Assembly: GCA_963733195.1 (NCBI GenBank)
Contig: CAVTCR010000063.1
Span: 1 to 64,000 of the forward strand
Direction of reading: 5' to 3'
Source of the DNA: an uncultured delta proteobacterium
GTDB lineage: Bacteria; Desulfobacterota; Binatia; Bin18
Length of the DNA stretch: 64,000 nucleotides
Shown here: in pieces, positions 1 through 64,000 of the stretch
Numbering within the stretch: position 1 is the first letter of the stretch
Layout of the letters: every line of letters begins with the position of its first letter
Program-made: the position numbers and the translations under genes
The notes under the pieces: model-generated
Database searches by the model: none
What the model saw: only the letters and a program-made list of their open reading frames with translations
Told to the model about the DNA's origin: nothing

Positions 1-12
1 GTGAACACAGCG

Positions 13-95
13 AAACGGGAAAAAGGGGAAATGGGGAAATGGAGAAAAGGGAAGAAAAACGAATGAGTGGAGAAGGGAGAAACGGAGAAGGGCAG
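13..95. repeat. purine-rich degenerate octamer tract (GAAANGGR-like)
   Basis: gaaacggg aaaaaggg gaaatggg gaaatgga gaaaaggg ... gaaacgga; similar tracts in complement at ~9310-9372 and ~10154-10219. Confidence 0.7.
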
Positions 96-162
96 CGCGG
101 TAGTGGTGCGAAGGCGCTCAGGATACGGCTGACGAGGCGGGGGCCGATCCATCAGCCGACGC

Positions 163-561
163 TCAAGCGCCGGGCGGCGACTGGGCCAATCTCATGGGGT
201 TCGATTGAGACGCCCCTTGGTTCGTGCACTCAACCATGAGTGGCTTCTTTGAGCACTCGGTGGCCCATTGATTGAGGCTGTTGCCTGCCGCCTGCGCGGC
301 ACCCAATGCCGCGCCGTGCACTTCAGGTGGCACTGGCAGCATGAGTCTGCCAGACGCGGGCTTCTCCGGGCGGACCGCTTGTTCCTTGCAGTCGCGCAAG
401 AACTCCTCGATGGCCGTCTCCAACGCGGAACGTAACTCGGCCACCGTTTCACCGTGAAAGCTGATCATGGTGTGTAGCCTAAGAACGCGACCTACAAAGA
501 TGTTATCGCGCTCGTCGAACTCGATTCTTGCGGTGTACCCCTTGTGATTCATGGTGTTCAT
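163..561 (-). CDS. hicB: HicB-family antitoxin (C-terminus probably frameshifted; no intact hicA upstream)
   Basis: MNTMNHKGYTARIEFDERDNIFVGRV...ISFHGETVAELRSA...PEKPASGRLML...SLNQWA, typical HicB with C-terminal RHH. Confidence 0.85.
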   Translation of the reverse strand: MNTMNHKGYTARIEFDERDNIFVGRVLRLHTMISFHGETVAELRSALETAIEEFLRDCKEQAVRPEKPASGRLMLPVPPEVHGAALGAAQAAGNSLNQWATECSKKPLMVECTNQGASQSNPMRLAQSPPGA

Positions 562-769
562 GGCCTCACCCCTACACGTTCCAGCAACTCGCGAGCCTCT
601 CGACCTGATAGTGCTCTCGATGGTAGGTGAGGCGTCCGGTGGGCCGTGCGCGCAGCCTGCATACACAACACAGATTTTACACCTTGGATATTTGCAGTCA
701 GGGTTCAAAAATACAAGGGAAGGAAAAATAACAACTCGTTCGTACAGACTGCGGGGCGACTTTCTCTTC

Positions 770-3700
770 TTAAAACTCCCAGCTCAGCTGTGCATGGGGC
801 TCAGGAACGTAGGAACAAAATGTGCCGGTCTTGATGGTCTGGGTGAAATACTGCCCGAGGGCGGGATGCACCTCCGCGACTCGGGTAATTGCTGTACGAA
901 TGGCGCGGGTGACGTTCACGCGCGCACGCTCCTGTGGTGAGGCGGCCTTGCGCGCTCGCCCTCTGAGTCCTACCGCACCCGCTAACTCTTGCGTCACGAA
1001 CTCAAGTTCGTCTTGCAGCTTTTCTACCCGACCGACATCGTTAAACTCGCGCGCTTCTTCGAGTTCGGCCTGTAGCTCGGTCAGGCGCTGGCGGTACGCC
1101 GCTTTGGCTTGCGGATCGAGCACTTCACCAGCATCGGTAAAGCCAGCGATATGTACAGTTGCCGTTGCTGGGTCTCGGGTCTCATCAACAAGACTGATCC
1201 CCGTCAGGGAACTTGTGTTGAGGTCAGGCGTATCGGCAGCGAGAGCGAGGGCGGAAAACTCTTGGTCAGGGTGTTGGAGCAAATGGGCGAGGTACTGCAT
1301 GCCGCGCGTATCTTTGATGCGGGCGACCGTTCCGTGAAACACCAGCGTCCAATACTCGCCTTCGGAACGGAAGGTGTTGGGAGCTAGGGGTTGGGGGTTG
1401 GGTGCTAGGGAGGCCGAGTGCTGAATCCTGAGTGCTAAGTCCTGAGTAAGGCTAGAGGTCACAGGCGGTAGGATAGAGAGGGAGAATGATGGGGGTGGCT
1501 CTTCAGCCTTCAGCCTCAAGCCTTCATCCTGTTTTACCTTCTTTTCCTTCTTCCGCCTTCCTTCTTTCTTCTCCCGTCCTTGTCACTGTACCGCCTAAGG
1601 CAAGTAACAGCGCTTCTGCTTCTTGCAAATCTTTCGTGCCAAACCCTTCTGTGAACCACCCATATATTTCTTCAAGGAGATGCCGCGCCTCAGTGTCTTT
1701 GCCCTGGGTCCACCAGAGCCGCGCCAGGCTCATCGCTGCCCGTAACTCTAACGACTTCGCTTGTTGGCAACGGGCGATTTCTAGCGCTTTAGGAAGCACT
1801 GTTCGGGGGAAGAGTGGGTGGATGGGCGATTGGGCGATTTTTTCTTTTTTCTCCTCTCTCTCCCCCTCTTGTTCTCCCTGTCGGAGTGAGAGTTCCCCGA
1901 AGTCGATACAGTTCCGCCTCATAGAACCGCTCTCCACACCGCTGCCCTATCGTTAGTGCTTCCGCGACTACAGCCAATCCTTCGTCGATGCGCCCGGCTG
2001 TTCCACATGCCTCAGCCAGCAAGCCCATAAAATATGCGATACCCAGTTCTTGGCCTCTCAGACGGACAAAGGCCAATCCCTGACGCAAAAGTGCCATCCC
2101 TTCTTCCACTTTTCCCTGCCCGACGAGGAGCCAGCCCTGCACCATCCTCCCCACGCGTGAGGGTAGGGAAATCCCTGCTCCTGACTAAGTGCGATGAGAC
2201 GTGTGACATGCTGCTCGACGATTGATAGTTCACCGCACTTTTGCGCAACGCCAATCGCGCCGTCTAACGCAAACGCCTCACTCAGAAAATGCGACAACTC
2301 GTGGGCCAGAGCCAATCCTTTGTCACTGCTGCGGCGAGCTTGCTCTGGATAGCCGAGACACCACAAGACCCAGCCAATGCGAGAGAAACAGACGACTCCG
2401 AGATCCTGGGCGACGTTTGAGACTCGAGGACTATGTCTGTCAGGATCATAGACCATCAACCCCTGTTCGAGATGACGACGCGACGCAGGAAATTCACCGA
2501 GAAAGTACAAGACATTTCCCAGGGCCATATGCGCCCGAAGGAGGAGCGCTGGATTCCGCACCTTTTGAGCGAGCGCGAGCAACTGTTCTGCCAGGTCCAG
2601 CCCTTGGACTTCCCCACGCAGCTCATACACCATACACAAGCCAAAAAGCACCGAGGCGAGCTGCGGTGGTTCTCCCAAGCGTTGACACAATTCGTACGCC
2701 CGAAAATAGGCGTGCTCCATCTCTTCCAGGGCTGTTCGGCCCCCAATCGCATAAAGGGGGGTAGTCAGTGCCAGTTGCAGCCGCACTTCGTGTTGTATCC
2801 GCTCAGGGCGGTCCGGCAGCAGAGTGAGCAATTCCAGGCCCCGCTTCAAGTGACTCAGGGCATCCTGAGGAGCGCCAGCGCGTGCGGCAGCCTCACCCGC
2901 ATGCCAACGATACTGTACTGCCTTGGCATACTCTCGTCCCTGCTCAAAATGTACGGCTAACTCAGCAGCGACCTCTCGTGTACGCTTGCCATACGCCGCC
3001 TCTTTCCGTTCGGCGATGCGCCGATGCAGTTGCATTCGGCGGGCCTTGCCCACACGTGCAGAGATAACCTCGCGGTACACTGCATGCCGAAAACTGTAGC
3101 GCCCACTTAGCGTCCCGTCCGGCCACTCCGCTACTCCCTCCGCCCGGAGAAACTGCCCCGTACGTGCTAAGCGTTCTACTGGAATTCGAGCGCCTCGACG
3201 TCACCTTGCAGTCCTGTCGCCGCCTCCGCCACAGCGAACTCCACCCCCACGATACTAGCAACTTCTAGTACTCGTCCGTCTTCTTCGTTCAGTTGCTCTA
3301 CTTGGCGCTCAATTAACTGCCGTAACGTGTCAGGAATGCCCTCGCTCACCTCTTTGACTTTGTCTTCACGTACGGTCCACCGCCCGGCCTCTTCCGTCAT
3401 TATCTCCTGCTCCATCAAATAGTCCACGATGTTCACGATAAAGAGAGGATTACCGCCGGTGCGGTGAGCGAGTGTTCCCGCTAAGGTGCTTGGCTCCAGC
3501 AGCTCACCAAATCGCTTCACTAGGTACGCGGTAATCGCCTCCTCCCCTAGGGGCGTCAGGCAAATTTCTTCACACTGCTGTCTCGCCTGCAGCCCTTGCA
3601 CCACCGCGCGCAGAGGATGATTGCTGACCAGCACGTCCGCCGGGTGATAGGTCTCAAAAATCAGCAGCCTAGTCGGCTCCCGCCGCCGCGCCACGTATGT

Positions 3701-4230
3701 CAGCCAGTCCAGCGTTGACACATCGCTCCAGTGCAAATCTTCGAGCACGACGACGAGCCCGCGCTGCATGGTAAACTGTTCTGCTGCCTCGCCCATCTCC
3801 CGTAGCATCCGCTCTCGACTCGTCCCCTGAACACGCTGCTGCAAGAGGGCACGGTCCTCAGGGCTGAGCAATCCCGACAATTGCAGGAGCCAACTCGGTG
3901 CGTAGCGTTTCAGGGCCTCGATGCATTGTTCCCTGTCCGGTCCCCGGCAGAGCTGAATGGTAGCTTCCAGAAGCGGCAGATAGGCTTCACCTGCGCCATA
4001 CTGTTCCACACACTGCCCGCGGGTAATAAGTACATCTGGTTGATCGCGCAGGCGCTCCACAAATGCATCGACAAGCGCAGTCTTGCCAATTCCGGGTTCA
4101 CCACTGAGAAAGACCACTTGCCTCGCACCGTCGAGCGCCTTAGTCAAGGAGCGCTGGAGCTGCACTAGTTCTGCATCGCGGCCCGCGAGAAACGTCTTCG
4201 CTTCCTGGTTCCAAATTCCAGGTTGAGTCG
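770..4230 (-). pseudogene. large AAA ATPase (STAND-like)-TPR regulator, split by several frameshifts
   Basis: ORF pieces 3176-4510 (GEPGIGKT Walker A, LEDLHWSD, GGNPLF), 2058-3080, 1789-2154, 1524-1937 (SLELRAAMSLARLW, WFTEGFGTKDL) and 770-1519 (C-terminal domain ERARVNVTRAIR...TGTFCSY) are collinear. Confidence 0.85.
1375..1585. repeat. patchwork of degenerate heptamer arrays in the linker of the AAA-TPR gene
   Basis: minus strand: GGCTGAA-type x3, ACTCAGG/ACTTAGC-type x5, CCCTAGC/CCCCAAC-type x5. Confidence 0.75.
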
Positions 4231-4611
4231 ACGAAACGTTTTCTCTTTTGTGTATGATATCGGAAGACTCCACCCAGCTCTCCTTGCTCCAGCACCGATC
4301 GTACGATTCTGCTCCCCCACTGCTTGACGCAGAGGAGACTAAGCAGGTCCTCCTGTAAGAGTCAACCGAATATAGGCATCCTATTTGAAATGGAGATAGA
4401 AGAGGCACAGACGCCCCTTCAATAAACTCAGTGTGAACGGTCCGGTGTGATGCCAAGTCTTCCGTTCGTGTTGGGCCTGTCGGAGCATGAACGGCGCTCA
4501 TCTCCACCAATGATTGAGGAGACCTCTATGCCACCAGGAGTAAACGCCTGGGGTTTTAACCCTCAGTATTTCATGCAACGATTGCGCGCTCGATAAAGAA
4601 GGAGGAACAAG

Positions 4612-5579
4612 ATGACCATGACCCATCGGCTAGATCCAGAATTGGCGGCTCCTCTGGACGCCTGGCTCAAGGCAACTAAAGGCGGGATTAACCTGCACGA
4701 TATTCCTGCAGCGCGGAGGACGATGGATGAACTCGCAGCCGCCCAAATGGCTAAGGCTCAGCCGATCGAGGGCGTCAGCACTACGGAGAGAAAGGCGCCA
4801 GGACCGAGGGAGACCCTGAGGTCTTCGTGCGGATTTATCAGCCAACGGATCGACCTGCGACTTTGCCTGCCCTGCTGTGGATTCATGGCGGTGGCTATGT
4901 CCTGGGCAGCGTCGAACGTGACGATTTGTTGGCCAAGCATTTAGCCAGAGTCGGACAGTGTGTGGTAGCGTCGGTCGAGTATCGACTGGCCCCTGAACAC
5001 CCCTTTCCCGCGCCTGTCGAGGATTGTTATGCCGCGCTCAAGTGGCTGTCAGCCCATAGCGCCGAATTCGGTGTGAATAAGTCACGCATCGCCATCGGTG
5101 GTGCGAGTGCTGGCGGTGGACTCGCGGCTGGCCTTGCTCTGCTGACCCGAGATCGGGCTGAAGTGGAGGTGGCCTTTCAGTTACTCATCTATCCTATGAT
5201 CGATGACCGCAACATCGCTCCCGCCAGCGCGACGGTTCCGGACACCTTTGTGTGGACCCGAGAAAATAACTTGATGGGCTGGAGAGCCCTTCTTGGCCGT
5301 GAGCCTGGCGGGAAAGACGTTTCTCCCTATGCTGCCGCCGCTCGCGCGACTGACTTGAAAGGTTTACCTCCGGCGTATATTCCAGTGGGCGACCTCGACT
5401 TATTCTTGGATGAGAACATTACCTACGCGCAGAGGCTACTGGCGGCTGGTGTCCCAACCGAACTCCATGTGTATCCGGGTGCTTTCCACGGCTTCAATGG
5501 TTTCGTGCCTGGTGCGGAGATCTCGCGGCGTTTTAATGCTGATCGCGACAATGCACTAAAGCGTATGCTCCACCGTTAA
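4612..5579 (+). CDS. alpha/beta hydrolase, HSL-like esterase/lipase (frameshift near 4810)
   Basis: HGGG oxyanion motif, GASAG nucleophile, D...H triad (GAFHGF); RBS ggagg before 4612. Confidence 0.9.
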
Positions 5580-5588
5580 AGGATCACA

Positions 5589-5689
5589 GCCGGGGGTTGA
5601 AACCCCCGGCTACCATCGCTACGCCCGTCAGCGCGGGCGAATGCCCCAACCTGGGCATATGAGAGTAGCCGGGGAATTTATACCCCGGC
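5589..5689. repeat. pair of inverted GTAG-type REP palindromes with internal hairpins
   Basis: GTAGCCGGGGGTTTCAACCCCCGGC (minus, 5589-5613) and GTAGCCGGGGAATTTATACCCCGGC (plus, 5665-5689). Confidence 0.75.
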
Positions 5690-5705
5690 ACGATTTGAAA
5701 CGAAC

Positions 5706-6938
5706 ATGGAGTCTATTATGCAGAACGGAATTCTCTCAGGGCTGCGTGTGATTGACTGCGGCACCTATGTCGCCGGGCCAGCGTCAACGACGATCATGTC
5801 GGATTTTGGGGCGGAGGTGGTGAAGATCGAGCGACCGCAAGGCGGGGATTTGTACCGCTTCATGGCTGATCTGCCAGGGTTTGCTAAGGCAGATCGCAAC
5901 TGGGCCTGGATTCTGACGAGTCGGAATAAGAAGAGTGTGGCACTCGACCTCAGTTCACCCCAAGGGCGGGAAGCCCTCATCCGTCTGGTCAAGACGGCGG
6001 ATGTCTTTGTCACCAACTACCAACACCCGCTGCTCGAAAAGTTCCAATTGACCTGGGAGCATCTCCAGCCAGAAAACGAGCGCCTTATCTATGCGCATCT
6101 GACCGGCTATGGCGACGCAGGTGAGGATGCCGACGCACCGACATTTGACGCATTGGCGTATTGGGCGCGCTCGGGCTTGATGATGAGCGTCGTGGGCATG
6201 GATGGCACTCCGGGCGGGCCACGACCGGGGATGGGCGATCACCCCACCTCCGTGTCCCTTTTCGGCGCGATCATGCTCGGTCTGTATCATCGTGAACGCA
6301 CCGGGCGTGGAGTAAAGGTTGGAACGTCGCTGATGGCGAGTGGAGCGTGGGCGAATGCCTGCGACTTGCAAGCCAAATTCTGCAAGGCTGAGTTTCCCCA
6401 GCGCGGCGCAGACGGAACACCGCCTAATCCGCTGGCGGCAGGGTATCTGAGCCGTGACGGTAAGGCCTTCCTGGTTGTGCTGCTTGATCCTGACATCGAA
6501 TTTCCCAATCTCTGCCGGGCGCTCGGCCAAGAGGAACTGGCAACTAACTCCTTGTTTGCGACCACCCAAGCCAGAACAGAGAATGCGGCGGCGTTTTTCG
6601 CGATTCTGCAATGGCAGTTCGAATCGCGAGATCTTGCCGAATGGCGGGTGCTCTTCAAGCAGGCGGACATCAAATGGGCTCCGTTGCCAAAACTGGAAGA
6701 GGTCGTGGACGATCCGCAAATGCGCGCCTCAGGTGCTTTTATTGACCTAGACTATCCTGGGTATGGCAAGCTGACGACCGTCAACAGTCCCATTTTTACT
6801 TCAGCGGGTGAAAAGCAAACGCCGACGGCTGCGCCGCAGCTTGGCGCACATACCAGCGAGGTGTTGCGCGATCTTGGGTATGACGAAGAGACGATTGCCG
6901 CACTCGTCCGTGACGGGGTGGTGGCGATGGGCGACTAG
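5706..6938 (+). CDS. family III CoA-transferase (CaiB/BaiF)
   Basis: LSGLRVID...AGP...DFGAEVVKIERP.GGD, RNKKSVALDL, APQLGAHT. Confidence 0.95.
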   Translation: MESIMQNGILSGLRVIDCGTYVAGPASTTIMSDFGAEVVKIERPQGGDLYRFMADLPGFAKADRNWAWILTSRNKKSVALDLSSPQGREALIRLVKTADVFVTNYQHPLLEKFQLTWEHLQPENERLIYAHLTGYGDAGEDADAPTFDALAYWARSGLMMSVVGMDGTPGGPRPGMGDHPTSVSLFGAIMLGLYHRERTGRGVKVGTSLMASGAWANACDLQAKFCKAEFPQRGADGTPPNPLAAGYLSRDGKAFLVVLLDPDIEFPNLCRALGQEELATNSLFATTQARTENAAAFFAILQWQFESRDLAEWRVLFKQADIKWAPLPKLEEVVDDPQMRASGAFIDLDYPGYGKLTTVNSPIFTSAGEKQTPTAAPQLGAHTSEVLRDLGYDEETIAALVRDGVVAMGD

Positions 6939-6994
6939 CGTGAAAGCAGAGATCACGCCATCGTCATGACCCAACAAGAATAAGGAGGGACCTC

Positions 6995-7786
6995 ATGACC
7001 GCCGAAATGATCAAGACGGAGATCAAGGATTACATTGCCACGGTCACCATCGACCGTCCGCCGGTTAACGCGATGAACAAGCAAATGTTCGAGGAGATTC
7101 AGGCAGCGTTTGATGCACTGAACAATCGCGAAGATGTGCGAGCCGCCGTGTTCACTGGTGCAGGCAAATGTTTCTGTGCCGGTGCCGATATGAAGGCACG
7201 CTCAGCTTCTCTCGAAGGCGCGCAGCAAGCACCCCGTCCCGGCGCGATGTGGGCGCATTCGCGTGCCGCGCGTGAGGCGTTCAACGCCATTCTCGAATGC
7301 TCAGTTCCCGTCATCGGCGCGATCAATGGGCCAGCTCTCGGCGGTGGCCTCGCCCTGGTCGCTTCCTGTGACATTCTTCTTGCCTCGGAGAACGCGGTGA
7401 TCGGGCTCCCTGAAATCGATGTCGGCTTACTCGGCGGTGGTCGCCACTGTCAACGCTTATTCGGCGTCTACAAAGCACGCAAGATGATGTATACCGGCGA
7501 ACGGGTCGGCGCGACGGAGTTGTATCGACTCGGGATTGTCGAAAAGGTCGTCACGCCAGAGAACCTAATGGCAGAAGCGCGGGCCGTAGCAGAGAATATT
7601 GCCGCGAAAAGCCCACTTGCCATCCGCTTGGCCAAGCACGCCATGAATACCATTGAGTTCATGGACCTGCGGGACGGCTACCGCTTTGAACAGAACATGA
7701 CCCATGAACTCACTGGAAGTGAAGACGCCAAGGAAGCGGCGCGCGCCTTTGTGGAAAAACGCAAACCCGTTTTCACAAAACGCTAG
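6995..7786 (+). CDS. enoyl-CoA hydratase/isomerase (crotonase)
   Basis: DRPPVNA, FCAGADM, INGPALGGG, GLPEIDVG, AFVEKRKP. Confidence 0.95.
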   Translation: MTAEMIKTEIKDYIATVTIDRPPVNAMNKQMFEEIQAAFDALNNREDVRAAVFTGAGKCFCAGADMKARSASLEGAQQAPRPGAMWAHSRAAREAFNAILECSVPVIGAINGPALGGGLALVASCDILLASENAVIGLPEIDVGLLGGGRHCQRLFGVYKARKMMYTGERVGATELYRLGIVEKVVTPENLMAEARAVAENIAAKSPLAIRLAKHAMNTIEFMDLRDGYRFEQNMTHELTGSEDAKEAARAFVEKRKPVFTKR

Positions 7787-7846
7787 GAACAGTCAGCGCC
7801 TGCGTTTCCAGAACATCGGGGTTAACGACTGGTGCAACCGCACGCA

Positions 7847-9089
7847 CTAAATCGAACCACAGGAGATTGGCACAGAAGAGCACTCGCTGATACATCAAGA
7901 GTTGTGAGACTGCTTGAGCGATCAGTGAGGACCTGCCGTGCCGAGAACAACGATAGTAGATATTCCGCCTCTGGAGCAAGCCCGCATGCTGGCTGAATTG
8001 CGGCGCGCTCGTTATGGCTATTTGCTGGCGCTGCACTTGCTGCTGCTGGGTACGGCGGGGCGTACGCCCAGCGAGATTGCGGCCGTGCTGTTCTGTTCGC
8101 GCTCCAGTGTCTATCGGATGGTGAAGGCTTATCGGGCCGGGACGCTCACGTGGGACGACTCGACGGGGGGCCAAGCTGGTCGGGCGCGGCGGCGGGTCCT
8201 GACGCCCTCCCTCAAGCGCTCCGTGGTGGCGCTCTCAAGACCGTGCCCTGGACGTGGGGATGGTGTCGCACGCGCTGGAGTTGCGCCACGCTGGCTTTGG
8301 AGTTGCAGGCACACCGGGGCATAGCAGGTGTCGACCGAAACGATGCGGCGCTGGCTCCACGACCTGGGGTGGGTGTGGAAGCGAGCCAAACTGGCGGCCA
8401 AAGATGACGATCCCCAGCGGGTGGAGAAGTTGGCCCGTATCCGCTTGGTCTTTGAGCGCTTGCAGGCCCAGGCCGCGCTGTTCTTCGCCGACGAGCTGGA
8501 TATCCCGCTGTTGCCCAAAGTCGGCTACCAATGGATGCCCAAAGGAGAACAGGTGGAAGTCCTGACCCCCGGGACCAACGAGAAGCGGTACCGCGCTGGG
8601 GCTTTGGACATGCGCACGGGAACGATCCTGCACCGGGTCTGGTGGCGGAAAACCCACGGCCTGTTTCTGGACCTTCTCCAGGCGCTCGACCACACGTATC
8701 CGCAGCGGCGCTTCACTCACCTCTATGTGGTGGTCGATAACTATAAGATTCACAAAGCGCAGGCTGTAGAGCAGTGGTTGGCGGCGCATCCGCGCTTGGA
8801 GTTGCTATTCTTGCCTACCTATTGCCCTAAAGCCAGCCCGATTGAACGCGCCTTTGGCGATGTCCATGATAAATGTACCCGTAATCACAAGCGTAAGCGG
8901 CTGGTGGTTGTAGTCAGAGATGTGGAACAGCATCTATGTATGAATGGCCCTGGCACTATGAGTTGTCAGAGATCTATTACACCGCTGCAGTGACTGCGGC
9001 CGTACAGACTCTTCTCTGAGCGAAAACCGCACCAACGGAGCTCTCACAACTTGCCGCTTGAGTGTCCCGATGCCATGTATTTTGCTAAG
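7847..9089 (+). mobile_element. IS630-family insertion sequence, transposase frameshifted
   Basis: HTH N-terminus (7938), WSCATLA segment (frame of 8150 ORF), DDE domain 8328-8993 (FADE, VVDNYKIH, LPTYCPKASPIE); degenerate terminal inverted repeats near 7847 and 9089. Confidence 0.85.
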
Positions 9090-9149
9090 CTCAGAAGGCA
9101 GTAGCACGCAACGCGACGGAGGACAGGGAAATGGCACGTACTATGCGCC

Positions 9150-9375
9150 CTGCTCCATTTTTGCCCTTTGCCTTTCTCCGAACCCTAGAATCTGGACTGT
9201 TTGTGACTCTGGCCGTTAAACCACCACCCCTTTTTTCATTCCCTCTTCAGCCTGAAGCCTCCAGCCTATAGCCTCATTCCCTATTCATCATTCATCGTTT
9301 TCTTCCTTCGCACTTTTCCCTTTTCCGCTTTACCCTTTATCTATTTCTCCATTACCCCTTTATCCCTTTTCGATC
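9150..9375. repeat. pyrimidine-rich heptamer/octamer tract cluster
   Basis: tttgccc tttgcct; cttcagc ctgaagc ctccagc ctatagc; ttcatca ttcatcg; ttttccc/tttaccc/ttatccc units. Confidence 0.7.
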
Positions 9376-9463
9376 CGCCGACAGCGGTACCCAGCGCATG
9401 CTACGAAGCCACATTCCTTGTGTTTCCGAGACGATCAGGTATTTCCTTCTTGAGGAGACGAAT

Positions 9464-9685
9464 ATGAGAACCGCCATTACCGCTCAAGGACGGACAGTTG
9501 TTCCCGCGAAGATTCGCAAAGACCATCAGCTTCGCTCCCCTATGCAGCTCGAATGGATTGACGACGGAGAGACTATTCGCGTAGTGCCGATTCCTACCGA
9601 CTCAATTCGCGCGGCAAAGGGAAGTTCAAAGGGGCTGTATCAAAGGCTAATGCGAGAGCGGAGACGGGAGCGGCAACGTGCCTGA
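9464..9685 (+). CDS. AbrB/MazE/SpoVT-family antitoxin
   Basis: MRTAITAQGRTVVPAKIRK; RBS gagga; overlaps PIN gene. Confidence 0.85.
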   Translation: MRTAITAQGRTVVPAKIRKDHQLRSPMQLEWIDDGETIRVVPIPTDSIRAAKGSSKGLYQRLMRERRRERQRA

Positions 9686-10148
9686 CCTCTATGTCCTCGA
9701 TACCTCTGCCATTGCCGCCTTTACTGACCAAGAAGAGGGAGCCGTTGAGGTTGAGAGGCTCCTTGATGCGGCTCGTAGAGACGAGTGTCAGATCGAAGTC
9801 TGTGCGATCAGTCTTATGGAACTCTATTACATAGCGTTACAGGAAAAAGGCGAGGATGAGGCAACCAAACTGATCGCCCTTGTGAAGGCCTGGCCTGTCA
9901 GGTGGATCTATCCTGATGAGCGCACCTTGTTGCAAGCAGGAAAGATCAAAGCGAACTACCGTCTCTCGGTAGCGGATGCCATTATTGCCGCAGTAGCAAA
10001 GTTACGGCAGGCAAAGCTTGTTCACAAAGATCCTGAATTAGCGGCGCTCGCTACAGAAGTATTGCTCCTGACCCTACCATTCAAGAAAAAAACATCTCGA
10101 AGAGTACGCAGAGTGCGTCGTGTTAAGGAACTCAAAGGGAACAACTGA
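9678..10148 (+). CDS. vapC: VapC-like PIN-domain toxin
   Basis: YVLDTSA, E, LSVADAIIAA, LVHKDPE acidic PIN motifs. Confidence 0.9.
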   Translation: MPDLYVLDTSAIAAFTDQEEGAVEVERLLDAARRDECQIEVCAISLMELYYIALQEKGEDEATKLIALVKAWPVRWIYPDERTLLQAGKIKANYRLSVADAIIAAVAKLRQAKLVHKDPELAALATEVLLLTLPFKKKTSRRVRRVRRVKELKGNN

Positions 10149-10205
10149 AGAGACCTTTTTCTTTTCTCTTCCACTCTCCCTATTCACCCCTTCTCCCTTT
10201 ATCCT

Positions 10206-10271
10206 TTATCCGTTTCCCGAGGTGACATGGTAGAGGGCGCTCGGATACGCCAACCGCAAGGGGCGAGTCAT
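10206..10271 (-). pseudogene. N-terminal fragment of REP-associated tyrosine transposase (RAYT, Y1)
   Basis: MTRPLRLAYPSALYHVTS(G)N resembles the RAYT start MARPLRIxxPGAxYHVTSRGN; cut off by a low-complexity tract. Confidence 0.65.
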
Positions 10272-10419
10272 ACGCGGAAAGTACTCGTCCATACCTAGCT
10301 GAGACGTGGTCACAAATCGTAAGTTGTTGAATTGACGAGAAGAGCGCGTGTCGGACTTGCCCGCCCGCACCCGCCTCCCCAACATTTCAGTCCCCAACTC
10401 AAAGCCGAGGAGGTACTGC

Positions 10420-10883
10420 GAATGAGAAGCAGGGAGAGCATTCTTGTCAGCTTGGTGCGTTTGGTCGATTCCTTGCCCTTTCCCCCGCCGCCGGCGCAGC
10501 GCAAGCGAGGACGGGCAGCCGATGCTATTCGGATCAGCTGATTGTCAAAGCCGTGGTGATTATGATTATTCGCCGCTTGTATATCGCCTGGGCCCTGTTG
10601 GCCTTTCTGCAACAAGACGACCCAGTTGTGGCACATTTGCGACCGCTGCTGACCGAGCCTGGACGGTGTCCTGACACGTCGCACCTGGGAACGACGCTTG
10701 GCGGTGTTGCCTTTGACATTGCCGGGCCTGATTGGGCGGTTCGGACGCTAATGGGTAAGGATCCTCAATCCGTGGGCCCAACAAGCCCGGCACGGAACGG
10801 TCTGTGAGAGTCCAATAGTCCGTGCGCACGGCGGGGTCTGGTATAAGAAAGACCGGGAAGCGGGCGTGGTCTTGCGCTCCTCC
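10420..10883 (+). mobile_element. truncated, frameshifted DDE transposase (IS5/IS982-like) N-terminal half
   Basis: ESILVSLVRLVDSLPFPPPP..RKRGR / VIMIIRRL..AWALLAFLQQDD / GVWYKKDREAGVV; ends at IS256 terminus. Confidence 0.6.
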
Positions 10884-12341
10884 GGTCAAGAGCCTCGGTT
10901 CCTGTAACCTGGGTTAGGCAGCAGACGCGGCACTTCGACGAGTTGGTACATAGACTAGATGGCTCGCTCATACTCACTTCCTGTTCGTCCAGCTTGAGTT
11001 CGTTCGCGAAGCTGCGAATCTGTTGTTGCTCAAAGTCACTAAAACATTTCTTACCCCAGCGATCGCTGACGCGAATCAACACGCCAAAGACCAAGTGCAC
11101 TAAACTGCCTTCGGTCCACAAATGAGGAATAACTTTGGTGCGCCGCCGTTCTTCGACAAAGGCCCGCTCGACGAGATTGGACGTGCGCACATATTGTTGA
11201 TGGCGTTGTGGGCACGGCAAGATGATTGAGACTGGCGTCGGCATCATCAAGCAAACAGCGACAGAATTCCGGAAACTCGCGTTGATAGCGTTCCACCATG
11301 GCGTCCCGCCGCTGCTCCGCCTTCTCCTGACGTCGGGGCATCCTGCATATCCACGAGTAACGCTTTCACCTCCGGCCACGCTTGGGCGGGCACTTTCTGT
11401 TGGAGGTTTTGCATCTTGTGAAACCAACAGCGAATCCGCAGCGATTTCGGCCACACCGCATCAATGGCTTGCGTCAAGCCGAGCGCCCCATCAGTGGTAA
11501 TCGTGGCTGGGGGCCGCAGCCCGCGTTTCACCAAATCGCGTAAGACCTCCCGACAACTCTCAAAACTTTCACTATTGGCCGTCGAGAGACTCAAGAACAC
11601 TTTACGTCCATCCTCACAGATCGCCCACACACAGAGCACGCCCGTTTTCTGGCCCCAGCGCCGCAACGGTTCATAGACGGTATCAATAAAGAGGTAGGCG
11701 ACCGGCTCCTGCCGCAAATCGCGCGTCCGAAATGCTTCGTATTCCTCGGCTCAACTCTCTCGCGCAATGTCACTGACCGTGCTTTTGGAGAGCACGAAAT
11801 TGCCCCACCGCACTCTCTAACCCCTGCTCAATATCCCGCTGCGACATCCCGCCCACATACATTTCCACAATTAACTTCTTGAGCACGTCACTGGTGTGAC
11901 CCATATTGTTCCACAACTGCGAGCGATACGGTTCTGCCTGGCCCCGCATCTGCGGCACTTTGACGTGCAAGACGCCTTCGCCGGTTTTCAGTGTCCCCCT
12001 TTTCATACCCATTGCGGTAGCCGCCCTTCTCCCCGCGCACCTTCGTACCGTCCCCGGCCCAAGGCCATCGCTTGTTCCTGCTCTAACACTTCTTGCAAAA
12101 TCCGTTCAGTTGAGAATCGCACCAAGAGACTCAACAATTCTTCGCCACTTTGCCCTTCAGCCTGTCCCTGCAACAACGCACGCAACGCCTGGGCCTTTTG
12201 TTCACTCGGTGCTATCTTCTTCTCCATACGGGAGTCCTCCTTCTCGGATTGGGTTAATCGTTCTTCACAATCCGATTACCTACCGCAGAAGTGATCTCCC
12301 GTCTACTCCCTCTCTATTTACAGGGATTCTAGGACATAACC
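10884..12341 (-). mobile_element. IS256-family insertion sequence, frameshifted
   Basis: pieces LGRGRYE, MYVGGMSQRDI, YLFID, TTDGALGL, RCWFHKMQN, RTSNLVERAFVEERRRTK; imperfect 24-bp IRs GGTCAAGAGCCTCGGTTCCTGTAA / GGTTATGTCCTAGAATCCCTGTAA. Confidence 0.9.
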
Positions 12342-12760
12342 TTGAGGCCCCACAGCGTGCGATATTCTTGGCGCGCCGAGCCCGCGCCGTTGCGGTAGTG
12401 CCCCATCCCCTCGATCTGCCGCCCGGCCTTCTTCTTGGTCGAGTCGTCCCCCACGAGCATAATTGGGGCTTCGACCGGGCCCCAGTGCGCCGCACAGCGG
12501 AGGATCCGCGCCCACAGCGGCCAGCGCGCCTGGAACAACGTGCCCCCCAGAAACCTGTAATCACACGAGAAGCGCTTCCCCCTCGGGGCCCCGGGGAGCC
12601 ACAGATAGGTCGTGATCGTCTGGCGCTCCCCACTGGCCACCGCCCCCCCATCCGCTAGCACGGTGAACGTTTGCCAGGAGGGCGTCGTAAACAGGTCAGC
12701 AAAGAAACTCAGGACAAACACCCCGAAGGATGACACGATAAATGCCGCCATGGCAAATTC
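12342..12760 (-). mobile_element. IS701-like transposase N-terminal fragment truncated by IS256
   Basis: FADLFTTPSWQTF...RQTITTYLWL...GDDSTKKKAGRQIEG..YRNGAGSARQEYRTLWGL. Confidence 0.75.
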
Positions 12761-12899
12761 CTCCAGCAATACCGGTTGACTACACAATCTACGATCATAC
12801 TGGAGGCGCTGTGGCCGTGGCACTCCTAGGCAAAAACTGCGAAACTAATGGCTAGAGTGTAACACTTCCATTGACCCAAACTTTAAGCAACGAATCCCC

Positions 12900-13235
12900 T
12901 CTGTTAGGCTGCAAAACTTTGCTCGATGGACACGGTTTTCACCCGGCAAGTCATTCACCTACTCGGATGGGCACGGCTTCACTACCACCGGATCAAAAAC
13001 CACAAGGTCGGCGCCCATGCCCGGTGCGGATCCAGTCTTTGTCTGCAAAATCCAGGAAGTCCGCTAGTCTAAGACATAACCCGCCGTACCTCTCTTCTAG
13101 GATCAGCACCCGCCGTTTCTGCACCCCCTCATGCAGGAGCTACGTGGGCATGCCCGCCTCGCAGTGTTGATCCGCATGGGGCCCAGCGTCCGAAAGGCCG
13201 AGGGCTTCATGTACGGAAGCCGTCCGCACCAGCCT
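12900..13235 (-). pseudogene. remnant of amidohydrolase (N-acyl-D-amino-acid deacylase-like) C-terminus
   Basis: minus-strand fragments GLSDAGPH, GMGADLVVFDP, VNDLPG with stops and frameshifts. Confidence 0.6.
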
Positions 13236-13353
13236 CGGCGCAGGCGCTGGACAAAATCATTGGCTTAGTTCACAAACAGATTCAGTAATTACAGGCTTCA
13301 TCAGGTGGTTGCGGGACACTAACTGTAAACTGAGTGGCTAGGAGAGAAACGCT

Positions 13354-14382
13354 ATGCAATATACCAAACTCGGCAACACTGGCGTGACGGTATCGCGGCT
13401 CTGTCTTGGGTGTATGACCTATGGTGGCGGGCCGCAACCGAAGTGGGCAATGCGACGCGATTGGGCACTTGGCGCTGACGAGGCACGTGAGCACTTTGCA
13501 CTGGCGCTTGAGGCAGGCATCAACTTTTTCGATACCGCAGATGTCTACTCCGTGGGTCTGAGTGAAGAAATTACGGGACGTTGGCTGAACGAGATGGCCT
13601 CGCGTGACGACATCGTGGTGGCCACCAAGGCGCATGGTGCAATGGGACCTGGTCCAAACCGGCGCGGCCTCAGTCGTAAGCACCTCATCGAAGCCTGCGA
13701 GAATTCGCTCCGTCGGCTCAAGATGGACTATATCGACCTCTACCAAATTCACCGTTGGGATTACACAACACCGCTGGAAGAGACGCTCGAAGCACTTGAT
13801 TCACTCGTACGTAGCGGGAAGGTCCGGTATCTTGGCGCAAGCAGCATGGCAGCGTGGCAGTTCTCTAAAGCGCTGTATACAGCCAAGGAGCATGGCTGGC
13901 ACCGCTTCTTCGCGATGCAGAACCATTACAATCTCATCTATCGTGAAGAAGAACGCGAAATGAACCCCTTATGTATCGACCAAGGTGTAGCACTGATCCC
14001 ATGGAGTCCACTGGCGCGGGGATTCTTCGCGGGGAATCGCGCTCCCACGTCTGGTGCACAGATGACCAAACGAGCAGAGACTGATGAATTCGCGCAAAAA
14101 ACCTATTTTCAAGACAGCGACTTTGAGGTTGCCGCCGCGGTCGATAGGGTTGCCAAACAGCGCGGAGTGTCGCCCACGCAGATCGCTTGTGCCTGGATTC
14201 TTCAAGCACCAGGTGTGACGTCACCGATCATTGGCGCGACGAAGATACCACACCTCAAGGAACTCTTTGCGGCCGTAGACATCAAATTGAGCGCTGAGGA
14301 GATCGCCACTGTAGAGGAACCGTATAAACCCCATCCAATCCTTGGACATGAACAACCCAGAGCCAGCAGGATGGCGAGATAG
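13354..14382 (+). CDS. aldo/keto reductase
   Basis: LGCMTYG, FFDTADVYS.G.SEE, ATK, DYIDLYQIHRWD, PWSPLARG. Confidence 0.95.
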   Translation: MQYTKLGNTGVTVSRLCLGCMTYGGGPQPKWAMRRDWALGADEAREHFALALEAGINFFDTADVYSVGLSEEITGRWLNEMASRDDIVVATKAHGAMGPGPNRRGLSRKHLIEACENSLRRLKMDYIDLYQIHRWDYTTPLEETLEALDSLVRSGKVRYLGASSMAAWQFSKALYTAKEHGWHRFFAMQNHYNLIYREEEREMNPLCIDQGVALIPWSPLARGFFAGNRAPTSGAQMTKRAETDEFAQKTYFQDSDFEVAAAVDRVAKQRGVSPTQIACAWILQAPGVTSPIIGATKIPHLKELFAAVDIKLSAEEIATVEEPYKPHPILGHEQPRASRMAR

Positions 14383-14452
14383 GTCCGCAGCGATCTACAA
14401 CGACCACCCCCTATATGCAGAACACACCAAGATACGGAGTCTCAGCCGGTGA

Positions 14453-14515
14453 TGGCAGGCACAGCCTGCCCTACCTTGCACCCGTGGAGATATGTAGGGC
14501 GGGCTGCGCCCGCCA
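14453..14515. repeat. inverted REP pair (REPIN-like) between convergent genes
   Basis: TGGCAGGCACAGCCTGCCCTAC ... GTAGGGCGGGCTGCGCCCGCCA. Confidence 0.8.
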
Positions 14516-14553
14516 CGGGGTGCTAAGGCAGAACGTGTCACACCGGTCTGCCG

Positions 14554-15003
14554 TCAGCGCACGTTGCCCGGCGAAACTTTCCCTGAGCTGCTGTTCACCA
14601 ATCTGAACTTCGGCAGCGTGATCTCCGCGGTCACATCATCGAATGTGACTTCGACGGCTAAGCCGCAGGCTAAGGCCTCATTGTCGCAGCCGACCACCTG
14701 ACTAATGATCTGCGGACCCTCTGCGAGTTCAATAAGCGTGACATTATAGGGAATGTCTTCTGAGAAGCCGGCGTGCCACTGTTGATAATACACGCCATAC
14801 GAGTAGATGGTACCTTTGCCGCTGAGTGGGACCCATTCCTGGTCGTCTGACAGACAGTTCGTGCACGCTGGCCCAGGTGGAAGGTGCACATAGCCGCAGG
14901 CTCGACAACGTTGCGCGACAAACTCGTGTCGTTTGGCTGCCTGCCAATAGGGCGCGTTCCATTTTTCGATAATCGGCAGGGGTTTCGTATAGTCGGCCAT
15001 CAT
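14554..15003 (-). CDS. DUF35-type Zn-ribbon/OB-fold protein
   Basis: QRCRACG..HLPPGPACTNC, SGKGTIYSY, PY...IELAEGP. Confidence 0.92.
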   Translation of the reverse strand: MMADYTKPLPIIEKWNAPYWQAAKRHEFVAQRCRACGYVHLPPGPACTNCLSDDQEWVPLSGKGTIYSYGVYYQQWHAGFSEDIPYNVTLIELAEGPQIISQVVGCDNEALACGLAVEVTFDDVTAEITLPKFRLVNSSSGKVSPGNVR

Positions 15004-15004
15004 T

Positions 15005-16141
15005 CTACCTCCGCAAAATCAAGGCGCCGGCATGTTCGCGCAGTCCACCGGTATACGTGCACATGATCAGCTCCACATTCGCAATCTGTCGCGGACCGCA
15101 CTCGCCGCGCAATTGACGTACTGCGTCACACGTATTCTGCCAACCGACCATGTAGGTCTCAGAGAGTTGTCCCCCATTAACGTTCACTGGCAGTTCACCA
15201 CCTAGGGCGATACGTCCGCCTTGAATCCAGCGTCCAGCTTCGCCGACTGGACAGAATCCATAGTTTTCCAAGGCGGCGAGGATCGCCGGGCTATATGCAT
15301 CCTGCACGTATAACGCTTGGATGTCCTTCACACTCACGTCGGCCATCGGAAAGATCATGCGTGCCACCCGTTGCTGCTGAAAGCTTTGCATCACGAGATC
15401 TGGAGTTTCATACGCGCGGAACGCTTCCTGCCGTCCGAGGCCGCGAATGTACACCGGTGGTCGACGGAGATCCTTGGCACGCTCTGCTGTCGTAAGAACA
15501 AACGCGTGACCACCATCAGTGATGTGGCAGTAGTCAAACAGCCGTAACGGGGCGACGATGTACCGTGCGCTCATATAGTCATCAAGCGTGATGGGCGTGC
15601 GCAGGACAGCTTTGGGATTCAGTGCGGCGTGACGACGCTCGGTGATTGCGACAGTCGCGAGCTGCTCCTCTGTGGTACTGTACAGATACATGTGGCGACG
15701 AAACGCGAACGCGAACGGCAGCGATGGGTTGAACGCGCCGTAGGGGGCATGCTCTTCGAGCAGCGCTCCGCCGAAGCGATTACGGTTGGTTTTCTGATTG
15801 GTGCCGTAGACGAGCAGCACATAGTTCGCCATGCCCGCATGTAAGAGAAGCGCGGCGTGTTGAATCATATAACAGCCAGTCGCACCTGAGGCTTCCACCG
15901 CCCCGCCGACGCGCGGATTGAGGCCCAGCATGAGGCCGACTTTCAAATAATCCCCTTGACGACCATAGCTCGGCTGTACGAAGAGGCCGTCAACGTCATC
16001 CTTCTTGAGTCCGCAGTCTTGCAGTGCTGCGCGCGCAGCATCAATCGCTAACTCGTCCCCGGTCTTGCCAGGCACAGACCCTTGTTGAGTATCGCCCACA
16101 CCGACAATACAGATCTGATCGCGTAGGTCTCGCAGTCCCAT
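15005..16141 (-). CDS. thiolase-like protein (SCP2/Ltp2 type)
   Basis: IVGVGDT, HAALNPKA, IVAPLRLFDYC.ITDG, GELPVNVNGGQLSE, VRQLRGE. Confidence 0.9.
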   Translation of the reverse strand: MGLRDLRDQICIVGVGDTQQGSVPGKTGDELAIDAARAALQDCGLKKDDVDGLFVQPSYGRQGDYLKVGLMLGLNPRVGGAVEASGATGCYMIQHAALLLHAGMANYVLLVYGTNQKTNRNRFGGALLEEHAPYGAFNPSLPFAFAFRRHMYLYSTTEEQLATVAITERRHAALNPKAVLRTPITLDDYMSARYIVAPLRLFDYCHITDGGHAFVLTTAERAKDLRRPPVYIRGLGRQEAFRAYETPDLVMQSFQQQRVARMIFPMADVSVKDIQALYVQDAYSPAILAALENYGFCPVGEAGRWIQGGRIALGGELPVNVNGGQLSETYMVGWQNTCDAVRQLRGECGPRQIANVELIMCTYTGGLREHAGALILRR

Positions 16142-16340
16142 GTCGGTCCCTCCCGTCGGTGCTTATACAAGACCCCATTCACGTGGGCAACCGTTTTGTA
16201 GTGCGTTTAGTGCTTCATCAACTCGAGAAAGGTGAACCGCGTCATAGGTTGAATTGTAGCCAGGGGAACGATAGACAGAAGCAGACAACACACTACCGAG
16301 GACAAGGGCAAAAGGCTGGCTCGCAAAAAGGAGGATACAT

Positions 16341-17096
16341 ATGGAGATGCAGATTGTCGCGGTTGATTCGTTGACCGTACCATGGAAATCACTGGCGCTT
16401 GAGCGGGGAGGTGTGGTTGACCTGCAGATGTATCTCAAAGGTACAGACGGCGGACCCGAAGCCATCCGCGCAAAGATTTGTGATGGGTATGAGGTCGAAC
16501 CGCATTTTCACTTGGCGGCACAGTTTCAACTCCTGCTAGAAGGGACAATGACGTTTCCGACGTTCCGGCTCGATGCGCCCGCTGTGCACTATACGGAGCA
16601 TAATGTTCCGTACGGCCCCTTTGTTGTAAGCCAGGGACACGACATGCTCGTGCTCCACACCAAGCCAGGTGGAGTAGTGACCATGCGAGACAAGGAGCGT
16701 CGGCGTCAAGCCAATGCCCGCGGTCGAGAATTCTCGTGCTGTGCGCACGAGGTAGAATGGGAACCAATGCCAGGCCATGCTGGCGCACGCCGTAAAGTCC
16801 TTATCCCAGCTACCCGGGGACCAGCTGCTGAGCTGGTCGAATGTCCACCTCATATGGCACTAACTGTTCCAGTGAGCGCCTATGGTCGCTACGAGGTTGT
16901 CTACCGCGGGTCAGTGCTCGTTGAAGGAAAAGAATTAGGACCGAAGAGCGTGCGGTTTGTCGGCTCGGGCCAACACGCTTCACCGCTCACGTGCGGACCC
17001 GAGGGAGCAAGCGTGATTGTTCTTACGTACGATGCCGATGCTGCGCAGAGTTACGGTGGCAGCACAGAAGAAGTGCTCGCTCGGATGGAGCAGTAG
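16341..17096 (+). CDS. hypothetical protein, possible bicupin-like fold
   Basis: RBS ggagg; PHFHLAAQFQLLLEG cupin-like motif, YGP; duplicated beta-rich halves. Confidence 0.6.
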   Translation: MEMQIVAVDSLTVPWKSLALERGGVVDLQMYLKGTDGGPEAIRAKICDGYEVEPHFHLAAQFQLLLEGTMTFPTFRLDAPAVHYTEHNVPYGPFVVSQGHDMLVLHTKPGGVVTMRDKERRRQANARGREFSCCAHEVEWEPMPGHAGARRKVLIPATRGPAAELVECPPHMALTVPVSAYGRYEVVYRGSVLVEGKELGPKSVRFVGSGQHASPLTCGPEGASVIVLTYDADAAQSYGGSTEEVLARMEQ

Positions 17097-17175
17097 GAGT
17101 TGGCCACAGAATGTTGTGGACGAGTCACTCGGCGACTGTGGGCCGGGAAACGCTAATGAAAAAGGAGCATGCCTC

Positions 17176-17823
17176 ATGGCTGAACCAGGAATTTTTGAAA
17201 TCATCTATTCAACTCGTGCAATGCGACGTCTGAAACCTGATCCAATTCCAGAAGAGACGCTCAAGAAAATTGTTGATGCTGGAACTAGGGCTCCGAGCGG
17301 TGGCAATGTGCAGGAATGGGCGTTCGTGCTCGTGCGCGACCCCGACCTTAAACGTTTTATCCGTGATTACTACTGGAACACCTGGCAACAGATACGCGCC
17401 AAAGGTAACTTTTCGATGGCGGATCTGCCGCCGCCGCAGCAACGTATGCTCAATGCCGCATCTGACCTCGCAGCCAATCTTGATGAAGCGCCGGTGCTTT
17501 TGTTGGCCTGCGCACACAAAGAGTACACACCCATTGCCGCGCTGAACGTTCCGCGTGCAAATTTGCTTGCCGTCCATGGTTCAATTTATCCAGCTATACA
17601 AAACATCCTGTTAGCATGTCGTGCACTCGGGATTGGCGCGACACTCACTACCCTCCACTCTTTCTTTGAAGATACGCTCAAAGCGAAGCTTGGGATCCCG
17701 GACAAGATGGAGGTTGCTGCCATGATCCCTATGGGGTATCCGCGCGGCAAGTTTGGCCCAGTTTCCCGTCGTCCAGTCGAAGAGGTGATTCACTGGGACC
17801 GCTGGGAAAATCAGAAAGCCTGA
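17176..17823 (+). CDS. nitroreductase family protein
   Basis: TRAMRRLKPDPIP, APSGGNVQEW, IQNILLACRALGIG, IPMGYP. Confidence 0.93.
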   Translation: MAEPGIFEIIYSTRAMRRLKPDPIPEETLKKIVDAGTRAPSGGNVQEWAFVLVRDPDLKRFIRDYYWNTWQQIRAKGNFSMADLPPPQQRMLNAASDLAANLDEAPVLLLACAHKEYTPIAALNVPRANLLAVHGSIYPAIQNILLACRALGIGATLTTLHSFFEDTLKAKLGIPDKMEVAAMIPMGYPRGKFGPVSRRPVEEVIHWDRWENQKA

Positions 17824-17872
17824 ATCCCTCTGCGAAGCAATAGTCTCAAAAGACACGACGAAGGGGAGACAT

Positions 17873-18937
17873 ATGGAATACCGCACGCTTGGTGGAACCG
17901 GGGTGAAAGTGAGTCACTTTTGCCTCGGCGCGATGATGTTCGGGCCAATGGGCAATCCAGATCACGAGGAGTGCGTGAAGCTGACGCATGCTGCTCTCGA
18001 CGCTGGGGTAAATTTCATTGATACCTCTGACACGTACTCCGATGGCGAGTCAGAACGCATTCTGGCCAAAGCGTTAAAGGGGCGACGCGACAGCGTCGTG
18101 CTTGCCACCAAGTGCTTTTTTCCGCCTGGACGCGTTGGGTTGTTTACGCGTGCGGGGAAAAATATGACCGACGGTGGAGGCTCACGTCGCTGGATTATGC
18201 GCGCGGTGGAAGAGAGCCTGCGCCGCTTAGAGACCGACTACATCGATGTCTACCAACTCCATCGCTGGGATTGGGAGATGGATGTCGAAGAATCGATTGC
18301 CGCAATGACTGACCTGCAACGCGCGGGAAAGATTCGCGTGATCGGGGCGTCGGCGACGCCAGCCGAGTGGATTGTTGAGGCCCAACGTATCGCCGAGCAG
18401 CGCCAGCTCGCGCGGGTGCGCAGCGAACAGTGCATCTATTCGATATTCAGCCGCAAAGTGGAAGAGGCAGTGCTGCCGACGTGCCAGCGCCATGGCGTGG
18501 GAGTGATGGTCTATGCTCCGCTGGCTGGAGGATGGCTGACCGGGAAATATCGACGCGATAAACCATTCCCAGAAGGGAGCCGAGCCGCTGGACGATTGGG
18601 GCGCATGGGGGTCTGGGATGCCGAACGCGCAGAGGTGCAGCGCAAGTATGATCTCATCGAAGCGTTGAATGCACTGGCGCAGGAGGCCGGGCTCTCGCTC
18701 ACGCATATGGCGATGGCTTTTGCGGCTGAACATCCAGCAGTGAGTTCAGTGATTATGGGACCAAAGACTGTGGCACAACTCCAAGATACGCTGCTCGCAG
18801 CTGAGGTGCGACTCATTCCAGAGGTGCTGGATCGCATCGACGCAATTGTGCCGCCAGGGATACGTATAGACCCCAAAGAGTCGTTTATCCCGAATCCTGC
18901 TCTGGATGAGCCCACGCGCCGCCGCCGACCTCGCTAG
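17873..18937 (+). CDS. aldo/keto reductase
   Basis: LGAMMFG, FIDTSDTYSDGESE, LATK, SLRRLETDYID, PLAGGWLTGKY. Confidence 0.95.
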   Translation: MEYRTLGGTGVKVSHFCLGAMMFGPMGNPDHEECVKLTHAALDAGVNFIDTSDTYSDGESERILAKALKGRRDSVVLATKCFFPPGRVGLFTRAGKNMTDGGGSRRWIMRAVEESLRRLETDYIDVYQLHRWDWEMDVEESIAAMTDLQRAGKIRVIGASATPAEWIVEAQRIAEQRQLARVRSEQCIYSIFSRKVEEAVLPTCQRHGVGVMVYAPLAGGWLTGKYRRDKPFPEGSRAAGRLGRMGVWDAERAEVQRKYDLIEALNALAQEAGLSLTHMAMAFAAEHPAVSSVIMGPKTVAQLQDTLLAAEVRLIPEVLDRIDAIVPPGIRIDPKESFIPNPALDEPTRRRRPR

Positions 18938-19054
18938 TCGATATTCTGTCCGACGATCGCTATACGGTGGGCAGCTATACACAAGATTGAGTATACGAGC
19001 GTACCTACCGTATGACGACACAACATGGTATGGCGAGGCAAAAAGGAGGATATT

Positions 19055-19447
19055 ATGCCTAAAGCACCCACTGGATCAGAAGCGCGCCCCGCATCAAGCT
19101 CGTATAAGGAAGCGAATCCACAACTGTACGCCTTTCTCGACTGGATGGCGCAGCAAGATCCCGAGTATTCGCAAGCGTTCCAGAAGTATACCGCGATCGC
19201 TACAGGGGAAGGACAGGCCTTAGCAGTCAAATACCGCGAGATGGTGATGTCGGCTATTCTCGTGTTCATGGGGCGGCGCGAAGGTGCCGAGGCGCATCTC
19301 AAGCGCGCGATCGAGCATGGCGCCACCAAACGCGAATTGTTTGAAGCTGGTCAAGCAGCGGGTGTACCCGGCGGTGGGATAACCGTAGGGCTGTGGATGC
19401 AAATCCTCACGCAGTTAGATCGTGAGGGAGCTTTCAAGAACGGGTGA
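19055..19447 (+). CDS. carboxymuconolactone decarboxylase/AhpD-like protein
   Basis: ALAVKYREMV...HLKRAIEHGATKREL; RBS aggagg. Confidence 0.8.
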   Translation: MPKAPTGSEARPASSSYKEANPQLYAFLDWMAQQDPEYSQAFQKYTAIATGEGQALAVKYREMVMSAILVFMGRREGAEAHLKRAIEHGATKRELFEAGQAAGVPGGGITVGLWMQILTQLDREGAFKNG

Positions 19448-19575
19448 CTTGCAACCGTCCAAACCACCTCAATCTCACCATTTGTTTTGTGCCACCGGCG
19501 GCTCATCGCCAGTGGCACCGACAACCTTCATCCTAAACAGCCGATGCGCGAGCGCGCGTAGCTCTCCGTGGACTC

Positions 19576-20005
19576 TTATGCTTCCGGTGGCGCCAAGATG
19601 GTAAAGCCAAACATCGGCTCACTCCCGGTGCGCAAGGTGTGAGGTGCCCCGGCGGGTATCATCAGAACATCCCCTGCCTTGAGATCTTGTTCCTTCCCCG
19701 ACACACGGGCCGTGGCCTTGCCATCGATAACATAAATGACCTGGTCTCCTTTATGGCTGTTCTCGCGGTCGGTGTTAAAGTTCGCCGGAATGGTGAATAC
19801 CATGGTTTCACTCTGTGCGCGTCTTTTGCAGTACCTGCGCCGATACTTTCGAGCCGTCCCCTCGATGTGGGAAAACATTGGCTACGTCGAGGCCGTCGCT
19901 CGACGCGCCTACGTCTTTCATCTGCGCTTCAAAGAGCTCATCAGAGATCAACCCCTTGCGGTAAACCTTTAGCAATTGCTGAACCTCAAAGTCTCGTGTT
20001 GCCAT
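19576..20005 (-). CDS. cupin-domain protein (frameshift near 19830)
   Basis: ENSHKGDQVIYVIDG, GDVLMIPAGAPH; upstream piece 19808-20005 with RBS. Confidence 0.75.
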
Positions 20006-20268
20006 ACTGATACCCTCCTTATTTTTGACTCGAGTTTTTCTATTACCCGCATATCTTTATACTCGGTGCAAAGTCAAGCTGTGTGTAGACCAGCTTCCCT
20101 GGATACCTCTCGGAACGGTTGATCGTCACACACGTGAGCGGCCTATTCTTCTCAAACAGGACATTCACGAATTCTCAATCATTTCGCCGGGAATCGCGTT
20201 AATAAGTGAGTGTTGCCCTGCCCCTTCCTTGCACTTATGGGTGTGCTCCAGTATGTTGCGCGCACATT

Positions 20269-20718
20269 ATGAACGATACGCAAACTCCTGCACCGGTGTA
20301 CCTGCTGCTAGTTGAAGACAACGATGCAGATATCCGGTTGATGCAAGAGAACCTGAAGGCAATCCAGCTCCCCATCCATCTGACTGTGGTCACAGACGGG
20401 GAACCTGCCCTCTGCTTCTTACGCCGCCAGGCCCCGTACGCGGACGCGGTACGGCCCGACTTTATTTTGCTGGATCTCCATTTGCCCCGCAAAAATGGGT
20501 TTGCCGTGCTCCTCGAGCTCGAACAAGACCCTGGCCTGCGGGACATTCCCGTGGTCGTGTGTCTCGGCTCGGATTTGGACATCGAGCGAGTGAAAGATTA
20601 CCATCTGCCAGCGGATTGCCTCTTTATCAAAGGATATGACCCGGAAGCGCTGCGGCGGGTTCTGACGAACTGTCGAGCGCGGACGAACGGCAACTCCTCA
20701 GGACTGGCATCCTCGTAG
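20269..20718 (+). CDS. stand-alone receiver-domain response regulator (Rcp1-like)
   Basis: LLVEDNDAD, PDFILLDLHLPRKNG. Confidence 0.88.
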   Translation: MNDTQTPAPVYLLLVEDNDADIRLMQENLKAIQLPIHLTVVTDGEPALCFLRRQAPYADAVRPDFILLDLHLPRKNGFAVLLELEQDPGLRDIPVVVCLGSDLDIERVKDYHLPADCLFIKGYDPEALRRVLTNCRARTNGNSSGLASS

Positions 20719-21097
20719 TCCCTTGGCTCCCTGAAACTTTGGGGATGATGTGAGGTACCCCCGCCTTCTGTCCTTTCTCCCTGCAGTACTAAGGGTGAAA
20801 TAAAACGTCGCTCCTTCCTCAGGCCGCGACTCGACTCAAATGCAGCCCTCGTAGCGCTCCACAATCCCGTGGCAGATCGTCAGGCCAATACTCCTTCCCT
20901 ATGCTCTATCGCTGGTCTGGCAGTCAGCATCGTGTTTCCACAGTTTATGTAATGGAGGCCTCAAGGCGTTTGCGCGATCGTTCTTCGGCGAGGATCAAAC
21001 CTACAGAGAGACAAGCACCACGAGCAGGAGACACGCTTAAAGATCGGGTGCTCTCGTCGATATGTAAGGGAGTATTCTATAGAAAATTGAGGTACTT

Positions 21098-21649
21098 ATG
21101 CGTGTTCGGGAAAAGGGATTATCGTATCTTCCCTATATTGTCGCCCTAACGCTCTGGATATCCGGTTGTGCGGCAATCGGACAACACCCCCAGAGGAGGC
21201 ACTCGAATCAGGAGTTGATCGCCGCGCTTCAACAGCAAGGGATAGCGGTCCGAGAACAAGGCACGGGGGTCGTGCTCGTTATCCCGTATGTCTCCTTTGC
21301 TTCTAAAAGGGCCGAATTGTCTGTGCAAGCGCAGCACCTCTTGCGCGCCGTCGCTGCCACGCTCAATAGTCCACCGGCTCGCCAGCGGTACATTGCCGTA
21401 GATGGACATACCGATGCGGCGGGCAGTACGGAATACAACCGCCACCTCTCACGCGAGCGTGCAGAAGCCGTGGCCCGTGCCTTAATCGCCAATGGGGTGA
21501 GCAAAGAGCGGGTGAAGGTGGGGGAGTATGGGGAAGAATTCCCCATTGCGCCGAATAAAACTCCGCAGGGCAAGGATAACCCGGTCGGTCGTGCCCAAAA
21601 TCGGCGGGTAGAATTGGTCATTTTGCAACAGAAGTCGGGGTTTCCGTAA
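21098..21649 (+). CDS. OmpA-family lipoprotein
   Basis: lipobox ISGC; VDGHTDAAG..YN..LSRERAEAV; GRAQNRRVEL. Confidence 0.92.
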   Translation: MRVREKGLSYLPYIVALTLWISGCAAIGQHPQRRHSNQELIAALQQQGIAVREQGTGVVLVIPYVSFASKRAELSVQAQHLLRAVAATLNSPPARQRYIAVDGHTDAAGSTEYNRHLSRERAEAVARALIANGVSKERVKVGEYGEEFPIAPNKTPQGKDNPVGRAQNRRVELVILQQKSGFP

Positions 21650-21888
21650 TTGCCGTGGCGTATGGCACTTGTGTAGAAGAAACAAAGTGTTACTTCAACC
21701 GCGGGGGCTCATGCCATGATGGAAAGAGCCTGCGAGAATCCCGCGGCTGAGTCGCCTGTGGGAGGAGAGAGCATCCAGGCGTGAGTTCTCCTGCGGACGG
21801 GATCCCGTGGGTGAATGTTTTGAGAGCAATGATCGGCACGGTATTGTCACCGTCGATCGTACGCCCGGGAAGACTCACGCGGGAGAGG

Positions 21889-23508
21889 CTAGGCGTCGTC
21901 GTTTCCGCTGCGCGGTGTGGTCCGCCTCAGTTGTGCTTCCCGCAGGTCCAATTCTCTTTCGATGCGGCGGCGCGCATCGTCCTTCAGTTGGCCACTGCCC
22001 AGTAATGTGTACAGGTGCTTACGTTCTGCCTCAATGAGCAGTAGCTCCAACTCGGTAGACAAATGGGCGAGTTGTGTGTTCAGCTCGTCGGCTCCGGTTC
22101 TGTACTCCACCTGCTGCAGCCGCTCGTGGTGGTAAGCGCGCAGTGGCTCCACAATCTGCACGGGCAGGTTCCGCTCGGCGGCAAGCTTATCGAGACGTTG
22201 CATGACGGCCTCGATCGTCTGCCGCCGGCTTGCCAGCTCTTCCGCCTCTTCGAGCCGGCGCTCTTCGCGGCCCCGATCCGTAAGGCCGAGCCAGCGGATC
22301 ACAGCAGGCATCAGCAGGCCCTGGCCGACCAGCGTCACCACGATCACACAGAACGTGAGGAACAGAATGAGGTCGCGATCGGGAAAGGGTTCACCGTTGG
22401 CCGTGGCCAACGGAATCGCCAGGGCGGCCGCGAGCGACACAATGCCGCGGATCCCGGTGAACGCCAGCATGAACGGCACCTGCCAAGGCGGCGAGGGGTC
22501 CTTGCGAGCGATGGCGGGAACGAGCCAGCGCGGCAGATAGGTGGCCGGAAATACCCACACGAACCGGGCAACGATCACGACCACACTGATGACCACGGCC
22601 GAGACCAGCAGCTCTCTGGCGGGTAGATCGCCGATGCGGTCGATCAAGGTTCGCGCCTGCAGGCCGGTCAGCAGGAAGACCAGGCCTTCGATGAGATACG
22701 TAAACAGGTCCCAAAAGAAGACGCCCTGCAGCCGCGTGGTCGCGGTAATCAACAGGGGCCCGTTCCAGCTGATGTAGAGCCCGGTAGCGACCGTGGCGAG
22801 CACACCGGAGCCACCCAAATGTTCTGGTACCCAGAAGGCGAGGTAGGGTGTGACCAACGACAGCGTCATCTCGACGTGCGGATCGTGGGCCGTGTGACGG
22901 ACACGCAGCATCAGCCAGCCGATGGTGATGCCGTACATGATTTCGCCGAGGATGATGGCGACGAACGTGCCCACGGCAGGCCCCAGGGAAAATGTTCCAA
23001 TGCTCACAGCAGCGACGGCAAACCGGTAGAGGATCAATGCCGTCGCGTCGTTGGCGAGCCCTTCACCCTCGAGGATCACGATGAGACGCCGCGGCAGGCC
23101 GAGCCGGCGGGCGATGGCGAGCGGTGCGACCACGTCCGGTGGTGAGACGATCGCACCCAACACAAAGCCGATCGGCCAAGGCATGCCGAGCAGCCAGTGA
23201 CCGACGCCGGCGACCGCTACCGTGGTGAAGACAACGCAGCCGACAGCCAAGAGTGTGATCGGCCGCAGGTTGAAGCGGAACTCTCTCCAGCTCATCGCGA
23301 CGCCAGCCGAGTAGATCAGCGGCGGCAGCACCAGCAGCAGCACCAGCTCGGGGACCAACTCGACGCGCGGTAGCCCCGGCACAAGCGCCAGCACGACGCC
23401 GACGATGACCAGCAGAATGGCTGGCGGCACCCTGAGTCGCCGTGCGGCAAGCGCGACAGCCGCCACCACGACGAGCAGCAGCACTGCAATCTGGATGGTC
23501 GCGATCAT
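21889..23508 (-). CDS. CPA1 Na+/H+ antiporter (NhaP/YjcE-like)
   Basis: LPPLIYSAG, GAIVSPPD, LEGEGLANDA, GIRGIVSLAAALAIP. Confidence 0.93.
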   Translation of the reverse strand: MIATIQIAVLLLVVVAAVALAARRLRVPPAILLVIVGVVLALVPGLPRVELVPELVLLLVLPPLIYSAGVAMSWREFRFNLRPITLLAVGCVVFTTVAVAGVGHWLLGMPWPIGFVLGAIVSPPDVVAPLAIARRLGLPRRLIVILEGEGLANDATALILYRFAVAAVSIGTFSLGPAVGTFVAIILGEIMYGITIGWLMLRVRHTAHDPHVEMTLSLVTPYLAFWVPEHLGGSGVLATVATGLYISWNGPLLITATTRLQGVFFWDLFTYLIEGLVFLLTGLQARTLIDRIGDLPARELLVSAVVISVVVIVARFVWVFPATYLPRWLVPAIARKDPSPPWQVPFMLAFTGIRGIVSLAAALAIPLATANGEPFPDRDLILFLTFCVIVVTLVGQGLLMPAVIRWLGLTDRGREERRLEEAEELASRRQTIEAVMQRLDKLAAERNLPVQIVEPLRAYHHERLQQVEYRTGADELNTQLAHLSTELELLLIEAERKHLYTLLGSGQLKDDARRRIERELDLREAQLRRTTPRSGNDDA

Positions 23509-23921
23509 CGTGGGTATAGGCTTCGCCTTCGGCGTACAGGACGTCGTTCTCGGCGTGAGCGGCGATAGCCAAGTTCCGTGCGCTCCGTACGGTCATGAGT
23601 ATGAGACAACCAGCGATACAGGTAGGGCACCCTCCACCTCTTCACCGAAAGTAGAGTTCTATGCTCTTAGAGAGTTGGCGACAAGCTGGGGCGAGTTCTG
23701 CCATACGCTAGAGTGCCCTATCTCTCCATCTCTTTTTCCACCTCCTGATGCTTCACATGCTGATTTACAACAGGGGCAAGCCCGGGCTCGTCTTTTCTGG
23801 CATGTATCTTGTACATGTATCTTGTAAAAGAAAATATTGAGAGGCGGACTGAGCTGAGAGATTTACGGCTGGTCTGTGGTCTGCCTCTCATCACACAAAT
23901 CATTACTCAGGAGGCTTTGTT

Positions 23922-24129
23922 ATGTGGCGACGCTGGTATAGCATCTGGCTGATTGGAGTGTGTCTTTTCAGTCTCTGTGTAGGGATGAATACGGGCTGCG
24001 CGGTGTTTCGTGCTACAGGAAGTAGTGTTGAAGCGGTGGGCGAGGGAGCAGGTCATGCCGTGGCGGGTACGGGCCGTGCGGTGAAGCAGGCGGCAAGTGA
24101 AACGAAACGAGAGCATCACCGGACGATGA
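23922..24129 (+). CDS. small lipoprotein (entericidin-like; probable frameshift near the end)
   Basis: RBS ggagg, hydrophobic signal and TGC lipobox, Ala/Gly-rich amphipathic helix. Confidence 0.55.
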
Positions 24130-24349
24130 GGCTTGACGGGGTCGTGTCCGTCTTACATGCAAAGTCGCAAGCTCGGCGGATCGTAGAAGCGAGGAAGGTG
24201 ATTGCTGCAGAAAGAGGTATGGGAGGGAGTAGCAAAATCCCCCTCTGCGTGTGGCAAAAATCTCACCGATGCGGTGATACCTTTCCCGTGCGGCAGATAG
24301 AACGCACTGCCCAGGCAGGTGGATCTTCGAGGTTGCTGGAAGCGAGCCT

Positions 24350-24931
24350 ATGCAAAGAGGCCCTCAGGCGTGCCGCCGTGTAGGTGTGGGGATCATGAGT
24401 CTTTTGTGTTCCCTGGGGTCGGTACAAACACTGCTCCCATCCCAACACTTTGACCCCCCAGCAAGCCCTGCCCCGCATACGCCGCCAGCTGAAGCCTGGT
24501 TATCGACCCTTGCGTCGGTCTTGGGTCCTGCGCTCACCACAGTAATTCGTCAAGGCCGAGACCAAGCCTATCCGCGCGGGCAGGCAATCCCCGAGTCGAT
24601 CCGTCGCACTCTGGCTCCCTTCTTCTCGCGTGCTGTCCTACAGAAAGTGCGGTATTCCACTGAATGGCAGGATGCCACGACCGGGGGCTCCCTTTATACC
24701 TTGCTTCTCGGGACTGGAGCGGAAGCTGTGACGCTCGTGGATGTGATTGTCTTCCGTGACGAGCAGCTCGCGGCTGATCCGGTCTTATGGGCGCATGAGC
24801 TGACGCATGTAGAACAATATGATCGGCTAGGGATCGAGGCGTTTTCCACGCAGTACCTGCAGCAGGCGTGGGTGCTTGAGCACGAAGCCATAGCGAACGC
24901 CAACAAGATTAAACGGCAGCTCTCCCCATAA
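24350..24931 (+). CDS. DUF4157-like zincin domain protein (start uncertain)
   Basis: AVTLVDVIVF, LWAHELTHVEQY..LG, E-x-E-A. Confidence 0.8.
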   Translation: MQRGPQACRRVGVGIMSLLCSLGSVQTLLPSQHFDPPASPAPHTPPAEAWLSTLASVLGPALTTVIRQGRDQAYPRGQAIPESIRRTLAPFFSRAVLQKVRYSTEWQDATTGGSLYTLLLGTGAEAVTLVDVIVFRDEQLAADPVLWAHELTHVEQYDRLGIEAFSTQYLQQAWVLEHEAIANANKIKRQLSP

Positions 24932-25211
24932 GGTATTAATATGGTTGGATTCTCTACTGTTGGTAATTGTCGACATTTTTCCTGAGTCCCTGCATATAGG
25001 CGTATGCCATAGCGCGCTTTATGAAAAACCCACAAGTTTCTTTGGAAATTTCTTTGATCCAGTTTTAGGAACAGGGCAGCCGCTCTCCATAATTTCCTTC
25101 GGAATGCGCTTGACTGTCAACACTCCCATTTCTGGGCTATCCGAAGTCATGTTGGTACGTCTCTTGCGGCCTGAAATAAAGGGATATCTGCACGAAGAGC
25201 AGGATGTGGTT

Positions 25212-27263
25212 ATGACCAAGCGAAAATATCGCGCTTTGATCTGGGTGGGAGCTATTTTTGGCGTGATTGCTGGCGCGACAGTGATCTTTTTTGCGACGTT
25301 GGATTGGAACAAGGCCAAGGGGTATATTTCAGCCGGCGTTAGCAAGGCCACGGGACGTCAGCTGAAGATCAACGGGGATCTCAACGTAGAGCTCGGTTGG
25401 ATCTCCAAAGTGCGTGCTAGCCAGATACAATTCGAGAACGCACGCTGGAGCACGCACCCCCAGATGGTCGAAGTTGGCCTCGTCGACGTGGAGGTCGATC
25501 TCTGGCAATTGTTCAAGTGGCGGGTTGTCCTTCCTACAGTCACTATTTCTCAAGCCAAAGTAATTCTCGAAAAAAATGCTGCGGGCGAGGCAAACTGGGA
25601 GTTTCGTGCGGCTTCCGCGGTGACAGGCCCAATCCCGGAGAAGCGTACCGAGTTTCCGGTCATCGAAAAACTCATAGTCAAGGACGGGACATTCCTGTTT
25701 GCCAATCAGGAAACTAAAACTCAGCTTGAATTGAAGCTCACTCAGGCGGAAGCGACGGGCTTCTTGGAGACACCGGTCAAGCTCAAGGCAGAGGGCACGT
25801 ATCAGAAACAGCCGCTGACGTTGTCGTTGGAGGGAGGTTCATATCACAACTTGAGGAGCGCGACGGAGCCGTACCCTCTCGATATCAAACTCGGCGTCGG
25901 AAAAGTCAAAGCCAACATCAAGGGGCATCTGGCCGAGCCGTTGGAGATGAAAGGAGAAGACGTCACGCTGGATATTCAAGGAGACGATATGGCGAATCTC
26001 TTCCCGCTCATCCGACTCGTCTTTCCCTCGACGCCCCCATACAAACTTAAAGGCCGGCTGAAACATGAGGCGCAGGTCTGGTCACTCTCAAATTTCTCTG
26101 GACGCGTCGGTGATAGCGATTTATCCGGGACCCTGCGGGTTGACACGGGACCGAAACGGCCCGTCATGAAGGCCGATCTCGTCTCTACCTTACTCGACTT
26201 CGACGACTTAGCGGGGTTTATCGGGGCGACGCCGAAAACAACACCAGGGGAGACCACTTCTGAGGAGCAAAAAAAACGCGCCGCTGTCGAAAAGAAAGAC
26301 GACCGAATATTTCCCGATCAACCCTATAATCTAGAGCGATTGAGAGCGATGGACGCAGATGTGCAGTTGCGCGCCAAGCAGATTCTCGCGCCCAATCTTC
26401 CCATAGACACACTCGTCGCGAAGTTAAGCTTAAACGACGGCGTTTTGAAATTCGAGCCAGCGACATTCGGGGTTGCCAACGGCCGCATCGAACTCTACAG
26501 CACGTTTGATGGAGCGAAACGACCCTCCAAGGTCAATATCGATGCTCGGCTCATGCAGCTGGACCTGAAGCGACTCCTCGGCAAGAGTACCTTCGCGCAA
26601 AATAGCCTCGGCCCTATTGAAGGGCGAATCAACATAGCGGGAACCGGCGAGTCGTTTCGCGAACTCATGGCGACTGCCTCCGGTAATACCTTCGTGGTGA
26701 TGGCCGGCGGGGAAGTCAGCGGGCTGCTCGTTGAGCTGGCCGGGCTGGACGTCGCTGAAACCCTTGGGGTGCTCGTCCAGGGCGACAACCCCATCCCCAT
26801 CCGCTGTGCGGTGATAGATCTTCACGGACAAGACGGACAGATGGACGTCCAAACGCTAGTGTTAGATACCACCGATACAGTCATTTTTGGTGAGGGGAAA
26901 ATCGACCTCCGAGACGAACAGCTTGACATCGTCTTGACTCCCGTTCCGAAAGATTTCAGTCCGCTGAGCCTTCGTTCATTTATTCGAGTGGGGGGAAGCT
27001 TCAAGAAGGTCTCGGTATTTCCCGATCCGCTCAAGACCGGGACCAAATCGCTGCTTGCTAAGATTGCCAACGTCTTCATGGTGCTCGTTTCCGCTGTTGT
27101 CCAGCCCAGGGATCTATGGTTCGGCCAGGACATGGACTGCGATGCCCTGATCGCTGGTCTCCAGAAGAAGGATCCGCATGGAGTCGTCCTCAAAGATGTG
27201 CAGAAACCAGGCGGGTCTCAAACAGTTCCAGGAAAAAGAAGGGCGGTGATAACGACACGTTAG
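25212..27263 (+). CDS. AsmA-family protein (YhjG-like)
   Basis: N-terminal TM, DWNKAKG...ATGR, GRVGDSDLSG, LVELAGLDVAE, PIRC, PKDFSPLSLR. Confidence 0.9.
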   Translation: MTKRKYRALIWVGAIFGVIAGATVIFFATLDWNKAKGYISAGVSKATGRQLKINGDLNVELGWISKVRASQIQFENARWSTHPQMVEVGLVDVEVDLWQLFKWRVVLPTVTISQAKVILEKNAAGEANWEFRAASAVTGPIPEKRTEFPVIEKLIVKDGTFLFANQETKTQLELKLTQAEATGFLETPVKLKAEGTYQKQPLTLSLEGGSYHNLRSATEPYPLDIKLGVGKVKANIKGHLAEPLEMKGEDVTLDIQGDDMANLFPLIRLVFPSTPPYKLKGRLKHEAQVWSLSNFSGRVGDSDLSGTLRVDTGPKRPVMKADLVSTLLDFDDLAGFIGATPKTTPGETTSEEQKKRAAVEKKDDRIFPDQPYNLERLRAMDADVQLRAKQILAPNLPIDTLVAKLSLNDGVLKFEPATFGVANGRIELYSTFDGAKRPSKVNIDARLMQLDLKRLLGKSTFAQNSLGPIEGRINIAGTGESFRELMATASGNTFVVMAGGEVSGLLVELAGLDVAETLGVLVQGDNPIPIRCAVIDLHGQDGQMDVQTLVLDTTDTVIFGEGKIDLRDEQLDIVLTPVPKDFSPLSLRSFIRVGGSFKKVSVFPDPLKTGTKSLLAKIANVFMVLVSAVVQPRDLWFGQDMDCDALIAGLQKKDPHGVVLKDVQKPGGSQTVPGKRRAVITTR

Positions 27264-27369
27264 CGTGAGGTCATGAAGTCTAACGGCGGGGCGCTGTCCA
27301 CCCTAAAGGCCAAGCGTCGACAGACAGCGCAGGGACCGGAGAGATACGCTGCCGTCACCGTATCTTTCC

Positions 27370-27594
27370 TTACGCTGCTTTTGCCTCTTCATGCGAATTG
27401 AGATCTGAAGACGCTGTCGCGGTAGGACTAGCTGCCGTTCGTCGTGGATTGAGTATCCAAAACGACACAGCACTCACCGCAATACCCACGGCACTCAACC
27501 CGAGTAAGCCACCTAAACCAGACAGCAAGGGTGCAAAGTCCGCAGTCATGTCGAGACTTGCGGCGGCAATAGGGAAAATATCGAAGCCAAACAT
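27370..27594 (-). CDS. small membrane protein, hypothetical
   Basis: RBS-like gaaggagag, one hydrophobic segment, ends KAA. Confidence 0.55.
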   Translation of the reverse strand: MFGFDIFPIAAASLDMTADFAPLLSGLGGLLGLSAVGIAVSAVSFWILNPRRTAASPTATASSDLNSHEEAKAA

Positions 27595-28305
27595 ACTTAC
27601 TCTCCTTCCAGAATGGCGTCCTGTCGGTACGCCTTCTACCTAGGGATTGCCCGTACTCACCGCGAGTCAGTCCACAGTGGACTGAACAGGCGATTTTCTG
27701 ATGCGACTGAATAGTATAATTTTGATACTTTTCAGTAATCCAGAGAGTACAATAATTATACTTATCAGTCAAGTAGAGAAGTCTCTTCCCTGAATGCAGG
27801 CCAACGATACTGGTCATCCTTGGATCACGGTGTTTCAGTGCGTCCTAGTGGCAATTACGTGTGAATAGCGATGCATAGGAGTGAGGTGAGCGTGGTGCTT
27901 CACTGTAGATAGTGTGTAAGGGTGATGAGGTGTTCCCCTCGTCACAAACTGTCTGCTATGATCCTGCTATGGCTAACGATAGGCATGTCTTACAACTACA
28001 ACAAGGGATAGCAACTTGGAATACTTGGGGAGTTATCGGACGTAGTACCACTAGCATCTGAATCCACGGCAGTAAGCGGTGAGGACAAAAGTGCGGTCGT
28101 GCTTGTGAGAGATCGTGGCGAGGAGTCGTTTTGTTTCGTCTGGGGGAAGATAGTGCAACTCGGTGTTCATGGGGCGAAGTAGGGCGAGAGGGATAAAACA
28201 TTCGCTTCTCTAGCGCCAGAAGGTATGGCTAGTGCCAGAAAGTATGGCAAGCTTAAAGGTAGGTAAGGGAGGAATCTGGGTGAGCAAAAGCGACTGGAGG
28301 GATCC

Positions 28306-28734
28306 ATGAATATTTTGCTTGTGGAAGATAACCCGCACGATATCTTTTTCGTCCAACGCGCCCTGAAGATAATGGAGAAGCCGGTAGAGTTGAATGTGGT
28401 AGGGGATGGGGAGGACGCTCTGAACTTTCTGTACCACCGTGAGCCGTACACACAGGCAGCTCAGCCCGATCTCATTCTCTTAGACCTTACTATGCCGCGC
28501 AAAACTGGGATGGAGGTTTTAACTGAGATCGAACAAGACCTGCACCTCAAGTGCATCCCGGTCATTATACTCACGAGTAGCACTAATCCCCGAGAGATCG
28601 ACTTCTGCTATGAGTTGGGAGCCAAGGCATGCTTCGTGAAGTCTACGCGGTTAGGCGAGTTATTTACCTTACTGAAGGCGACCGTCGATTTCTGGGGTAT
28701 GTGCAAGGTTCACACCCTGACGAATGCAAATTAG
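28306..28734 (+). CDS. stand-alone response regulator (Rcp1-like)
   Basis: ILLVEDNPHD, PDLILLDLTMPRKTG, IPVIILTSS, CYELGA. Confidence 0.92.
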   Translation: MNILLVEDNPHDIFFVQRALKIMEKPVELNVVGDGEDALNFLYHREPYTQAAQPDLILLDLTMPRKTGMEVLTEIEQDLHLKCIPVIILTSSTNPREIDFCYELGAKACFVKSTRLGELFTLLKATVDFWGMCKVHTLTNAN

Positions 28735-29189
28735 TCAGAATAACTCTTCTGTCTCATTCGTAGTCATGCCCATCCATACCGCCCATGAAAGTTCGGCGAC
28801 GGTAACGAAGCCATGATAATAACCTCTCACCGATGGCGCGCTGCCCGTTGGTCTTGGGGTGGCCGATGCGAGGGGATAGCGATGACCAAGGCCGACTATC
28901 GGCTGCATCTACGGCTGGCCGACCCATGACAATCTCACGCTCATTGGTGCGAACTGGGCGAGCTGAGAACTCTACCGCCGGTCCACGCCGACATTGGAGG
29001 CAACTTTACGAGCTCAAGGTACCTAGACGAGAGGAAGCACGCTGCAGAAAACACCCTCCCCTGCAGCACCACGACAGGAGAGCGTCCTCATCAAGGACGC
29101 GAACAGATACCCCAAGCACTCGCCACTCACGGCTTGGGCTCTGCCTCCTGCTCGTGGTCTACGATCGTCCGCTGGCAATCTCGCTCGAC

Positions 29190-29560
29190 TAACTTTTCCG
29201 GCTGCGTCGACTGCTCCAAGCATCGAGGCAACCGAGCGATCGGGGTCTTGGCTGACATCGGCGCCCACCTTGTCCGCGATCTGCTTGAGCATCGTCGGCA
29301 TTCGTGTCCGCATGCGTGAGCAGAGTGACCTGCAAATCAACTGATTGCGGTGCAGGTGTCGGGGCAGGCTTGGCCTCCAGCGCGGAACTGGGGGTAGCTG
29401 AGCGGGGCGTCAGACATCGACGATTTGTTTTACAAAACGCTCACTGAGTTGCAAGTCCCGATTCTGGCTAATCAGAATGAAGGTGGACAGGAAAATGGCT
29501 TCCAACGAGACGATCAGCGTCAGCAGAGGAAACGGGTAGGGGTCAAAGCCCGCGCTCCCG
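29190..29560 (-). pseudogene. DUF1003-family membrane protein remnant
   Basis: minus-strand GFDPYPFPLLTLIVSLEAIFLSTFILISQNR followed by frameshifted LQV...MLKQIADKVG. Confidence 0.7.
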
Positions 29561-29662
29561 CTCTCTGGCCGATTCTTTACGTACCCGTAAAAGTTTGCGC
29601 GGGGTTGCGGACAGGTCTTCTAGCGGGCCAGTCGGCCAGCCCTGTGTTTAGCTGTTGCGAAT

Positions 29663-30424
29663 TTACCCCCCGGCAGAGCGCCGGGGCTGCCAATGCGCTG
29701 CCTGGTGGGCGGCTACATAGTCCGACCGCGTGAACAGCTTGATCAAGACCATACCCGTGATGAACCCGCCTACGTGTGCCCAGAACGCCACGCCCCCGCT
29801 CGACTTGTCCCCACCCGCTAGCAGGCCGCTGACGACCTGGATCCCCATCCAGTAGAGGAGCATCGTCCACGCGGGCAGCGCCACGGAGGTGAGCAGCAAG
29901 CCCAGGGGCACCATCGTGAACACTCGGACCCGCGGATAGAGGATAAGGTAGGCCCCCATCACTCCACTAATTGCCCCTGAGGCCCCCACCATCGGCACGC
30001 CCGACGCCGGGCTGGTCAGGACCTGCAACAGTGCCGCCGCTAGCCCGCACAGCAAGTAAAACAGAACGAACTGCGGCCGCCCCATCGCGTCTTCGACATT
30101 GTTGCCGAAGAGCCACAGAAACCACATATTGCCGAGTAAATGTAACCAGGACCCGTGCAAGAACATGGAGGTGAAGAGGTGAGAGACCTGCCGCCCCGGG
30201 TCGGTGACGCACACCAAGCCCTCGCCCATGGGAAAGCGGGTTCCAGGCGGGAGCGCGCCGGTGAGTTCTCCAGGAATAAGCCCCAGATTGCAGACCGTCT
30301 CTGCCAGCGACAACGACGCACCAGCCCCTTGCAAGAACAGCCACGCCAGGACATTCGCCGTTATGAGGCTGAGGGTGACGTAAGGCGGCCGCTGGGTCAC
30401 GTTCTCATCACGGTACGGAAACAT
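29663..30424 (-). CDS. rhomboid intramembrane serine protease
   Basis: SMFLHGSWLHLLGNM, VGASGAISG, VAFWAHVGGF. Confidence 0.95.
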   Translation of the reverse strand: MFPYRDENVTQRPPYVTLSLITANVLAWLFLQGAGASLSLAETVCNLGLIPGELTGALPPGTRFPMGEGLVCVTDPGRQVSHLFTSMFLHGSWLHLLGNMWFLWLFGNNVEDAMGRPQFVLFYLLCGLAAALLQVLTSPASGVPMVGASGAISGVMGAYLILYPRVRVFTMVPLGLLLTSVALPAWTMLLYWMGIQVVSGLLAGGDKSSGGVAFWAHVGGFITGMVLIKLFTRSDYVAAHQAAHWQPRRSAGG

Positions 30425-31139
30425 GGTTCTTTCCCCAATCTTCATGCCTCACAGGGAGTCTATTAAGTGCATCGCGGTAAAACTGCCATTGAGGAATAAA
30501 GCTGTCCATCAACGTGGCGAAGCGGCTATTATGTGTAGGCTCTAACAGGTGGACCATCTCATGCACGACGACGTACTCCAGACATTCTAGCGGTTTCTTG
30601 GCTAGTTCCGTGTTGAGCCGAATGCTCTTGGCATTGGGATTACAGCTTCCCCATTTGGTTTTCATCCGTTGCACAAAGAACCGCGCTACGTTCACCCCCA
30701 TGAGCGGCTCCCATTTGGCGATTAGGGCGGGGACGGCCTGCTTAAGCTGGGCGCGATACCATTCTTCGATAACGGCCTGCTTCTTTTCCTCGCTCGTACC
30801 CGGACGGACCCGCAAGTGCATTGTGTTGTGCTTGAGTTCCACTGCAGGTGCCTCGTCGCTTTCGAATACCTTGAGCAAGTAGCGTTTTCCCCAGACGTAG
30901 TGGCTTTCACGGTCGAGATACTCGCGCGGCGTTTCGCGTTCCTGTTCTTGCAGTTTCTTCTGCTGTTGCTTAATCCAGCCGAGTTTGGAAATGGCAAAGA
31001 CACGAATAGTGTCAAGATTCATTCGAAGAGGTGCAGAGATGCGCACTTTGCCAGCAGGCGGGTACACGCTCAAGTGCAGGTTCTTGATATCCTTCTTCAC
31101 CACATCCACCGCAATCTCACCCAGCTCAATCTGCATCAC
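30408..31139 (-). CDS. M48/SprT-like (YgjP, DUF45) metal-dependent hydrolase associated with type I R-M
   Basis: KDIKNLHLSVYPP, MKTKWGSC, EYVVVHEMVHLLE..H. Confidence 0.92.
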   Translation of the reverse strand: MMQIELGEIAVDVVKKDIKNLHLSVYPPAGKVRISAPLRMNLDTIRVFAISKLGWIKQQQKKLQEQERETPREYLDRESHYVWGKRYLLKVFESDEAPAVELKHNTMHLRVRPGTSEEKKQAVIEEWYRAQLKQAVPALIAKWEPLMGVNVARFFVQRMKTKWGSCNPNAKSIRLNTELAKKPLECLEYVVVHEMVHLLEPTHNSRFATLMDSFIPQWQFYRDALNRLPVRHEDWGKNHVSVP

Positions 31140-31141
31140 TG

Positions 31142-34100
31142 TCAGTATTCCTTCTGCTGTTTGATGATCAGGAAAATACGCTCCACCTCGGCCACGTCCT
31201 GCAAGATGTTATACAAGGCTTGCTTAATCACCCGTTCACGCGGTTCAATGCCGCGCCAGCCGTCAGGTCGGACGCGTTTGACAGTTTCATCGATCTTGAT
31301 GGCCAGTGCAAGCACATCCTCTTGTGTTGTCTCCTCGTGAATAGCAGGTGTTTCATCTACACCGCTCGTGCGTCCAGCACTTGCTTGAGGTTGTTATACA
31401 AGGCACGTCTGCCTGGCGTGTTCAGTTGTTCCGGCGTCTCCTCGGCCTTGCCAGCTTCTACTTGCTTGGCTAGCTCGGCGATCCGTTTGAGGTATTGTTC
31501 GTACTCCAGCGCCTTGGCTTTCCGGGCAGCGATGATCTCATCCAGCAGGGCGGACATTTTCTCGTAGTAGGCTGGGTCGTTGAGATGTTCCTTGATGATC
31601 TTGCTGCGGACGTTGTTCTCAATGGTTTCAGCCACTGCTTCCCTGTTCGCTCTCAGTCTACTTGGCAGGGAGTTGATGGCATTGGTGATGCCAGTGTTCA
31701 CAATCAGTTCCAGCAACGACATCTTGTCGAAGGGCGAGATGGTGCGCGGCTCTGCGGCTTCGATATACGTGTCGATGAGATGCCGCATATCTGCCTCGTA
31801 GGCTTTCAGGTCGAGCTTTTCGTTGGCAGCATTGCGGATGATGTCGCGGAGATCGAGGTACTCTTTAAGCTTTTGCTTGATGTAACGAACGTCGGCCTCG
31901 CTGTAGCCAGCGGCGTCCAGTTCGTCGGCAATGTTGGCGTAGGCACGCACCAATGCGACGGTTGCCTTGTAGAGCGCGGCACGTTGTGGCTCGCGTGCCT
32001 TCAGGTCTTCCGGGAGTTCGGTATTACCACAGAAGTAATGAATATACTCTAGCTCGCCCTTGGGCGGTTCCACAGGCTCGCAGAGCAGCGCCAGGGCTTC
32101 CAGCGCGTTGTCGAGTCGCTCGCGACCTTTGGCAAGGCGATTGTTCATCAGGACTTCGGGATCGGCCCCGCCCGCACTGTGATCCAGCTCGGAGGTGTAG
32201 ACCTGAAGGGCACCGGTGCCTTCCTCATTGACCAGTTTCTTGAACAGGTCCTTGTAATCCACGATGTAGCCGAATTCTTTATCCTCCCCGTCCAGCCGAT
32301 TGGTGCGACAGATCGCCTGGAACAAACCAGTGATCCTGCATACTCTTGTCAATGTAGAGGTAGGTACAGCTGGGCGCGTCAAAGCCGGTGAGCAGCTTGT
32401 CTACGACGATGAGGAGCTTCATGTTGGCCGGTTCTTTCTTGAACAGCTCCTTAGCCTTTTCCTCGTAGGTTTCGGTCTTCGTCATGCCGGGCTTGGCGTC
32501 GATGTTCTTCAGCAGTTCGGTGTAGGTGCTGTAAATAAACTCTTTGTCCGTCTCAGTGTTCGCGCCGGTGTCTTCGGTGGTGATGTCACGCGTCTGCGGA
32601 TTGTACGAGGTGACGACCGCGCAGCGGTCCCTGAAGACCGTCTTCTGGAAGAGCGTGTAGTACTTACAGGCTTCGTAGATACTCGACGCTACCAGCATGG
32701 CGGTGCCGCGGTTGTCGCTGAGGCGCGGCTTGACGCTGAAGTCGAAGACGATGTCGCTTACCACCCGTTCCATACGCGAGCGCGAACTGAGCACCTTCTG
32801 CATCGTGCCCCACTGCTTTTTCAGTTCGTCTTTCTGCCAGTCGTTGAGCCCTTTGGTCTTGGCCTCAAACCAGGCGTCAATCTTGCTCTGCGAGCCGAGA
32901 TGCTGGTCAATATCCCGCGCCTCATAGACCAGATCGAGCACCACCTCGTCTTCTACTGCTTCGCTGAACTTGTAGGTGTGGATGTACCCGCCGAAGACTT
33001 CCAGGCTGGTCTGCTTGTCCTTCTTGAGCAGCGGCGTGCCGGTGAAGCCGATGAAGACGGCATTAGGCATGATGGCCTTCATCACGCGGTGTAGCTTGCC
33101 GCTCTGGGTGCGATGGCATTCGTCGACGAAGACAAAAATCTCGCCTACTGTCTGGCTCGGCTGGGCTTGCAGTTCCTTGATGAACTGCTCGAAGTTGTCC
33201 ACGTCCTTCTTGCCGAACTTATGCACCAGGGAACAGAGCAGGCGCGGCGTGGCCTGCCCCAACTGGGTCATCAGCTCGCGCCCGCTTCTGGTCCGCTTGA
33301 TCGTCTCGCCTGTCTCGGTGAACACGTCTTCAATCTGTTTGTCCAATTCGTCACGATCGGTGACGATTGCTACACGAGCGTTGGGATTGTTTTCCAGAAT
33401 CCATTTGGCCAGCAGCACCATGACGATGCTTTTGCCGCTGCCTTGCGTATGCCAGATGATGCCGCTCTTGCGTTTGCGCACATGCTGCTGGGCGGCTTTG
33501 ACGCCGAAATACTGGTGCACGCGCGGCAGCTTTTTCATCCCGCCATCAAACAGCACGAAGTCGTGCATCAGCTCGATCAGCCGCGCTTTGTTGCACATCT
33601 TGAGCAGATACTTGTCGAGCTTGAAGCGACTGTTGTCTTCTTCGTCCTCTTTCCACTTGAGGAAGTACTTCTCTTCGGTGCCAATGGTGCCGTATTGCAG
33701 ACCTTCGGAGTCGTTGCCCGCGAAGATGAACTGCACGGTGCTAAAGAACCATGCGTTGAACTCGGGTTGCTGGTTGGAAATGTTCTGGCGGATGCCGTCG
33801 CCAATCGTAATGCTGCTGTTCTTGAGTTCCAGCACGCCTACGGCGATACCATTCACATACAGCACGATGTCAGGCCGCCGTTCGTGATTGCCGCGCAGTG
33901 TGACTTCTTCAGCGATGGCGAAGTCGTTCTTTTTCGGCTCCTTCCAGTTGATGAGATGGACGGTTTCGGTGACTTTGCCTGCTTCGATCTTCACCTGGCA
34001 CGCCATAGCGCAGCAGGTTGTACACGGCCTGATTGTTGCCGTACAGGCCGCGATTGTGATTGTCTGCCTCGGTGCGGAGTTTGTAGAGGGCGCTGCTGAT

Positions 34101-34276
34101 CTGTGCTGGGGTGTATCCACACTTTGTGAGGTAGGTCGTGAGCAACTCTTCCTCAATGTTGCTGTTGCCGTCACGGTCGCGTCCAATCGCCGAGGTAGCG
34201 ATAGCCGAGTTCATCGCGGAACAGGGCGATGACGCGGTTCTGCGTGGCGCGTTCAGGTTGGCCGATGTTACTGCAT
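31142..34276 (-). CDS. hsdR: type I restriction endonuclease subunit R (frameshifted in this sequence)
   Basis: [54 protein letters not shown]; pieces 33909-34331, 32279-34186, 31357-32382 and tail to 31142. Confidence 0.93.
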
Positions 34277-35623
34277 GATGGTCGCCTTTTACTTGCCAGT
34301 GGCCACCTTTGGCGGGGCCGATGCGTTGCAAGACCCCGTCAGACTTGAGTTTGGCAATCTGCTTCTCTACTCCACGGGTAGACAGTCCAAGCTTCTCCGC
34401 GAGTTCAGGAATGGTGATACGAGGATTCTCGCGAACGTGACGTATGATTTTCCCCGAACTTTTCCCCGAACTTTTCCCGAACTATCACCGAATTCGTTCC
34501 GGGTAATTTTCTGGGTAGTGTCCACTCGCGTTGGAAACACCACCCACAGTCCCCCATGTTCAAAGCGGAACTCCGGCGGGGACGCACCTTCCACCCTGCA
34601 GGCATTCACAATATGCTCGATCCCGCGTCCCCATAATTCGATCATCCCCGCGCGGAAGAACGCATTTGCCACATCCGGGTTATACGGTTTGGACGAATGT
34701 TTTCCTGTGAGCGTTTCCACTGTCCATCCTTCGTGGAGTTCACCGTCGTTCCAGAGCATGATCTTGTCTTCATATACACTGATCTGAATGGGTGCACCGC
34801 TGCTGTAATCCTTGTGAGCGACGGCGTTCAGTATCGCCTCGCGCAACGCTTCCTCCGGCACAGGGTACGTCTCCACGCGTTGTAGTCCTTCGTAGGAAAT
34901 CATCGCCTTCAGATACTTTGCTAGCAAGATTTCCATTGTCTGATTCACCTGCGTGAAGAGATCGCCGTGAATTTCATCGTGGTAGAGCAAATCGGCGTTC
35001 GTACGGAAATAGCCGATTTTCACATACGCCCCGGTGAAAAATCGCTCCGGGTCTGGGTGAAACAACAACACCGCCGCCCGCTTCAGATATGTGCCATCCA
35101 TCAGGTGCAGCTTGTCAATCAGAACGGCATCTGTCTCTTCCAGAAGCTCGGCTGACAAGCGCTTGCTACGCGTAGCGCGTTTGCGGAAATACGCCAGCGC
35201 CCGCTGATCCAAGTCTGCCAGCGAGACATACGGTACGGGCGCATCATCCCAATGCCGCCCCTGTTTGCGCATCAGAAAACGGTGAAGCGCCGCGCCCTTC
35301 AACTCCTGCTTGGTGCTGCCACTGCGGTAATGGTATTCGCCTTTGTAACTGATTGGGCTGGGGTACGGTTCCACCACGATTTCCAGCCAATCCTTGCCCC
35401 GTTCGGTGTGCAGATTCACCTCGACCATGATACCGAGAATGTCGCGCACCTGGTTCGGAATGTCCCCCAACAACTTCGCCGCGTTGTCTACACCAACAAC
35501 CTCGCCCCGGTCATTCTTGCCGATCATCAGCGTACCGCCCTGGGCATTGGCGAAGCCGCAAACCCACTTCAGGTATTCATCTCGCCAGTGCTGTTTCCAT
35601 TCGATGTGCTGATGCTCCTTCAT
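34270..35623 (-). CDS. AlbA_2 (Schlafen-like) + HATPase_c_4 + C-terminal HTH protein
   Basis: [52 protein letters not shown]; HTH tail [10 protein letters not shown] after a frameshift. Confidence 0.88.
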
Positions 35624-35628
35624 AATAG

Positions 35629-35684
35629 TGGAGAATGGAGAGTTGAAAATTGAGAATTGAAAATGGAGAGTTGAGAATGGAGAA
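35629..35684. repeat. 8 tandem heptamers T(T/G)GA(G/A)A(A/G)
   Basis: TGGAGAA TGGAGAG TTGAAAA TTGAGAA TTGAAAA TGGAGAG TTGAGAA TGGAGAA, abutting the stop codon of the four-helix-bundle gene. Confidence 0.95.
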
Positions 35685-36047
35685 TTACGAAGTCTGCTTT
35701 GATCCTTTGGATGTTTTGACAATTGAGACCAGCAGCTTGACAAGTTCTTCACTATCAGTGCGGATGGAGGCGAAGCTCTGATTGGCGATGTATTCGGATT
35801 GATGAAGCAACTCCAGCCAGTACAGTGTCTCGTTAGCTTCTTTGAGAGCGATAGTCATCTTGTGAATAAAGTCCGCTTTGCTTTCTGCATGCTCTGCTTC
35901 CCGTACCAGCGCACCAATGGCCGTGCCACTGCGCAGTACCTGGTTCGACAGAACAAATTCTTTCTTCTCACTTTGCAAGTGTCTGGCCAGCTTCACCACC
36001 CGCAACGCAAAGGCAAATGACTTATCCCTAATGATGTTCTCCCTCAT
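35685..36047 (-). CDS. four-helix-bundle protein (23S rRNA IVP / Avd-like family)
   Basis: KSFAFALRVVKL, QVLRSGTAIGALVREA..AESKADFIHK..IALKEANETLYWLELL. Confidence 0.95.
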   Translation of the reverse strand: MRENIIRDKSFAFALRVVKLARHLQSEKKEFVLSNQVLRSGTAIGALVREAEHAESKADFIHKMTIALKEANETLYWLELLHQSEYIANQSFASIRTDSEELVKLLVSIVKTSKGSKQTS

Positions 36048-36157
36048 TCTTAATTCCCATTCTTACTCTTCCATTTTTAATTCTCCATTTTCCATTTTCA
36101 CTTCTCCATCTCAACTTTCCACTTCTTCATTCTCAATTCTCCATTCTCAATTTTCCA
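36048..36157. repeat. about 15 degenerate heptamers, complement of the 35629-35684 array
   Basis: ...TTCTCAA TTCTCCA TTCTCAA TTTTCCA, filling the whole gap between the hsdS stop and the four-helix-bundle start. Confidence 0.9.
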
Positions 36158-37860
36158 TTAAACAAGCCTGACTTGTCCGGTGAGTAACACGTGCATCATG
36201 CCCTGCTTGAGCTGGCGGGCTTTGGCGAGCTTGGCTTCCAGCGCGTCGATCTCGGCGTCCATGTCGCTCAAGACCTCGGCAATGGCTTCTTGTTCGGAAC
36301 GCTAGGCGGGTGAAGGAATTACAAATCTTGCGAGATCTTGCGCCCGAGATTAGGCTGAGCTGCACCACCAGACCATTTTCTATCATCCGTGCACACAGGT
36401 TAGAATTGAAGTAATAACTCAGATAGTCAGTACGGAGACTGGCTGACTTAGGGCGAACAATTACCAGAGAGCTCGCGATTGCACCTTCGCCGAAATCTGG
36501 ACCAACGATTCCGAATTTGCCCAACGAACCGCGCAAACAGAACAGTATGTCCCCAGGCTTAAACTTCCCGCCGCCAAGGCGGTCATAGCTCTCTCTAGTG
36601 ATGTAGTCTAGTTCACTGCGATTGATATGACCTTCTGCAACGTGGCCTGCGTTAACGAAAGGGACTCCACTACGTGCGAATGACACTGATGATGGGTAAT
36701 TTTTTCCTCGATCCCCATTTTCGAAGACGCAAGTCTCGCTAAGCGTGACATCGATCCTCTGGTACCCCGCCCGGAAGAGAACGTATGCAAACCGATCTCC
36801 TAGAGATAATGCCAGCCATGCATCGGCTCTGGAAGTGCGTGCATTGACGATCGACGTAACCGACGCGGCTAAATACGATATCACCTTCTTCAAGTGCATA
36901 TACGCTGAGCCGCTTTCATCCGCATCTGATTCCGTAGGAAGATTAGAATGTACAACTCCGCGTTCACCTAAATGCTCCACAGTGATGATCGGAGTGCCGT
37001 CCACTAAGCATAGTCGCGTTCTATGTAACGCCGAGCCAAAACGGACCCGTTTCCACATCTGTGATCTTGCCAATCGTTGCTACATTGCCAATCCTCGGTA
37101 TCTCTCCTAACTTCGCTGTTTTGTCGCCCAGTGGTTCCACTGAACTCCGATAGCCGTTTCTTCCCGGTGAGCAATTCCTGCATGGCGCCTTGTTTGAGGT
37201 GGCGTTTTTTGGCGATGAGTTGCTCAAGGGATTCAATGAGGGCATCCGCATCGCTCAAGGCTTCGGCAATGGCTTCTTGTTCGGCTTTGGTGGCGGAAGA
37301 GGAATCGGGACTGTCTCGAACTTATCTTTTGGAAGATGTGCGTATGCTTGTCTGCGTGACAAATTCAGCAGAATGCCTTACGATGCCAGACTGCTGAACG
37401 AGTATCCAAGCATCAGGAAATCATGTAGCCACTGCTTTACATAAGCGCTGCATTAGCGCCATTCTGATCAGTAAGCATGTCTATCATCTGGACTAGCCAT
37501 ATACCGTGCCAGCACGCTCCAACTTTCTGCCTGCCATCGCAACAAGCGACGATCGCCACTTCGCAAGACTGAATATCGTCTGAAGATCAGCTTCTGGCGT
37601 CATCTGATCACGCCAATATCGCTCAGGTCAATACGTCCCCAATTGACATGGCTCTGATCGCCTGAGTAAAGGCTTCGTAATACCAACGTTATTTTCACGG
37701 AATCGAGCATCTTCCTCAACTGATTTAGAACTCGTCGCCGACAGTCGAGACCTCCCAATCCTCCGGAATCACCCCCACCTCGGTCTGCTTGTAACCCGGA
37801 GGAACTAATGGAGAATTGAGAGTTGAGAATTGAGAATTGTTTTCGTTCTTCATTTTCCAT
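36158..37860 (-). CDS. hsdS: type I R-M specificity subunit (heavily frameshifted, apparently more than two TRD segments)
   Basis: PGYKQTEVG.IPEDW start, central EQEAIAEALSDADALIESLEQLIAKKRHLKQGAMQELLTGKKRL, terminal helix ending RLV-stop. Confidence 0.88.
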
Positions 37861-37873
37861 TCTCCATTCTCAA
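37809..37873. repeat. inverted heptamer arrays (4+4 units, 9-nt loop) at hsdM/hsdS junction
   Basis: TGGAGAA TTGAGAG TTGAGAA TTGAGAA - TTGTTTTCG - TTCTTCA TTTTCCA TTCTCCA TTCTCAA. Confidence 0.95.
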
Positions 37874-40281
37874 TTAAGCGAAAATCCCATTTTCGCGAGA
37901 TGGCGGTTCACTTTCTGTTCCAGCTCGGCCACGCGGCTCGTCTGCTGCGGCAGCGGGGTTTCGTAGCGTTCGGCCAGTTCCTTCACGCGCTGGGTCAGGG
38001 CCTGGCTGATACGGTCCATCTCGCCGTGGATGCGTGCATCGAGTACGGCCAGCCATTTGTCATCCACGACCAACGTCTTGATCTCGGCCTCGGTGAGTTT
38101 GGGATATTGGGCATAGGCTTTCGCATCGAGTGCGGCCTCGGCGTCTTTGAGGCGCTTCTTGAGTTCGGACTCCTGGTCACTGAGCGTTAGCCAGGCATTT
38201 AAGAACCTCGGCTTCCTCTTTGGTCTCCTCATCTTTGGAGAACAGCCCTTTGATCTCCTTTAGGCGTGCGGCGATATTAGCCTTGTTCACCTTGTCCAAC
38301 GCGGAGAACGCACCTTCCTCACCACCGTGTTCTTCTTCCATCTCAGTCAACTGAGCGGTGACGCTTTCCAGCTCGGCCTCCAGCTTCGTGATGGCTTCTT
38401 GTTCTTTGGCAAAGTAGCGAGCGACGATGAGCGGCTTCGGCACGAGATCGCACGCCCAGCCCTTGTCCTTCTCTTTGCCTTTCTTGTCTTTCTCGATGAT
38501 ACGATAGGTCTCAGCCTTCCACCCATCAGTGGCGATCAGATAGCAGTCGTCCTGCATCGTCTCGGCCCAGTAATCCATCAGGTGCTGATAGACATCGTAT
38601 TCATCGATCAGCGGCTTGCCGCTGTAGTGCGCGAGCAGGTTTTCGGAAAGGCCTTTGATGATGTGTTTGGGGTGACACTCAACCGTTAGTCCCTTGAGTG
38701 CCTTGCGTGCGTCTACGCCAATCGGCAAACAAGGCGTTCATACTATCGGTGAACGTCACAAACTCCGCGATGCTCGTAGATGGTTTGTTTTAGTTGAGAG
38801 TGGAGAATGGATAATTGAGAATAGTGGGCGCGGAGCGGCTGGAAGAGTGCGGATTTGAGTCCAGGGAGAACGGACCAATATTTTTCGAGTGCATCGATGT
38901 CGCGGTTAGGGATGCCGCCGCGCAGGTGGCCTTCGATGTCTTGAATGTCTTCGGCCTCCTGACTGTCGATGTAACGCGGAATGTTGAGGTTGTATTCGTT
39001 CTTCTCGATCTCTGCGAACGGGACCATGCGCGCATATTTGGGAATCTCTACCTGTTTGGTGAAGACATCCACAATCTTGTGAATGTCCCTCGCACGCAAC
39101 CGGTTCTTGTTACCGTCCTTCATGTAGCCCGCGCTGGCGTCAATCATAAAAATGCCACGGCGCGTGTGGGCGTCTTCTTTGTCGATGACGATGATACAGG
39201 CCGGAATGCCAGTGCCGTAAAACAGGTTCGCGGGCAGGCCAATGATGCCCTTGATGTAGCCCTTGCGGATCAAGTTGCGGCGGATGTCGGCTTCGGCATT
39301 GCCACGGAACAACACCCCATGCGGCAGAATGCATGCACCTTTGCCGTGGCTCTTGAGCGAGCGCACGATGTGCAGCAGATAGGCGTAATCGCCCTGTTTG
39401 CCAGGCGGCACACCGAAGGACTTGAAACGCTCGTGCGGATCGTTGAGCGGATCGACACCGGTGCTCCAGCGCTTATCGCTGAACGGCGGATTCGCGACTA
39501 CGTAATCAAAGGTCTTGAGGATGTCGCCATCTTTGAACTTGGGGTCAGCCAGCGAGTTGCCTTGCACGATCAACGCCGTCGGGTTGTTGTGCAGCACCAT
39601 ATTCATCCGCGCCAGACCGGACGTCGCCGCGTCTTTATCCTGGCCGTACAGCGTGACCTGCGCGTGGGCTTCATCGGCGACTTTCAACAACAGCGAGCCG
39701 GAACCGCAGGTCGGGTCATAGACGGTGGTATCGTTCGTCGTCTTGGCATCGCGGATGCCGATGATCTGCGCAATGATGCGGCTGACCTCGGCAGGCGTGT
39801 AGAACTGCCCCTTGCTCTTGCCGCTATCCACGGCGAAGTGCTGCATCAGATATTCATAGGCATCGCCGAGAATGTCATCACCGTCTGCGCGGTTCTTGCT
39901 GAAATCGAGCCGCTTATCTTCAAAGATGGCGATGAGGTCTGTTAGTCGCTCCACCATCTCCTTGCCGCTGCCGAGCTTGGTGGCGTCGTTGAAGTCCGGC
40001 ATGTCGGACAGCTTGTTGGCATTGGCCAGCGGCGCGATGATCTTCTTGTTGATCTGGTCACCGATGTCAGGTTTGCCCTTGAGCGCGACCATGTCCTTGA
40101 AGCTGGCGCCCTCGGGAATGGTGATCGGCGCGAAAGGCACGCCGGCATATTTGTCGCTGACATATTTGATGAACAACAGGACCAGCACGTAGTCCTTGTA
40201 TTGGCTGGCATCCATGCCGCCGCGCAGCGCATCGCAGCTCGACCACAGGGACGAGTAGAGTTCCGATTTCTTCAGGGCCAT
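37870..40281 (-). CDS. hsdM: type I R-M methyltransferase subunit M, long form (frameshifted)
   Basis: LRGGMDASQYKDY, GQFYTP, YDPTCGSG, ANPPF (N6-adenine), NLNIPRYI; tail LAERYETPLP. Confidence 0.95.
38794..38821. repeat. 4 heptamers in-frame inside hsdM
   Basis: TTGAGAG TGGAGAA TGGATAA TTGAGAA, read as YSQLSILHSQL. Confidence 0.8.
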
Positions 40282-40917
40282 AGTGTCGTTAGATTCCGTT
40301 TCTTTGCGTAGTGATGAAGAGTCGCAAAATGCCTGAGATACCTACCAGCCCACGACAAGAATGTCATCGTAAGGTAGTACTTTGGGATCAAAGACTCACT
40401 GGCAATATTATTGAATTGTCGCTGTGGATCGTGCTCTGGTAAGGCCACCAACATTTCCCCCTTACCAACGATGCTACTGCTTTCGCTCGGCAAGAAGCAA
40501 GGAAAAGACAGCCGTTTTTCTGCGAGGAGAAGAAATAACCGTATGAAATACGTCTGAGAGACGTTTGAGAAAGATCACAGGAGAACCGCGTCTCTACGGA
40601 GATTCAAGTAGACGAGGTTGGCTTCGAGCGTCAAGGAGGATCAGTTCCGGGGTACGCCCCTCGCGTAGCTCTTCGATCTGCTGGCCAAGCATGGCTGAGG
40701 GATGTTCTTGGACAAGAGAAAGGAACGCTTGCGCGTTACATAGCTCAAAGACGAGCGCTTGTAAGGGGCGATATTCATTCTCGCGATCTTTCTTATTAAT
40801 TCGGAGAGTGTCTTGATGCCCCATCGGGCCGCGCTTCCCACAGAATCGGAAATCGCAGAAGGTTTTTCATTTTGGTTCTTGATCGATAAGGAAACGAAGG
40901 GCGAGAAGAAACACAAG

Positions 40918-40990
<73 letters not shown>

Positions 40991-41097
40991 ACAGGATGGG
41001 AATGGAGGAAAAGGGGAAACGGCAAAAAGGTAAAGAAAGAAAATACTGTATAACAGCGAGGATAATCTAACAGCCACCCGGTCACTTTGCAAGGGAA

Positions 41098-42501
41098 CTA
41101 GACCAATCCGACCTGAAGCGTCGTCAGAATCGCCCTGAGTCCCAGGTCATCGTATTGGGCGTTAATGTCAGAGCGGAAGATGAAATGGATCATCCCGTCT
41201 TCTGCGATGGCTTCATCCGGGGGGTTTTCATCCCATGCGCCATTTTCACAGGCGCGCAGCAGCGCTTCGTCTACAGCATAACTTCCAGAGCGCGTCTGAA
41301 TAATGAGTTTCTTCAAGTTGCCTTGGGTGTCGATCTTTGCCTCGATCGTTGAGACATTGTTGGCAGCAACCACGTCGTTAATCTGCAGGTTTTTCCGCTG
41401 AAAAATAATCAGATGCTGGAACACCCGCAAGGCAACGCGTCTCACAAATGGTGCAAACCGATTCGCTTTAGCATTGAGGAAGGTCAGATTGCCTTGGCGA
41501 ATATCTGGAAGCACATCAGGTGTGCCGATCGGGCCGGGTAATGCGAATAAATTTTCTGCTGGCGGAGGAGCCATAGCTATGAGGTCTCGCCCCTGTGGTG
41601 GCTGCCGTTTTTCTTTTTCTTCTTGATCTTCTCCGGCGTCAGATATCCACCCTTGAGAGAGGAGTTCTTCTGGACGTGCAAATAATTTGGGCGCTCGCTT
41701 TGCCGCCTCTGCCGTCGTCGTAGGGGAGGGCTTCGCAAGAGACTCTTCATCTACCTCCCGTTCAAGCTTTTTCTTCACTTCAGGTTTGGGGACAGCAGGG
41801 GCAACGGGCGGTTTCATCGCCAGCTGTAGTGACTCACGCTTTTTCGCTTCTCGGGTTCCTGGAGTGCGACTTTTAGGTGGTGTCATATCTTCTGCGAGAT
41901 CTTTTGTTGGCTTTTCAGTTGGTGATGCTACTCCCGGTTCTTTCTTTGCCTGTTGCACTGGCGGTTTTGGCTCTTCCTTCAGTGTTTTCTCGCGAACCGG
42001 AGGTTGGTCTTTGCGTGCTGGTGCTGGTCGTGGCAATCCGCGCGCAACCATCTCTTCTTTCGTCGCACTATTCCGATCGCTGAGCAGACGAGTCTTTTCG
42101 GGAATCTGATCGTTGACTTGATCCGGTGGACTCACAATCTGTTCTGGAAGCTTTTCCTGTGGCTTGGGTTCAGGCGGCTTCGGTTTTGTTTGCTCAGATG
42201 ACTTGGGCTTTTCTACTGGTGGTTTCGGCTGTTCTATTGGCTTTTCCTGGAGAGGCGGTTCTGTTTTTGCCACAACAGGTGGCGCAGGTGGCGACGGAAG
42301 AAGTTCAACTTCTGTGAGTTGCTCTTGTGGCGGCTCTGGCATCAGGCGATAGAGCGTCGGAAAGAAGAGAAACAAGACTGCGTGTACAATCAAAGATAGA
42401 AAAAGAAAAACAGCGAGCGGGTCACGCTGCTCGGGTCGTTGGAACGTTTGTACGGCGGAAGTCATCGGCGGCATTCTAGCGATCCCCTCAACTTGCCGCA
42501 A
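41098..42501 (-). CDS. TonB/TolA-like protein (start uncertain)
   Basis: N-terminal TM with SLIVH, long Pro/Lys/Glu-rich spacer, C-terminal SGSYAVDEA domain. Confidence 0.75.
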
Positions 42502-42560
42502 GGAAGATCCTGTTACCTGTCTTGCCGATACAGAGAGAGATAGCGTATAGTAGCATCACT

Positions 42561-42758
42561 ATGTTTGGTCTTGGCATGGGTGAAATACTCATTATTCTCA
42601 TCATCGTACTCATTTTTGGGGCGAATAAGCTGCCTGAGATCGGTGGCGGGCTGGGTAAAGCGATTCGCGATTTCCGCAAGGAAGTCAAAAAACCTGATGA
42701 GATTGACGTCACTCCAGAAACGAAATCCGGCTCCTCAGGAGAGGAAAAGTCTCACTAA
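42561..42758 (+). CDS. tatA: twin-arginine translocase TatA/E
   Basis: [40 protein letters not shown]. Confidence 0.95.
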
Positions 42759-43804
42759 GACGTCCCGAACTGTGCTGTGGCGACACGACAGCTCAGCTCA
42801 GTGACTGCTGCCGGAGGGTTGGGGAAGACGATCAGGAAGTTCACTGCCTGACCAGGCAGCACATGAAACTGTTTTGGTGGTGCCAGACCCTGAAGGACAC
42901 TGATTTCACGCGTCGTTAGCGTTGGCAAACTTTCTGCCGTTGTCCCCATTCCACACGAGATTATTCGTTGTTCGATGGTTTCGCCATCAATGTCGTGCAA
43001 TTGCCCTTCAATTTGGATAAGCGAGGCGGGTACTGAAGCATTGTTCGTGGCTTTGCCGGAAATCGCGAACACACGTTTACTGTCTTTAGTTACCCAAAAG
43101 CCACTCTTTACATCTGATAACACAATGTGCTGTGGCGAAAATTGACTCGCAACAAACGAGGAGCCGACAACCGGAAGGCGTGCAAGCATGTTTGCTGTAT
43201 CGGTCACATTCATTCGCCATCGGCTCCCAAGAAAGTAATAGCCAAGGACGAGAAGGACTAGAAAGCCAAGAGCTGGCCATACAGAAAAAGTCGTGATCGG
43301 TGCTGGTCGTGAGCGTTGGCGAGGCGGCGCGTTTCGTTTTACTGGCTCGTTTCTTCGGTCTCCCTCAGTCGTGGTTGGAGGAGAGAATGAAGGAGCCGGG
43401 GAAGATAGAAGAGGGGAGTCAAGCGTAAAATCTTCTGGCTCAACGAAATCTTCTGAGAAACTCCTTGTTACCTGAGGTGACTGTCCTGGAACTTTTGTTG
43501 GAGAGGTCGATTTAGGGGACGGCGTCGTGGCAGAAGATTCGTTGGAAGCATGCCCTAATGGAGATTGCTGATCGGGAGGAAAGTCATTTGCCGATGCGGA
43601 TGATGACTCCACAAAAGCATCGGGAGATTCTAAAGGTGAATCATCGAGTAGAGGTTCTCCTCCAGTTTCTCGAGAGGGCCCTAGGAGATACGAAAAAATA
43701 TGGCCACATTGTTCCCGCGAGCACTCAAAGAGTGTGGAGTCAGTGATCGATAAGGAGCCGTCCATGCGATAGCGGGTGTGACAGGCTGGGCATTCAATAA
43801 TCAC
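42755..43804 (-). CDS. zinc-ribbon + TM + DUF3426-like protein
   Basis: [12 protein letters not shown]...C..CGHIF, low-complexity linker, TM, periplasmic Ig-like tail. Confidence 0.8.
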
Positions 43805-43925
43805 TCGCTGTCCTCCCTATGCAAAGAATTGTAGGAGGAAGTGAAGAAAAATCAACCTCGTTGACGATATATAGTAAAGAAAACTATAATGCTGCAACAT
43901 TTCTGCAGCCAGTCTAGGGAATCAC

Positions 43926-44714
43926 TTGCGTTGGATTGTCCTTGCACTCCGTTTCTTTACGATTGCCGTACTCACGCTTTTTTGGGGCGTTCTCATTATT
44001 CTCTTTTCCTATCTTGACCGGTACGGCGAACGAGCCGCCCGGCTCATTCGCTTCTGGGCGCGGGGAGTGCTATGGGTGTGTGGGGTGAAAATCCGTGTTC
44101 ACGGCCGAGAGCGTATTGATCCAACGAAAGCTTATCTATTCATGGCGAACCACCAGAGCAACTTTGATATCCCCATTCTCACGGCGGCGTTTGATACGCT
44201 GCAAGTACGCTGGGTCTCAAAGCAAGAGGTACGCAAGGTTCCTATCATTGGCTTATGTATGCAACGCACGCATCAAGTATTGGTTGACCGTGACAGTCCA
44301 ACCCAAGCGATTGCAGTGATTCGTCAAGTCAAAGCATTACTTGAGGCTGGCATATCAGCCGTTTTCTTTCCTGAAGGGACCCGCACTCGCGATGGCCATT
44401 TGCAGCCGTTCAAACCCGGTGGTTTTGCCGTGGCCACTGAAGCAAAAGTTCCTGTCGTTCCTACAGTGATTAATGGGAGCCGGGCGCTTTGGCCTCCCGG
44501 GGGGCTGGATTTGCGACCGGGAACTGTTGACGTCATATTTTGTGAACCGCTTTCAGTGAATCCACATTTGAGCAAGAAAGCTGCGCGTGAAGATCTCCTG
44601 GGAAAAGTACACGCTGCGATAGCAGAGCAATTGCGAGGTGATGTCCCAGTAACAGCTCCTGTTGTTTCCCCAGCCCTTGTTCCAACTTCCGCACCGGAGC
44701 ATCCGACTACATGA
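43926..44714 (+). CDS. plsC: 1-acyl-sn-glycerol-3-phosphate acyltransferase
   Basis: NHQSNFD, FPEGTR, FKPGGF. Confidence 0.9.
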   Translation: MRWIVLALRFFTIAVLTLFWGVLIILFSYLDRYGERAARLIRFWARGVLWVCGVKIRVHGRERIDPTKAYLFMANHQSNFDIPILTAAFDTLQVRWVSKQEVRKVPIIGLCMQRTHQVLVDRDSPTQAIAVIRQVKALLEAGISAVFFPEGTRTRDGHLQPFKPGGFAVATEAKVPVVPTVINGSRALWPPGGLDLRPGTVDVIFCEPLSVNPHLSKKAAREDLLGKVHAAIAEQLRGDVPVTAPVVSPALVPTSAPEHPTT

Positions 44715-46378
44715 GTGAGGGTACTTTACGTATTATTCCCCTTGGCGGGCTAGGCGAGATCGGTCTCAACTTGATGCTGATCGAATATTGCCCGGCAGAC
44801 AGCGAGGATATTGCAGCCATTGCTGTTGACTGTGGCTTGATGTTCCCCGAGCGAGAAATGCTGGGAATCGACGTAGTTATTCCCGACTTTACCTATTTGC
44901 GCGAGAAACGCCACCTGAAAGGGGTGGTGTTTACCCACGGGCACGAGGACCACATTGGTGCGCTTCCTCATCTGTTGCGGGAGTTTAACGTGCCCGTCTA
45001 TGGCACAGCTTTTACCCTGGGGTTACTGCGTGACAAACTCGATGAGCATGATCTGCTGGAGGAGACTGAACTTCACGAATTTCGCCCACGACAGTCTTGG
45101 CAGATTGGTCCCTTTCAGATTGAAGGCATTCATGTCACCCATAGCATTGTTGATGCAGCCGCTCTGGCAATCACAACACCACTTGGGGTTATCGTCCATA
45201 CGGGGGATTTTAAACTCGACCAAACGCCGATAGATGGCCGGCAGTCGGATATTGCACGGTTAGCAGAATTAGGAGAGCAAGGCGTATTGCTCCTCCTTTC
45301 TGATTCAACCAATGTCGAACGGCCTGGCACTACACCATCAGAGCGGACCTTAACTCGCCCCCTTGAAGACCTTATGGCGCATGCGAGTGGTAAAGTACTG
45401 GTGGCGACGTTTGCCTCGCATGTCCATCGTATTCGCCAAGTGATTGACCTTTCTCTGAAACAAGGGCGTGCGGTGGGGGTGGTCGGCAAAAGCTTAGTAA
45501 ATAATATTGAAATTGCTCGTGAGGTCGGTCACCTCAAGATTCCTGCGGACACGTTGGTCGATATCGGGAAGGTTGGTGATCGAGATCCACAAACCGTTAC
45601 GCTCCTGACGACAGGATCGCAAGGCGAACCGCTTTCTGCTCTGTCACGCATTGCTACTGGCGCTCACCCTCATGTCAAGATTCGCCCTGGCGATACGGTA
45701 ATTTTGTCATCGCGGGTTATTCCTGGTAATGAACGTACTATTGCTCGTCTCCTCGATCACTTGTGCCGACGAGGTGCAGAGGTATACTATGAGGCCATCG
45801 CGTGTGTTCATGTGTCCGGCCACGCGAGCCAAGAAGAATTGCAGCTCATGTTAAACCTGTTACGGCCACAATTCTTCGTCCCTATTCATGGAGAGTTTCG
45901 TTTTCTGGTTCGTCACTGTGAGTTAGCCCGTGGCGTGGGGGTCGATCCCACAGGAGTGTTTTTACTAGAAGATGGTCAAGTGCTGGAGATTACGACGAAG
46001 GGCGCACATGTCACAGAGTCCGTGCAGGCGGGACGGGTCTTCGTCGATGGGTTAGGTGGCATAGAAGAAGAGGTGCTCCGCGATCGCCGCCATATGGCCG
46101 AGGATGGGCTTGTGGTCGCGATTGTCGGGATTGCGCAGCAGACTGGAGAAGTGTTGACCGGGCCGGACCTGTTGTCCCGTGGGTTCCTAGCGGCAACGAA
46201 TGGCGAAGGGTTTGATGCTGCTAAGGAAGCGGTTCGTACTGCGTTGGGTGAGTTACCGCGAGAGTCGCGGACAGATATTGGGATGGTGAAAGAACAAGTC
46301 CGACAAGTCTTGCGACGCTATTTCCGACGCACGTTAGGTCGACGTCCGGTGGTGCTGCCATTTGTGATGGAGATGTGA
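44711..46378 (+). CDS. rnj: ribonuclease J
   Basis: LGGLGEIG, THGHEDHIG, HTGDFK, GSQGEP, HVSGHAS. Confidence 0.97.
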   Translation: MSEGTLRIIPLGGLGEIGLNLMLIEYCPADSEDIAAIAVDCGLMFPEREMLGIDVVIPDFTYLREKRHLKGVVFTHGHEDHIGALPHLLREFNVPVYGTAFTLGLLRDKLDEHDLLEETELHEFRPRQSWQIGPFQIEGIHVTHSIVDAAALAITTPLGVIVHTGDFKLDQTPIDGRQSDIARLAELGEQGVLLLLSDSTNVERPGTTPSERTLTRPLEDLMAHASGKVLVATFASHVHRIRQVIDLSLKQGRAVGVVGKSLVNNIEIAREVGHLKIPADTLVDIGKVGDRDPQTVTLLTTGSQGEPLSALSRIATGAHPHVKIRPGDTVILSSRVIPGNERTIARLLDHLCRRGAEVYYEAIACVHVSGHASQEELQLMLNLLRPQFFVPIHGEFRFLVRHCELARGVGVDPTGVFLLEDGQVLEITTKGAHVTESVQAGRVFVDGLGGIEEEVLRDRRHMAEDGLVVAIVGIAQQTGEVLTGPDLLSRGFLAATNGEGFDAAKEAVRTALGELPRESRTDIGMVKEQVRQVLRRYFRRTLGRRPVVLPFVMEM

Positions 46379-46397
46379 TGCGGAGGAGGGGGAGGAT

Positions 46398-48782
46398 ATG
46401 GCGGTGGGGAAGAAACCGCGGTCGGAGGAGCAACCCTTCGGGGGAGAGGTGATTGGGGTCGCTAATATTGCCTTAGCGATCTTTTTTACCCTGGCATTCT
46501 ATTCATATCAGGCTGGTGAGACGAGCAGTAACTCTGTTGGTTTGATCGGTTACCTGCTAGCCGACCTGTTATGTCCGGCTTTTGGCCAGGCGTGCTATTT
46601 ATTACCATTATCGCTGCTGTACTTCGCTGGAGTGCTTCTCCACCAGTGGCAGTGTCATGCGTTGATATCTCAATTGCTCTCGTTTGGGACTTTCCTTGTT
46701 ACGACCGCTGCGCTGCTTGCGTTGTGGGGAGGGCAGCGTCCTGTCATCGAGGCCGGTGGTTGGGTCGGTGGGTTTCTCGCTCTGCACTTGCGCACTGGGC
46801 TCAATATGATCGGCACCCATTTACTCCTCGTTCCGGTGTTGCTGATGTCGTTTATGGGAATGACCCGCGTAACCTTGTCCGATACCGGAGTTGGGATCTT
46901 TGCTCAGAGTTATGCCTTGATCATTAAAAGTTATACCCTGCTGAGGCAGCTAGGGGGAGTGTTCAAGTGGTTCGAAGGGCTTCTTCCTCGCCTTGCCTGG
47001 GAACGTCCAGAATTGCCTGACCCTGAGCTTGAGATAGTGCCGACGAAGCGCACGAGTCGGAAAGAATCAGTTACTAAGAAATCATCTCCAGCCATTCTAT
47101 TAGAGGAGGAAGAAGAGGAAGCCTCACTACCGCCGATCATTATTACCGAGCCTGCACCATCGCCGATTCCAGTCGCCAAAACCGAACGCTCAAAGCCAGC
47201 GCCGGTCAAGGTATTCAGCGAAGCCGTGACGGCCAATGGAAGACCTTATGTGCTTCCCGCCGTGTCACTGATTGATCCGCCGGTACGTTTAGCGGTGAAA
47301 GTTGATGAAGATGCCTTGCATGCGAGTTCACGTATTCTTGAGAACAAACTTGGAGATTTTGGTGTTGAAGGGAAAGTTGTTGCGGTTCGTCCTGGGCCGG
47401 TGATTACCACGTATGAGTTCGAACCTGCCCCTGGCGTCAAAGTGAACCGTGTGGTGTCATTAGCCGACGATCTCCAGATGGCGTTGCGTGCGGTGTCCGT
47501 GCGTATTCTCGCGCCGATTCCCGGTAAAGCCGTGGTGGGTATAGAGGTTTCTAATCCACGACGTGAGAAAGTCTGTATGCGCGAGATCGTCGAAAGCCAA
47601 GGGTTCCAGCAGTCTGATTCGCCGCTGACGTTGGCACTCGGGAAAGATACGGTGGGAAATCCGGTGGTCGCGGATATCGCGCGTATGCCGCATCTCCTGG
47701 TGGCGGGAGCGACCGGAACTGGGAAATCGGTCTCACTCAACGTGATGATCATGAGTATGCTCTATCGGGCAACTCCGCGTGACGTTCGCTTCATCATGAT
47801 CGACCCGAAAATGCTTGAACTTTCCCTCTACGAAGATCTCCCGCATCAGCTTTCGCATGTGATTACCAATCCCAAAGAAGCTGGGGCGGCACTGCAAGAA
47901 GTCGTGCGACGTATGGAGTATCGCTACAAACTCCTCAAAGACAAAGGTGTGAGAAGCATTGCGGCTTACAATCGTGTGCTAGAAGCCGGACAACCGAACG
48001 CCAAGGGTGTCGTGAAGCTAACCGAGATCATCGAGGAAGGTGATGACGATGAAGAGTTGCAAAGTAGATCATCGTCTGCGGTAAAGAGTGAGCCGTTTGT
48101 CCATCAGCGACTACCGTATTTAGTGGTGATTGTGGATGAGCTCGCTGACTTGATGCTGACTGTTGGCCGCGAGATTGAGGAGCCTATTACTCGTTTGGCG
48201 CAGATGGGTCGTGCCGCAGGAATTCACCTCATCCTGGCAACCCAACGTCCGTCAGTTGATGTCATCACCGGTTTGATCAAAGCAAACTTTCCTGCCCGTG
48301 TGTCATTCCAAGTTTCTTCACGGATAGACTCGCGCACGATTCTTGATGCGATTGGTGCCGAGCGACTCTTGGGCGAAGGCGATATGTTGTTCCTCCCACC
48401 GGGGAGTGCCAAACCACAGCGTATTCATGGTGCCTACATTTCTGAACCGGAAATTCGCAAAGTGGCGACGGCCATCAAGAAACAAGGCAAACCTGTCTAT
48501 GATGCGGAGTTTGTTGCGGCACTCGAGAAGGCGCGTAGTAACAAGGGGGCTGATGGCAGTGTCGAAGAAGACGACTACGATGAGATGTATGAGCAGGCAC
48601 GAGAGTTGGTGATGGAGAGTCGTCAAGCGTCTATTTCTTGGCTCCAACGCCGACTGCGGGTTGGCTATAACCGAGCCGCACGTATGATCGAACGCATGGA
48701 GCGGGAAGGGCTGGTGGCTCCTGCTGCCGAAGCTGGGAAACCCCGCGAGGTCTTGGTGCGGGCGAGTGGGGGAAGAGAATGA
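46398..48782 (+). CDS. ftsK: DNA translocase FtsK
   Basis: 4TM N-terminus, GATGTGKS, IVDELADLM, ATQRPSVD, gamma domain LQRRLRVGYNRAAR. Confidence 0.97.
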   Translation: MAVGKKPRSEEQPFGGEVIGVANIALAIFFTLAFYSYQAGETSSNSVGLIGYLLADLLCPAFGQACYLLPLSLLYFAGVLLHQWQCHALISQLLSFGTFLVTTAALLALWGGQRPVIEAGGWVGGFLALHLRTGLNMIGTHLLLVPVLLMSFMGMTRVTLSDTGVGIFAQSYALIIKSYTLLRQLGGVFKWFEGLLPRLAWERPELPDPELEIVPTKRTSRKESVTKKSSPAILLEEEEEEASLPPIIITEPAPSPIPVAKTERSKPAPVKVFSEAVTANGRPYVLPAVSLIDPPVRLAVKVDEDALHASSRILENKLGDFGVEGKVVAVRPGPVITTYEFEPAPGVKVNRVVSLADDLQMALRAVSVRILAPIPGKAVVGIEVSNPRREKVCMREIVESQGFQQSDSPLTLALGKDTVGNPVVADIARMPHLLVAGATGTGKSVSLNVMIMSMLYRATPRDVRFIMIDPKMLELSLYEDLPHQLSHVITNPKEAGAALQEVVRRMEYRYKLLKDKGVRSIAAYNRVLEAGQPNAKGVVKLTEIIEEGDDDEELQSRSSSAVKSEPFVHQRLPYLVVIVDELADLMLTVGREIEEPITRLAQMGRAAGIHLILATQRPSVDVITGLIKANFPARVSFQVSSRIDSRTILDAIGAERLLGEGDMLFLPPGSAKPQRIHGAYISEPEIRKVATAIKKQGKPVYDAEFVAALEKARSNKGADGSVEEDDYDEMYEQARELVMESRQASISWLQRRLRVGYNRAARMIERMEREGLVAPAAEAGKPREVLVRASGGRE

Positions 48783-48789
48783 AAAGTAA

Positions 48790-48948
48790 TGCAAAATGTA
48801 GAATGCTGAATGATGAATGGAAAAATGGTGAGAGAGCTTTTTTTGCCTTTGCGGTGTTCTATACTGCATGACTATGCCAATACGTTTCTCACGATTAGCC
48901 GTTGTCATTTTTCTCTTTTATTCATCGTTCATCGTTCAGCATTCCGCA
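48790..48948. repeat. inverted heptamer arrays spanning the lolA start
   Basis: TGCAAAA TGTAGAA TGCTGAA TGATGAA TGGAAAA (48790-48824) vs TTCATCG TTCATCG TTCAGCA TTCCGCA (48921-48948). Confidence 0.8.
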
Positions 48949-49548
48949 TTTGCTGCTCAAACGGCATCCGTCCAGACCGTCGTGAAAAAACTCCAGGCGC
49001 GATACGATTCGACCACAGGCTTTCATGCTGACTTCAAGCAGGAGGTAGAATCCGCCACACTAGGGCAGAAGGTTGAGGCCCACGGAAAGGTTTTCTTCAA
49101 AAAGCCTGGCCGTATGCGCTGGGAGTTTATCGATCCTGAACAGCTTCTGGTGTCCGATGGGGAATTCTTCTGGTTGTATCAGCCAAAAGAAAATCAAGTC
49201 ATCAAAACCCCGTTCGCCCAAGCCTTTTACTCAAATTCCCCTGCTTCGTTTCTCCTAGGAGTCGGGCGGATCACGCAAGATTTTACTCCCAGCTTGCAAG
49301 CCCAGAATGCGAAGACGTACACGCTGCGCTTAACGCCGAAGAAAGATCCCGAAGCGATCGGTTTGCTGGATCTCGAAGTTGACGCGAAGACGTTTGATAT
49401 TCTTCAAGCGACGATCATAGATCCCATCGGCAACACCACAAAAGTGCACTTTTCTAATATCGATCGCAAAGGACCGCTGGACGAATCGCTCTTTCGTTTC
49501 ACGGTCCCGTCTGGGGTCGATATAGTCGACACTCCATCGCCTTCTTGA
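48868..49548 (+). CDS. lolA: outer-membrane lipoprotein carrier LolA
   Basis: signal peptide, ADFKQ, KKPGRMRWE, VSDG..WLY; follows ftsK. Confidence 0.92.
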   Translation: MTMPIRFSRLAVVIFLFYSSFIVQHSAFAAQTASVQTVVKKLQARYDSTTGFHADFKQEVESATLGQKVEAHGKVFFKKPGRMRWEFIDPEQLLVSDGEFFWLYQPKENQVIKTPFAQAFYSNSPASFLLGVGRITQDFTPSLQAQNAKTYTLRLTPKKDPEAIGLLDLEVDAKTFDILQATIIDPIGNTTKVHFSNIDRKGPLDESLFRFTVPSGVDIVDTPSPS

Positions 49549-49649
49549 TATGGCACGCGACATCGAGAAGAGTCCAGAGTCTTAGGGTCTAGGGGTCAGA
49601 ATCCGAAAACTATGGGTAGCCTAAATGACATGTGGCGGGTCTTTTCCTC

Positions 49650-49770
49650 GTTCGCCCTTCGACTTCGCTGCAGCTACGCTCAGGACGAGCGGGTTGAGCG
49701 GTCCGTTCGTGCTGAGTGTAACCCCCAGGGTAAAGCTTGTCCTGAGCTTGTCGAAGGATGAAGCATGAAC
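49650..49770. repeat. palindromic miniature element (CCTTCGAC...CTCAGGACG / CCGTTCGT.CTGAG...GTCGAAGG type)
   Basis: gttcgcccttcgacttcg...ctcaggacgagcgg is complementary to ccgttcgtgctgag...gtcgaaggatgaagcatgaac. Confidence 0.7.
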
Positions 49771-49918
49771 GACGGTTGCTACAACTCACATGGGAGAACT
49801 ATAACAAGTCGTTCCTGGACCATAGCGGGGGGTCTCGAGGTCTAGATTCTCAATAGAAACACCGAGTCCTCATTGCTCGATACTCATTACTCATTACTGT
49901 TTGTCGGAGGAGGTTGCC

Positions 49919-50674
49919 ATGCGACTCGAAGGAAAAATTGCGTTGATTACTGGTGCCGGTTCTGGTCAAGGACGAGAAGCCGCAGTGCTCTTTGCTCAGG
50001 AGGGCGCACGAGTGGTGGTGACTGATGTGGACGAGAATGGAGTAAAGGAAACTATCGAGCAAATTAAAGCCGCTGGTGGCGAAGCGGTTGGTCGTCGGAT
50101 GGACGTTGCTGATGCTACTCAAGTACAGGACGGGGTCGGTTTTGCCATACGGACATATGGATCACTGCATGTGCTCTATAACAATGCTGGCGTTTACCTC
50201 CGCGGCAAAGATGGGCCGGTGACGAGAGTCTCGGATGATATTTGGGACCAGACTCTCAACGTCAACCTCAAGAGCATGTATCTCTGTTGTAAGTACGCTA
50301 TTCCCGAAATGATCAAAGCTGGCGGTGGTGCAATTGTGAGCACAGCATCAGCCGCAGGATTGATGGGCAGCAACTTCCACGCCTACTCGGCGTCAAAGGG
50401 CGGAATGATTGCGCTCAGTCGCTCAATTGCGACCACCTACGCGGCCCAAAATGTTCGTTCCAACGTGATTTGCCCAGGCTTTATTGAAACCCAAATGACC
50501 GCTGAGATTTCCGGTAGCCAGCGGTTGTTACAGGCTTACCTGGACAACACGCCGCTCCATCGCGCAGGTCGAGCGGTTGATGTAGCCTATATGGCGTTAT
50601 ATCTCGCCTCCGACGAAGCGGCTTTTGTGACTGGCGGAGTGTTTGTCATCGACGGTGGCGTGACCGCCCGCTAA
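49919..50674 (+). CDS. short-chain dehydrogenase/reductase
   Basis: TGAGSGQG, NNAG, YSASK, CPGFIET. Confidence 0.95.
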   Translation: MRLEGKIALITGAGSGQGREAAVLFAQEGARVVVTDVDENGVKETIEQIKAAGGEAVGRRMDVADATQVQDGVGFAIRTYGSLHVLYNNAGVYLRGKDGPVTRVSDDIWDQTLNVNLKSMYLCCKYAIPEMIKAGGGAIVSTASAAGLMGSNFHAYSASKGGMIALSRSIATTYAAQNVRSNVICPGFIETQMTAEISGSQRLLQAYLDNTPLHRAGRAVDVAYMALYLASDEAAFVTGGVFVIDGGVTAR

Positions 50675-50759
50675 TTCAGCTCCCCTGTGAAACTGGGGTT
50701 CTCCTTACCAGCGCTCTCAGCTATAGTTGCGCGCACTTTACCGTGAAAAAGGGATTTTT

Positions 50760-52475
50760 ATGCAACAGTACGTCCGCAAAGTTGACGCGAGCGGCCACGC
50801 CTATGTAGAGACTGACCTCTCTGGGTACATGTTGACGCGTTCGCCTCTGCTCAACAAAGGAACAGCTTTCACGATCGAAGAGCGCAAGGAACTCGGATTG
50901 TTGGGCACTCTCCCCCCGCACGTGACGCCGCTGGCCGAGCAGGTACAACAAAGCTACGCCAATTTCAGTAATTTCCAAACTCCTCTCGATAAGCACGTCT
51001 TTCTGCGTATGCTGCAAGATCGCAATGAAGTGCTCTTCTATGCATTGGTCGCCCAGCATCTCGAAGAGATGATGCCGATCATCTATACGCCGACCGTCGG
51101 TGAAGCGGTCGAGAAGTTTAGTCACATCTTTCGTCACCCGCGCGGGTTGATCATCAGTACCGCGAATATCGATTACATTGATTCCTTACTCGACAACACG
51201 CCGCTCCCTGATGTGAAGCTCGTTGTCGCAAGTGATGCCGAGGCTATTCTTGGCATTGGTGATCAAGGCGTTGGTGGCTTGGGCATCTGTATCGGAAAGC
51301 TTTCTTTATACACAGCAGCGGCCGGGATTGATCCAGCGTTCACGTTACCTGTTGGCGTTGATATTGGCACCAATCGCCAAGACTTGCTTGATGATCCCCT
51401 GTATCTTGGGGTCCGGCACAAGCGACTTGAAGGCAAGGCCTACATGGACTTTATTGAAAAGTTCGTCACCGCCTTCAAGAAGCGCTTTCCTTCTGCACTG
51501 CTCCAGTGGGAAGATTTTAGCAAGCAGAAAGCCTTTGACGTCCTTGACCACTTCCAAGATGTTACGCCATCGTTTAACGATGACATTCAAGGCACAGGTG
51601 CCGTGGTGCTCGCCGGTTTATTGGCGAGCATGCGCAAGATCGGACAAAAACTGTCAGACCAAGTTTTCGTGATTCATGGGGCCGGTGCAGGTGGGGTTGG
51701 CGTTGCGCGGCAGATTTGTCTGGGGATGGAGCTGGAAGGCACGTCACCAGCAGCGGCCAAGGAACGCATGCTGACGTTGGACTCGAAAGGTTTAGTGCTG
51801 ACCAATCGTTCTGGACTCGAACCGTACAAGCTGGAATTTGCCCTTGATCCGCAACGCGTTGCCGGATGGAAAACCAAAGGTGCGATTCCCGATTTACTCG
51901 AAACCGTGCGGCAAGGAAAAGTGACGGCGTTGATTGGATTGTCGGGTCAACGTGGAGCGTTCCCGGAGGAAATCGTCCGTGCGGTGGCGGTTAATACTCC
52001 TCACCCAATTGTCTTTGCTCTTTCTAATCCGACGGCGAACTGTGAAGTTGATCCGACGGATGTCTATCGCTGGACTGATGGGAAAGCGATCGTGGCTACA
52101 GGCAGTCCGTTTGCCGACGTTTCGCATGGGGGCAGATCGTATCCGGTTGGCCAAGGCAATAATGCCTTCATCTTTCCCGGTCTTGGCCTTGGCGTGATGT
52201 TGAGTGGTGCACGAAGAGTCACCGAGAAAATGCTCACGGCGGCAGCGGTCGCTTTGAACGACTTCACGACCGACGAGCGCATTGCTCAAGGTGGTGTGTA
52301 TCCACGCATCGAGCAATTGCGCGAAGCGAGCAAACATGTCGCCGTTGCAGTCATCAAACAAGCAATGAAAGATGGTTTAGCTCGGAACGAGGTTCCTGAG
52401 AAAAATCTTGATGCCTTTGTCGAGAGTGGGATGTGGAGACCTGAATACCTGCCGATCCGACGCAAGCGAGCGTAG
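50760..52475 (+). CDS. maeA: NAD-dependent malic enzyme
   Basis: PLLNKGTAF, PIIYTPTVG, ILGIGDQG, FNDDIQGTG, GAGAGG, LSNPT. Confidence 0.93.
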   Translation: MQQYVRKVDASGHAYVETDLSGYMLTRSPLLNKGTAFTIEERKELGLLGTLPPHVTPLAEQVQQSYANFSNFQTPLDKHVFLRMLQDRNEVLFYALVAQHLEEMMPIIYTPTVGEAVEKFSHIFRHPRGLIISTANIDYIDSLLDNTPLPDVKLVVASDAEAILGIGDQGVGGLGICIGKLSLYTAAAGIDPAFTLPVGVDIGTNRQDLLDDPLYLGVRHKRLEGKAYMDFIEKFVTAFKKRFPSALLQWEDFSKQKAFDVLDHFQDVTPSFNDDIQGTGAVVLAGLLASMRKIGQKLSDQVFVIHGAGAGGVGVARQICLGMELEGTSPAAAKERMLTLDSKGLVLTNRSGLEPYKLEFALDPQRVAGWKTKGAIPDLLETVRQGKVTALIGLSGQRGAFPEEIVRAVAVNTPHPIVFALSNPTANCEVDPTDVYRWTDGKAIVATGSPFADVSHGGRSYPVGQGNNAFIFPGLGLGVMLSGARRVTEKMLTAAAVALNDFTTDERIAQGGVYPRIEQLREASKHVAVAVIKQAMKDGLARNEVPEKNLDAFVESGMWRPEYLPIRRKRA

Positions 52476-52518
52476 TGCTGAAGTCTAGAGGCTGAAGACT
52501 AAAGGCTTAAGACTTGTG

Positions 52519-52548
52519 AGGGCGACGCAACCGTCGCCCTTATTTTTT
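52519..52548 (+). terminator. probable intrinsic terminator after malic enzyme
   Basis: AGGGCGACG-caac-CGTCGCCCT followed by TATTTTTT. Confidence 0.65.
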
Positions 52549-52564
52549 GCGGAGGAAATGAGAG

Positions 52565-53459
52565 ATGCAAGATCTAGCTGGGCGAGTAGCGGTGATCACT
52601 GGCGGTGCGAGTGGGATCGGCTTGGCAACGGCACGAGCCCTCGCCCGAGAGAAGATGCGTATTGTTTTAGCTGATATCGAGCAGGGGCCACTCTTGATGC
52701 GGCAGTCAAAGAGATTCAAGGGCTGGGCGTGGAAGCCTTGGCGTACGTACTGATGTTGGCGACCTCAAGCAGGTGCAAGCGCTTGCCGATAAGACCTGGG
52801 AACGCTTCGGTGCAGCCCACGTTGTTTTTAACAACGCAGGGGTAGCAGTGTTTGGTCCGATCCAGGAGATGAAACACGAAGATTGGGAATGGGTGCTCAG
52901 GGTCGATCTCTGGGGAGTGATTCATGGTGTTGAGGCATTCCTCAACCGGATGATCGCCCAGAAGCAAGGCGGACATATTGTGAATACCGCCTCGTTTGCT
53001 GGGCTTGCTCCTAATCGCGGACTGGGTGCGTACTGCGTAGCAAAATATGGGGTTGTCGCCTTGTCTGAGTGTTTAGCCCGCGATGTCAAAGAGCACGACA
53101 TTGGTGTGTCGGTATTATGCCCGATGATCTTGGCAACCAATATCAATCACTCCGAGCGCAATCGACCGACAGAGCTGGGCGGCGCGAAAGCACAACGACA
53201 ACAAACAAGTGCCGAGCAGCAGAGTATGCGGGGAAGAGTGTTGACACCTGAGTTGGCAGCCGAGAAAGTTGTCCAGGCAATTAAAAGCGGAGAATTGTAT
53301 ATTCACACGCACGAAGAAGCGCGCGACTTCGTACGTCGCCGCTTTGAACGGATCGATCGGGCGTTTGAGAAGTTAAAAATGACGAGAGGGGGTTGTCAGT
53401 TCTCGCCCCTCGACTTAGCCACAGGACAGGCTGCGGCGGGAATCCAAGGGGTGGCGTGA
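52565..53459 (+). CDS. short-chain dehydrogenase/reductase (frameshift near 52700)
   Basis: TGGASGIG in 52565 ORF; NNAGV, YCVAK in 52773 ORF. Confidence 0.88.
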
Positions 53460-56400
53460 AGATATCCCTCAACTCTTCCAACAATTCCTTCGCCTCTTGC
53501 AAATCTTTCGTATCGAATCCTTCAGTGAACCAGTTGTAGATCTCTGACAACATCTTGTGAGCTTCTTGTCGTCTTTCCTTGCTGCTGCCACAGGCGGCGC
53601 GAGGCTCATAGACTGCTCGCAGCTCCAGCGACTTCGCTTGTTGCTTGCGCGCAATCTCGATGGCTTTGAGGAAACACGCTCGGCTTCGCCTGGGGGTCGG
53701 GGTCAGGGGTGGGGATCGGTTCTTGACTTTTGATTGCTTTTGATCTTGGACTAGACTCTAGACTTTGGACTCTGGACTGGGCGAGCGTAAGCTCGCCTTT
53801 CAGCCGATACAGCTCGGCCTCGTAGAAACGCTCCCCAGTTTTGTCCACCACAGCCAGCGCTTCGGCCAGCACAGCTGAGCCCTTCCTCTGCCTGCCCTAC
53901 TTTCCCATACGCCTCGGCCAGCAGGGCAAGACAATACGGCCGAAACAGCTCTGCTCCCGTGGCCCGACAGGCAGCCAGGCCCTGGCTGCATCTGAGCAAT
54001 GCCTTCTTCTCCCTGGCCTTGCTCGGCCAGCGCCCAGCCCCGCACGATCGTCCCATGCGCCAACAAGAACGGAAACCCCTGCTCGGTTGAGAGTGTTATT
54101 AGCTGCCTCTGCCCGCTCTCGGGCTGCCTGCCCTCCCGGCGGAACTGATGGAGCACAGGCAGCACAGATCAAGGCATAAGCTAAGCTGTAGGGATGAGAC
54201 AGCTCCTGGGCCAAGGTCGAGCGCCTCGTGGACTTCTCTTGAGGGCTTGGTCCGGATAGCCAAGATGCCACAGGGCATAGGCCGCATAGCGATAGGCAAA
54301 CCACTCCAGGATCCTGTCCCATAGAAGAGAGACAAAGGAGTGGTGCTTCTGAGGGTCATAGAGGGCAATCCCTTGCTCTAAATGCTGCTCGGGCTAGAGC
54401 AAACTCTCCCAGGAAGATACAAGGTCTACCCCAGCGCATGGTGGGCCTCCACGAGGAGAGCTGGGTCTTGCACACTTTGGGCCAAGCTGCAAGCAGCTGC
54501 TCTCGCCAGCTCACGGGCCGTCTGTAACTCTCGCCCGCGTATAGATAAAACACCGACAGGCCAAACAGCACCGGGAAGAGCTGAGGAGTTTCCCCTACCT
54601 GCTGGCACAGCTCGCGCGCCCGGGTGTAAGTTTTTTCCACTTCTGGGGCCGCAAAGCCCTTGGTGGCGATCAGCGGCGCACCCAGGGCGAGTTGCAGGGT
54701 GAGTTCTTGCTGGACGCGCTCGGGAGTGTCGGGCAGGGTCTTGAGCAACTCCAGCCCCTTGGTGAGGTGACTGATCGCTTCCACATAGGCCGAGCGCTGG
54801 CTGGCTCGCTGACCTGCTCTGCTGCCAATAGGGAAGGGCCTGCGCGATGAGACCCGCTTCGGTGTAGTGATGCGCCACTAATTCTGGTTGGGTCTCTTTG
54901 GTCTCTGGAAACCGCTCCTCGAAGACCTGAGCTATCTGGTGGTGATACTGCTGACGTTTGCTTTTGAGCAGCGATTGATATGCGGTCTCTTGCACCAGCG
55001 CATGCTTGAAGAGATAGGTCGCCTGCGGTGGCAGCCCGCGCTGATAGAGAAGCTCCGCCGCGACTAACTTGCTTAACTCTTGCTGCAACGCTGCCTCGGT
55101 GAGCGGTGAGACCGCACTCAATAACTCGTAGGTTAGTTCGCGTCCCACCACCGCCCCTTGTTGCGCTACCTCTTTGGCGGTCCCTAGCCGATCCAGCCGG
55201 GCCATGAGCGCATCTTGCAGGGTGGAAGGAATCCCTAACGATACGGCGCACATGCTGCCCTCTCAGTTTTCCTTCCTGTCCCCCGTCCCCTGTAACCTGT
55301 TCCCTCGGACTCGACGACAATCTTCGTCAGCTCTTCGACGAACAGCGGGACTCCATCCGTCTTGGCGACAATCTGCTGCAGGACTTCAGACGGCAGCGCT
55401 TTCCCACCGGTGAGCTGCTCGACGATGGCGCTGGTCTGCTTGCGTCCTAACCGACTCAGCACGAGGTGACTGACGTGCGAACGCGACGCCCAGGCCGGCG
55501 TAAACTCGGGCCGAAAGGTCAACAGCATGAGCATGCGGGCCGTGGGCACTTGGTCGAGACATAACGCGAGAAACTCTAGGGTAGAGGGGTCTGCCCAGTG
55601 CAGGTCTTCCCAGACGGTGTACACCGTGGCTCGCTCGGCTTCCTCGAACAGCCAGTGTAATAAGGCATCGAGCGTCTTCTGTTTTTGCTGCTGGGGAGTC
55701 AAGGTCAAGGGTGAGAAACCTTCTGGGTGAGGGAGCGACAGCAACGCGGCCAGCAGCGGGACCGTGTCACTCTGCGGGAAACGGTAGCGAGCGAGCGTCT
55801 GTTCCAGTTTCTGGAGCTTGGCTTGAGGTGTATCGCTGGGCGCGAAGTGGAGCACCTGCTGTACATGCTCAATGAGAGGATAGAACGCACTGTTTTGGTG
55901 ATAGGGGGAACAGCGGAACTCAATGCGGACAGCACTGTCTTGGGCGACATGGTCCTTGAGTTCCTGCACGAGCCGGGACTTGCCAATGCCGGCTTCGCCA
56001 CTGAGCAAGACGACTTGGCCTTCGCCATCGGTGGCTTGCTCCCAGCGGCGGCGCAGCAGGGCCAGTTCTTCTTCCCGGCCCACCAAAGGCGTGAGTCCAG
56101 CCTGAACCGCTACGTCAAAGCGGCTCTGGGCTTCGCTCTCCTTCACCACGCGATAGAGCGTCAGGGGAGTTGTTACGCCTTTGAGTTCTGGTTGTCCGCG
56201 GTCTTCACATGCAAACAAGCCTTCGACCAGGCGATAGGTGGCTGCGCTGATCACGACTTCATCGGGCTCGGCTTGCCCTTGGATGCGGGCGGCAAGGTTG
56301 GGTGTCTCGCCTAAGGCCAGCATCTCCCGCTTCTCGCTGCTGCCGATCTCGCCGACGACGACTAACCCGGTGTGAATGCCGATGCGCACTTGTAGTGATT

Positions 56401-57059
56401 TCCCTTCCCCCCTGGCGGGGGAAGGTTAGGATGAGGGGGAAGTGCGGTTACGGCATTGACTTTAGCCCCCTCACCCTGTCCTCCTGTGACTACGCTGAAG
56501 ACTCTCCCGCCAGGGGAGAGGGGACCACTTGTGAGATGGCGATGATAATTTCTAATCCCGCTCGCACGGCACGTTGCGCATCGTCTTCATGGGCGACTGG
56601 ATAACCGAAGTAGACCAGCAACCCATCCCCGAGATGCTGGGCAATGTGCCCTTCGTACCGCCGGATCACCTCCGTGCAGGTCTCTTGGTAGGCGCGCACC
56701 ACTTCGCGCAATTCTTCTGGGTCAAGTTGCGCGGACAGTGCAGTCGAGCCCACGAAATCACAGAACATCACGGTCAATTGCCGCCGCTCCGCGGCGTTCA
56801 GTTGAGAACTGACAACTGTTGGGGACTGGGGGGAACTTGGAACCTGGAACTCGGAACTTGAAACTGGCGAAGCGCCAGTCCAGACCAGAAAGCGTCCGTC
56901 TTCATCGGTTGCGAGTCGCTTGGCACCGATGAGTTCCTCCTTGAGGTCTTCGAGATACTCGTCATCCAGGGTAAACCGCCGCTTTAAGCCCCGGTACGAG
57001 ACCCGTTTCTCGCGCTGCAATAGGTCTTGGACCTGAGAGAGTACTTCATCGAACGTCAT
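53455..57059 (-). pseudogene. adenylate/guanylate cyclase-AAA ATPase-TPR protein, many frameshifts
   Basis: [91 protein letters not shown]. Confidence 0.9.
56401..56524. repeat. palindromic element (CCCC.TGGCGGGG.AGG / CCCTCACCC type) inside the cyclase domain
   Basis: TCCCTTCCCCCCTGGCGGGGGAAGGTTAGGATGAGGGGG ... CCCCCTCACCCTGTCC[20 nt]CTCTCCCGCCAGGGGAGAGGGGA. Confidence 0.85.
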
Positions 57060-57264
57060 GGAGATTCTCCACTTATTCGTTTCGGATACCTGAATAGTGA
57101 GCTATTCGTTCATCTTTCCTTATGGTCCTATTATTCTCACGACTGCCGGTCCGGCGCGAGAGTTGTCAGCGCTATGGATAGCGTGCTGTCTCTCAGCGGT
57201 GAGCGCATCGTACACAAGCAGATGGCAGGCAACTATAGCGGTTTTCAGTGAGACCCAGGCAATG

Positions 57265-57671
57265 TCATTGCTCAAGCAACTCAAGGAACTGGGCTGGCGA
57301 GATGATGCGGACGCTCCGATAGGTTTTGAGGGGAAGCAGATGCTTTTTGTCGCCGGTGACAAGGAACTCGGCCTGAGCAGCAAGCGCACACTCGATGATA
57401 CGGTTGTCGTCATCTTTCGCCGTAACAACAGTGATGCGCTCCGTGGGTTCAACCAACCGAGCAAGAGAGCGAATGAGCCGAACACGCGCAGTCGTTGTTC
57501 TTTCACTAAACCCGAACTTCTCCCGCAAAATACGATCGAGTTCAGCAAGAATGAAAGTAGAAGTAAAGAGTTCGACTTCTCCTCGCCGGGTACGAGAGAG
57601 GATCTGGTCTGGCTTGCTGCTAGGAAAGCTAAAGCGGAGATCAGGACATTAGTATCCAGAACAATCCGCAT
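57265..57671 (-). CDS. PIN-domain putative toxin (frameshift near 57620)
   Basis: MRIVLDTNVLISA; DDDNRIIECA....LVTGDKKHLL. Confidence 0.88.
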
Positions 57672-57683
57672 AGGAGGAGTTGA

Positions 57684-57920
57684 TTATTTGCGAACATCAT
57701 GAACGAGCTGGTCAACATCGTCTTCGGTGCGAATACTAAGTTCCCGCGCTCGTGCAGCAGTCTTGTGTTGCAGCTTCCGCCAGCGTCGCTCTTCCAAGTA
57801 GAAGCGCAGTGCCTCCCGAAGGATGTCGCTTTTGGAGCGCCGTTCTTCCTGCGCTGTACGTTCAGCTTCGCGCTCGAGTTGGGGGGGAAGCGATACTGTC
57901 CAAGTCTTTGTCGTGCGCAT
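57684..57920 (-). CDS. CopG/RHH antitoxin
   Basis: MRTTKTWTVSLPP...RSKSDILREALRFY; directly upstream of PIN gene. Confidence 0.88.
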   Translation of the reverse strand: MRTTKTWTVSLPPQLEREAERTAQEERRSKSDILREALRFYLEERRWRKLQHKTAARARELSIRTEDDVDQLVHDVRK

Positions 57921-57959
57921 TGCGCGATCTCCTCTGTAAGAAACGTAGCGAGTCCTCCT

Positions 57960-58140
57960 ATGGCTCGCAAGTGCAAAAAGGAGCAACGTTGACCTCCAGA
58001 CCGCGGATTTTTCGTCCTACCGGTGTGGCTGCCTGTTAGTGCTCTCCTTGGCTACGTTGGAAGATGCTCAGCAACAGCCGACCAGCTTCCAGTATTTTTA
58101 CGACGACCTTGGGCAACTGGTGAAGGTCGTCGATGCTGAG
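57960..58140 (+). pseudogene. YD/RHS-repeat protein N-terminal remnant
   Basis: fragment AQQQPTSFQYFYDDLGQLVKVVD. Confidence 0.5.
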
Positions 58141-58936
58141 CTATTTCTCCTGTCTGAATAACTCACGGCTAACCCCTCACCCGGGTCCATCTGAATGCCG
58201 TAATTGGGGATCGGATAGCGTAGCCCTGCTTTGGAGAGCATTTCTAAGCCCTCAATTCACCTGGTAATAGCTGCGGTCGTAGGGCCATCAACATTTCATC
58301 ATCTGCCACGCCTCCGTATCGTCGTTCTGCGTAACACGGGATCGAGAGCGATGGCTCTCCGGTGGCGAGCGCGCAGCCCCACGAATCCGAACATGCACTC
58401 TCGCCCACCACACCAAACTGATAGCGCTTATATCCTTTCCATTGCAGACCGTTGATAAAGAGGATCATCTGTCCTGGCGTGCCATAGATTAGCGCGATGT
58501 CTGGTGGGTCAAGACGACCTGATGCGAGTGGAGAAACGGCCATCGCATTGTACTTGCCTGGTGCAACTCGGGTCATCGCTTGCTGATGTTTCGCGGCCTC
58601 TTCTTTGTCCTTGAACCAAACGCCCGCCATTTGGGTGCCGTCTAACGTACTGGGTGGAACTGGCTTCAAGCCGATCACTGCTCCGCAATTGCCAGGCATG
58701 AGGTTGTCGATGGTTACGCCAACCGTCCATCCCACTTGTCGTGCCTGAGTCACAATCTGACAAGTTGTGTGATGCTTCTTAGGGCGGCGAATCTTGGGAA
58801 TGGCTTCCATTGCTTCAACCGTTTCAAAAAGCTTCATGCCGATTGGGAGCGTGCGTAGCCGTAACAGGCTTTGCAGCTTATCGCTGACTTCTTTCCAATC
58901 AATGTGTTCGTTAGTTGTTGGGGTTAGGTCCGCCAT
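58141..58936 (-). CDS. DUF169-family protein (frameshift near 58260)
   Basis: LRLRTLPIGMK, TTCQIVTQAR, PDIALIYGTPGQ, GESACSDSW, SIPCYAER. Confidence 0.8.
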
Positions 58937-59058
58937 AGTGCACTCCTTTTATTCCCGCTCCTCTAACAGATTTCCCCTCACCTTGCAAGAGGGGACAGAT
59001 GGATAGTCAAGGAAAGAACCCGCTAAGTTTCTATTTTGAATGTAAGGAGGGGACACCA

Positions 59059-60228
59059 ATGGACTCGCTCCGTGGAAAAGTAGCGATTGTCGGTGCGGCT
59101 GATACTGAAGTAGGAGTCGTTCCGCAGCTCAGTGCTACACAACTGTATGTCAAAGGAGCAAAGCTCGCGCTCGAAGATGCAGGGATTACGAAAGCTGACG
59201 TCGATGGCCTGATTACCTGTACCTCATTTGTCGAGCCGTATATGTATCATGCTGAGATGATCGCTGAGTACATGCAGATCTTCCCGCGCTATTGCCTCAA
59301 CGTTGCGACCGGAGGCGGGACGACGTTGGCGATCATGCACCACGCCGCGTCGGCGATTGCGACCGGTGTGTGTAATACGGTGCTCATCACGATGGCTGAC
59401 AATATGCTCTCTGGCCTCTCGCGTGACAGAGCGATTGAGGCAATGTCTACGGCTGGTCACGCTCAGTTTGAGCGACCCTATGGTCCGCCTATTCCCGGTT
59501 TCTACGCGATGCTGGCTCAAGCGCATATGCATCAATACGGCACAACCAGTGAACAACTGGCTGCGGTTGCGGTTGCGTGCAGAAAGCATGCCTCGATGAA
59601 TCCCGCAGCACAGATGCGTCAGCCGATTACGATTGACGATGTGCTCAACTCGAAGATGATCGCGCATCCACTTCACTTGCTTGACTGTTCGCTGGTCTCA
59701 GATGGTGGTGCGGCAGTCATTATGACCTCAGCGGAACGAGCGAAAGACTTCAAGAAGAAACCGGTCTACATGCTTGGTGTCGGAGAAGGGCATTCGCACG
59801 AACATGTGAGTCAAGCACAGAGCCTGACCACCTCGGCAGCGAAAGAAGCCGGTGAACGCGCATATGCGATGGCTGGTCTTGGACCGAAAGATATGGATGT
59901 GGCGGAGTTGTACGATTGTTTTACGCCGGTGGTGATTATTGAACTGGAAGACTTGGGGTTCTGCCCGAAAGGCGAGGGTGGACGATTTGTTGAAGGTGGC
60001 CGTATCGAGCTTGGTGGAGAACTTCCTATCAATACGCATGGTGGTTTAATGTCGCATTGTCATCCAGGACATCCAGGGTCGCTCTTCTCGATTACAGAAG
60101 CAGTACGCCAACTGCGTGGCGAGTGTGGACCCCGGCAGGTGAAAGATGTCGAAGTTGCTTTTGTCCATGGTCAGGGCGGGATTATGTCTACGCACTGTTC
60201 AATGATCCTGGGAAAGGAGCGAAACTAA
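59059..60228 (+). CDS. thiolase-like protein (SCP2/Ltp2 type)
   Basis: AIVGAADT, HASMNPAA, LLDCSLVSDGG, ELYDCFT, PINTHGGLMS, VRQLRGE. Confidence 0.92.
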   Translation: MDSLRGKVAIVGAADTEVGVVPQLSATQLYVKGAKLALEDAGITKADVDGLITCTSFVEPYMYHAEMIAEYMQIFPRYCLNVATGGGTTLAIMHHAASAIATGVCNTVLITMADNMLSGLSRDRAIEAMSTAGHAQFERPYGPPIPGFYAMLAQAHMHQYGTTSEQLAAVAVACRKHASMNPAAQMRQPITIDDVLNSKMIAHPLHLLDCSLVSDGGAAVIMTSAERAKDFKKKPVYMLGVGEGHSHEHVSQAQSLTTSAAKEAGERAYAMAGLGPKDMDVAELYDCFTPVVIIELEDLGFCPKGEGGRFVEGGRIELGGELPINTHGGLMSHCHPGHPGSLFSITEAVRQLRGECGPRQVKDVEVAFVHGQGGIMSTHCSMILGKERN

Positions 60229-60638
60229 TGGCCGCACCAGGAGTGAAACCAGTTCCTGTTCCTACCAAAGAAACCAAGCCGTATTGGGATGGCTGCAAAA
60301 AGCACGAGCTTCACATCCAGAAGTGCACAGCGTGTAGTCACCATCAGTTCTACCCGCGGTTGTACTGCACATCCTGTATGAGTGACAAAGTCGAATGGGT
60401 GAAAGCGTCGGGTCGAGCGAAGGTCCTCTCGTTCACTATTGTCTATCGACCAGTCACCCAAGCCTTCTCTGGCGATGTGCCCTATGTCGTGGCCTTGGTC
60501 ACCTTAGATGAAGGGCCGCAAATGATGACCAATATCGTTGGTTGTCCGCCAGAACAAGTAAAGATTGGCATGCCGGTACAAGTGACGTTTGAGGATTGGA
60601 CGGAAGAGATTTCAGTGCCGAAATTCAAACCGGTATAA
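60228..60638 (+). CDS. DUF35-type Zn-ribbon/OB-fold protein
   Basis: QKCTAC...YPRLYCTSC, PYVVALVTLDEGP; TAATG overlap with the thiolase-like gene. Confidence 0.93.
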   Translation: MAAPGVKPVPVPTKETKPYWDGCKKHELHIQKCTACSHHQFYPRLYCTSCMSDKVEWVKASGRAKVLSFTIVYRPVTQAFSGDVPYVVALVTLDEGPQMMTNIVGCPPEQVKIGMPVQVTFEDWTEEISVPKFKPV

Positions 60639-60695
60639 CTCTGCTCCAACTGACATCCCACCAGGCTGAAAAGGGGAAATGGCGAAGTGAAGAAT

Positions 60696-60750
60696 GTAGG
60701 GCGTGCTATGCGCGCCGGGTAACTTGGGGGGCGCACAGCGTGCGCCCTTA
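60696..60750. repeat. GTAG-type REP inverted pair
   Basis: GTAGGGCGTGCTATGCGCGCC ... GGGGCGCACAGCGTGCGCCCTTA. Confidence 0.7.
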
Positions 60751-60770
60751 TCCTTAGTAAGGAGAGAGTT

Positions 60771-62247
60771 ATGCCCTACGATCTCATCATCCGTAATGGA
60801 ACTATCATCGATGGTACTGGCCGCCCTGGACAAGCAGCTGACGTTGCTATGCAAGACAACCGTATTGCTGCTGTTGGCACGGTGAGTGAAGAAGCGAAAA
60901 AGACGATTAATGCGACAGGACGAGTTGTTTCTCCGGGCTTTATCGACGTTCATTCCCACGACGATTTTGCCTTACTCGATCGTCCACTCTGTGACTTCAA
61001 GATCATGCAAGGTGTGACGACTGAGGTCATTGGTAACTGCGGGTTTGGTGCGGCACCGGCGAGTGCGGCGTATAAAGAGTTTTTGCAAGGATTTGGTGCT
61101 GTGTTATTTGGTCCGCTAGGCCAGTTCGCTTGGGAAACCACGGACGAATTCTTTCGTTTGCTTGAGGCTCATCCTCCATCGGTTAACGTGGTCGCCCAGA
61201 TTCCGCATGCTGCTGTGCGTTATGGCGTACTGGGAAGCGAGAAACGACCGCCAACCGCGCAAGAGTTGAGTCGGATGCAAGCGTTAGTCCGTGAAGGAAT
61301 GGAAGCCGGTGCGGTTGGGTTATCAACCGGACTCTACTATCTGCCGCATACGCAAACCGAAGAAGTGATAGCGCTCGCGAAAATAGTTGCAGAGTATCGC
61401 GGTCTCTATGCCACCCACATGCGTAATGAAGCCGGCCATCTACTTGATTCGATCACCGAGACTCTCCGCATTGGCGAAGAAGCGGAAGTGCCGGTGCAGA
61501 TTTCTCACCACAAAGCGATGGGTCGTAAGAACTGGGGGAAAGTTGTTGAGAGCTTGGCCTTAGTTGAGCAGGCCCGTCAGCGTGGTCAGGATGTGACGTC
61601 AGATGCTTACCCGTATGTTGCCGGCAGCACGACTCTCGCCGCGCTGGCGAGCGGCGGATCGTTGGAGCTGGTGTCTCCCGCAGACGTATTGATTGCTTCG
61701 ACCCCGAACAAGCACGAGTATGAAGGTAAAACTCTGGACGAGATCTGCCGTCTCCTGGAAAAACCACTTGATCAGGTGGTGAAAGACATTCTTGCTGAAG
61801 AAGGGGAAGGGGTAGTGGCGGTGATCTTCGGTATGGAGGAGACCGATGTTCGTCGTGTCCTTGCGCATCCCACAACGATGATCGGTTCTGATGGCATTCC
61901 CTCAGTCGAAGGCAAACCGCATCCGCGTCTCTACGGGACCTTTGCTAAGGTGCTTAGGGACTTACGCACGTGACGAGCGGTTGTTCTCTCTCGAAGAAGC
62001 GATCCATCGTATGACTGGTCTTCCTGCCCAGAAGTTTCGCCTCACCGATCGTGGTGTCATTCGTGAAGGTGCGTACGCTGACCTGGTTGTTTTCGATCCA
62101 CACACGGTCGCTGATGTCGGTACTTATCAAGAGCCACGTCGTTATCCACCAGGCATCGATTACGTCATCGTCAACGGCAAGATTACTGCTGACCGTGGGC
62201 GGCATACCGGTGAACGCAACGGGCAGATGTTGAGGCAAAAAAAATAG
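60771..62247 (+). CDS. N-acyl-D-amino-acid deacylase (frameshift near 61955)
   Basis: PGFIDVHSHDD, GNCG, STGLYY, THMRNE, ISHHK, GSDG, HPRLYGTF, ADLVVFDP. Confidence 0.92.
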
Positions 62248-62257
62248 GGTACAGCCG

Positions 62258-63073
62258 TCAGTACCAAATCTCCATTCGCAATCGTTTGTGATCAACCGGT
62301 GGATCTACTGGGATGCGGCTGGCCTGATCGTTAGCGATGCGGAAGGCAGTCCAAGCGAGGACGTAGGCGTCGAGTATATCGTCGGGGGCGGCTTGAGAGC
62401 GGTTGAAAGGTAACGCAGATAGAAACATTTCGTGAAGAGAGGTTGTGTCATTCTGAAAGGAGCGGAGCGGAGTGAAGAATCTCTCTTGGGGGTATCGAAG
62501 GGAGGGATTCTTCGCTTCGCTCAGAATGACATTTCCGTGCTTGACGTTTGCTCTATAAGGGACCAGCCAATGACTAAGCACCTGTAATCGCTCCTCCCGG
62601 CCTTCTCGTGTCTTCTTGTTATATTGCATCGGTGTATTAGCTAGTGACATGAACGCCAACTCGGGATGGGTTTCGTGGATGCGCTTTTGTAACTCTGGCG
62701 TCATCAATCGATCGACTTCGCGAATCTTCGGCAGGATGTTGAACGCTTGGATACTCAAGCCTTGGGTGCGAACTTGTTCGTAGTGTGTCGCTTGCAGCAT
62801 CGGACGAGTAGGGGGAGAAAAAATGCTGCTGGCTCTGCGACCCAGGAATTTGCGGGCTTGTCGATCGCATTCCCGTCCTCCCGGTTGCCATGCATCGAGT
62901 AGACCGATGGGAATATCGATGGCAATCACTGCCGGTTGAGGGTCAAGCGCGAGAACGTCAGCAAAGGTGGGGCAGAGTATGACGTGATGATCCCGTAAAC
63001 TTCCGCCCTCGTGTTTGAGGAGTACGACGATCCAACCACCACGACAGCCATCTACGCCTGCGACCCGTGTCAT
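62258..63073 (-). CDS. DUF429 (predicted RNase H-like nuclease) protein with in-frame palindromic insert
   Basis: VAGVDGCRGGW, IDIPIGL, ETHPEL, DDILDA. Confidence 0.88.
   Translation of the reverse strand: MTRVAGVDGCRGGWIVVLLKHEGGSLRDHHVILCPTFADVLALDPQPAVIAIDIPIGLLDAWQPGGRECDRQARKFLGRRASSIFSPPTRPMLQATHYEQVRTQGLSIQAFNILPKIREVDRLMTPELQKRIHETHPELAFMSLANTPMQYNKKTREGREERLQVLSHWLVPYRANVKHGNVILSEAKNPSLRYPQERFFTPLRSFQNDTTSLHEMFLSALPFNRSQAAPDDILDAYVLAWTAFRIANDQASRIPVDPPVDHKRLRMEIWY
62446..62531. repeat. 86-bp palindromic element with perfect 11-bp ends TGTCATTCTGA/TCAGAATGACA
   Basis: internal GAGTGAAGAATC...GATTCTTCGCTTCGC; translated as VILSEAKNP...RFFTPLRSFQND. Confidence 0.9.
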
Positions 63074-63088
63074 ATTTGCAAAAGCGAC

Positions 63089-63186
63089 CGGTACGAATAG
63101 CGCACCCTACAATTTCCGTTCGGAGGATGGCATTGGATGTACAACTCCTTTCAGAAAATGCTTGCTGCTACAAACCTCGTCCCTAC
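63089..63186 (-). repeat. GTAG-type REP remnants
   Basis: GTAGGGTGCGCTATTCGTACCG (63089-63110) and GTAGGGACGAGGTTTG (about 63171-63186) on the minus strand. Confidence 0.55.
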
Positions 63187-63281
63187 TCTACCACAAGTAA
63201 CTCCTTGATTTTCCGTCCCTCTGCTCTCTCGTATCTTCTGGTATAGATTGTGCGCTCTGTGATGGTTGAGAGGGAGCAACT

Positions 63282-64000
63282 ATGAGTATTACGCTGATTG
63301 TTCTTGGTACTGGCATTGTCATGATGATATGTGAGGTTGCACGTCCAGGCCGGTCGTGGCCGCAGGTGGCTGGGTGGTGGACCCGAGCGGCCCTGTTGAA
63401 TGGTCTCCAGGGCGTTATGGTGTTCATTGCTGGCGTTACTTGGGATCGTTGGTTGATCGAGCATCGCTTGTGGTCGGCTGATACGCTGGGCATTACTGGT
63501 GGTGCAATCGCCGGTTATCTGACTATCACGTTTATCTATTATTGGTGGCATCGCTGGCGACATGAAGTTCCGTTATTGTGGCGTTGGTTTCACCAAGTAC
63601 ACCATAGCCCGCAACGGATCGAAATCATCACCAGCTTCTACAAACACCCTTTGAACTTCTCGCCAACAGCATTCTGTCGAGCGCTATTCTCTACTTGTTA
63701 GTTGGCGTCGGTCCAGCAGCTGCAGCCCAAGCTGTTCTCATTAGTGGTCTGGCCGAATTGTTCTACCATTGGAACGTACGTACGCCGTACTGGCTTGGTT
63801 ATGTTTTCCAGCGACCGGAGAGTCATTGTGTCCATCATCAGCAAGGACTCCACTCCTATAACTTTGCAGATCTGCCAATATGGGACATGCTGTTCGGGAC
63901 GTTCCGTAATCCAGCGCAGTGGCAGGAACGCTGCGGGTTTGGGCCTGACCGAGAGTATCGACTTGGAGAGATGCTACTTGGTGTTGATGTGAATCTGACT
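63282..64000 (+). CDS. sterol desaturase/fatty-acid hydroxylase family (frameshift near 63655; runs off window)
   Basis: His boxes YWWHRWRH, FHQVHHS, then HWN and HCVHH in the shifted frame, WDMLFGT. Confidence 0.88.

Follow-up and report, generated by a model that had tools for sequence, protein, structure and literature searches.

A PF05635 gene between complementary heptamer arrays at an hsdS–AlbA_2 junction: a possible intervening-sequence-type cassette in a bacterial operon

Among the long simple-sequence repeats of many bacteria, those built of heptamers are the most common, and they are unexplained; the STRR of cyanobacteria are further intergenic examples. Structures have been solved for the PF05635 family (23S_rRNA_IVP), yet to our knowledge no function has been established for it since rRNA intervening sequences (IVSs) were described. 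In the 23S rRNA IVS of Coxiella, an S23p ORF lies in a stem-loop that is cut by RNase III, and tandem heptamers stand before its ATG (PMC4990558). The authors of that study conclude that the Coxiella IVS protein is probably not made (PMC4990558).

Here, we describe a PF05635 gene (hereafter, IVP) that lies outside rRNA, in a 64,000-nt stretch of DNA from an uncultured deltaproteobacterium (the window, to which all coordinates refer). Its locus resembles the ORF-bearing 23S rRNA IVSs (Coxiella burnetii helix 45, Leptospira, and others) in three respects: terminal complements pair into a stem that has a PF05635/S23p gene in its loop; tandem heptamers of variable copy number immediately precede the ATG; and the distribution is patchy and horizontally spread, with an ORF that is often decaying (PMC4990558). 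In contrast to those IVSs, it lies in the spacer of an mRNA operon, and both of its arms are long heptamer arrays. Also, cutting by RNase III has been shown for the rRNA IVSs, while for our locus we infer it.

Three other comparisons are useful. First, the IVP protein has a four-helix-bundle fold homologous to that of Avd, the nucleic-acid-binding accessory protein of diversity-generating retroelements, and solved relatives are pentamers (PMC10053308). Unlike Avd, it has no adjacent reverse transcriptase (the genome has 12 RVT_1 matches, none of them on the contigs of its eight IVP loci). Second, intergenic heptamers have been reported as direct and inverted pairs of GGGAATC in Xanthomonas and as GGGGA(C/T)T in Nostoc (PMC4692102), and as TAACTGA in Beggiatoaceae and cyanobacteria (PMC4679880). 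These are also period-7 intergenic arrays, often in convergent stem-loop pairs and with strain-variable copy number, but our arrays bracket a gene, and the accessible text of those two papers makes no link to PF05635 ("S23" has 0 occurrences in that of PMC4692102). Nor did our search of the full-text literature (main texts, in journals open without subscription) find a link between PF05635 genes outside rRNA and flanking inverted heptamer arrays. Third, an integron gene cassette likewise consists of a small promoterless ORF accompanied by a structured element; it too is inserted in the sense orientation and relies on a promoter upstream. However, integron cassettes carry a single 3' attC rather than two complementary arms, and our insertions do not form a cassette array but are scattered at operon junctions.

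The cassette and its broken host operon

The initial annotation placed an IVP-fold gene between inverted heptamer arrays, and Tandem Repeats Finder (TRF), a motif scan, and the protein matches all agree with it. The features of the locus are as follows, with the arms named in the mRNA sense.

37870..40281, minus strand: long-form hsdM in three overlapping ORFs (40281..38743, 38728..38177, 38232..37870), with N6_Mtase and HsdM_N
37807..37875, no strand assigned: ORF-less hairpin directly past the hsdM stop, of the same heptamer type as the cassette, with a 33-nt arm, a 6-nt loop, and a 30-nt arm (TRF rows 37807-37839 and 37846-37875)
36158..36304, minus strand: conserved C-terminal segment of hsdS, 47 codons, stop at 36158-36160 (sequence, translation, and a weak S-subunit match, NF047740)
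36048..36157, minus strand: 5' arm, a purine-rich array of about 15 heptamers (TRF, direct-repeat family D1, sequence)
35685..36047, minus strand: IVP gene in the hairpin loop, encoding a four-helix-bundle protein of 120 amino acids (PF05635, TIGR02436, PDB 2rld)
35629..35685, minus strand: 3' arm, a pyrimidine-rich array of 8 heptamers (TRF, motif scan, inverted pairs I1-I14, fold)
34367..35623, minus strand: AlbA_2/HATPase_c_4 gene, the downstream neighbor of the cassette (PF04326, PF13749)
31357..34186, minus strand: hsdR in two overlapping ORFs (34186..32279 with HSDR_N, SWI2_SNF2, and a T1R_D3-like domain; 32382..31357 with a T1R_D3-like tail)

As read from the sequence, the IVP gene has its ATG at 36045-36047 and its stop codon at 35685-35687. 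The 5' arm takes up all 110 nt between the hsdS stop and the IVP start codon (15.7 units), and GGAG and AUG motifs abound in it. The 3' arm is complementary to it and adjoins the IVP stop codon, with 8 in-phase units of T[TG]GA[GA]A[AG] at 35629-35684; the AlbA_2 ATG (35621-35623) follows after 5 nt. The unit counts in the initial annotation (8 abutting the stop codon and about 15 filling the gap to hsdS) and its repeated GGAG and ATG sites are thus borne out. TRF reports 8.1 copies with the consensus TGGAGAA at 35629-35685, and for the complementary array 11.4 copies at period 7 (36080-36159) as well as a period-14 row (36045-36159), so these are tandem 7-nt units in intergenic DNA, as in an STRR-like simple-sequence repeat. 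No Rfam family matched positions 34000-39500 at E ≤ 0.1.

A stem of up to about 56 bp in several slipped registers had also been proposed. A repeat search found 14 such array-to-array pairings (for example, 57 nt at 72%, 46 nt at 80%, and 30 nt at 87% complementarity), and the two arrays pair with each other in both the minimum-free-energy (MFE) and the centroid structure of the predicted RNA fold, although the z-score of the whole 591-nt RNA is only −1.97. To compare loci, we scored the complementarity of the flanks of each ORF in the genome. The window locus scored 26.5, which is second among 7364 ORFs (median 7, 99th percentile 12) and above all of 200 shuffles (maximum 11). The array-ORF-array arrangement is real and is beyond chance.

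The IVP protein matches PF05635 (E = 3e-26) and TIGR02436 (E = 3e-30), and its closest solved structure is 2rld (E = 3e-41), an entry with five chains. The family is large: at E ≤ 0.001, this protein matches 11205 representatives of clusters formed at 50% identity. Searches of PADLOC and PHROGs gave no match for it.

The domains of a type I restriction-modification system are all found around the cassette, but hsdM, hsdS, and hsdR are each broken (assembly errors are possible), which the initial annotation did not mention. Its hsdS stop does lie at the edge of the upstream array, but the frame is interrupted: an in-frame TAG at 36302-36304 severs the C-terminal segment from the rest of the gene, and the upstream hsdS ORF (36147-37073, 308 amino acids) is in a different frame. 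For hsdM, a homologous locus (L078) has a single ORF with N6_Mtase and regions that match both of the later pieces in the window. The same locus has a full IVP cassette at the hsdM-stop junction, where the window has the ORF-less hairpin. An array-like stretch within hsdM (38794-38821) was considered as an orphan arm and rejected, as it aligns residue by residue with the hsdM of L078 and is ordinary coding sequence. Because the host operon is broken, any regulatory role of this copy of the cassette may be moot.

The initial annotation suggested comparing orthologous hsdS–AlbA_2 junctions for filled and empty sites, and empty alleles do exist. Among 56 loci of AlbA_2 homologs with at least 400 nt of upstream sequence, two have an IVP gene with arrays (L151 and L152, whose values are identical, so that they may be one sequence sampled twice), a third has a hairpin without an ORF (L148), and the other 53 lack both IVP and arrays. 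We inspected 24 junctions: hsdS and AlbA_2 overlap by ATGA in three (L126, L169, and L190) and are 5 nt apart in one (L181), and all four of these share the C-terminal motif of hsdS with the window. So, the gene and its arms are one unit that is gained or lost together at this junction. Of the three readings in the initial annotation (a mobile cassette without a recognizable transposase, an RNase-processed intervening sequence in mRNA, and a TRAP-like ring protein), the first is supported insofar as array-ORF-array is one discrete cassette. There is no sign of recent transposition. A comparison of the window junction with the empty L126, L169, and L190 shows no target-site duplication. (At another locus, L040, the end of hsdS seems, by eye, to be partly repeated on both sides.) In genomes of the same genus, only the arrays of two (G001 and G002) matched, and the restriction operon with its cassette was not found there.

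Heptamer arms at other PF05635 loci

Complementary arms flank the gene at all eight PF05635 loci of this genome, each with its own heptamer (scores of 13.5 to 26.5, with six of the eight above all 200 shuffles). The homolog flanks, which the initial annotation had singled out as a check, are strongly enriched as well: the score was at least 12 at 23 of 28 loci from relatives and at 63 of 76 close homologs (gathered with the single window protein as the query), as compared to 1% of 7364 background ORFs. The complementarity is specific to the locus, as arms taken from different loci reached 12 in 0 of 56 pairs from this genome and in 5.4% of 756 pairs from relatives. Even at the same junction (PDH E1 alpha/beta in L008, L017, L021, L024, and L027, or the junction common to L006, L039, and L025), the pairing of the arms is kept while the heptamer differs.

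The close homologs are 59–86% identical to the window protein and come from at least a dozen phyla; Desulfobacteraceae, Nitrospira, Acidobacteriota, Bacteroidota, cyanobacteria, and Planctomycetes are among the sources. Cultured carriers of a cassette of the window type include the Flavobacterium and Maribacter isolates of L104, L107, L111, and L083, and Bacteroides thetaiotaomicron is the one control genome in which PF05635 was matched. In 224 flanks, 200 of the 332 TRF rows have period 7. At 91 loci, the median distance is 8 nt between the 5' arm and the ATG and 6 nt between the stop codon and the 3' arm; in 50 of them, the 5' arm overlaps the ATG or comes to within 10 nt of it. The mode is 5 units per arm (59 of 177 arms; median 4.6); the window arms are unequal (about 15 and 8) and far above this. 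Of 96 clear loci, 86 have a co-directional upstream neighbor and 70 have co-directional neighbors on both sides, while 5 are antisense to both. None of 116 IVP loci matches an rRNA operon, and the 23S genes of this genome are of normal length (2960 and 2976 nt).

The window arrays are also one instance of about 1200 in the genome, which goes beyond the initial annotation. We found 1239 merged period-7 arrays, mostly ORF-less hairpins, along with 77 short-loop heptamer hairpins. The arms of ORF-less hairpins most often have 4–5 units, and longer ones are sharply fewer (253 arrays have 5 units but 55 have 6). When the inverted pairs have loops of 340–470 nt, five of six hold a PF05635 gene. The simplest reading of the ORF-less hairpins is that they are cassettes that have lost their gene, or else a gene-free form of the module. 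We searched 12 loops of 60–240 nt for remnants of IVP and found none, so the decay from cassette to ORF-less hairpin is without documented intermediates here; the only weak matches in loops were in C28 (655-nt loop, E = 0.002) and C50 (342-nt loop, E = 0.15). Several of this genome's PF05635 genes are pseudogenes that keep their arms. Like MITEs and REPINs, the hairpins are short, non-autonomous intergenic elements with many copies, but they have locus-specific heptamers with no common consensus or loop, and we identified no cognate transposase or RAYT. (In 27 ORF-less hairpins of related type, neither the loop nor the order of units is shared.) As for the link between the gene and the repeats, 23 genomes with PF05635 had 27 arrays in 196 kb and 18 genomes without a match had 11 in 139 kb, which is a weak trend in a small sample.

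What the arms may do

We judge the chances to be evenly balanced that the ~530-bp segment 35629-36157 is an IVS-type cassette, that is, a promoterless PF05635 gene in the loop of a hairpin, in the sense orientation and exactly between the hsdS stop and the AlbA_2 start of a type I restriction operon in decay. The observations that jointly describe it are ones that we hold with high confidence: a single unit that is present or absent, locus-specific complementarity at more than 100 loci, arms that abut the ends of the ORF, co-directional placement within operons, and ORF-less hairpins at similar sites. The mechanism is by analogy with the rRNA IVSs. The operon mRNA would include the cassette transcript, and the arms would fold into an imperfect stem of 30–57 bp, with the IVP ribosome-binding region buried. 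RNase III would cut this stem, as it does for ORF-bearing 23S rRNA IVSs, and the cassette RNA would be excised. The cut would also uncouple the upstream and downstream cistrons, which are ATGA-coupled in translation when the cassette is absent. Taken jointly, these steps seem plausible to us, at a little below even.

The genome does encode RNase III (rnc), and a heptamer hairpin fills the rnc leader. Of 30 relatives, 7 carry arrays or hairpins upstream of rnc, as compared to 1 of 30 for ruvB and 1 of 29 for era, but the positives are kin (from five genera), so the P value of 0.006 overstates the enrichment.

If the stem were selected only in the sense RNA, then G·U mismatches should be favored. 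Instead, the stems of 91 cassettes have 99 G·U and 92 A·C mismatches (P = 0.66), and those of 63 ORF-less hairpins between tandem genes have 44 of each. This argues against selection that is purely at the RNA level. As the mismatches lack the wobble bias expected for RNA, the complementarity of the arms is probably maintained at least partly in DNA, by slippage of units shared by both arms and by selection or conversion within the palindrome. We also found no fixed pairing register anchored on the start or stop codon (the Watson-Crick fraction was 0.28–0.38 at all offsets, with a faint period-7 ripple).

Alternatively, the cassette could be a mobile or recombination module that works entirely in DNA. 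The arms would form a cruciform, or a hairpin in single strands during replication, and through them the cassette would be inserted, excised, or copied from a template, with the IVP protein as a helper and the RNA stem as a by-product. The lack of a G·U bias is expected if the pairing matters in DNA or arises by copying, and the drop in arm length past 5 units fits the limits on palindrome length. Presence or absence as a unit at one junction, and the spread of one protein subfamily with its type of heptamer over at least a dozen phyla at 59–86% identity, also fit. Nevertheless, we consider this reading unlikely. No transposase, integrase, or reverse transcriptase was recognized in or beside the cassette (all 12 reverse transcriptase matches are on other contigs), and no target-site duplication was seen at the window junction. 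The eight copies in the genome all differ in protein and heptamer, which implies no recent burst, and the 27 related ORF-less hairpins do not resemble MITE copies. The arms expand independently (15 and 8 units here, 3 and 7 in L025), unlike what copying from arm to arm would give. Finally, with 5 of 96 loci antisense to both neighbors, inversion between the arms is either infrequent or purged by selection.

Another possibility is that the protein binds its own arms as a ring, much as the trp RNA-binding attenuation protein (TRAP) binds RNA. An IVP pentamer would wrap a five-unit single-stranded arm, with one heptamer per subunit, and so would control the formation of the stem and the translation of its own gene and its neighbors. 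(This is compatible with both the IVS-type cassette and the DNA module.) As with TRAP, there is a small ring protein and a periodic array beside a start codon, but the fold is unrelated to TRAP's and the agreement is one of numbers alone (five units, five subunits). The modal arm of 5 units, the mode of 4–5 units with a sharp fall above in ORF-less arms, and the position of the 5' arm at the ATG in 50 of 91 loci are as expected. So are the five chains of 2rld, the homopentameric ring of the X. campestris homolog (PMC4990558), and the binding of nucleic acids by the related Avd (PMC10053308). This reading seems doubtful, and more so than the DNA module, because heptamers vary widely between loci, even those with orthologous proteins, so that sequence-specific recognition would need rapid co-evolution. 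Also, the window arms have 15 and 8 units instead of 5, and pseudogene copies retain their arms.

A broader proposal would treat all of these as one element: the PF05635 pentamer reads its own five-unit arms, and its arms, once folded, give RNase III a site to cut, which makes the element harmless in any transcript, be it in rRNA helices or in operon spacers. The thousands of intergenic heptamer hairpins of bacteria, including regulatory ones such as that in the rnc leader, would then be fossil or domesticated cassettes. We view this as a long shot, on a par with the ring.

The last alternative, that the gene merely fell between two of the genome's many intergenic heptamer repeats, would draw on the abundance of arrays and short-loop hairpins and on the high scores of some ordinary genes (which arise from complete hairpins of one family in both spacers), but it is very improbable given single complementary arms that abut the ORF at eight of eight loci, a PF05635 gene in five of the six long-loop pairs, the same pattern in unrelated phyla, and the absence of arrays from empty junctions.

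Implications for PF05635 and for annotation

These results tie a large protein family, PF05635, to the heptamer repeats of bacteria: the gene nearly always lies between complementary arrays, gene and arrays are gained or lost as a unit at operon junctions, and ORF-less hairpins occupy the same niche. For genome annotation, it matters that cassettes break translational coupling and extend or fuse the reading frames of their neighbors. Restriction and CRISPR loci often contain such cassettes, and there the gene has been mistaken for a component of the system. If the one-element proposal is true, then the intergenic heptamer hairpins of bacteria would be explained as the remains of cassettes.

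The cassette and its host operon

The IVP gene encodes a four-helix-bundle protein and lies between two heptamer arrays, which we term the 5' arm and the 3' arm (in mRNA sense); the gene and both arms make up the cassette.

Features of the cassette and its host operon
35621-35623: start of the AlbA_2/HATPase_c_4 gene, 5 nt past the 3' arm
35629-35685: 3' arm (downstream array in mRNA sense), eight in-phase units of the T[TG]GA[GA]A[AG] class on the plus strand (TRF, 8.1 copies; motif scan)
35685-36047, minus strand: IVP gene, 120 aa, matching PF05635 (E = 3e-26) and TIGR02436 (E = 3e-30)
Between the IVP ATG (36045-36047) and the stop of the hsdS C-terminal frame (36158-36160): 5' arm (upstream complementary array), 110 nt (sequence, TRF)
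37807-37875: hairpin without an ORF, of the cassette's heptamer type (33-nt arm, 6-nt loop, 30-nt arm), directly after the hsdM stop

The initial annotation had described eight in-phase heptamers against the IVP stop, complementary heptamers filling the whole gap from the hsdS stop to the IVP start, and arrays that could pair in slipped registers with the ORF in the loop, and all of this was borne out. The eight-unit array directly abuts the stop codon, the upstream array occupies the entire gap, and a repeat search found 14 array-to-array pairings in slipped registers, ranging from 57 nt (72% complementary) to 30 nt (87%). In the predicted fold of a 591-nt RNA, the arrays are paired in both the minimum free energy and the centroid structures (for the molecule in full, the z-score is only −1.97). 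We also scored the pairing of the two flanks of each ORF in the genome and considered scores of at least 12, the 99th percentile, as positive (the median was 7). The cassette scored 26.5, which is rank 2 among 7364 ORFs and exceeds 200 of 200 shuffles. The closest solved relative of IVP is PDB 2rld (E = 3e-41; one entry, five chains).

The operon is on the minus strand, in the order hsdM, hsdS, cassette, AlbA_2, hsdR. Judging from its reading frames, this type I restriction operon (31357-40281) looks degraded, with assembly errors possible in a draft genome: hsdM is of the long form but is broken into three overlapping ORFs, an in-frame TAG (36302-36304) severs the conserved C-terminus of hsdS, and hsdR is two ORFs. 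At L078, a locus from outside this genome, a single ORF combines the N6_Mtase domain with parts that match both later hsdM pieces, and the homologous hsdM-end junction holds a complete IVP cassette and then a further hairpin. Four array-like heptamer units at 38794-38821 are not a cassette remnant, as they belong to the hsdM coding sequence and match up with the homologous residues in L078; shortly downstream comes the first break in the hsdM frame. Also, the AlbA_2 gene contains, in its 3' portion, a 12-nt tandem repeat (34448-34492; 3.1 copies, 96% matches).

Empty alleles of the hsdS-AlbA_2 junction, a prospect raised in the initial annotation, are present. Among 56 metagenome contigs that encode AlbA_2 homologues (55-71% identity) and include at least 400 nt upstream, 53 have neither IVP nor arrays there, two have IVP with arrays (L151 and L152, whose values are identical and which are possibly one sequence sampled twice), and one has an ORF-less hairpin, that is, an inverted heptamer array pair with a short loop and no gene inside (L148). 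We inspected 24 of these contigs. In three of them (L126, L169, and L190), which have the same hsdS C-terminal motif as the window, the AlbA_2 start overlaps the hsdS stop as ATGA, and in L181 the gap is 5 nt. Given the overlap in these cassette-free contigs, the cassette splits a translationally coupled hsdS-AlbA_2 pair. The filled order hsdS-IVP-AlbA_2 is common to L040, L042, and L043, and a setting in a type I restriction operon fits L040-L047 as well as the window's cassette. Separately, the hsdS reading frame continues into the 5' arm in L046 (1440-1510) and in the upstream flank of L040, and in L046 it runs without a stop directly into the IVP gene. Thus, the cassette rewrites the C-terminus of its upstream neighbor.

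IVP cassettes across the genome and in other bacteria

In the genome that contains the window (6.95 Mb, 54% G+C), 1160 of 3551 TRF rows have period 7, which gave 1239 arrays after merging. Inverted pairs account for 107 of 1018 neighboring array pairs; 77 of these have loops of up to 120 nt and are ORF-less hairpins, and five of the six with loops of 340-470 nt contain a PF05635 gene. Complementary arms bracket all eight PF05635 loci of the genome, with a different heptamer at each (G-rich GGGGTCG-like, GAGTCTA, GGATAAG, TAGGGAA, GACTGAG, GGTTCAA, GGTGTTG, and the window's TGGAGAA type). Their flank scores are 13.5-26.5 (flanks of frameshifted copies were placed by hand before scoring), and six of the eight are above all 200 shuffles. 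When arm pairs were crossed between loci, 0 of 56 scored at least 12. The other high-scoring ordinary genes are IS elements with terminal repeats or have a complete hairpin, of one family, in each of their two spacers, which is a different architecture from one arm per side.

Two other arrangements were seen in this genome. C48:29315-31493 and C74:17821-19801 (contig coordinates) have near-identical inverted heptamer array pairs around about 2 kb each; the interior of the former encodes the same peptide on both strands, so this may be either a large palindrome or an artifact of assembly. ORFs at C50:105180-106790 (536 aa) and C81:149366-150247 (293 aa) lie between single complementary CTACTGA/TCAGTAG arms, whose order is opposite to that of IVP cassettes.

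PF05635 matches occur in 23 of 41 genomes searched, including this one. Inverted period-7 arrays, which the initial annotation had suggested might surround homologous genes, are indeed enriched: the flank score is at least 12 at 23 of 28 IVP loci from relatives (29 were fetched, and L032 was left out for lack of a tblastn match). At orthologous sites, the heptamers differ between genomes while the arms are still complementary. For example, the junction between PDH E1 alpha and beta has cassettes with different, still-pairing heptamers in five genera, as does another junction in three genomes (two of the same genus). The window's IVP protein as query yielded 529 relatives. The best 80 of these (59-86% identity) are from Desulfobacteraceae, Nitrospira, Acidobacteriota, Methylococcaceae, many Bacteroidota, the cyanobacteria Okeania and Dapis, Chlorobiota, Planctomycetes, Omnitrophota, and others, and 63 of the 76 with both flanks scored at least 12. 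Because the arms of these 76 share one heptamer class, cross-locus pairs are high in 35%, so this subset is evidence for co-transfer and not for covariation. Across 224 flanks, 200 of 332 TRF rows have period 7, and periods 14 and 21 add 78 more. None of 116 IVP loci was found in an rRNA operon. That the gene and its arms form one discrete, widespread, and horizontally spread unit is well supported.

Heptamer-armed PF05635 cassettes also lie directly upstream of a cas2-like gene at L034 and L019, which agrees with the 18 genes of PF05635 type inside cas loci described in excerpts of PMC3936711.

Regularities of arms and hairpins

In 91 cassettes with arm scores of at least 12, the 5' arm ends 8 nt before the ATG, the 3' arm starts 6 nt after the stop, and the aligned arms are 30 nt long (medians). 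G outnumbers C in the 5' arm of 86 of the 91, and 72 have a purine-rich 5' arm. At 96 clear loci, the upstream neighbor is co-directional in 86 and both neighbors are in 70; the cassette is antisense to both in only five. The number of units per arm has a mode of 5 (59 of 177 arms) and a median of 4.6; the window's arms (8 and ~15 units) are outliers. Array counts in the genome also fall sharply beyond five units (253 with five vs. 55 with six).

ORF-less hairpins occupy the same niche as cassettes: 63 of the 76 with neighbors on both sides stand between tandem genes, and the median distance from the upstream stop to the hairpin is 3 nt. Their polarity is strict: whichever the strand, 69 of 77 lead with the G-rich arm and one with the C-rich arm. 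Simple slippage does not explain this polarity or the drop above five units. As loops and unit orders all differ among the 27 related hairpins compared, the hairpins were not copied from a single master element.

How the arms might work

First, the arms may form a stem in the RNA that is processed by RNase III, as happens in rRNA intervening sequences; we propose this tentatively. The genome has an RNase III gene (rnc, C47:20398-21042), whose start codon is separated from the preceding MiaB-like gene by a spacer that a heptamer hairpin (C47:20288-20366) fills exactly. Among 30 relatives, 7 (belonging to five genera) have arrays or hairpins with differing heptamers upstream of rnc; by the same criterion, ruvB has them in 1 of 30 and era in 1 of 29 (2 of 59 combined; Fisher p = 0.006, with non-independent kin and few, just two, control genes). 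E. coli RNase III regulates the decay of its own mRNA (excerpts of PMC5371410), so the rnc-leader hairpins are a lead, not a demonstration, that heptamer hairpins may be RNase III substrates.

If the stem were selected in sense RNA, it should tolerate G·U far above A·C. In cassette stems we found 99 G·U and 92 A·C (p = 0.66), alongside 2461 Watson-Crick pairs and 208 transversions, and ORF-less hairpins between tandem genes have 44 of each. This speaks against purely RNA-level selection, and it fits either pairing in DNA or renewal of the arms faster than selection acts.

A second possibility is that the arms act primarily in DNA, where pairing would give no bias of G·U over A·C. This seems rather unlikely. 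The arms have expanded independently (15 vs. 8 units in the window, 3 vs. 7 in L025), which does not look like copying from arm to arm.

Third, the predicted ring protein could read its own five-unit arms, a role compatible with either of the first two. A Xanthomonas homologue has a homopentameric ring structure (cited in excerpts of PMC4990558). The modal arm length and the five chains of 2rld would suit such a reader, but the window's own arms do not have five units, and we consider it improbable.

Finally, although homology of the PF05635-type protein with Avd has been stated (excerpts of PMC10053308), an Avd of a retroelement is ruled out, as 0 of the genome's 8 IVP contigs encode a reverse transcriptase, and a MITE-like family is ruled out by the arms that differ at eight loci and the hairpin loops and unit orders that are all different.

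Heptamer arrays have been described before. TAACTGA arrays occur upstream of start codons (excerpts of PMC4679880), and Xanthomonas has 70-75 convergent GGGAATC array pairs, with no link to a PF05635 gene in the excerpts of PMC4692102. A full-text search of the main text of openly available articles found no paper on PF05635 genes outside rRNA that are bracketed by inverted heptamer arrays.

Returning to an RNA stem cut by RNase III, the nearest precedent is the 23S intervening sequence of Coxiella, as described in excerpts of PMC4990558. It is 428 nt long, with an S23p ORF in a stem-loop, a 28-bp terminal stem, excision by RNase III, and, before the ATG, two or three heptamers in tandem together with one degenerate unit; the cut removes the Shine-Dalgarno region, and the authors think that the protein is not made. 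The cassette shares the two defining features of such elements, a gene and an enclosing stem (by predicted fold), but the known elements reside in 23S rRNA and the window's cassette does not. Because of this difference, and because the RNase III step is only a candidate, we propose that the cassette is a variant rather than a member of this kind, and that it would work like an ORF-bearing rRNA intervening sequence.

Follow-up and report, generated by a model that had tools for sequence, protein, structure and literature searches.

A gene-less heptamer-repeat hairpin between hsdM and hsdS, probably the solo-stem relative of a neighbouring four-helix-bundle gene cassette

What is a short hairpin of tandem heptamers doing between two genes of a restriction operon, and how is it related to a small, repeat-wrapped gene nearby? 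In the window (the whole stretch of 64,000 nucleotides that was analysed), a gene-less, 68-base heptamer-repeat hairpin lies directly after the hsdM stop codon, 1.7 kb upstream of such a gene. We think that the hairpin probably belongs, as a gene-less ‘solo-stem’, to an element family whose full form is a PF05635 gene between inverted heptamer arrays. The parts of the hairpin are as follows.

37846-37876, minus strand: 5′ arm (mRNA sense), purine-rich, with the units AATTGAG, AATGGAG, AATGGAA and AATGAAG
37837-37845, minus strand: loop of 9 nt
37806-37836, minus strand: 3′ arm, pyrimidine-rich, with the units AATTCTC, AATTCTC, AACTCTC and AATTCTC; codons of the HsdS leader

The initial annotation described the site as an inverted pair of heptamer arrays with a 9-nt loop, and this was borne out. 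Period-7 arrays occupy 37807-37839 (4.7 copies, 88% matches) and 37846-37875 (4.3 copies, 82% matches), and the inverted repeat has arms at 37806-37836 and 37846-37876 that are 31 nt each, 77% complementary and separated by 9 nt. The claim that the hairpin and the four-helix-bundle cassette have a heptamer family in common also stood, as KRARAAT matches occur at both. The window contains 21 matches to three KRARAAT units in a row (with at most two mismatches), where 100 shuffles predict 0.01, and all of them are confined to 35630-35692, 36059-36156, 37810-37872 and 38795-38822. The last of these is an array-like patch within hsdM (38796-38822). We rejected it as an insertion: it is of equal length in distant homologues, and close ones already encode YSQLSTHHSQLKQTI. 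It was further claimed that the purine arm comes first in the mRNA. This is true, but any such hairpin reads so on both strands, so the order gives no information on strand. The two arms differ in what they offer a ribosome: the 5′ arm has start codons (ATG) in every frame and stop codons in two of them, and the 3′ arm is free of stops in all three.

The full cassette next door consists of a gene and two long arrays.

36045-36159, minus strand: purine-rich array forming the cassette's 5′ arm, starting from the hsdS stop TAA
35685-36047, minus strand: four-helix-bundle gene of 120 aa in the cassette loop; Pfam PF05635 (3e-26), NCBIfam TIGR02436 (3.3e-30)
35629-35686, minus strand: pyrimidine-rich array forming the cassette's 3′ arm; the next gene has its ATG 5 nt beyond the end of the array

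The hairpin resembles the outer ends of this cassette. Its 5′ arm is identical to the cassette's outer 5′ end in 30 of 38 columns and its 3′ arm to the outer 3′ end in 31 of 34, and the inner 465 nt are absent from the hairpin. The two also share a position, each starting at the upstream stop codon (the TGA of hsdM and the TAA of hsdS). When the whole 6.95-Mb genome was scanned without gaps, the neighbouring cassette was the best non-self match of the 3′ arm (31/37) and tied for the best of the 5′ arm (28/32); the margin is small, being 31 versus 29 of 37 for one arm and a tie for the other. Only 7 matches to the 3′ arm had nine or fewer mismatches, and 5 of these are on this contig. Additionally, there are 12 GAGAAT-rich array loci in the 6.95 Mb, 4 of them within 3.2 kb here. 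The loop, at only 9 nt, contains no PF05635 gene, and the hairpin was therefore filed only as a gene-less derivative.

Comparison with relatives reveals what was inserted and what became of the flanking genes.

37870-37872, minus strand: hsdM stop TGA at its ancestral position, within the first repeat unit; an invariant column in the alignment with four relatives
37800-37867, minus strand: 68-nt insertion relative to these genomes (the hairpin minus its first unit); one 68-column gap in G078, G126, G134 and G150
37862-37865, minus strand: GGAG, a candidate ribosome-binding site that precedes the in-frame ATG by 8 nt and is in part base-paired in the predicted stem
37851-37853, minus strand: candidate in-frame hsdS start ATG, in the frame of a tblastn match that places residues 3-21 of G078 HsdS at 37805-37749

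In the junction alignment with the four relatives, the insertion begins two bases past the conserved hsdM TGA, and no target-site duplication was found at its borders. This TGA sits in the first unit of the array, as the initial annotation had said. That annotation had also called for an alignment of the junctions of close homologues, in search of a cassette at this position. No cassette was found between hsdM and hsdS in any of 5 relatives. Instead, all five have a plain overlap of hsdM stop and hsdS start, of the ATGGAAGTGA type, and the 68-nt insertion has destroyed this ancestral overlap. Two claims about the start of hsdS had to be corrected. The ATG at 37860-37858, proposed as the hsdS start, exists and yields MENEERKQFSILNSQFSI, but it is out of the hsdS frame. 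Nor is a frameshift needed before PGYKQTEVG, because the ATG at 37853-37851 is in frame with it; from there an unbroken MKNENNSQFSTLNSPLVP-PGYKQTEVGVIPEDWEV runs into PGYKQTEVG (42-aa translation). The HsdS leader is thus 18 residues long, MKNENNSQFSTLNSPLVP, is encoded by the repeat, and replaces the four-residue MEVK.

The surrounding operon is of the type I restriction-modification kind, and its order of hsdM, hsdS and hsdR is supported by matches to N6_Mtase, HsdM_N, HSDR_N and SWI2_SNF2.

38743-40281, minus strand: first open piece of hsdM, 512 aa; Pfam N6_Mtase (4.8e-101) and HsdM_N (3.8e-13)
37870-38728, minus strand: remainder of hsdM, split over two other frames (38177-38728, 37870-38232), located by tblastn with G078 HsdM
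36158-37853, minus strand: hsdS in at least four frame segments, seen as tblastn segments in alternating frames; stop TAA at 36158-36160

The first piece of hsdM shares 85% identity with residues 1-504 of HsdM from G078 (799 aa), and tblastn with this protein placed residues 529-690 in one frame and residues 690-797 in another. The hsdM genes of relatives are single open frames of 804-852 aa. At an E-value of 0.1, Pfam gave no match for the window's own hsdS pieces; hsdS was identified through its G078 counterpart, which matches Methylase_S (5.2e-33), and by tblastn. Frame breaks are found in hsdM, hsdS and hsdR alike, about 10 within 7 kb, so that frames in this region are not fully safe to read at base level.

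How a cassette may come to lie empty can be followed at the junction of E1alpha and E1beta. The genome under study (G000) has a full cassette there, as do G016, a member of the same genus, and G052. In G110 and G102, stretches of 151 nt and 96 nt retain both arms together with the first and last bases of the gene. A single arm is left in G078 and G094, and the other genomes have 7-23 nt or an ATGA overlap. Because both gene ends are retained within the loop, the direction at this junction is from full to empty. As read from these aligned junctions, the series shows that cassettes lose their gene by internal deletion, leaving hairpins and lone arms.

The wrapping of PF05635 genes in arrays is not peculiar to this operon. 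In this genome, each of the 9 PF05635 loci has more inverted shared 7-mers than 99% of 5,000 random placements. We had dropped RNA duplex folding of the long flanks in favour of such counts, as it paired almost anything. Within the Binatia, at least five shared inverted 7-mers were present at 15/22 PF05635 loci, compared with 14/131 shifted controls. The scan was extended to a collection covering many phyla, built on an alignment of 5 closer sequences; here 49 of 72 loci had at least four, compared with 8.9% of 2,000 mismatched pairs. The same design recurs in other assemblies, including those of named strains such as Dokdonella immobilis and Ramlibacter cellulosilyticus. Gene-wrapping arrays persist even in genomes whose arrays are otherwise at the level of shuffled background, namely 12 Binatia genomes and four of five further ones, which suggests that the arrays travel with the gene and are not found by it.

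Across G000, arrays greatly outnumber genes. There are 1,452 period-7 arrays, compared with 155 in the shuffled control, and gene-bearing loci number only 9. Hairpins like the one at hsdM/hsdS total 75 and are mostly located just past stop codons: 56 lie between co-directional ORFs, and 51 of these 56 start between −44 and +53 nt from the upstream stop. The purine arm comes first in 60 of the 75 and the pyrimidine arm in none; the other 15 are unskewed. The initial annotation had set its reading against one in which such hairpins occur genome-wide with no association with four-helix-bundle genes or gene junctions. Half of that picture is right, in that 75 were found and nearly all are gene-less. 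The other half is not, as they are tied to gene junctions and all of the four-helix-bundle genes are enclosed. An HMM of 25 four-helix-bundle proteins found no gene remnants in 474 frames from 79 loops (best E-value 1.2), in a search whose power is low because the loops are short. This assembly, which is 93% complete, contains no gene-bearing copy of large unit families such as ACGTAAA.

We also compared array density with gene copy number in 18 other Binatia genomes, which are mutually related, and found no clear dose relation among them. Only G016 resembles G000, with 10 matches and, over 67 kb, 20 arrays where the shuffled control has none. Arrays were mildly raised in G068, which has 7 gene copies (7 arrays versus 1 in the control), and the remaining genomes were at background. 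Thus, array spread is little or nil in 17 genomes with 0-7 gene copies. At the 7 orthologous junctions that could be read in both G000 and G016, arrays are present in both genomes, but the unit differs in 6. This indicates fast turnover of units, so that likeness to a neighbour could reflect local homogenisation instead of descent.

How, then, is the hairpin best explained? The reading as an ‘empty copy’ is supported by the matches of its arms, the genome scan and the E1alpha/E1beta series. The initial annotation spoke of a non-autonomous derivative or excision scar. The arm matches and the series speak for a gene-less version of the cassette, whereas a scar at this junction does not follow from them. 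The hairpin may descend from such a cassette through loss of the interior, or may have been copied from one already emptied, by the route seen at E1alpha/E1beta. A more doubtful account is that it is an ordinary genome-wide junction hairpin, STRR-like or as in Xanthomonas, that turns over independently by slippage and strand switching or by copying between sites. The genes would then be passengers, and the likeness to the neighbour would be local homogenisation. The ratio of 75 hairpins to 9 gene loci, the families lacking any gene-bearing copy and the changed units at 6 of 7 junctions between two genomes of one genus all favour it. So do locally clustered sub-families elsewhere, namely a near-identical array pair 4.8 kb apart on C70 and matching hairpins that flank one gene on both sides on C65 and on C22; additionally, some loops carry arrays of a different family (for instance at C81:158951 and C9:124136), which suggests insertion into loops. 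However, this account is at odds with genes that remain wrapped where arrays are at background, and with deletions that keep both gene ends. It is rather unlikely that the four-helix-bundle gene once lay exactly between hsdM and hsdS and was lost in situ by deletion inside the palindrome. Only the outer portions of both arms are left, as expected when the centre of a long palindrome is trimmed, and the E1alpha/E1beta junction shows central deletions that progress in steps (151 nt, then 96 nt). Yet the loop holds no gene remnant, the relatives lack a cassette at hsdM/hsdS, and two sister cassettes with the same units would have had to land 1.7 kb apart.

Still less likely is a dedicated role in control, be it as a coupling stem for HsdM and HsdS, as an RNase III site separating the cistrons, or as a slippage switch of hsdS (a unit of 7 nt is no multiple of 3). 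Phase-variable repeats are known from type I systems. The stop, the GGAG and the ATG all lie within the stem or loop, and the start codons in every frame of one arm and the open frames of the other would suit such a role. However, the same hairpins are found at 75 unrelated junctions, a plain overlap suffices in relatives, the tract, of 4 units with 82-88% matches, is neither long nor perfect, and the locus may have decayed. Given ATGs in more than one frame, a change of units would tend to keep translation going, not stop it. The fold of the sense RNA also argues against this role, as it is no better than that of shuffled sequences: −20.4 kcal/mol, z −0.71 against dinucleotide shuffles, with 46 of 200 shuffles folding as well. 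The opposite strand folds at −26.2 kcal/mol (z −2.5). Among the 56 co-directional hairpins, the sense strand was the more stable in 28 (28 versus 28, Wilcoxon p 0.43), which gives no pointer to selection on the mRNA; with no asymmetry, G-U pairs could not serve to tell the strand of action. An assembly artefact of the long-read metagenome bin is very improbable. The many frame breaks in the assembly would fit one, but 74 other hairpins of this genome share the fine structure, the design recurs in other assemblies and in named strains, and indel errors cannot make ordered 7-nt arrays with a matching inverted partner.

Terminator and promoter scans were negative at the hairpin, and an intrinsic (Rho-independent) terminator was rejected because the terminator scan flagged no G+C-rich stem with a T-run there; only 4 of the 56 co-directional hairpins have six or more T in the next 10 nt. 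Rfam gave no family match in 35000-39000 at E-values up to 1.

Returning to the solo-stem reading, we take the hairpin to be mainly a selfish or neutral insertion and not a dedicated regulator. It may have been tolerated because the purine arm offers stops and starts in more than one frame and the pyrimidine arm is free of stops. That the hairpin controls translational coupling of HsdM and HsdS, as suggested in the initial annotation, would follow only from where the stop, the GGAG and the ATG lie in the stem. Speculatively, a stem in the mRNA (−16 to −20 kcal/mol) would hide the GGAG, and translation of hsdS would need a ribosome that finishes hsdM and melts the stem. RNase III may also cut the stem, a speculation by analogy with rRNA intervening sequences.

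Tentatively, we put forward a broader model, which we regard as possible rather than probable. The heptamer hairpins and arrays of bacteria (STRR-type repeats, the GGGAATC pairs of Xanthomonas, and the 1,452 arrays here) might all be gene-less descendants of a single mobile element that is present in many phyla, an operon ‘intervening sequence’ which, when complete, includes an Avd-like four-helix-bundle gene. The element would insert directly behind stop codons or into the loops of existing hairpins, would supply stops and starts in several frames so that flanking genes survive, and would lose its gene from the centre outwards. The hairpin at hsdM/hsdS and the full cassette after hsdS would then be two stages of the life cycle in one operon.

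The repeat-wrapped PF05635 cassette with its gene-less form is a widespread kind of element for which we found no published description; among papers readable without subscription, none linking PF05635 genes with flanking heptamer arrays was found. Tandem heptamers and ‘intervening-sequence’ four-helix-bundle proteins were both first reported around 1990. The element would join two old puzzles, the nature of the abundant tandem heptamers of bacteria and the role of these proteins. The filled and the empty form are neighbours within one operon, and relatives supply a stepwise series from full cassette to lone arm, which makes the link between heptamers and four-helix bundles testable. There are consequences for annotation as well. 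Such insertions shift start codons, give proteins repeat-encoded leaders (in HsdS, 18 residues instead of 4), and can be mistaken for frameshifts.

The closest known system is the intervening sequence of 23S rRNA. There, too, terminal inverted repeats form a stem, with an S23p ORF in the loop (Coxiella burnetii, Leptospira) or none (Salmonella type), and the neighbouring cassette encodes a protein of the same family (PF05635, ‘23S rRNA intervening-sequence protein’). Our hairpin, in contrast, lies in an mRNA between hsdM and hsdS, not in helix 9, 25 or 45 of 23S rRNA, and its arms are tandem 7-nt units, part of which is translated as the start of HsdS. The Coxiella element is 428 nt long and has a 28-bp stem, within which RNase III cuts in vitro (PMC4990558).

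Like REP/BIME sequences and MITEs, the hairpin is short, non-coding, palindromic, multi-copy, found within operons and related to a longer gene-bearing form. It differs in having no fixed sequence, each copy or neighbourhood having its own unit. Classification as a MITE was rejected: there is no target-site duplication, and the gene of the parent encodes a four-helix-bundle protein, not a known transposase. STRRs are the heptanucleotide repeats of heterocystous cyanobacteria. These and the TAACTGA repeats of Beggiatoaceae are described mainly as direct arrays upstream of start codons, whereas the inverted pair is defining here. The TAACTGA repeats are described as abundant intergenic tandem heptamers of unknown function near gene ends, with one inverted case among the 170 repeat sets of a Beggiatoaceae genome (PMC4679880).

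Finally, the GGGAATC heptamers of Xanthomonas form convergent array pairs, 70 in Xcc and 75 in Xac (Rehm et al., 2015; PMC4692102). Our hairpin is likewise a convergent pair of tandem 7-nt arrays; it too lies between aligned ORFs and no more than 50 bp from a stop codon. Its units (KRARAAT; AATTGAG, AATGGAG, AATGGAA) differ in lacking GGG runs, so that study's G-quadruplex hypothesis does not apply. No link to the rRNA intervening-sequence gene was seen in the main text of the paper, where ‘23S’ does not occur. Genomes belonging to the family of a Lysobacteraceae record have PF05635 genes between accB and accC and between carA and carB, flanked by GGGAATC-like units.

The hsdM/hsdS junction carries two inverted arrays of 7-nt units on the minus strand, within a type I restriction-modification locus with the following features, in order of transcription:

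40281-37870, minus strand: hsdM
37846-37875: period-7 array, purine arm side (5' in the mRNA sense), between the hsdM stop and the hsdS body
37807-39: period-7 array, pyrimidine arm side (3'), between the hsdM stop and the hsdS body
37853-36158, minus strand: hsdS
36047-35685, minus strand: 120-aa four-helix-bundle (4HB) gene (Pfam PF05635, 3e-26; NCBIfam TIGR02436, 3.3e-30)
minus strand, between the 4HB gene and hsdR: gene with AlbA_2 and HATPase_c_4 domains
minus strand, last in this order: hsdR

Together the arrays make an inverted repeat with 31-nt arms that are 77% complementary and 9 nt apart. Three tandem KRARAAT units occur 21 times in the window versus 0.01 expected, and they are confined to the hairpin, both arrays flanking the 4HB gene and one patch within hsdM. 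The hairpin is real and far above chance, and it shares its unit family with the 4HB gene arrays, as the initial annotation had proposed. The hsdM patch (38796-38822) has CATTCTC-type units similar to those of the local arrays and codes for YSQLSILHSQLKQTI. It was ruled out as an insertion by distant HsdM proteins that are equally long there, and close relatives that lack repeat arrays already have 7-nt periodic sequence (YSQLSTHHSQLKQTI) at this position.

The hairpin was aligned with the full cassette (35615-36175), in which the 4HB gene lies between two inverted arrays. Each starts at the stop codon that ends the preceding gene; 30 of 38 columns are identical at the outer 5' end and 31 of 34 at the outer 3' end, and the inner 465 cassette columns are missing from the hairpin. 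When the whole genome was scanned on both strands, with no gaps allowed, the best non-self match of the 37-nt 3' arm was the terminal arm of the cassette (31/37; next best elsewhere, 29/37), and the cassette and a locus on contig C70 shared the best score (28/32) for the 32-nt 5' arm. Genome-wide there are 12 array loci rich in GAGAAT, four of them within these 3.2 kb. By alignment, then, the hairpin belongs to the cassette family as a gene-less copy and is closest to the neighbouring cassette. As the match margin is modest and other sub-families also cluster locally, these data establish close kinship rather than the route by which the hairpin arose.

Comparison with relatives shows what the hairpin did to the junction. 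hsdM and hsdS overlap, end to start, in all five close relatives (…ATGGAAGTGA…, which gives MEVKPGYKQTEVG). When the DNA of four relatives was aligned, the TGA was invariant and a single 68-column gap followed two bases on in each; thus window 37800-37867 is an insertion. The ancestral ATG was erased by a W-to-L change directly before the hsdM stop. The purine-arm ATGs at 37867, 37860 and 37853 lie in three different frames, since a 7-nt unit is not a whole number of codons. The ATG at 37853-37851, 8 nt past a GGAG, is in frame with PGYKQTEVG, and reading from it passes through the pyrimidine arm, where all three frames are free of stops. HsdS gains the leader MKNENNSQFSTLNSPLVP from the hairpin in this way. 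The candidate start previously placed at ATG 37860 is out of frame, and the frameshift placed between leader and PGYKQTEVG is not needed.

The cassette arms belong to the cassette itself. PF05635 has nine loci in this genome (11 HMM matches). Every one is flanked by inverted arrays with a unit of its own and scores above the 99th percentile when compared with 5,000 random placements. Class-wide, the gene was found in 27 of 121 sampled genomes; at least five inverted 7-mers were shared between flanks at 15 of 22 placed loci (including this genome's own locus, with its start mis-set) versus 14 of 131 shifted controls. Species-representative genomes were scanned too and gave 80 loci, of which 72 had both flanks and were used for counts: 49 of these shared at least four inverted 7-mers, versus 13 of 72 for 7-mers shared in direct orientation and 8.9% of 2,000 mismatched pairs. 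Hosts include Acidobacteriota, Planctomycetota, Chloroflexota, Cyanobacteria, Gemmatimonadota, Proteobacteria, Bacteroidota and Firmicutes, and junctions include carA/carB, dnaK-region/dnaJ, upstream of prfA, atpA/atpG and E1alpha/E1beta. When 60-kb stretches were sampled at random from 17 further Binatia genomes, array numbers were equal or close to the shuffled background, also where the gene was present in 1-7 copies. The arms are therefore part of the cassette rather than a side effect of repeat richness in the genome. Only G016, a genome of the same genus, resembles this one (20 arrays in 67 kb versus 0 shuffled).

Among 80 genomes from the family to which a Lysobacteraceae record belongs, 39 carry the gene. 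Cassettes there (L220-L243) recur at accB/accC and carA/carB, with GGGAATC-like units in their flanks; 14 of 30 loci passed the inverted 7-mer count, and at several others stop-finding overran into the adjoining gene. The closest systems that we found described are the 23S rRNA intervening sequences, in which an inverted-repeat stem with an S23p gene in its loop is cleaved by RNase III (PMC4990558), and the GGGAATC heptamers of Xanthomonas, which occur as inverted pairs, between aligned ORFs and no more than 50 bp from a stop codon (PMC4692102). The Lysobacteraceae-family flanks share the latter repeat family, which the main text of PMC4692102 presents without reference to the gene and without the term '23S'. 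Our literature search, which covered papers readable outside subscription, found none joining the two systems.

Decay of cassettes to hairpins is seen in orthologous E1alpha/E1beta operons (E1beta 82-93% identical; no claim here draws on the sequence of genome G087). A full cassette is present in this genome, G016 and G052. The spacers of G110 (151 nt) and G102 (96 nt) retain the two arms plus the gene's first 17-33 and last 25-40 bases; the pyrimidine arm alone is left in G078 and G094; the spacer is 7-23 nt in G061, G034 and G118; and in genomes farther off, the two genes overlap at ATGA or are 17 nt apart. This series fixes the direction there: full cassette, trimming from the centre, lone arm. 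We consider it somewhat probable that the hsdM/hsdS hairpin likewise descends from a gene-bearing form. The initial annotation had called it an empty copy, a non-autonomous derivative or excision scar of the cassette. The first part is sustained by the alignment; a scar left in situ by a gene lost at this junction is unlikely. No gene remnant was seen in the hairpin loops of this genome, its large unit families lack a gene-bearing copy, and many ordinary genes are flanked on both sides by complete hairpins. Arguments from arm similarity are themselves weakened by unit replacement at shared sites. Of 19 G016 arrays compared with this genome, nine had no collinear match, one gave no clear picture and nine fell in seven readable junctions (G016 loci L119-L122 versus contigs C70, C62 and C12). 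Both genomes had 7-nt arrays at all seven, with a different unit, judged by eye, in six. Orthologous sites persist as the repeat sequence is replaced. Some hairpin loops (for example C81:158951-159052 and C9:124136-124264) hold arrays of another unit family, which looks like one element inserted into another's loop.

A second question is whether the hairpin acts on expression. In the predicted fold, the TGA is at the base of the stem, the GGAG is paired within the stem and the ATG is close to the loop. A ribosome finishing hsdM may open the stem and re-start 17 nt downstream, and hsdM/hsdS coupling, which the initial annotation had raised, would then outlive the lost overlap. The sense-strand fold was not better than shuffles, the opposite strand folded better, and the strands tied over 56 hairpins; there was no sign favouring the mRNA strand as the site of action. 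A terminator scan and the 56-hairpin tally rejected a terminator, and Rfam gave no match for the hairpin. A dedicated regulatory element is improbable. These 56 are the cases between co-directional ORFs among 75 distinct short-loop inverted pairs (8 between convergent and 11 between divergent ORFs) in a genome with 1,452 period-7 arrays, versus 155 in a block-shuffled copy. Hairpins are thus genome-wide, but they are linked to junctions: 51 of the 56 start between -44 and +53 nt relative to the upstream stop (median ~2 nt). Sixty of the 75 are purine-first, none pyrimidine-first and 15 unskewed. Selection may lie behind this strict order: a stop codon consists of T and purines, and genes entering a hairpin from either side therefore end at once; at least two frames are closed by the 5' arm in 44 of 56 hairpins and by the 3' arm in 21. 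Alternatively, some mechanism may add purine-rich repeats to 3' ends and so produce this order.

Units in the cassette arms (35650-35685 and 36087-36114) mimic sigma-70 hexamers (TTGAGA, 16-17 nt, GAGAAT or GAAAAT), which is why a promoter scan flags them; these signals are probably a by-product of unit sequence. Another 4HB cassette, on contig C7 of this genome (C7:79628-79943), with its own GGGAATA/GGGAGAT arms, lies apparently within a DNA methyltransferase-like reading frame, with an ACGSG motif directly 3' of its downstream arm.

The AlbA_2/HATPase_c_4 gene and the 4HB cassette lie between hsdS and hsdR (window 34367-35752). In the closest relatives, G078 and G126, this interval lacks AlbA_2 and 4HB genes and arrays; directly 3' of hsdS comes a short ORF, its ATG overlapping the hsdS stop, and then hsdR. 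About 10 frame changes occur over 7 kb across hsdM, hsdS and hsdR (31145-40281), and HsdM of same-class relatives is in a single frame (804-852 aa). The matched segments contain no nonsense codons, long matches are 72-85% identical to relatives, and the 4HB and AlbA_2 genes amid them have open frames. These frame changes look more like consensus indel errors of assembly than decay.
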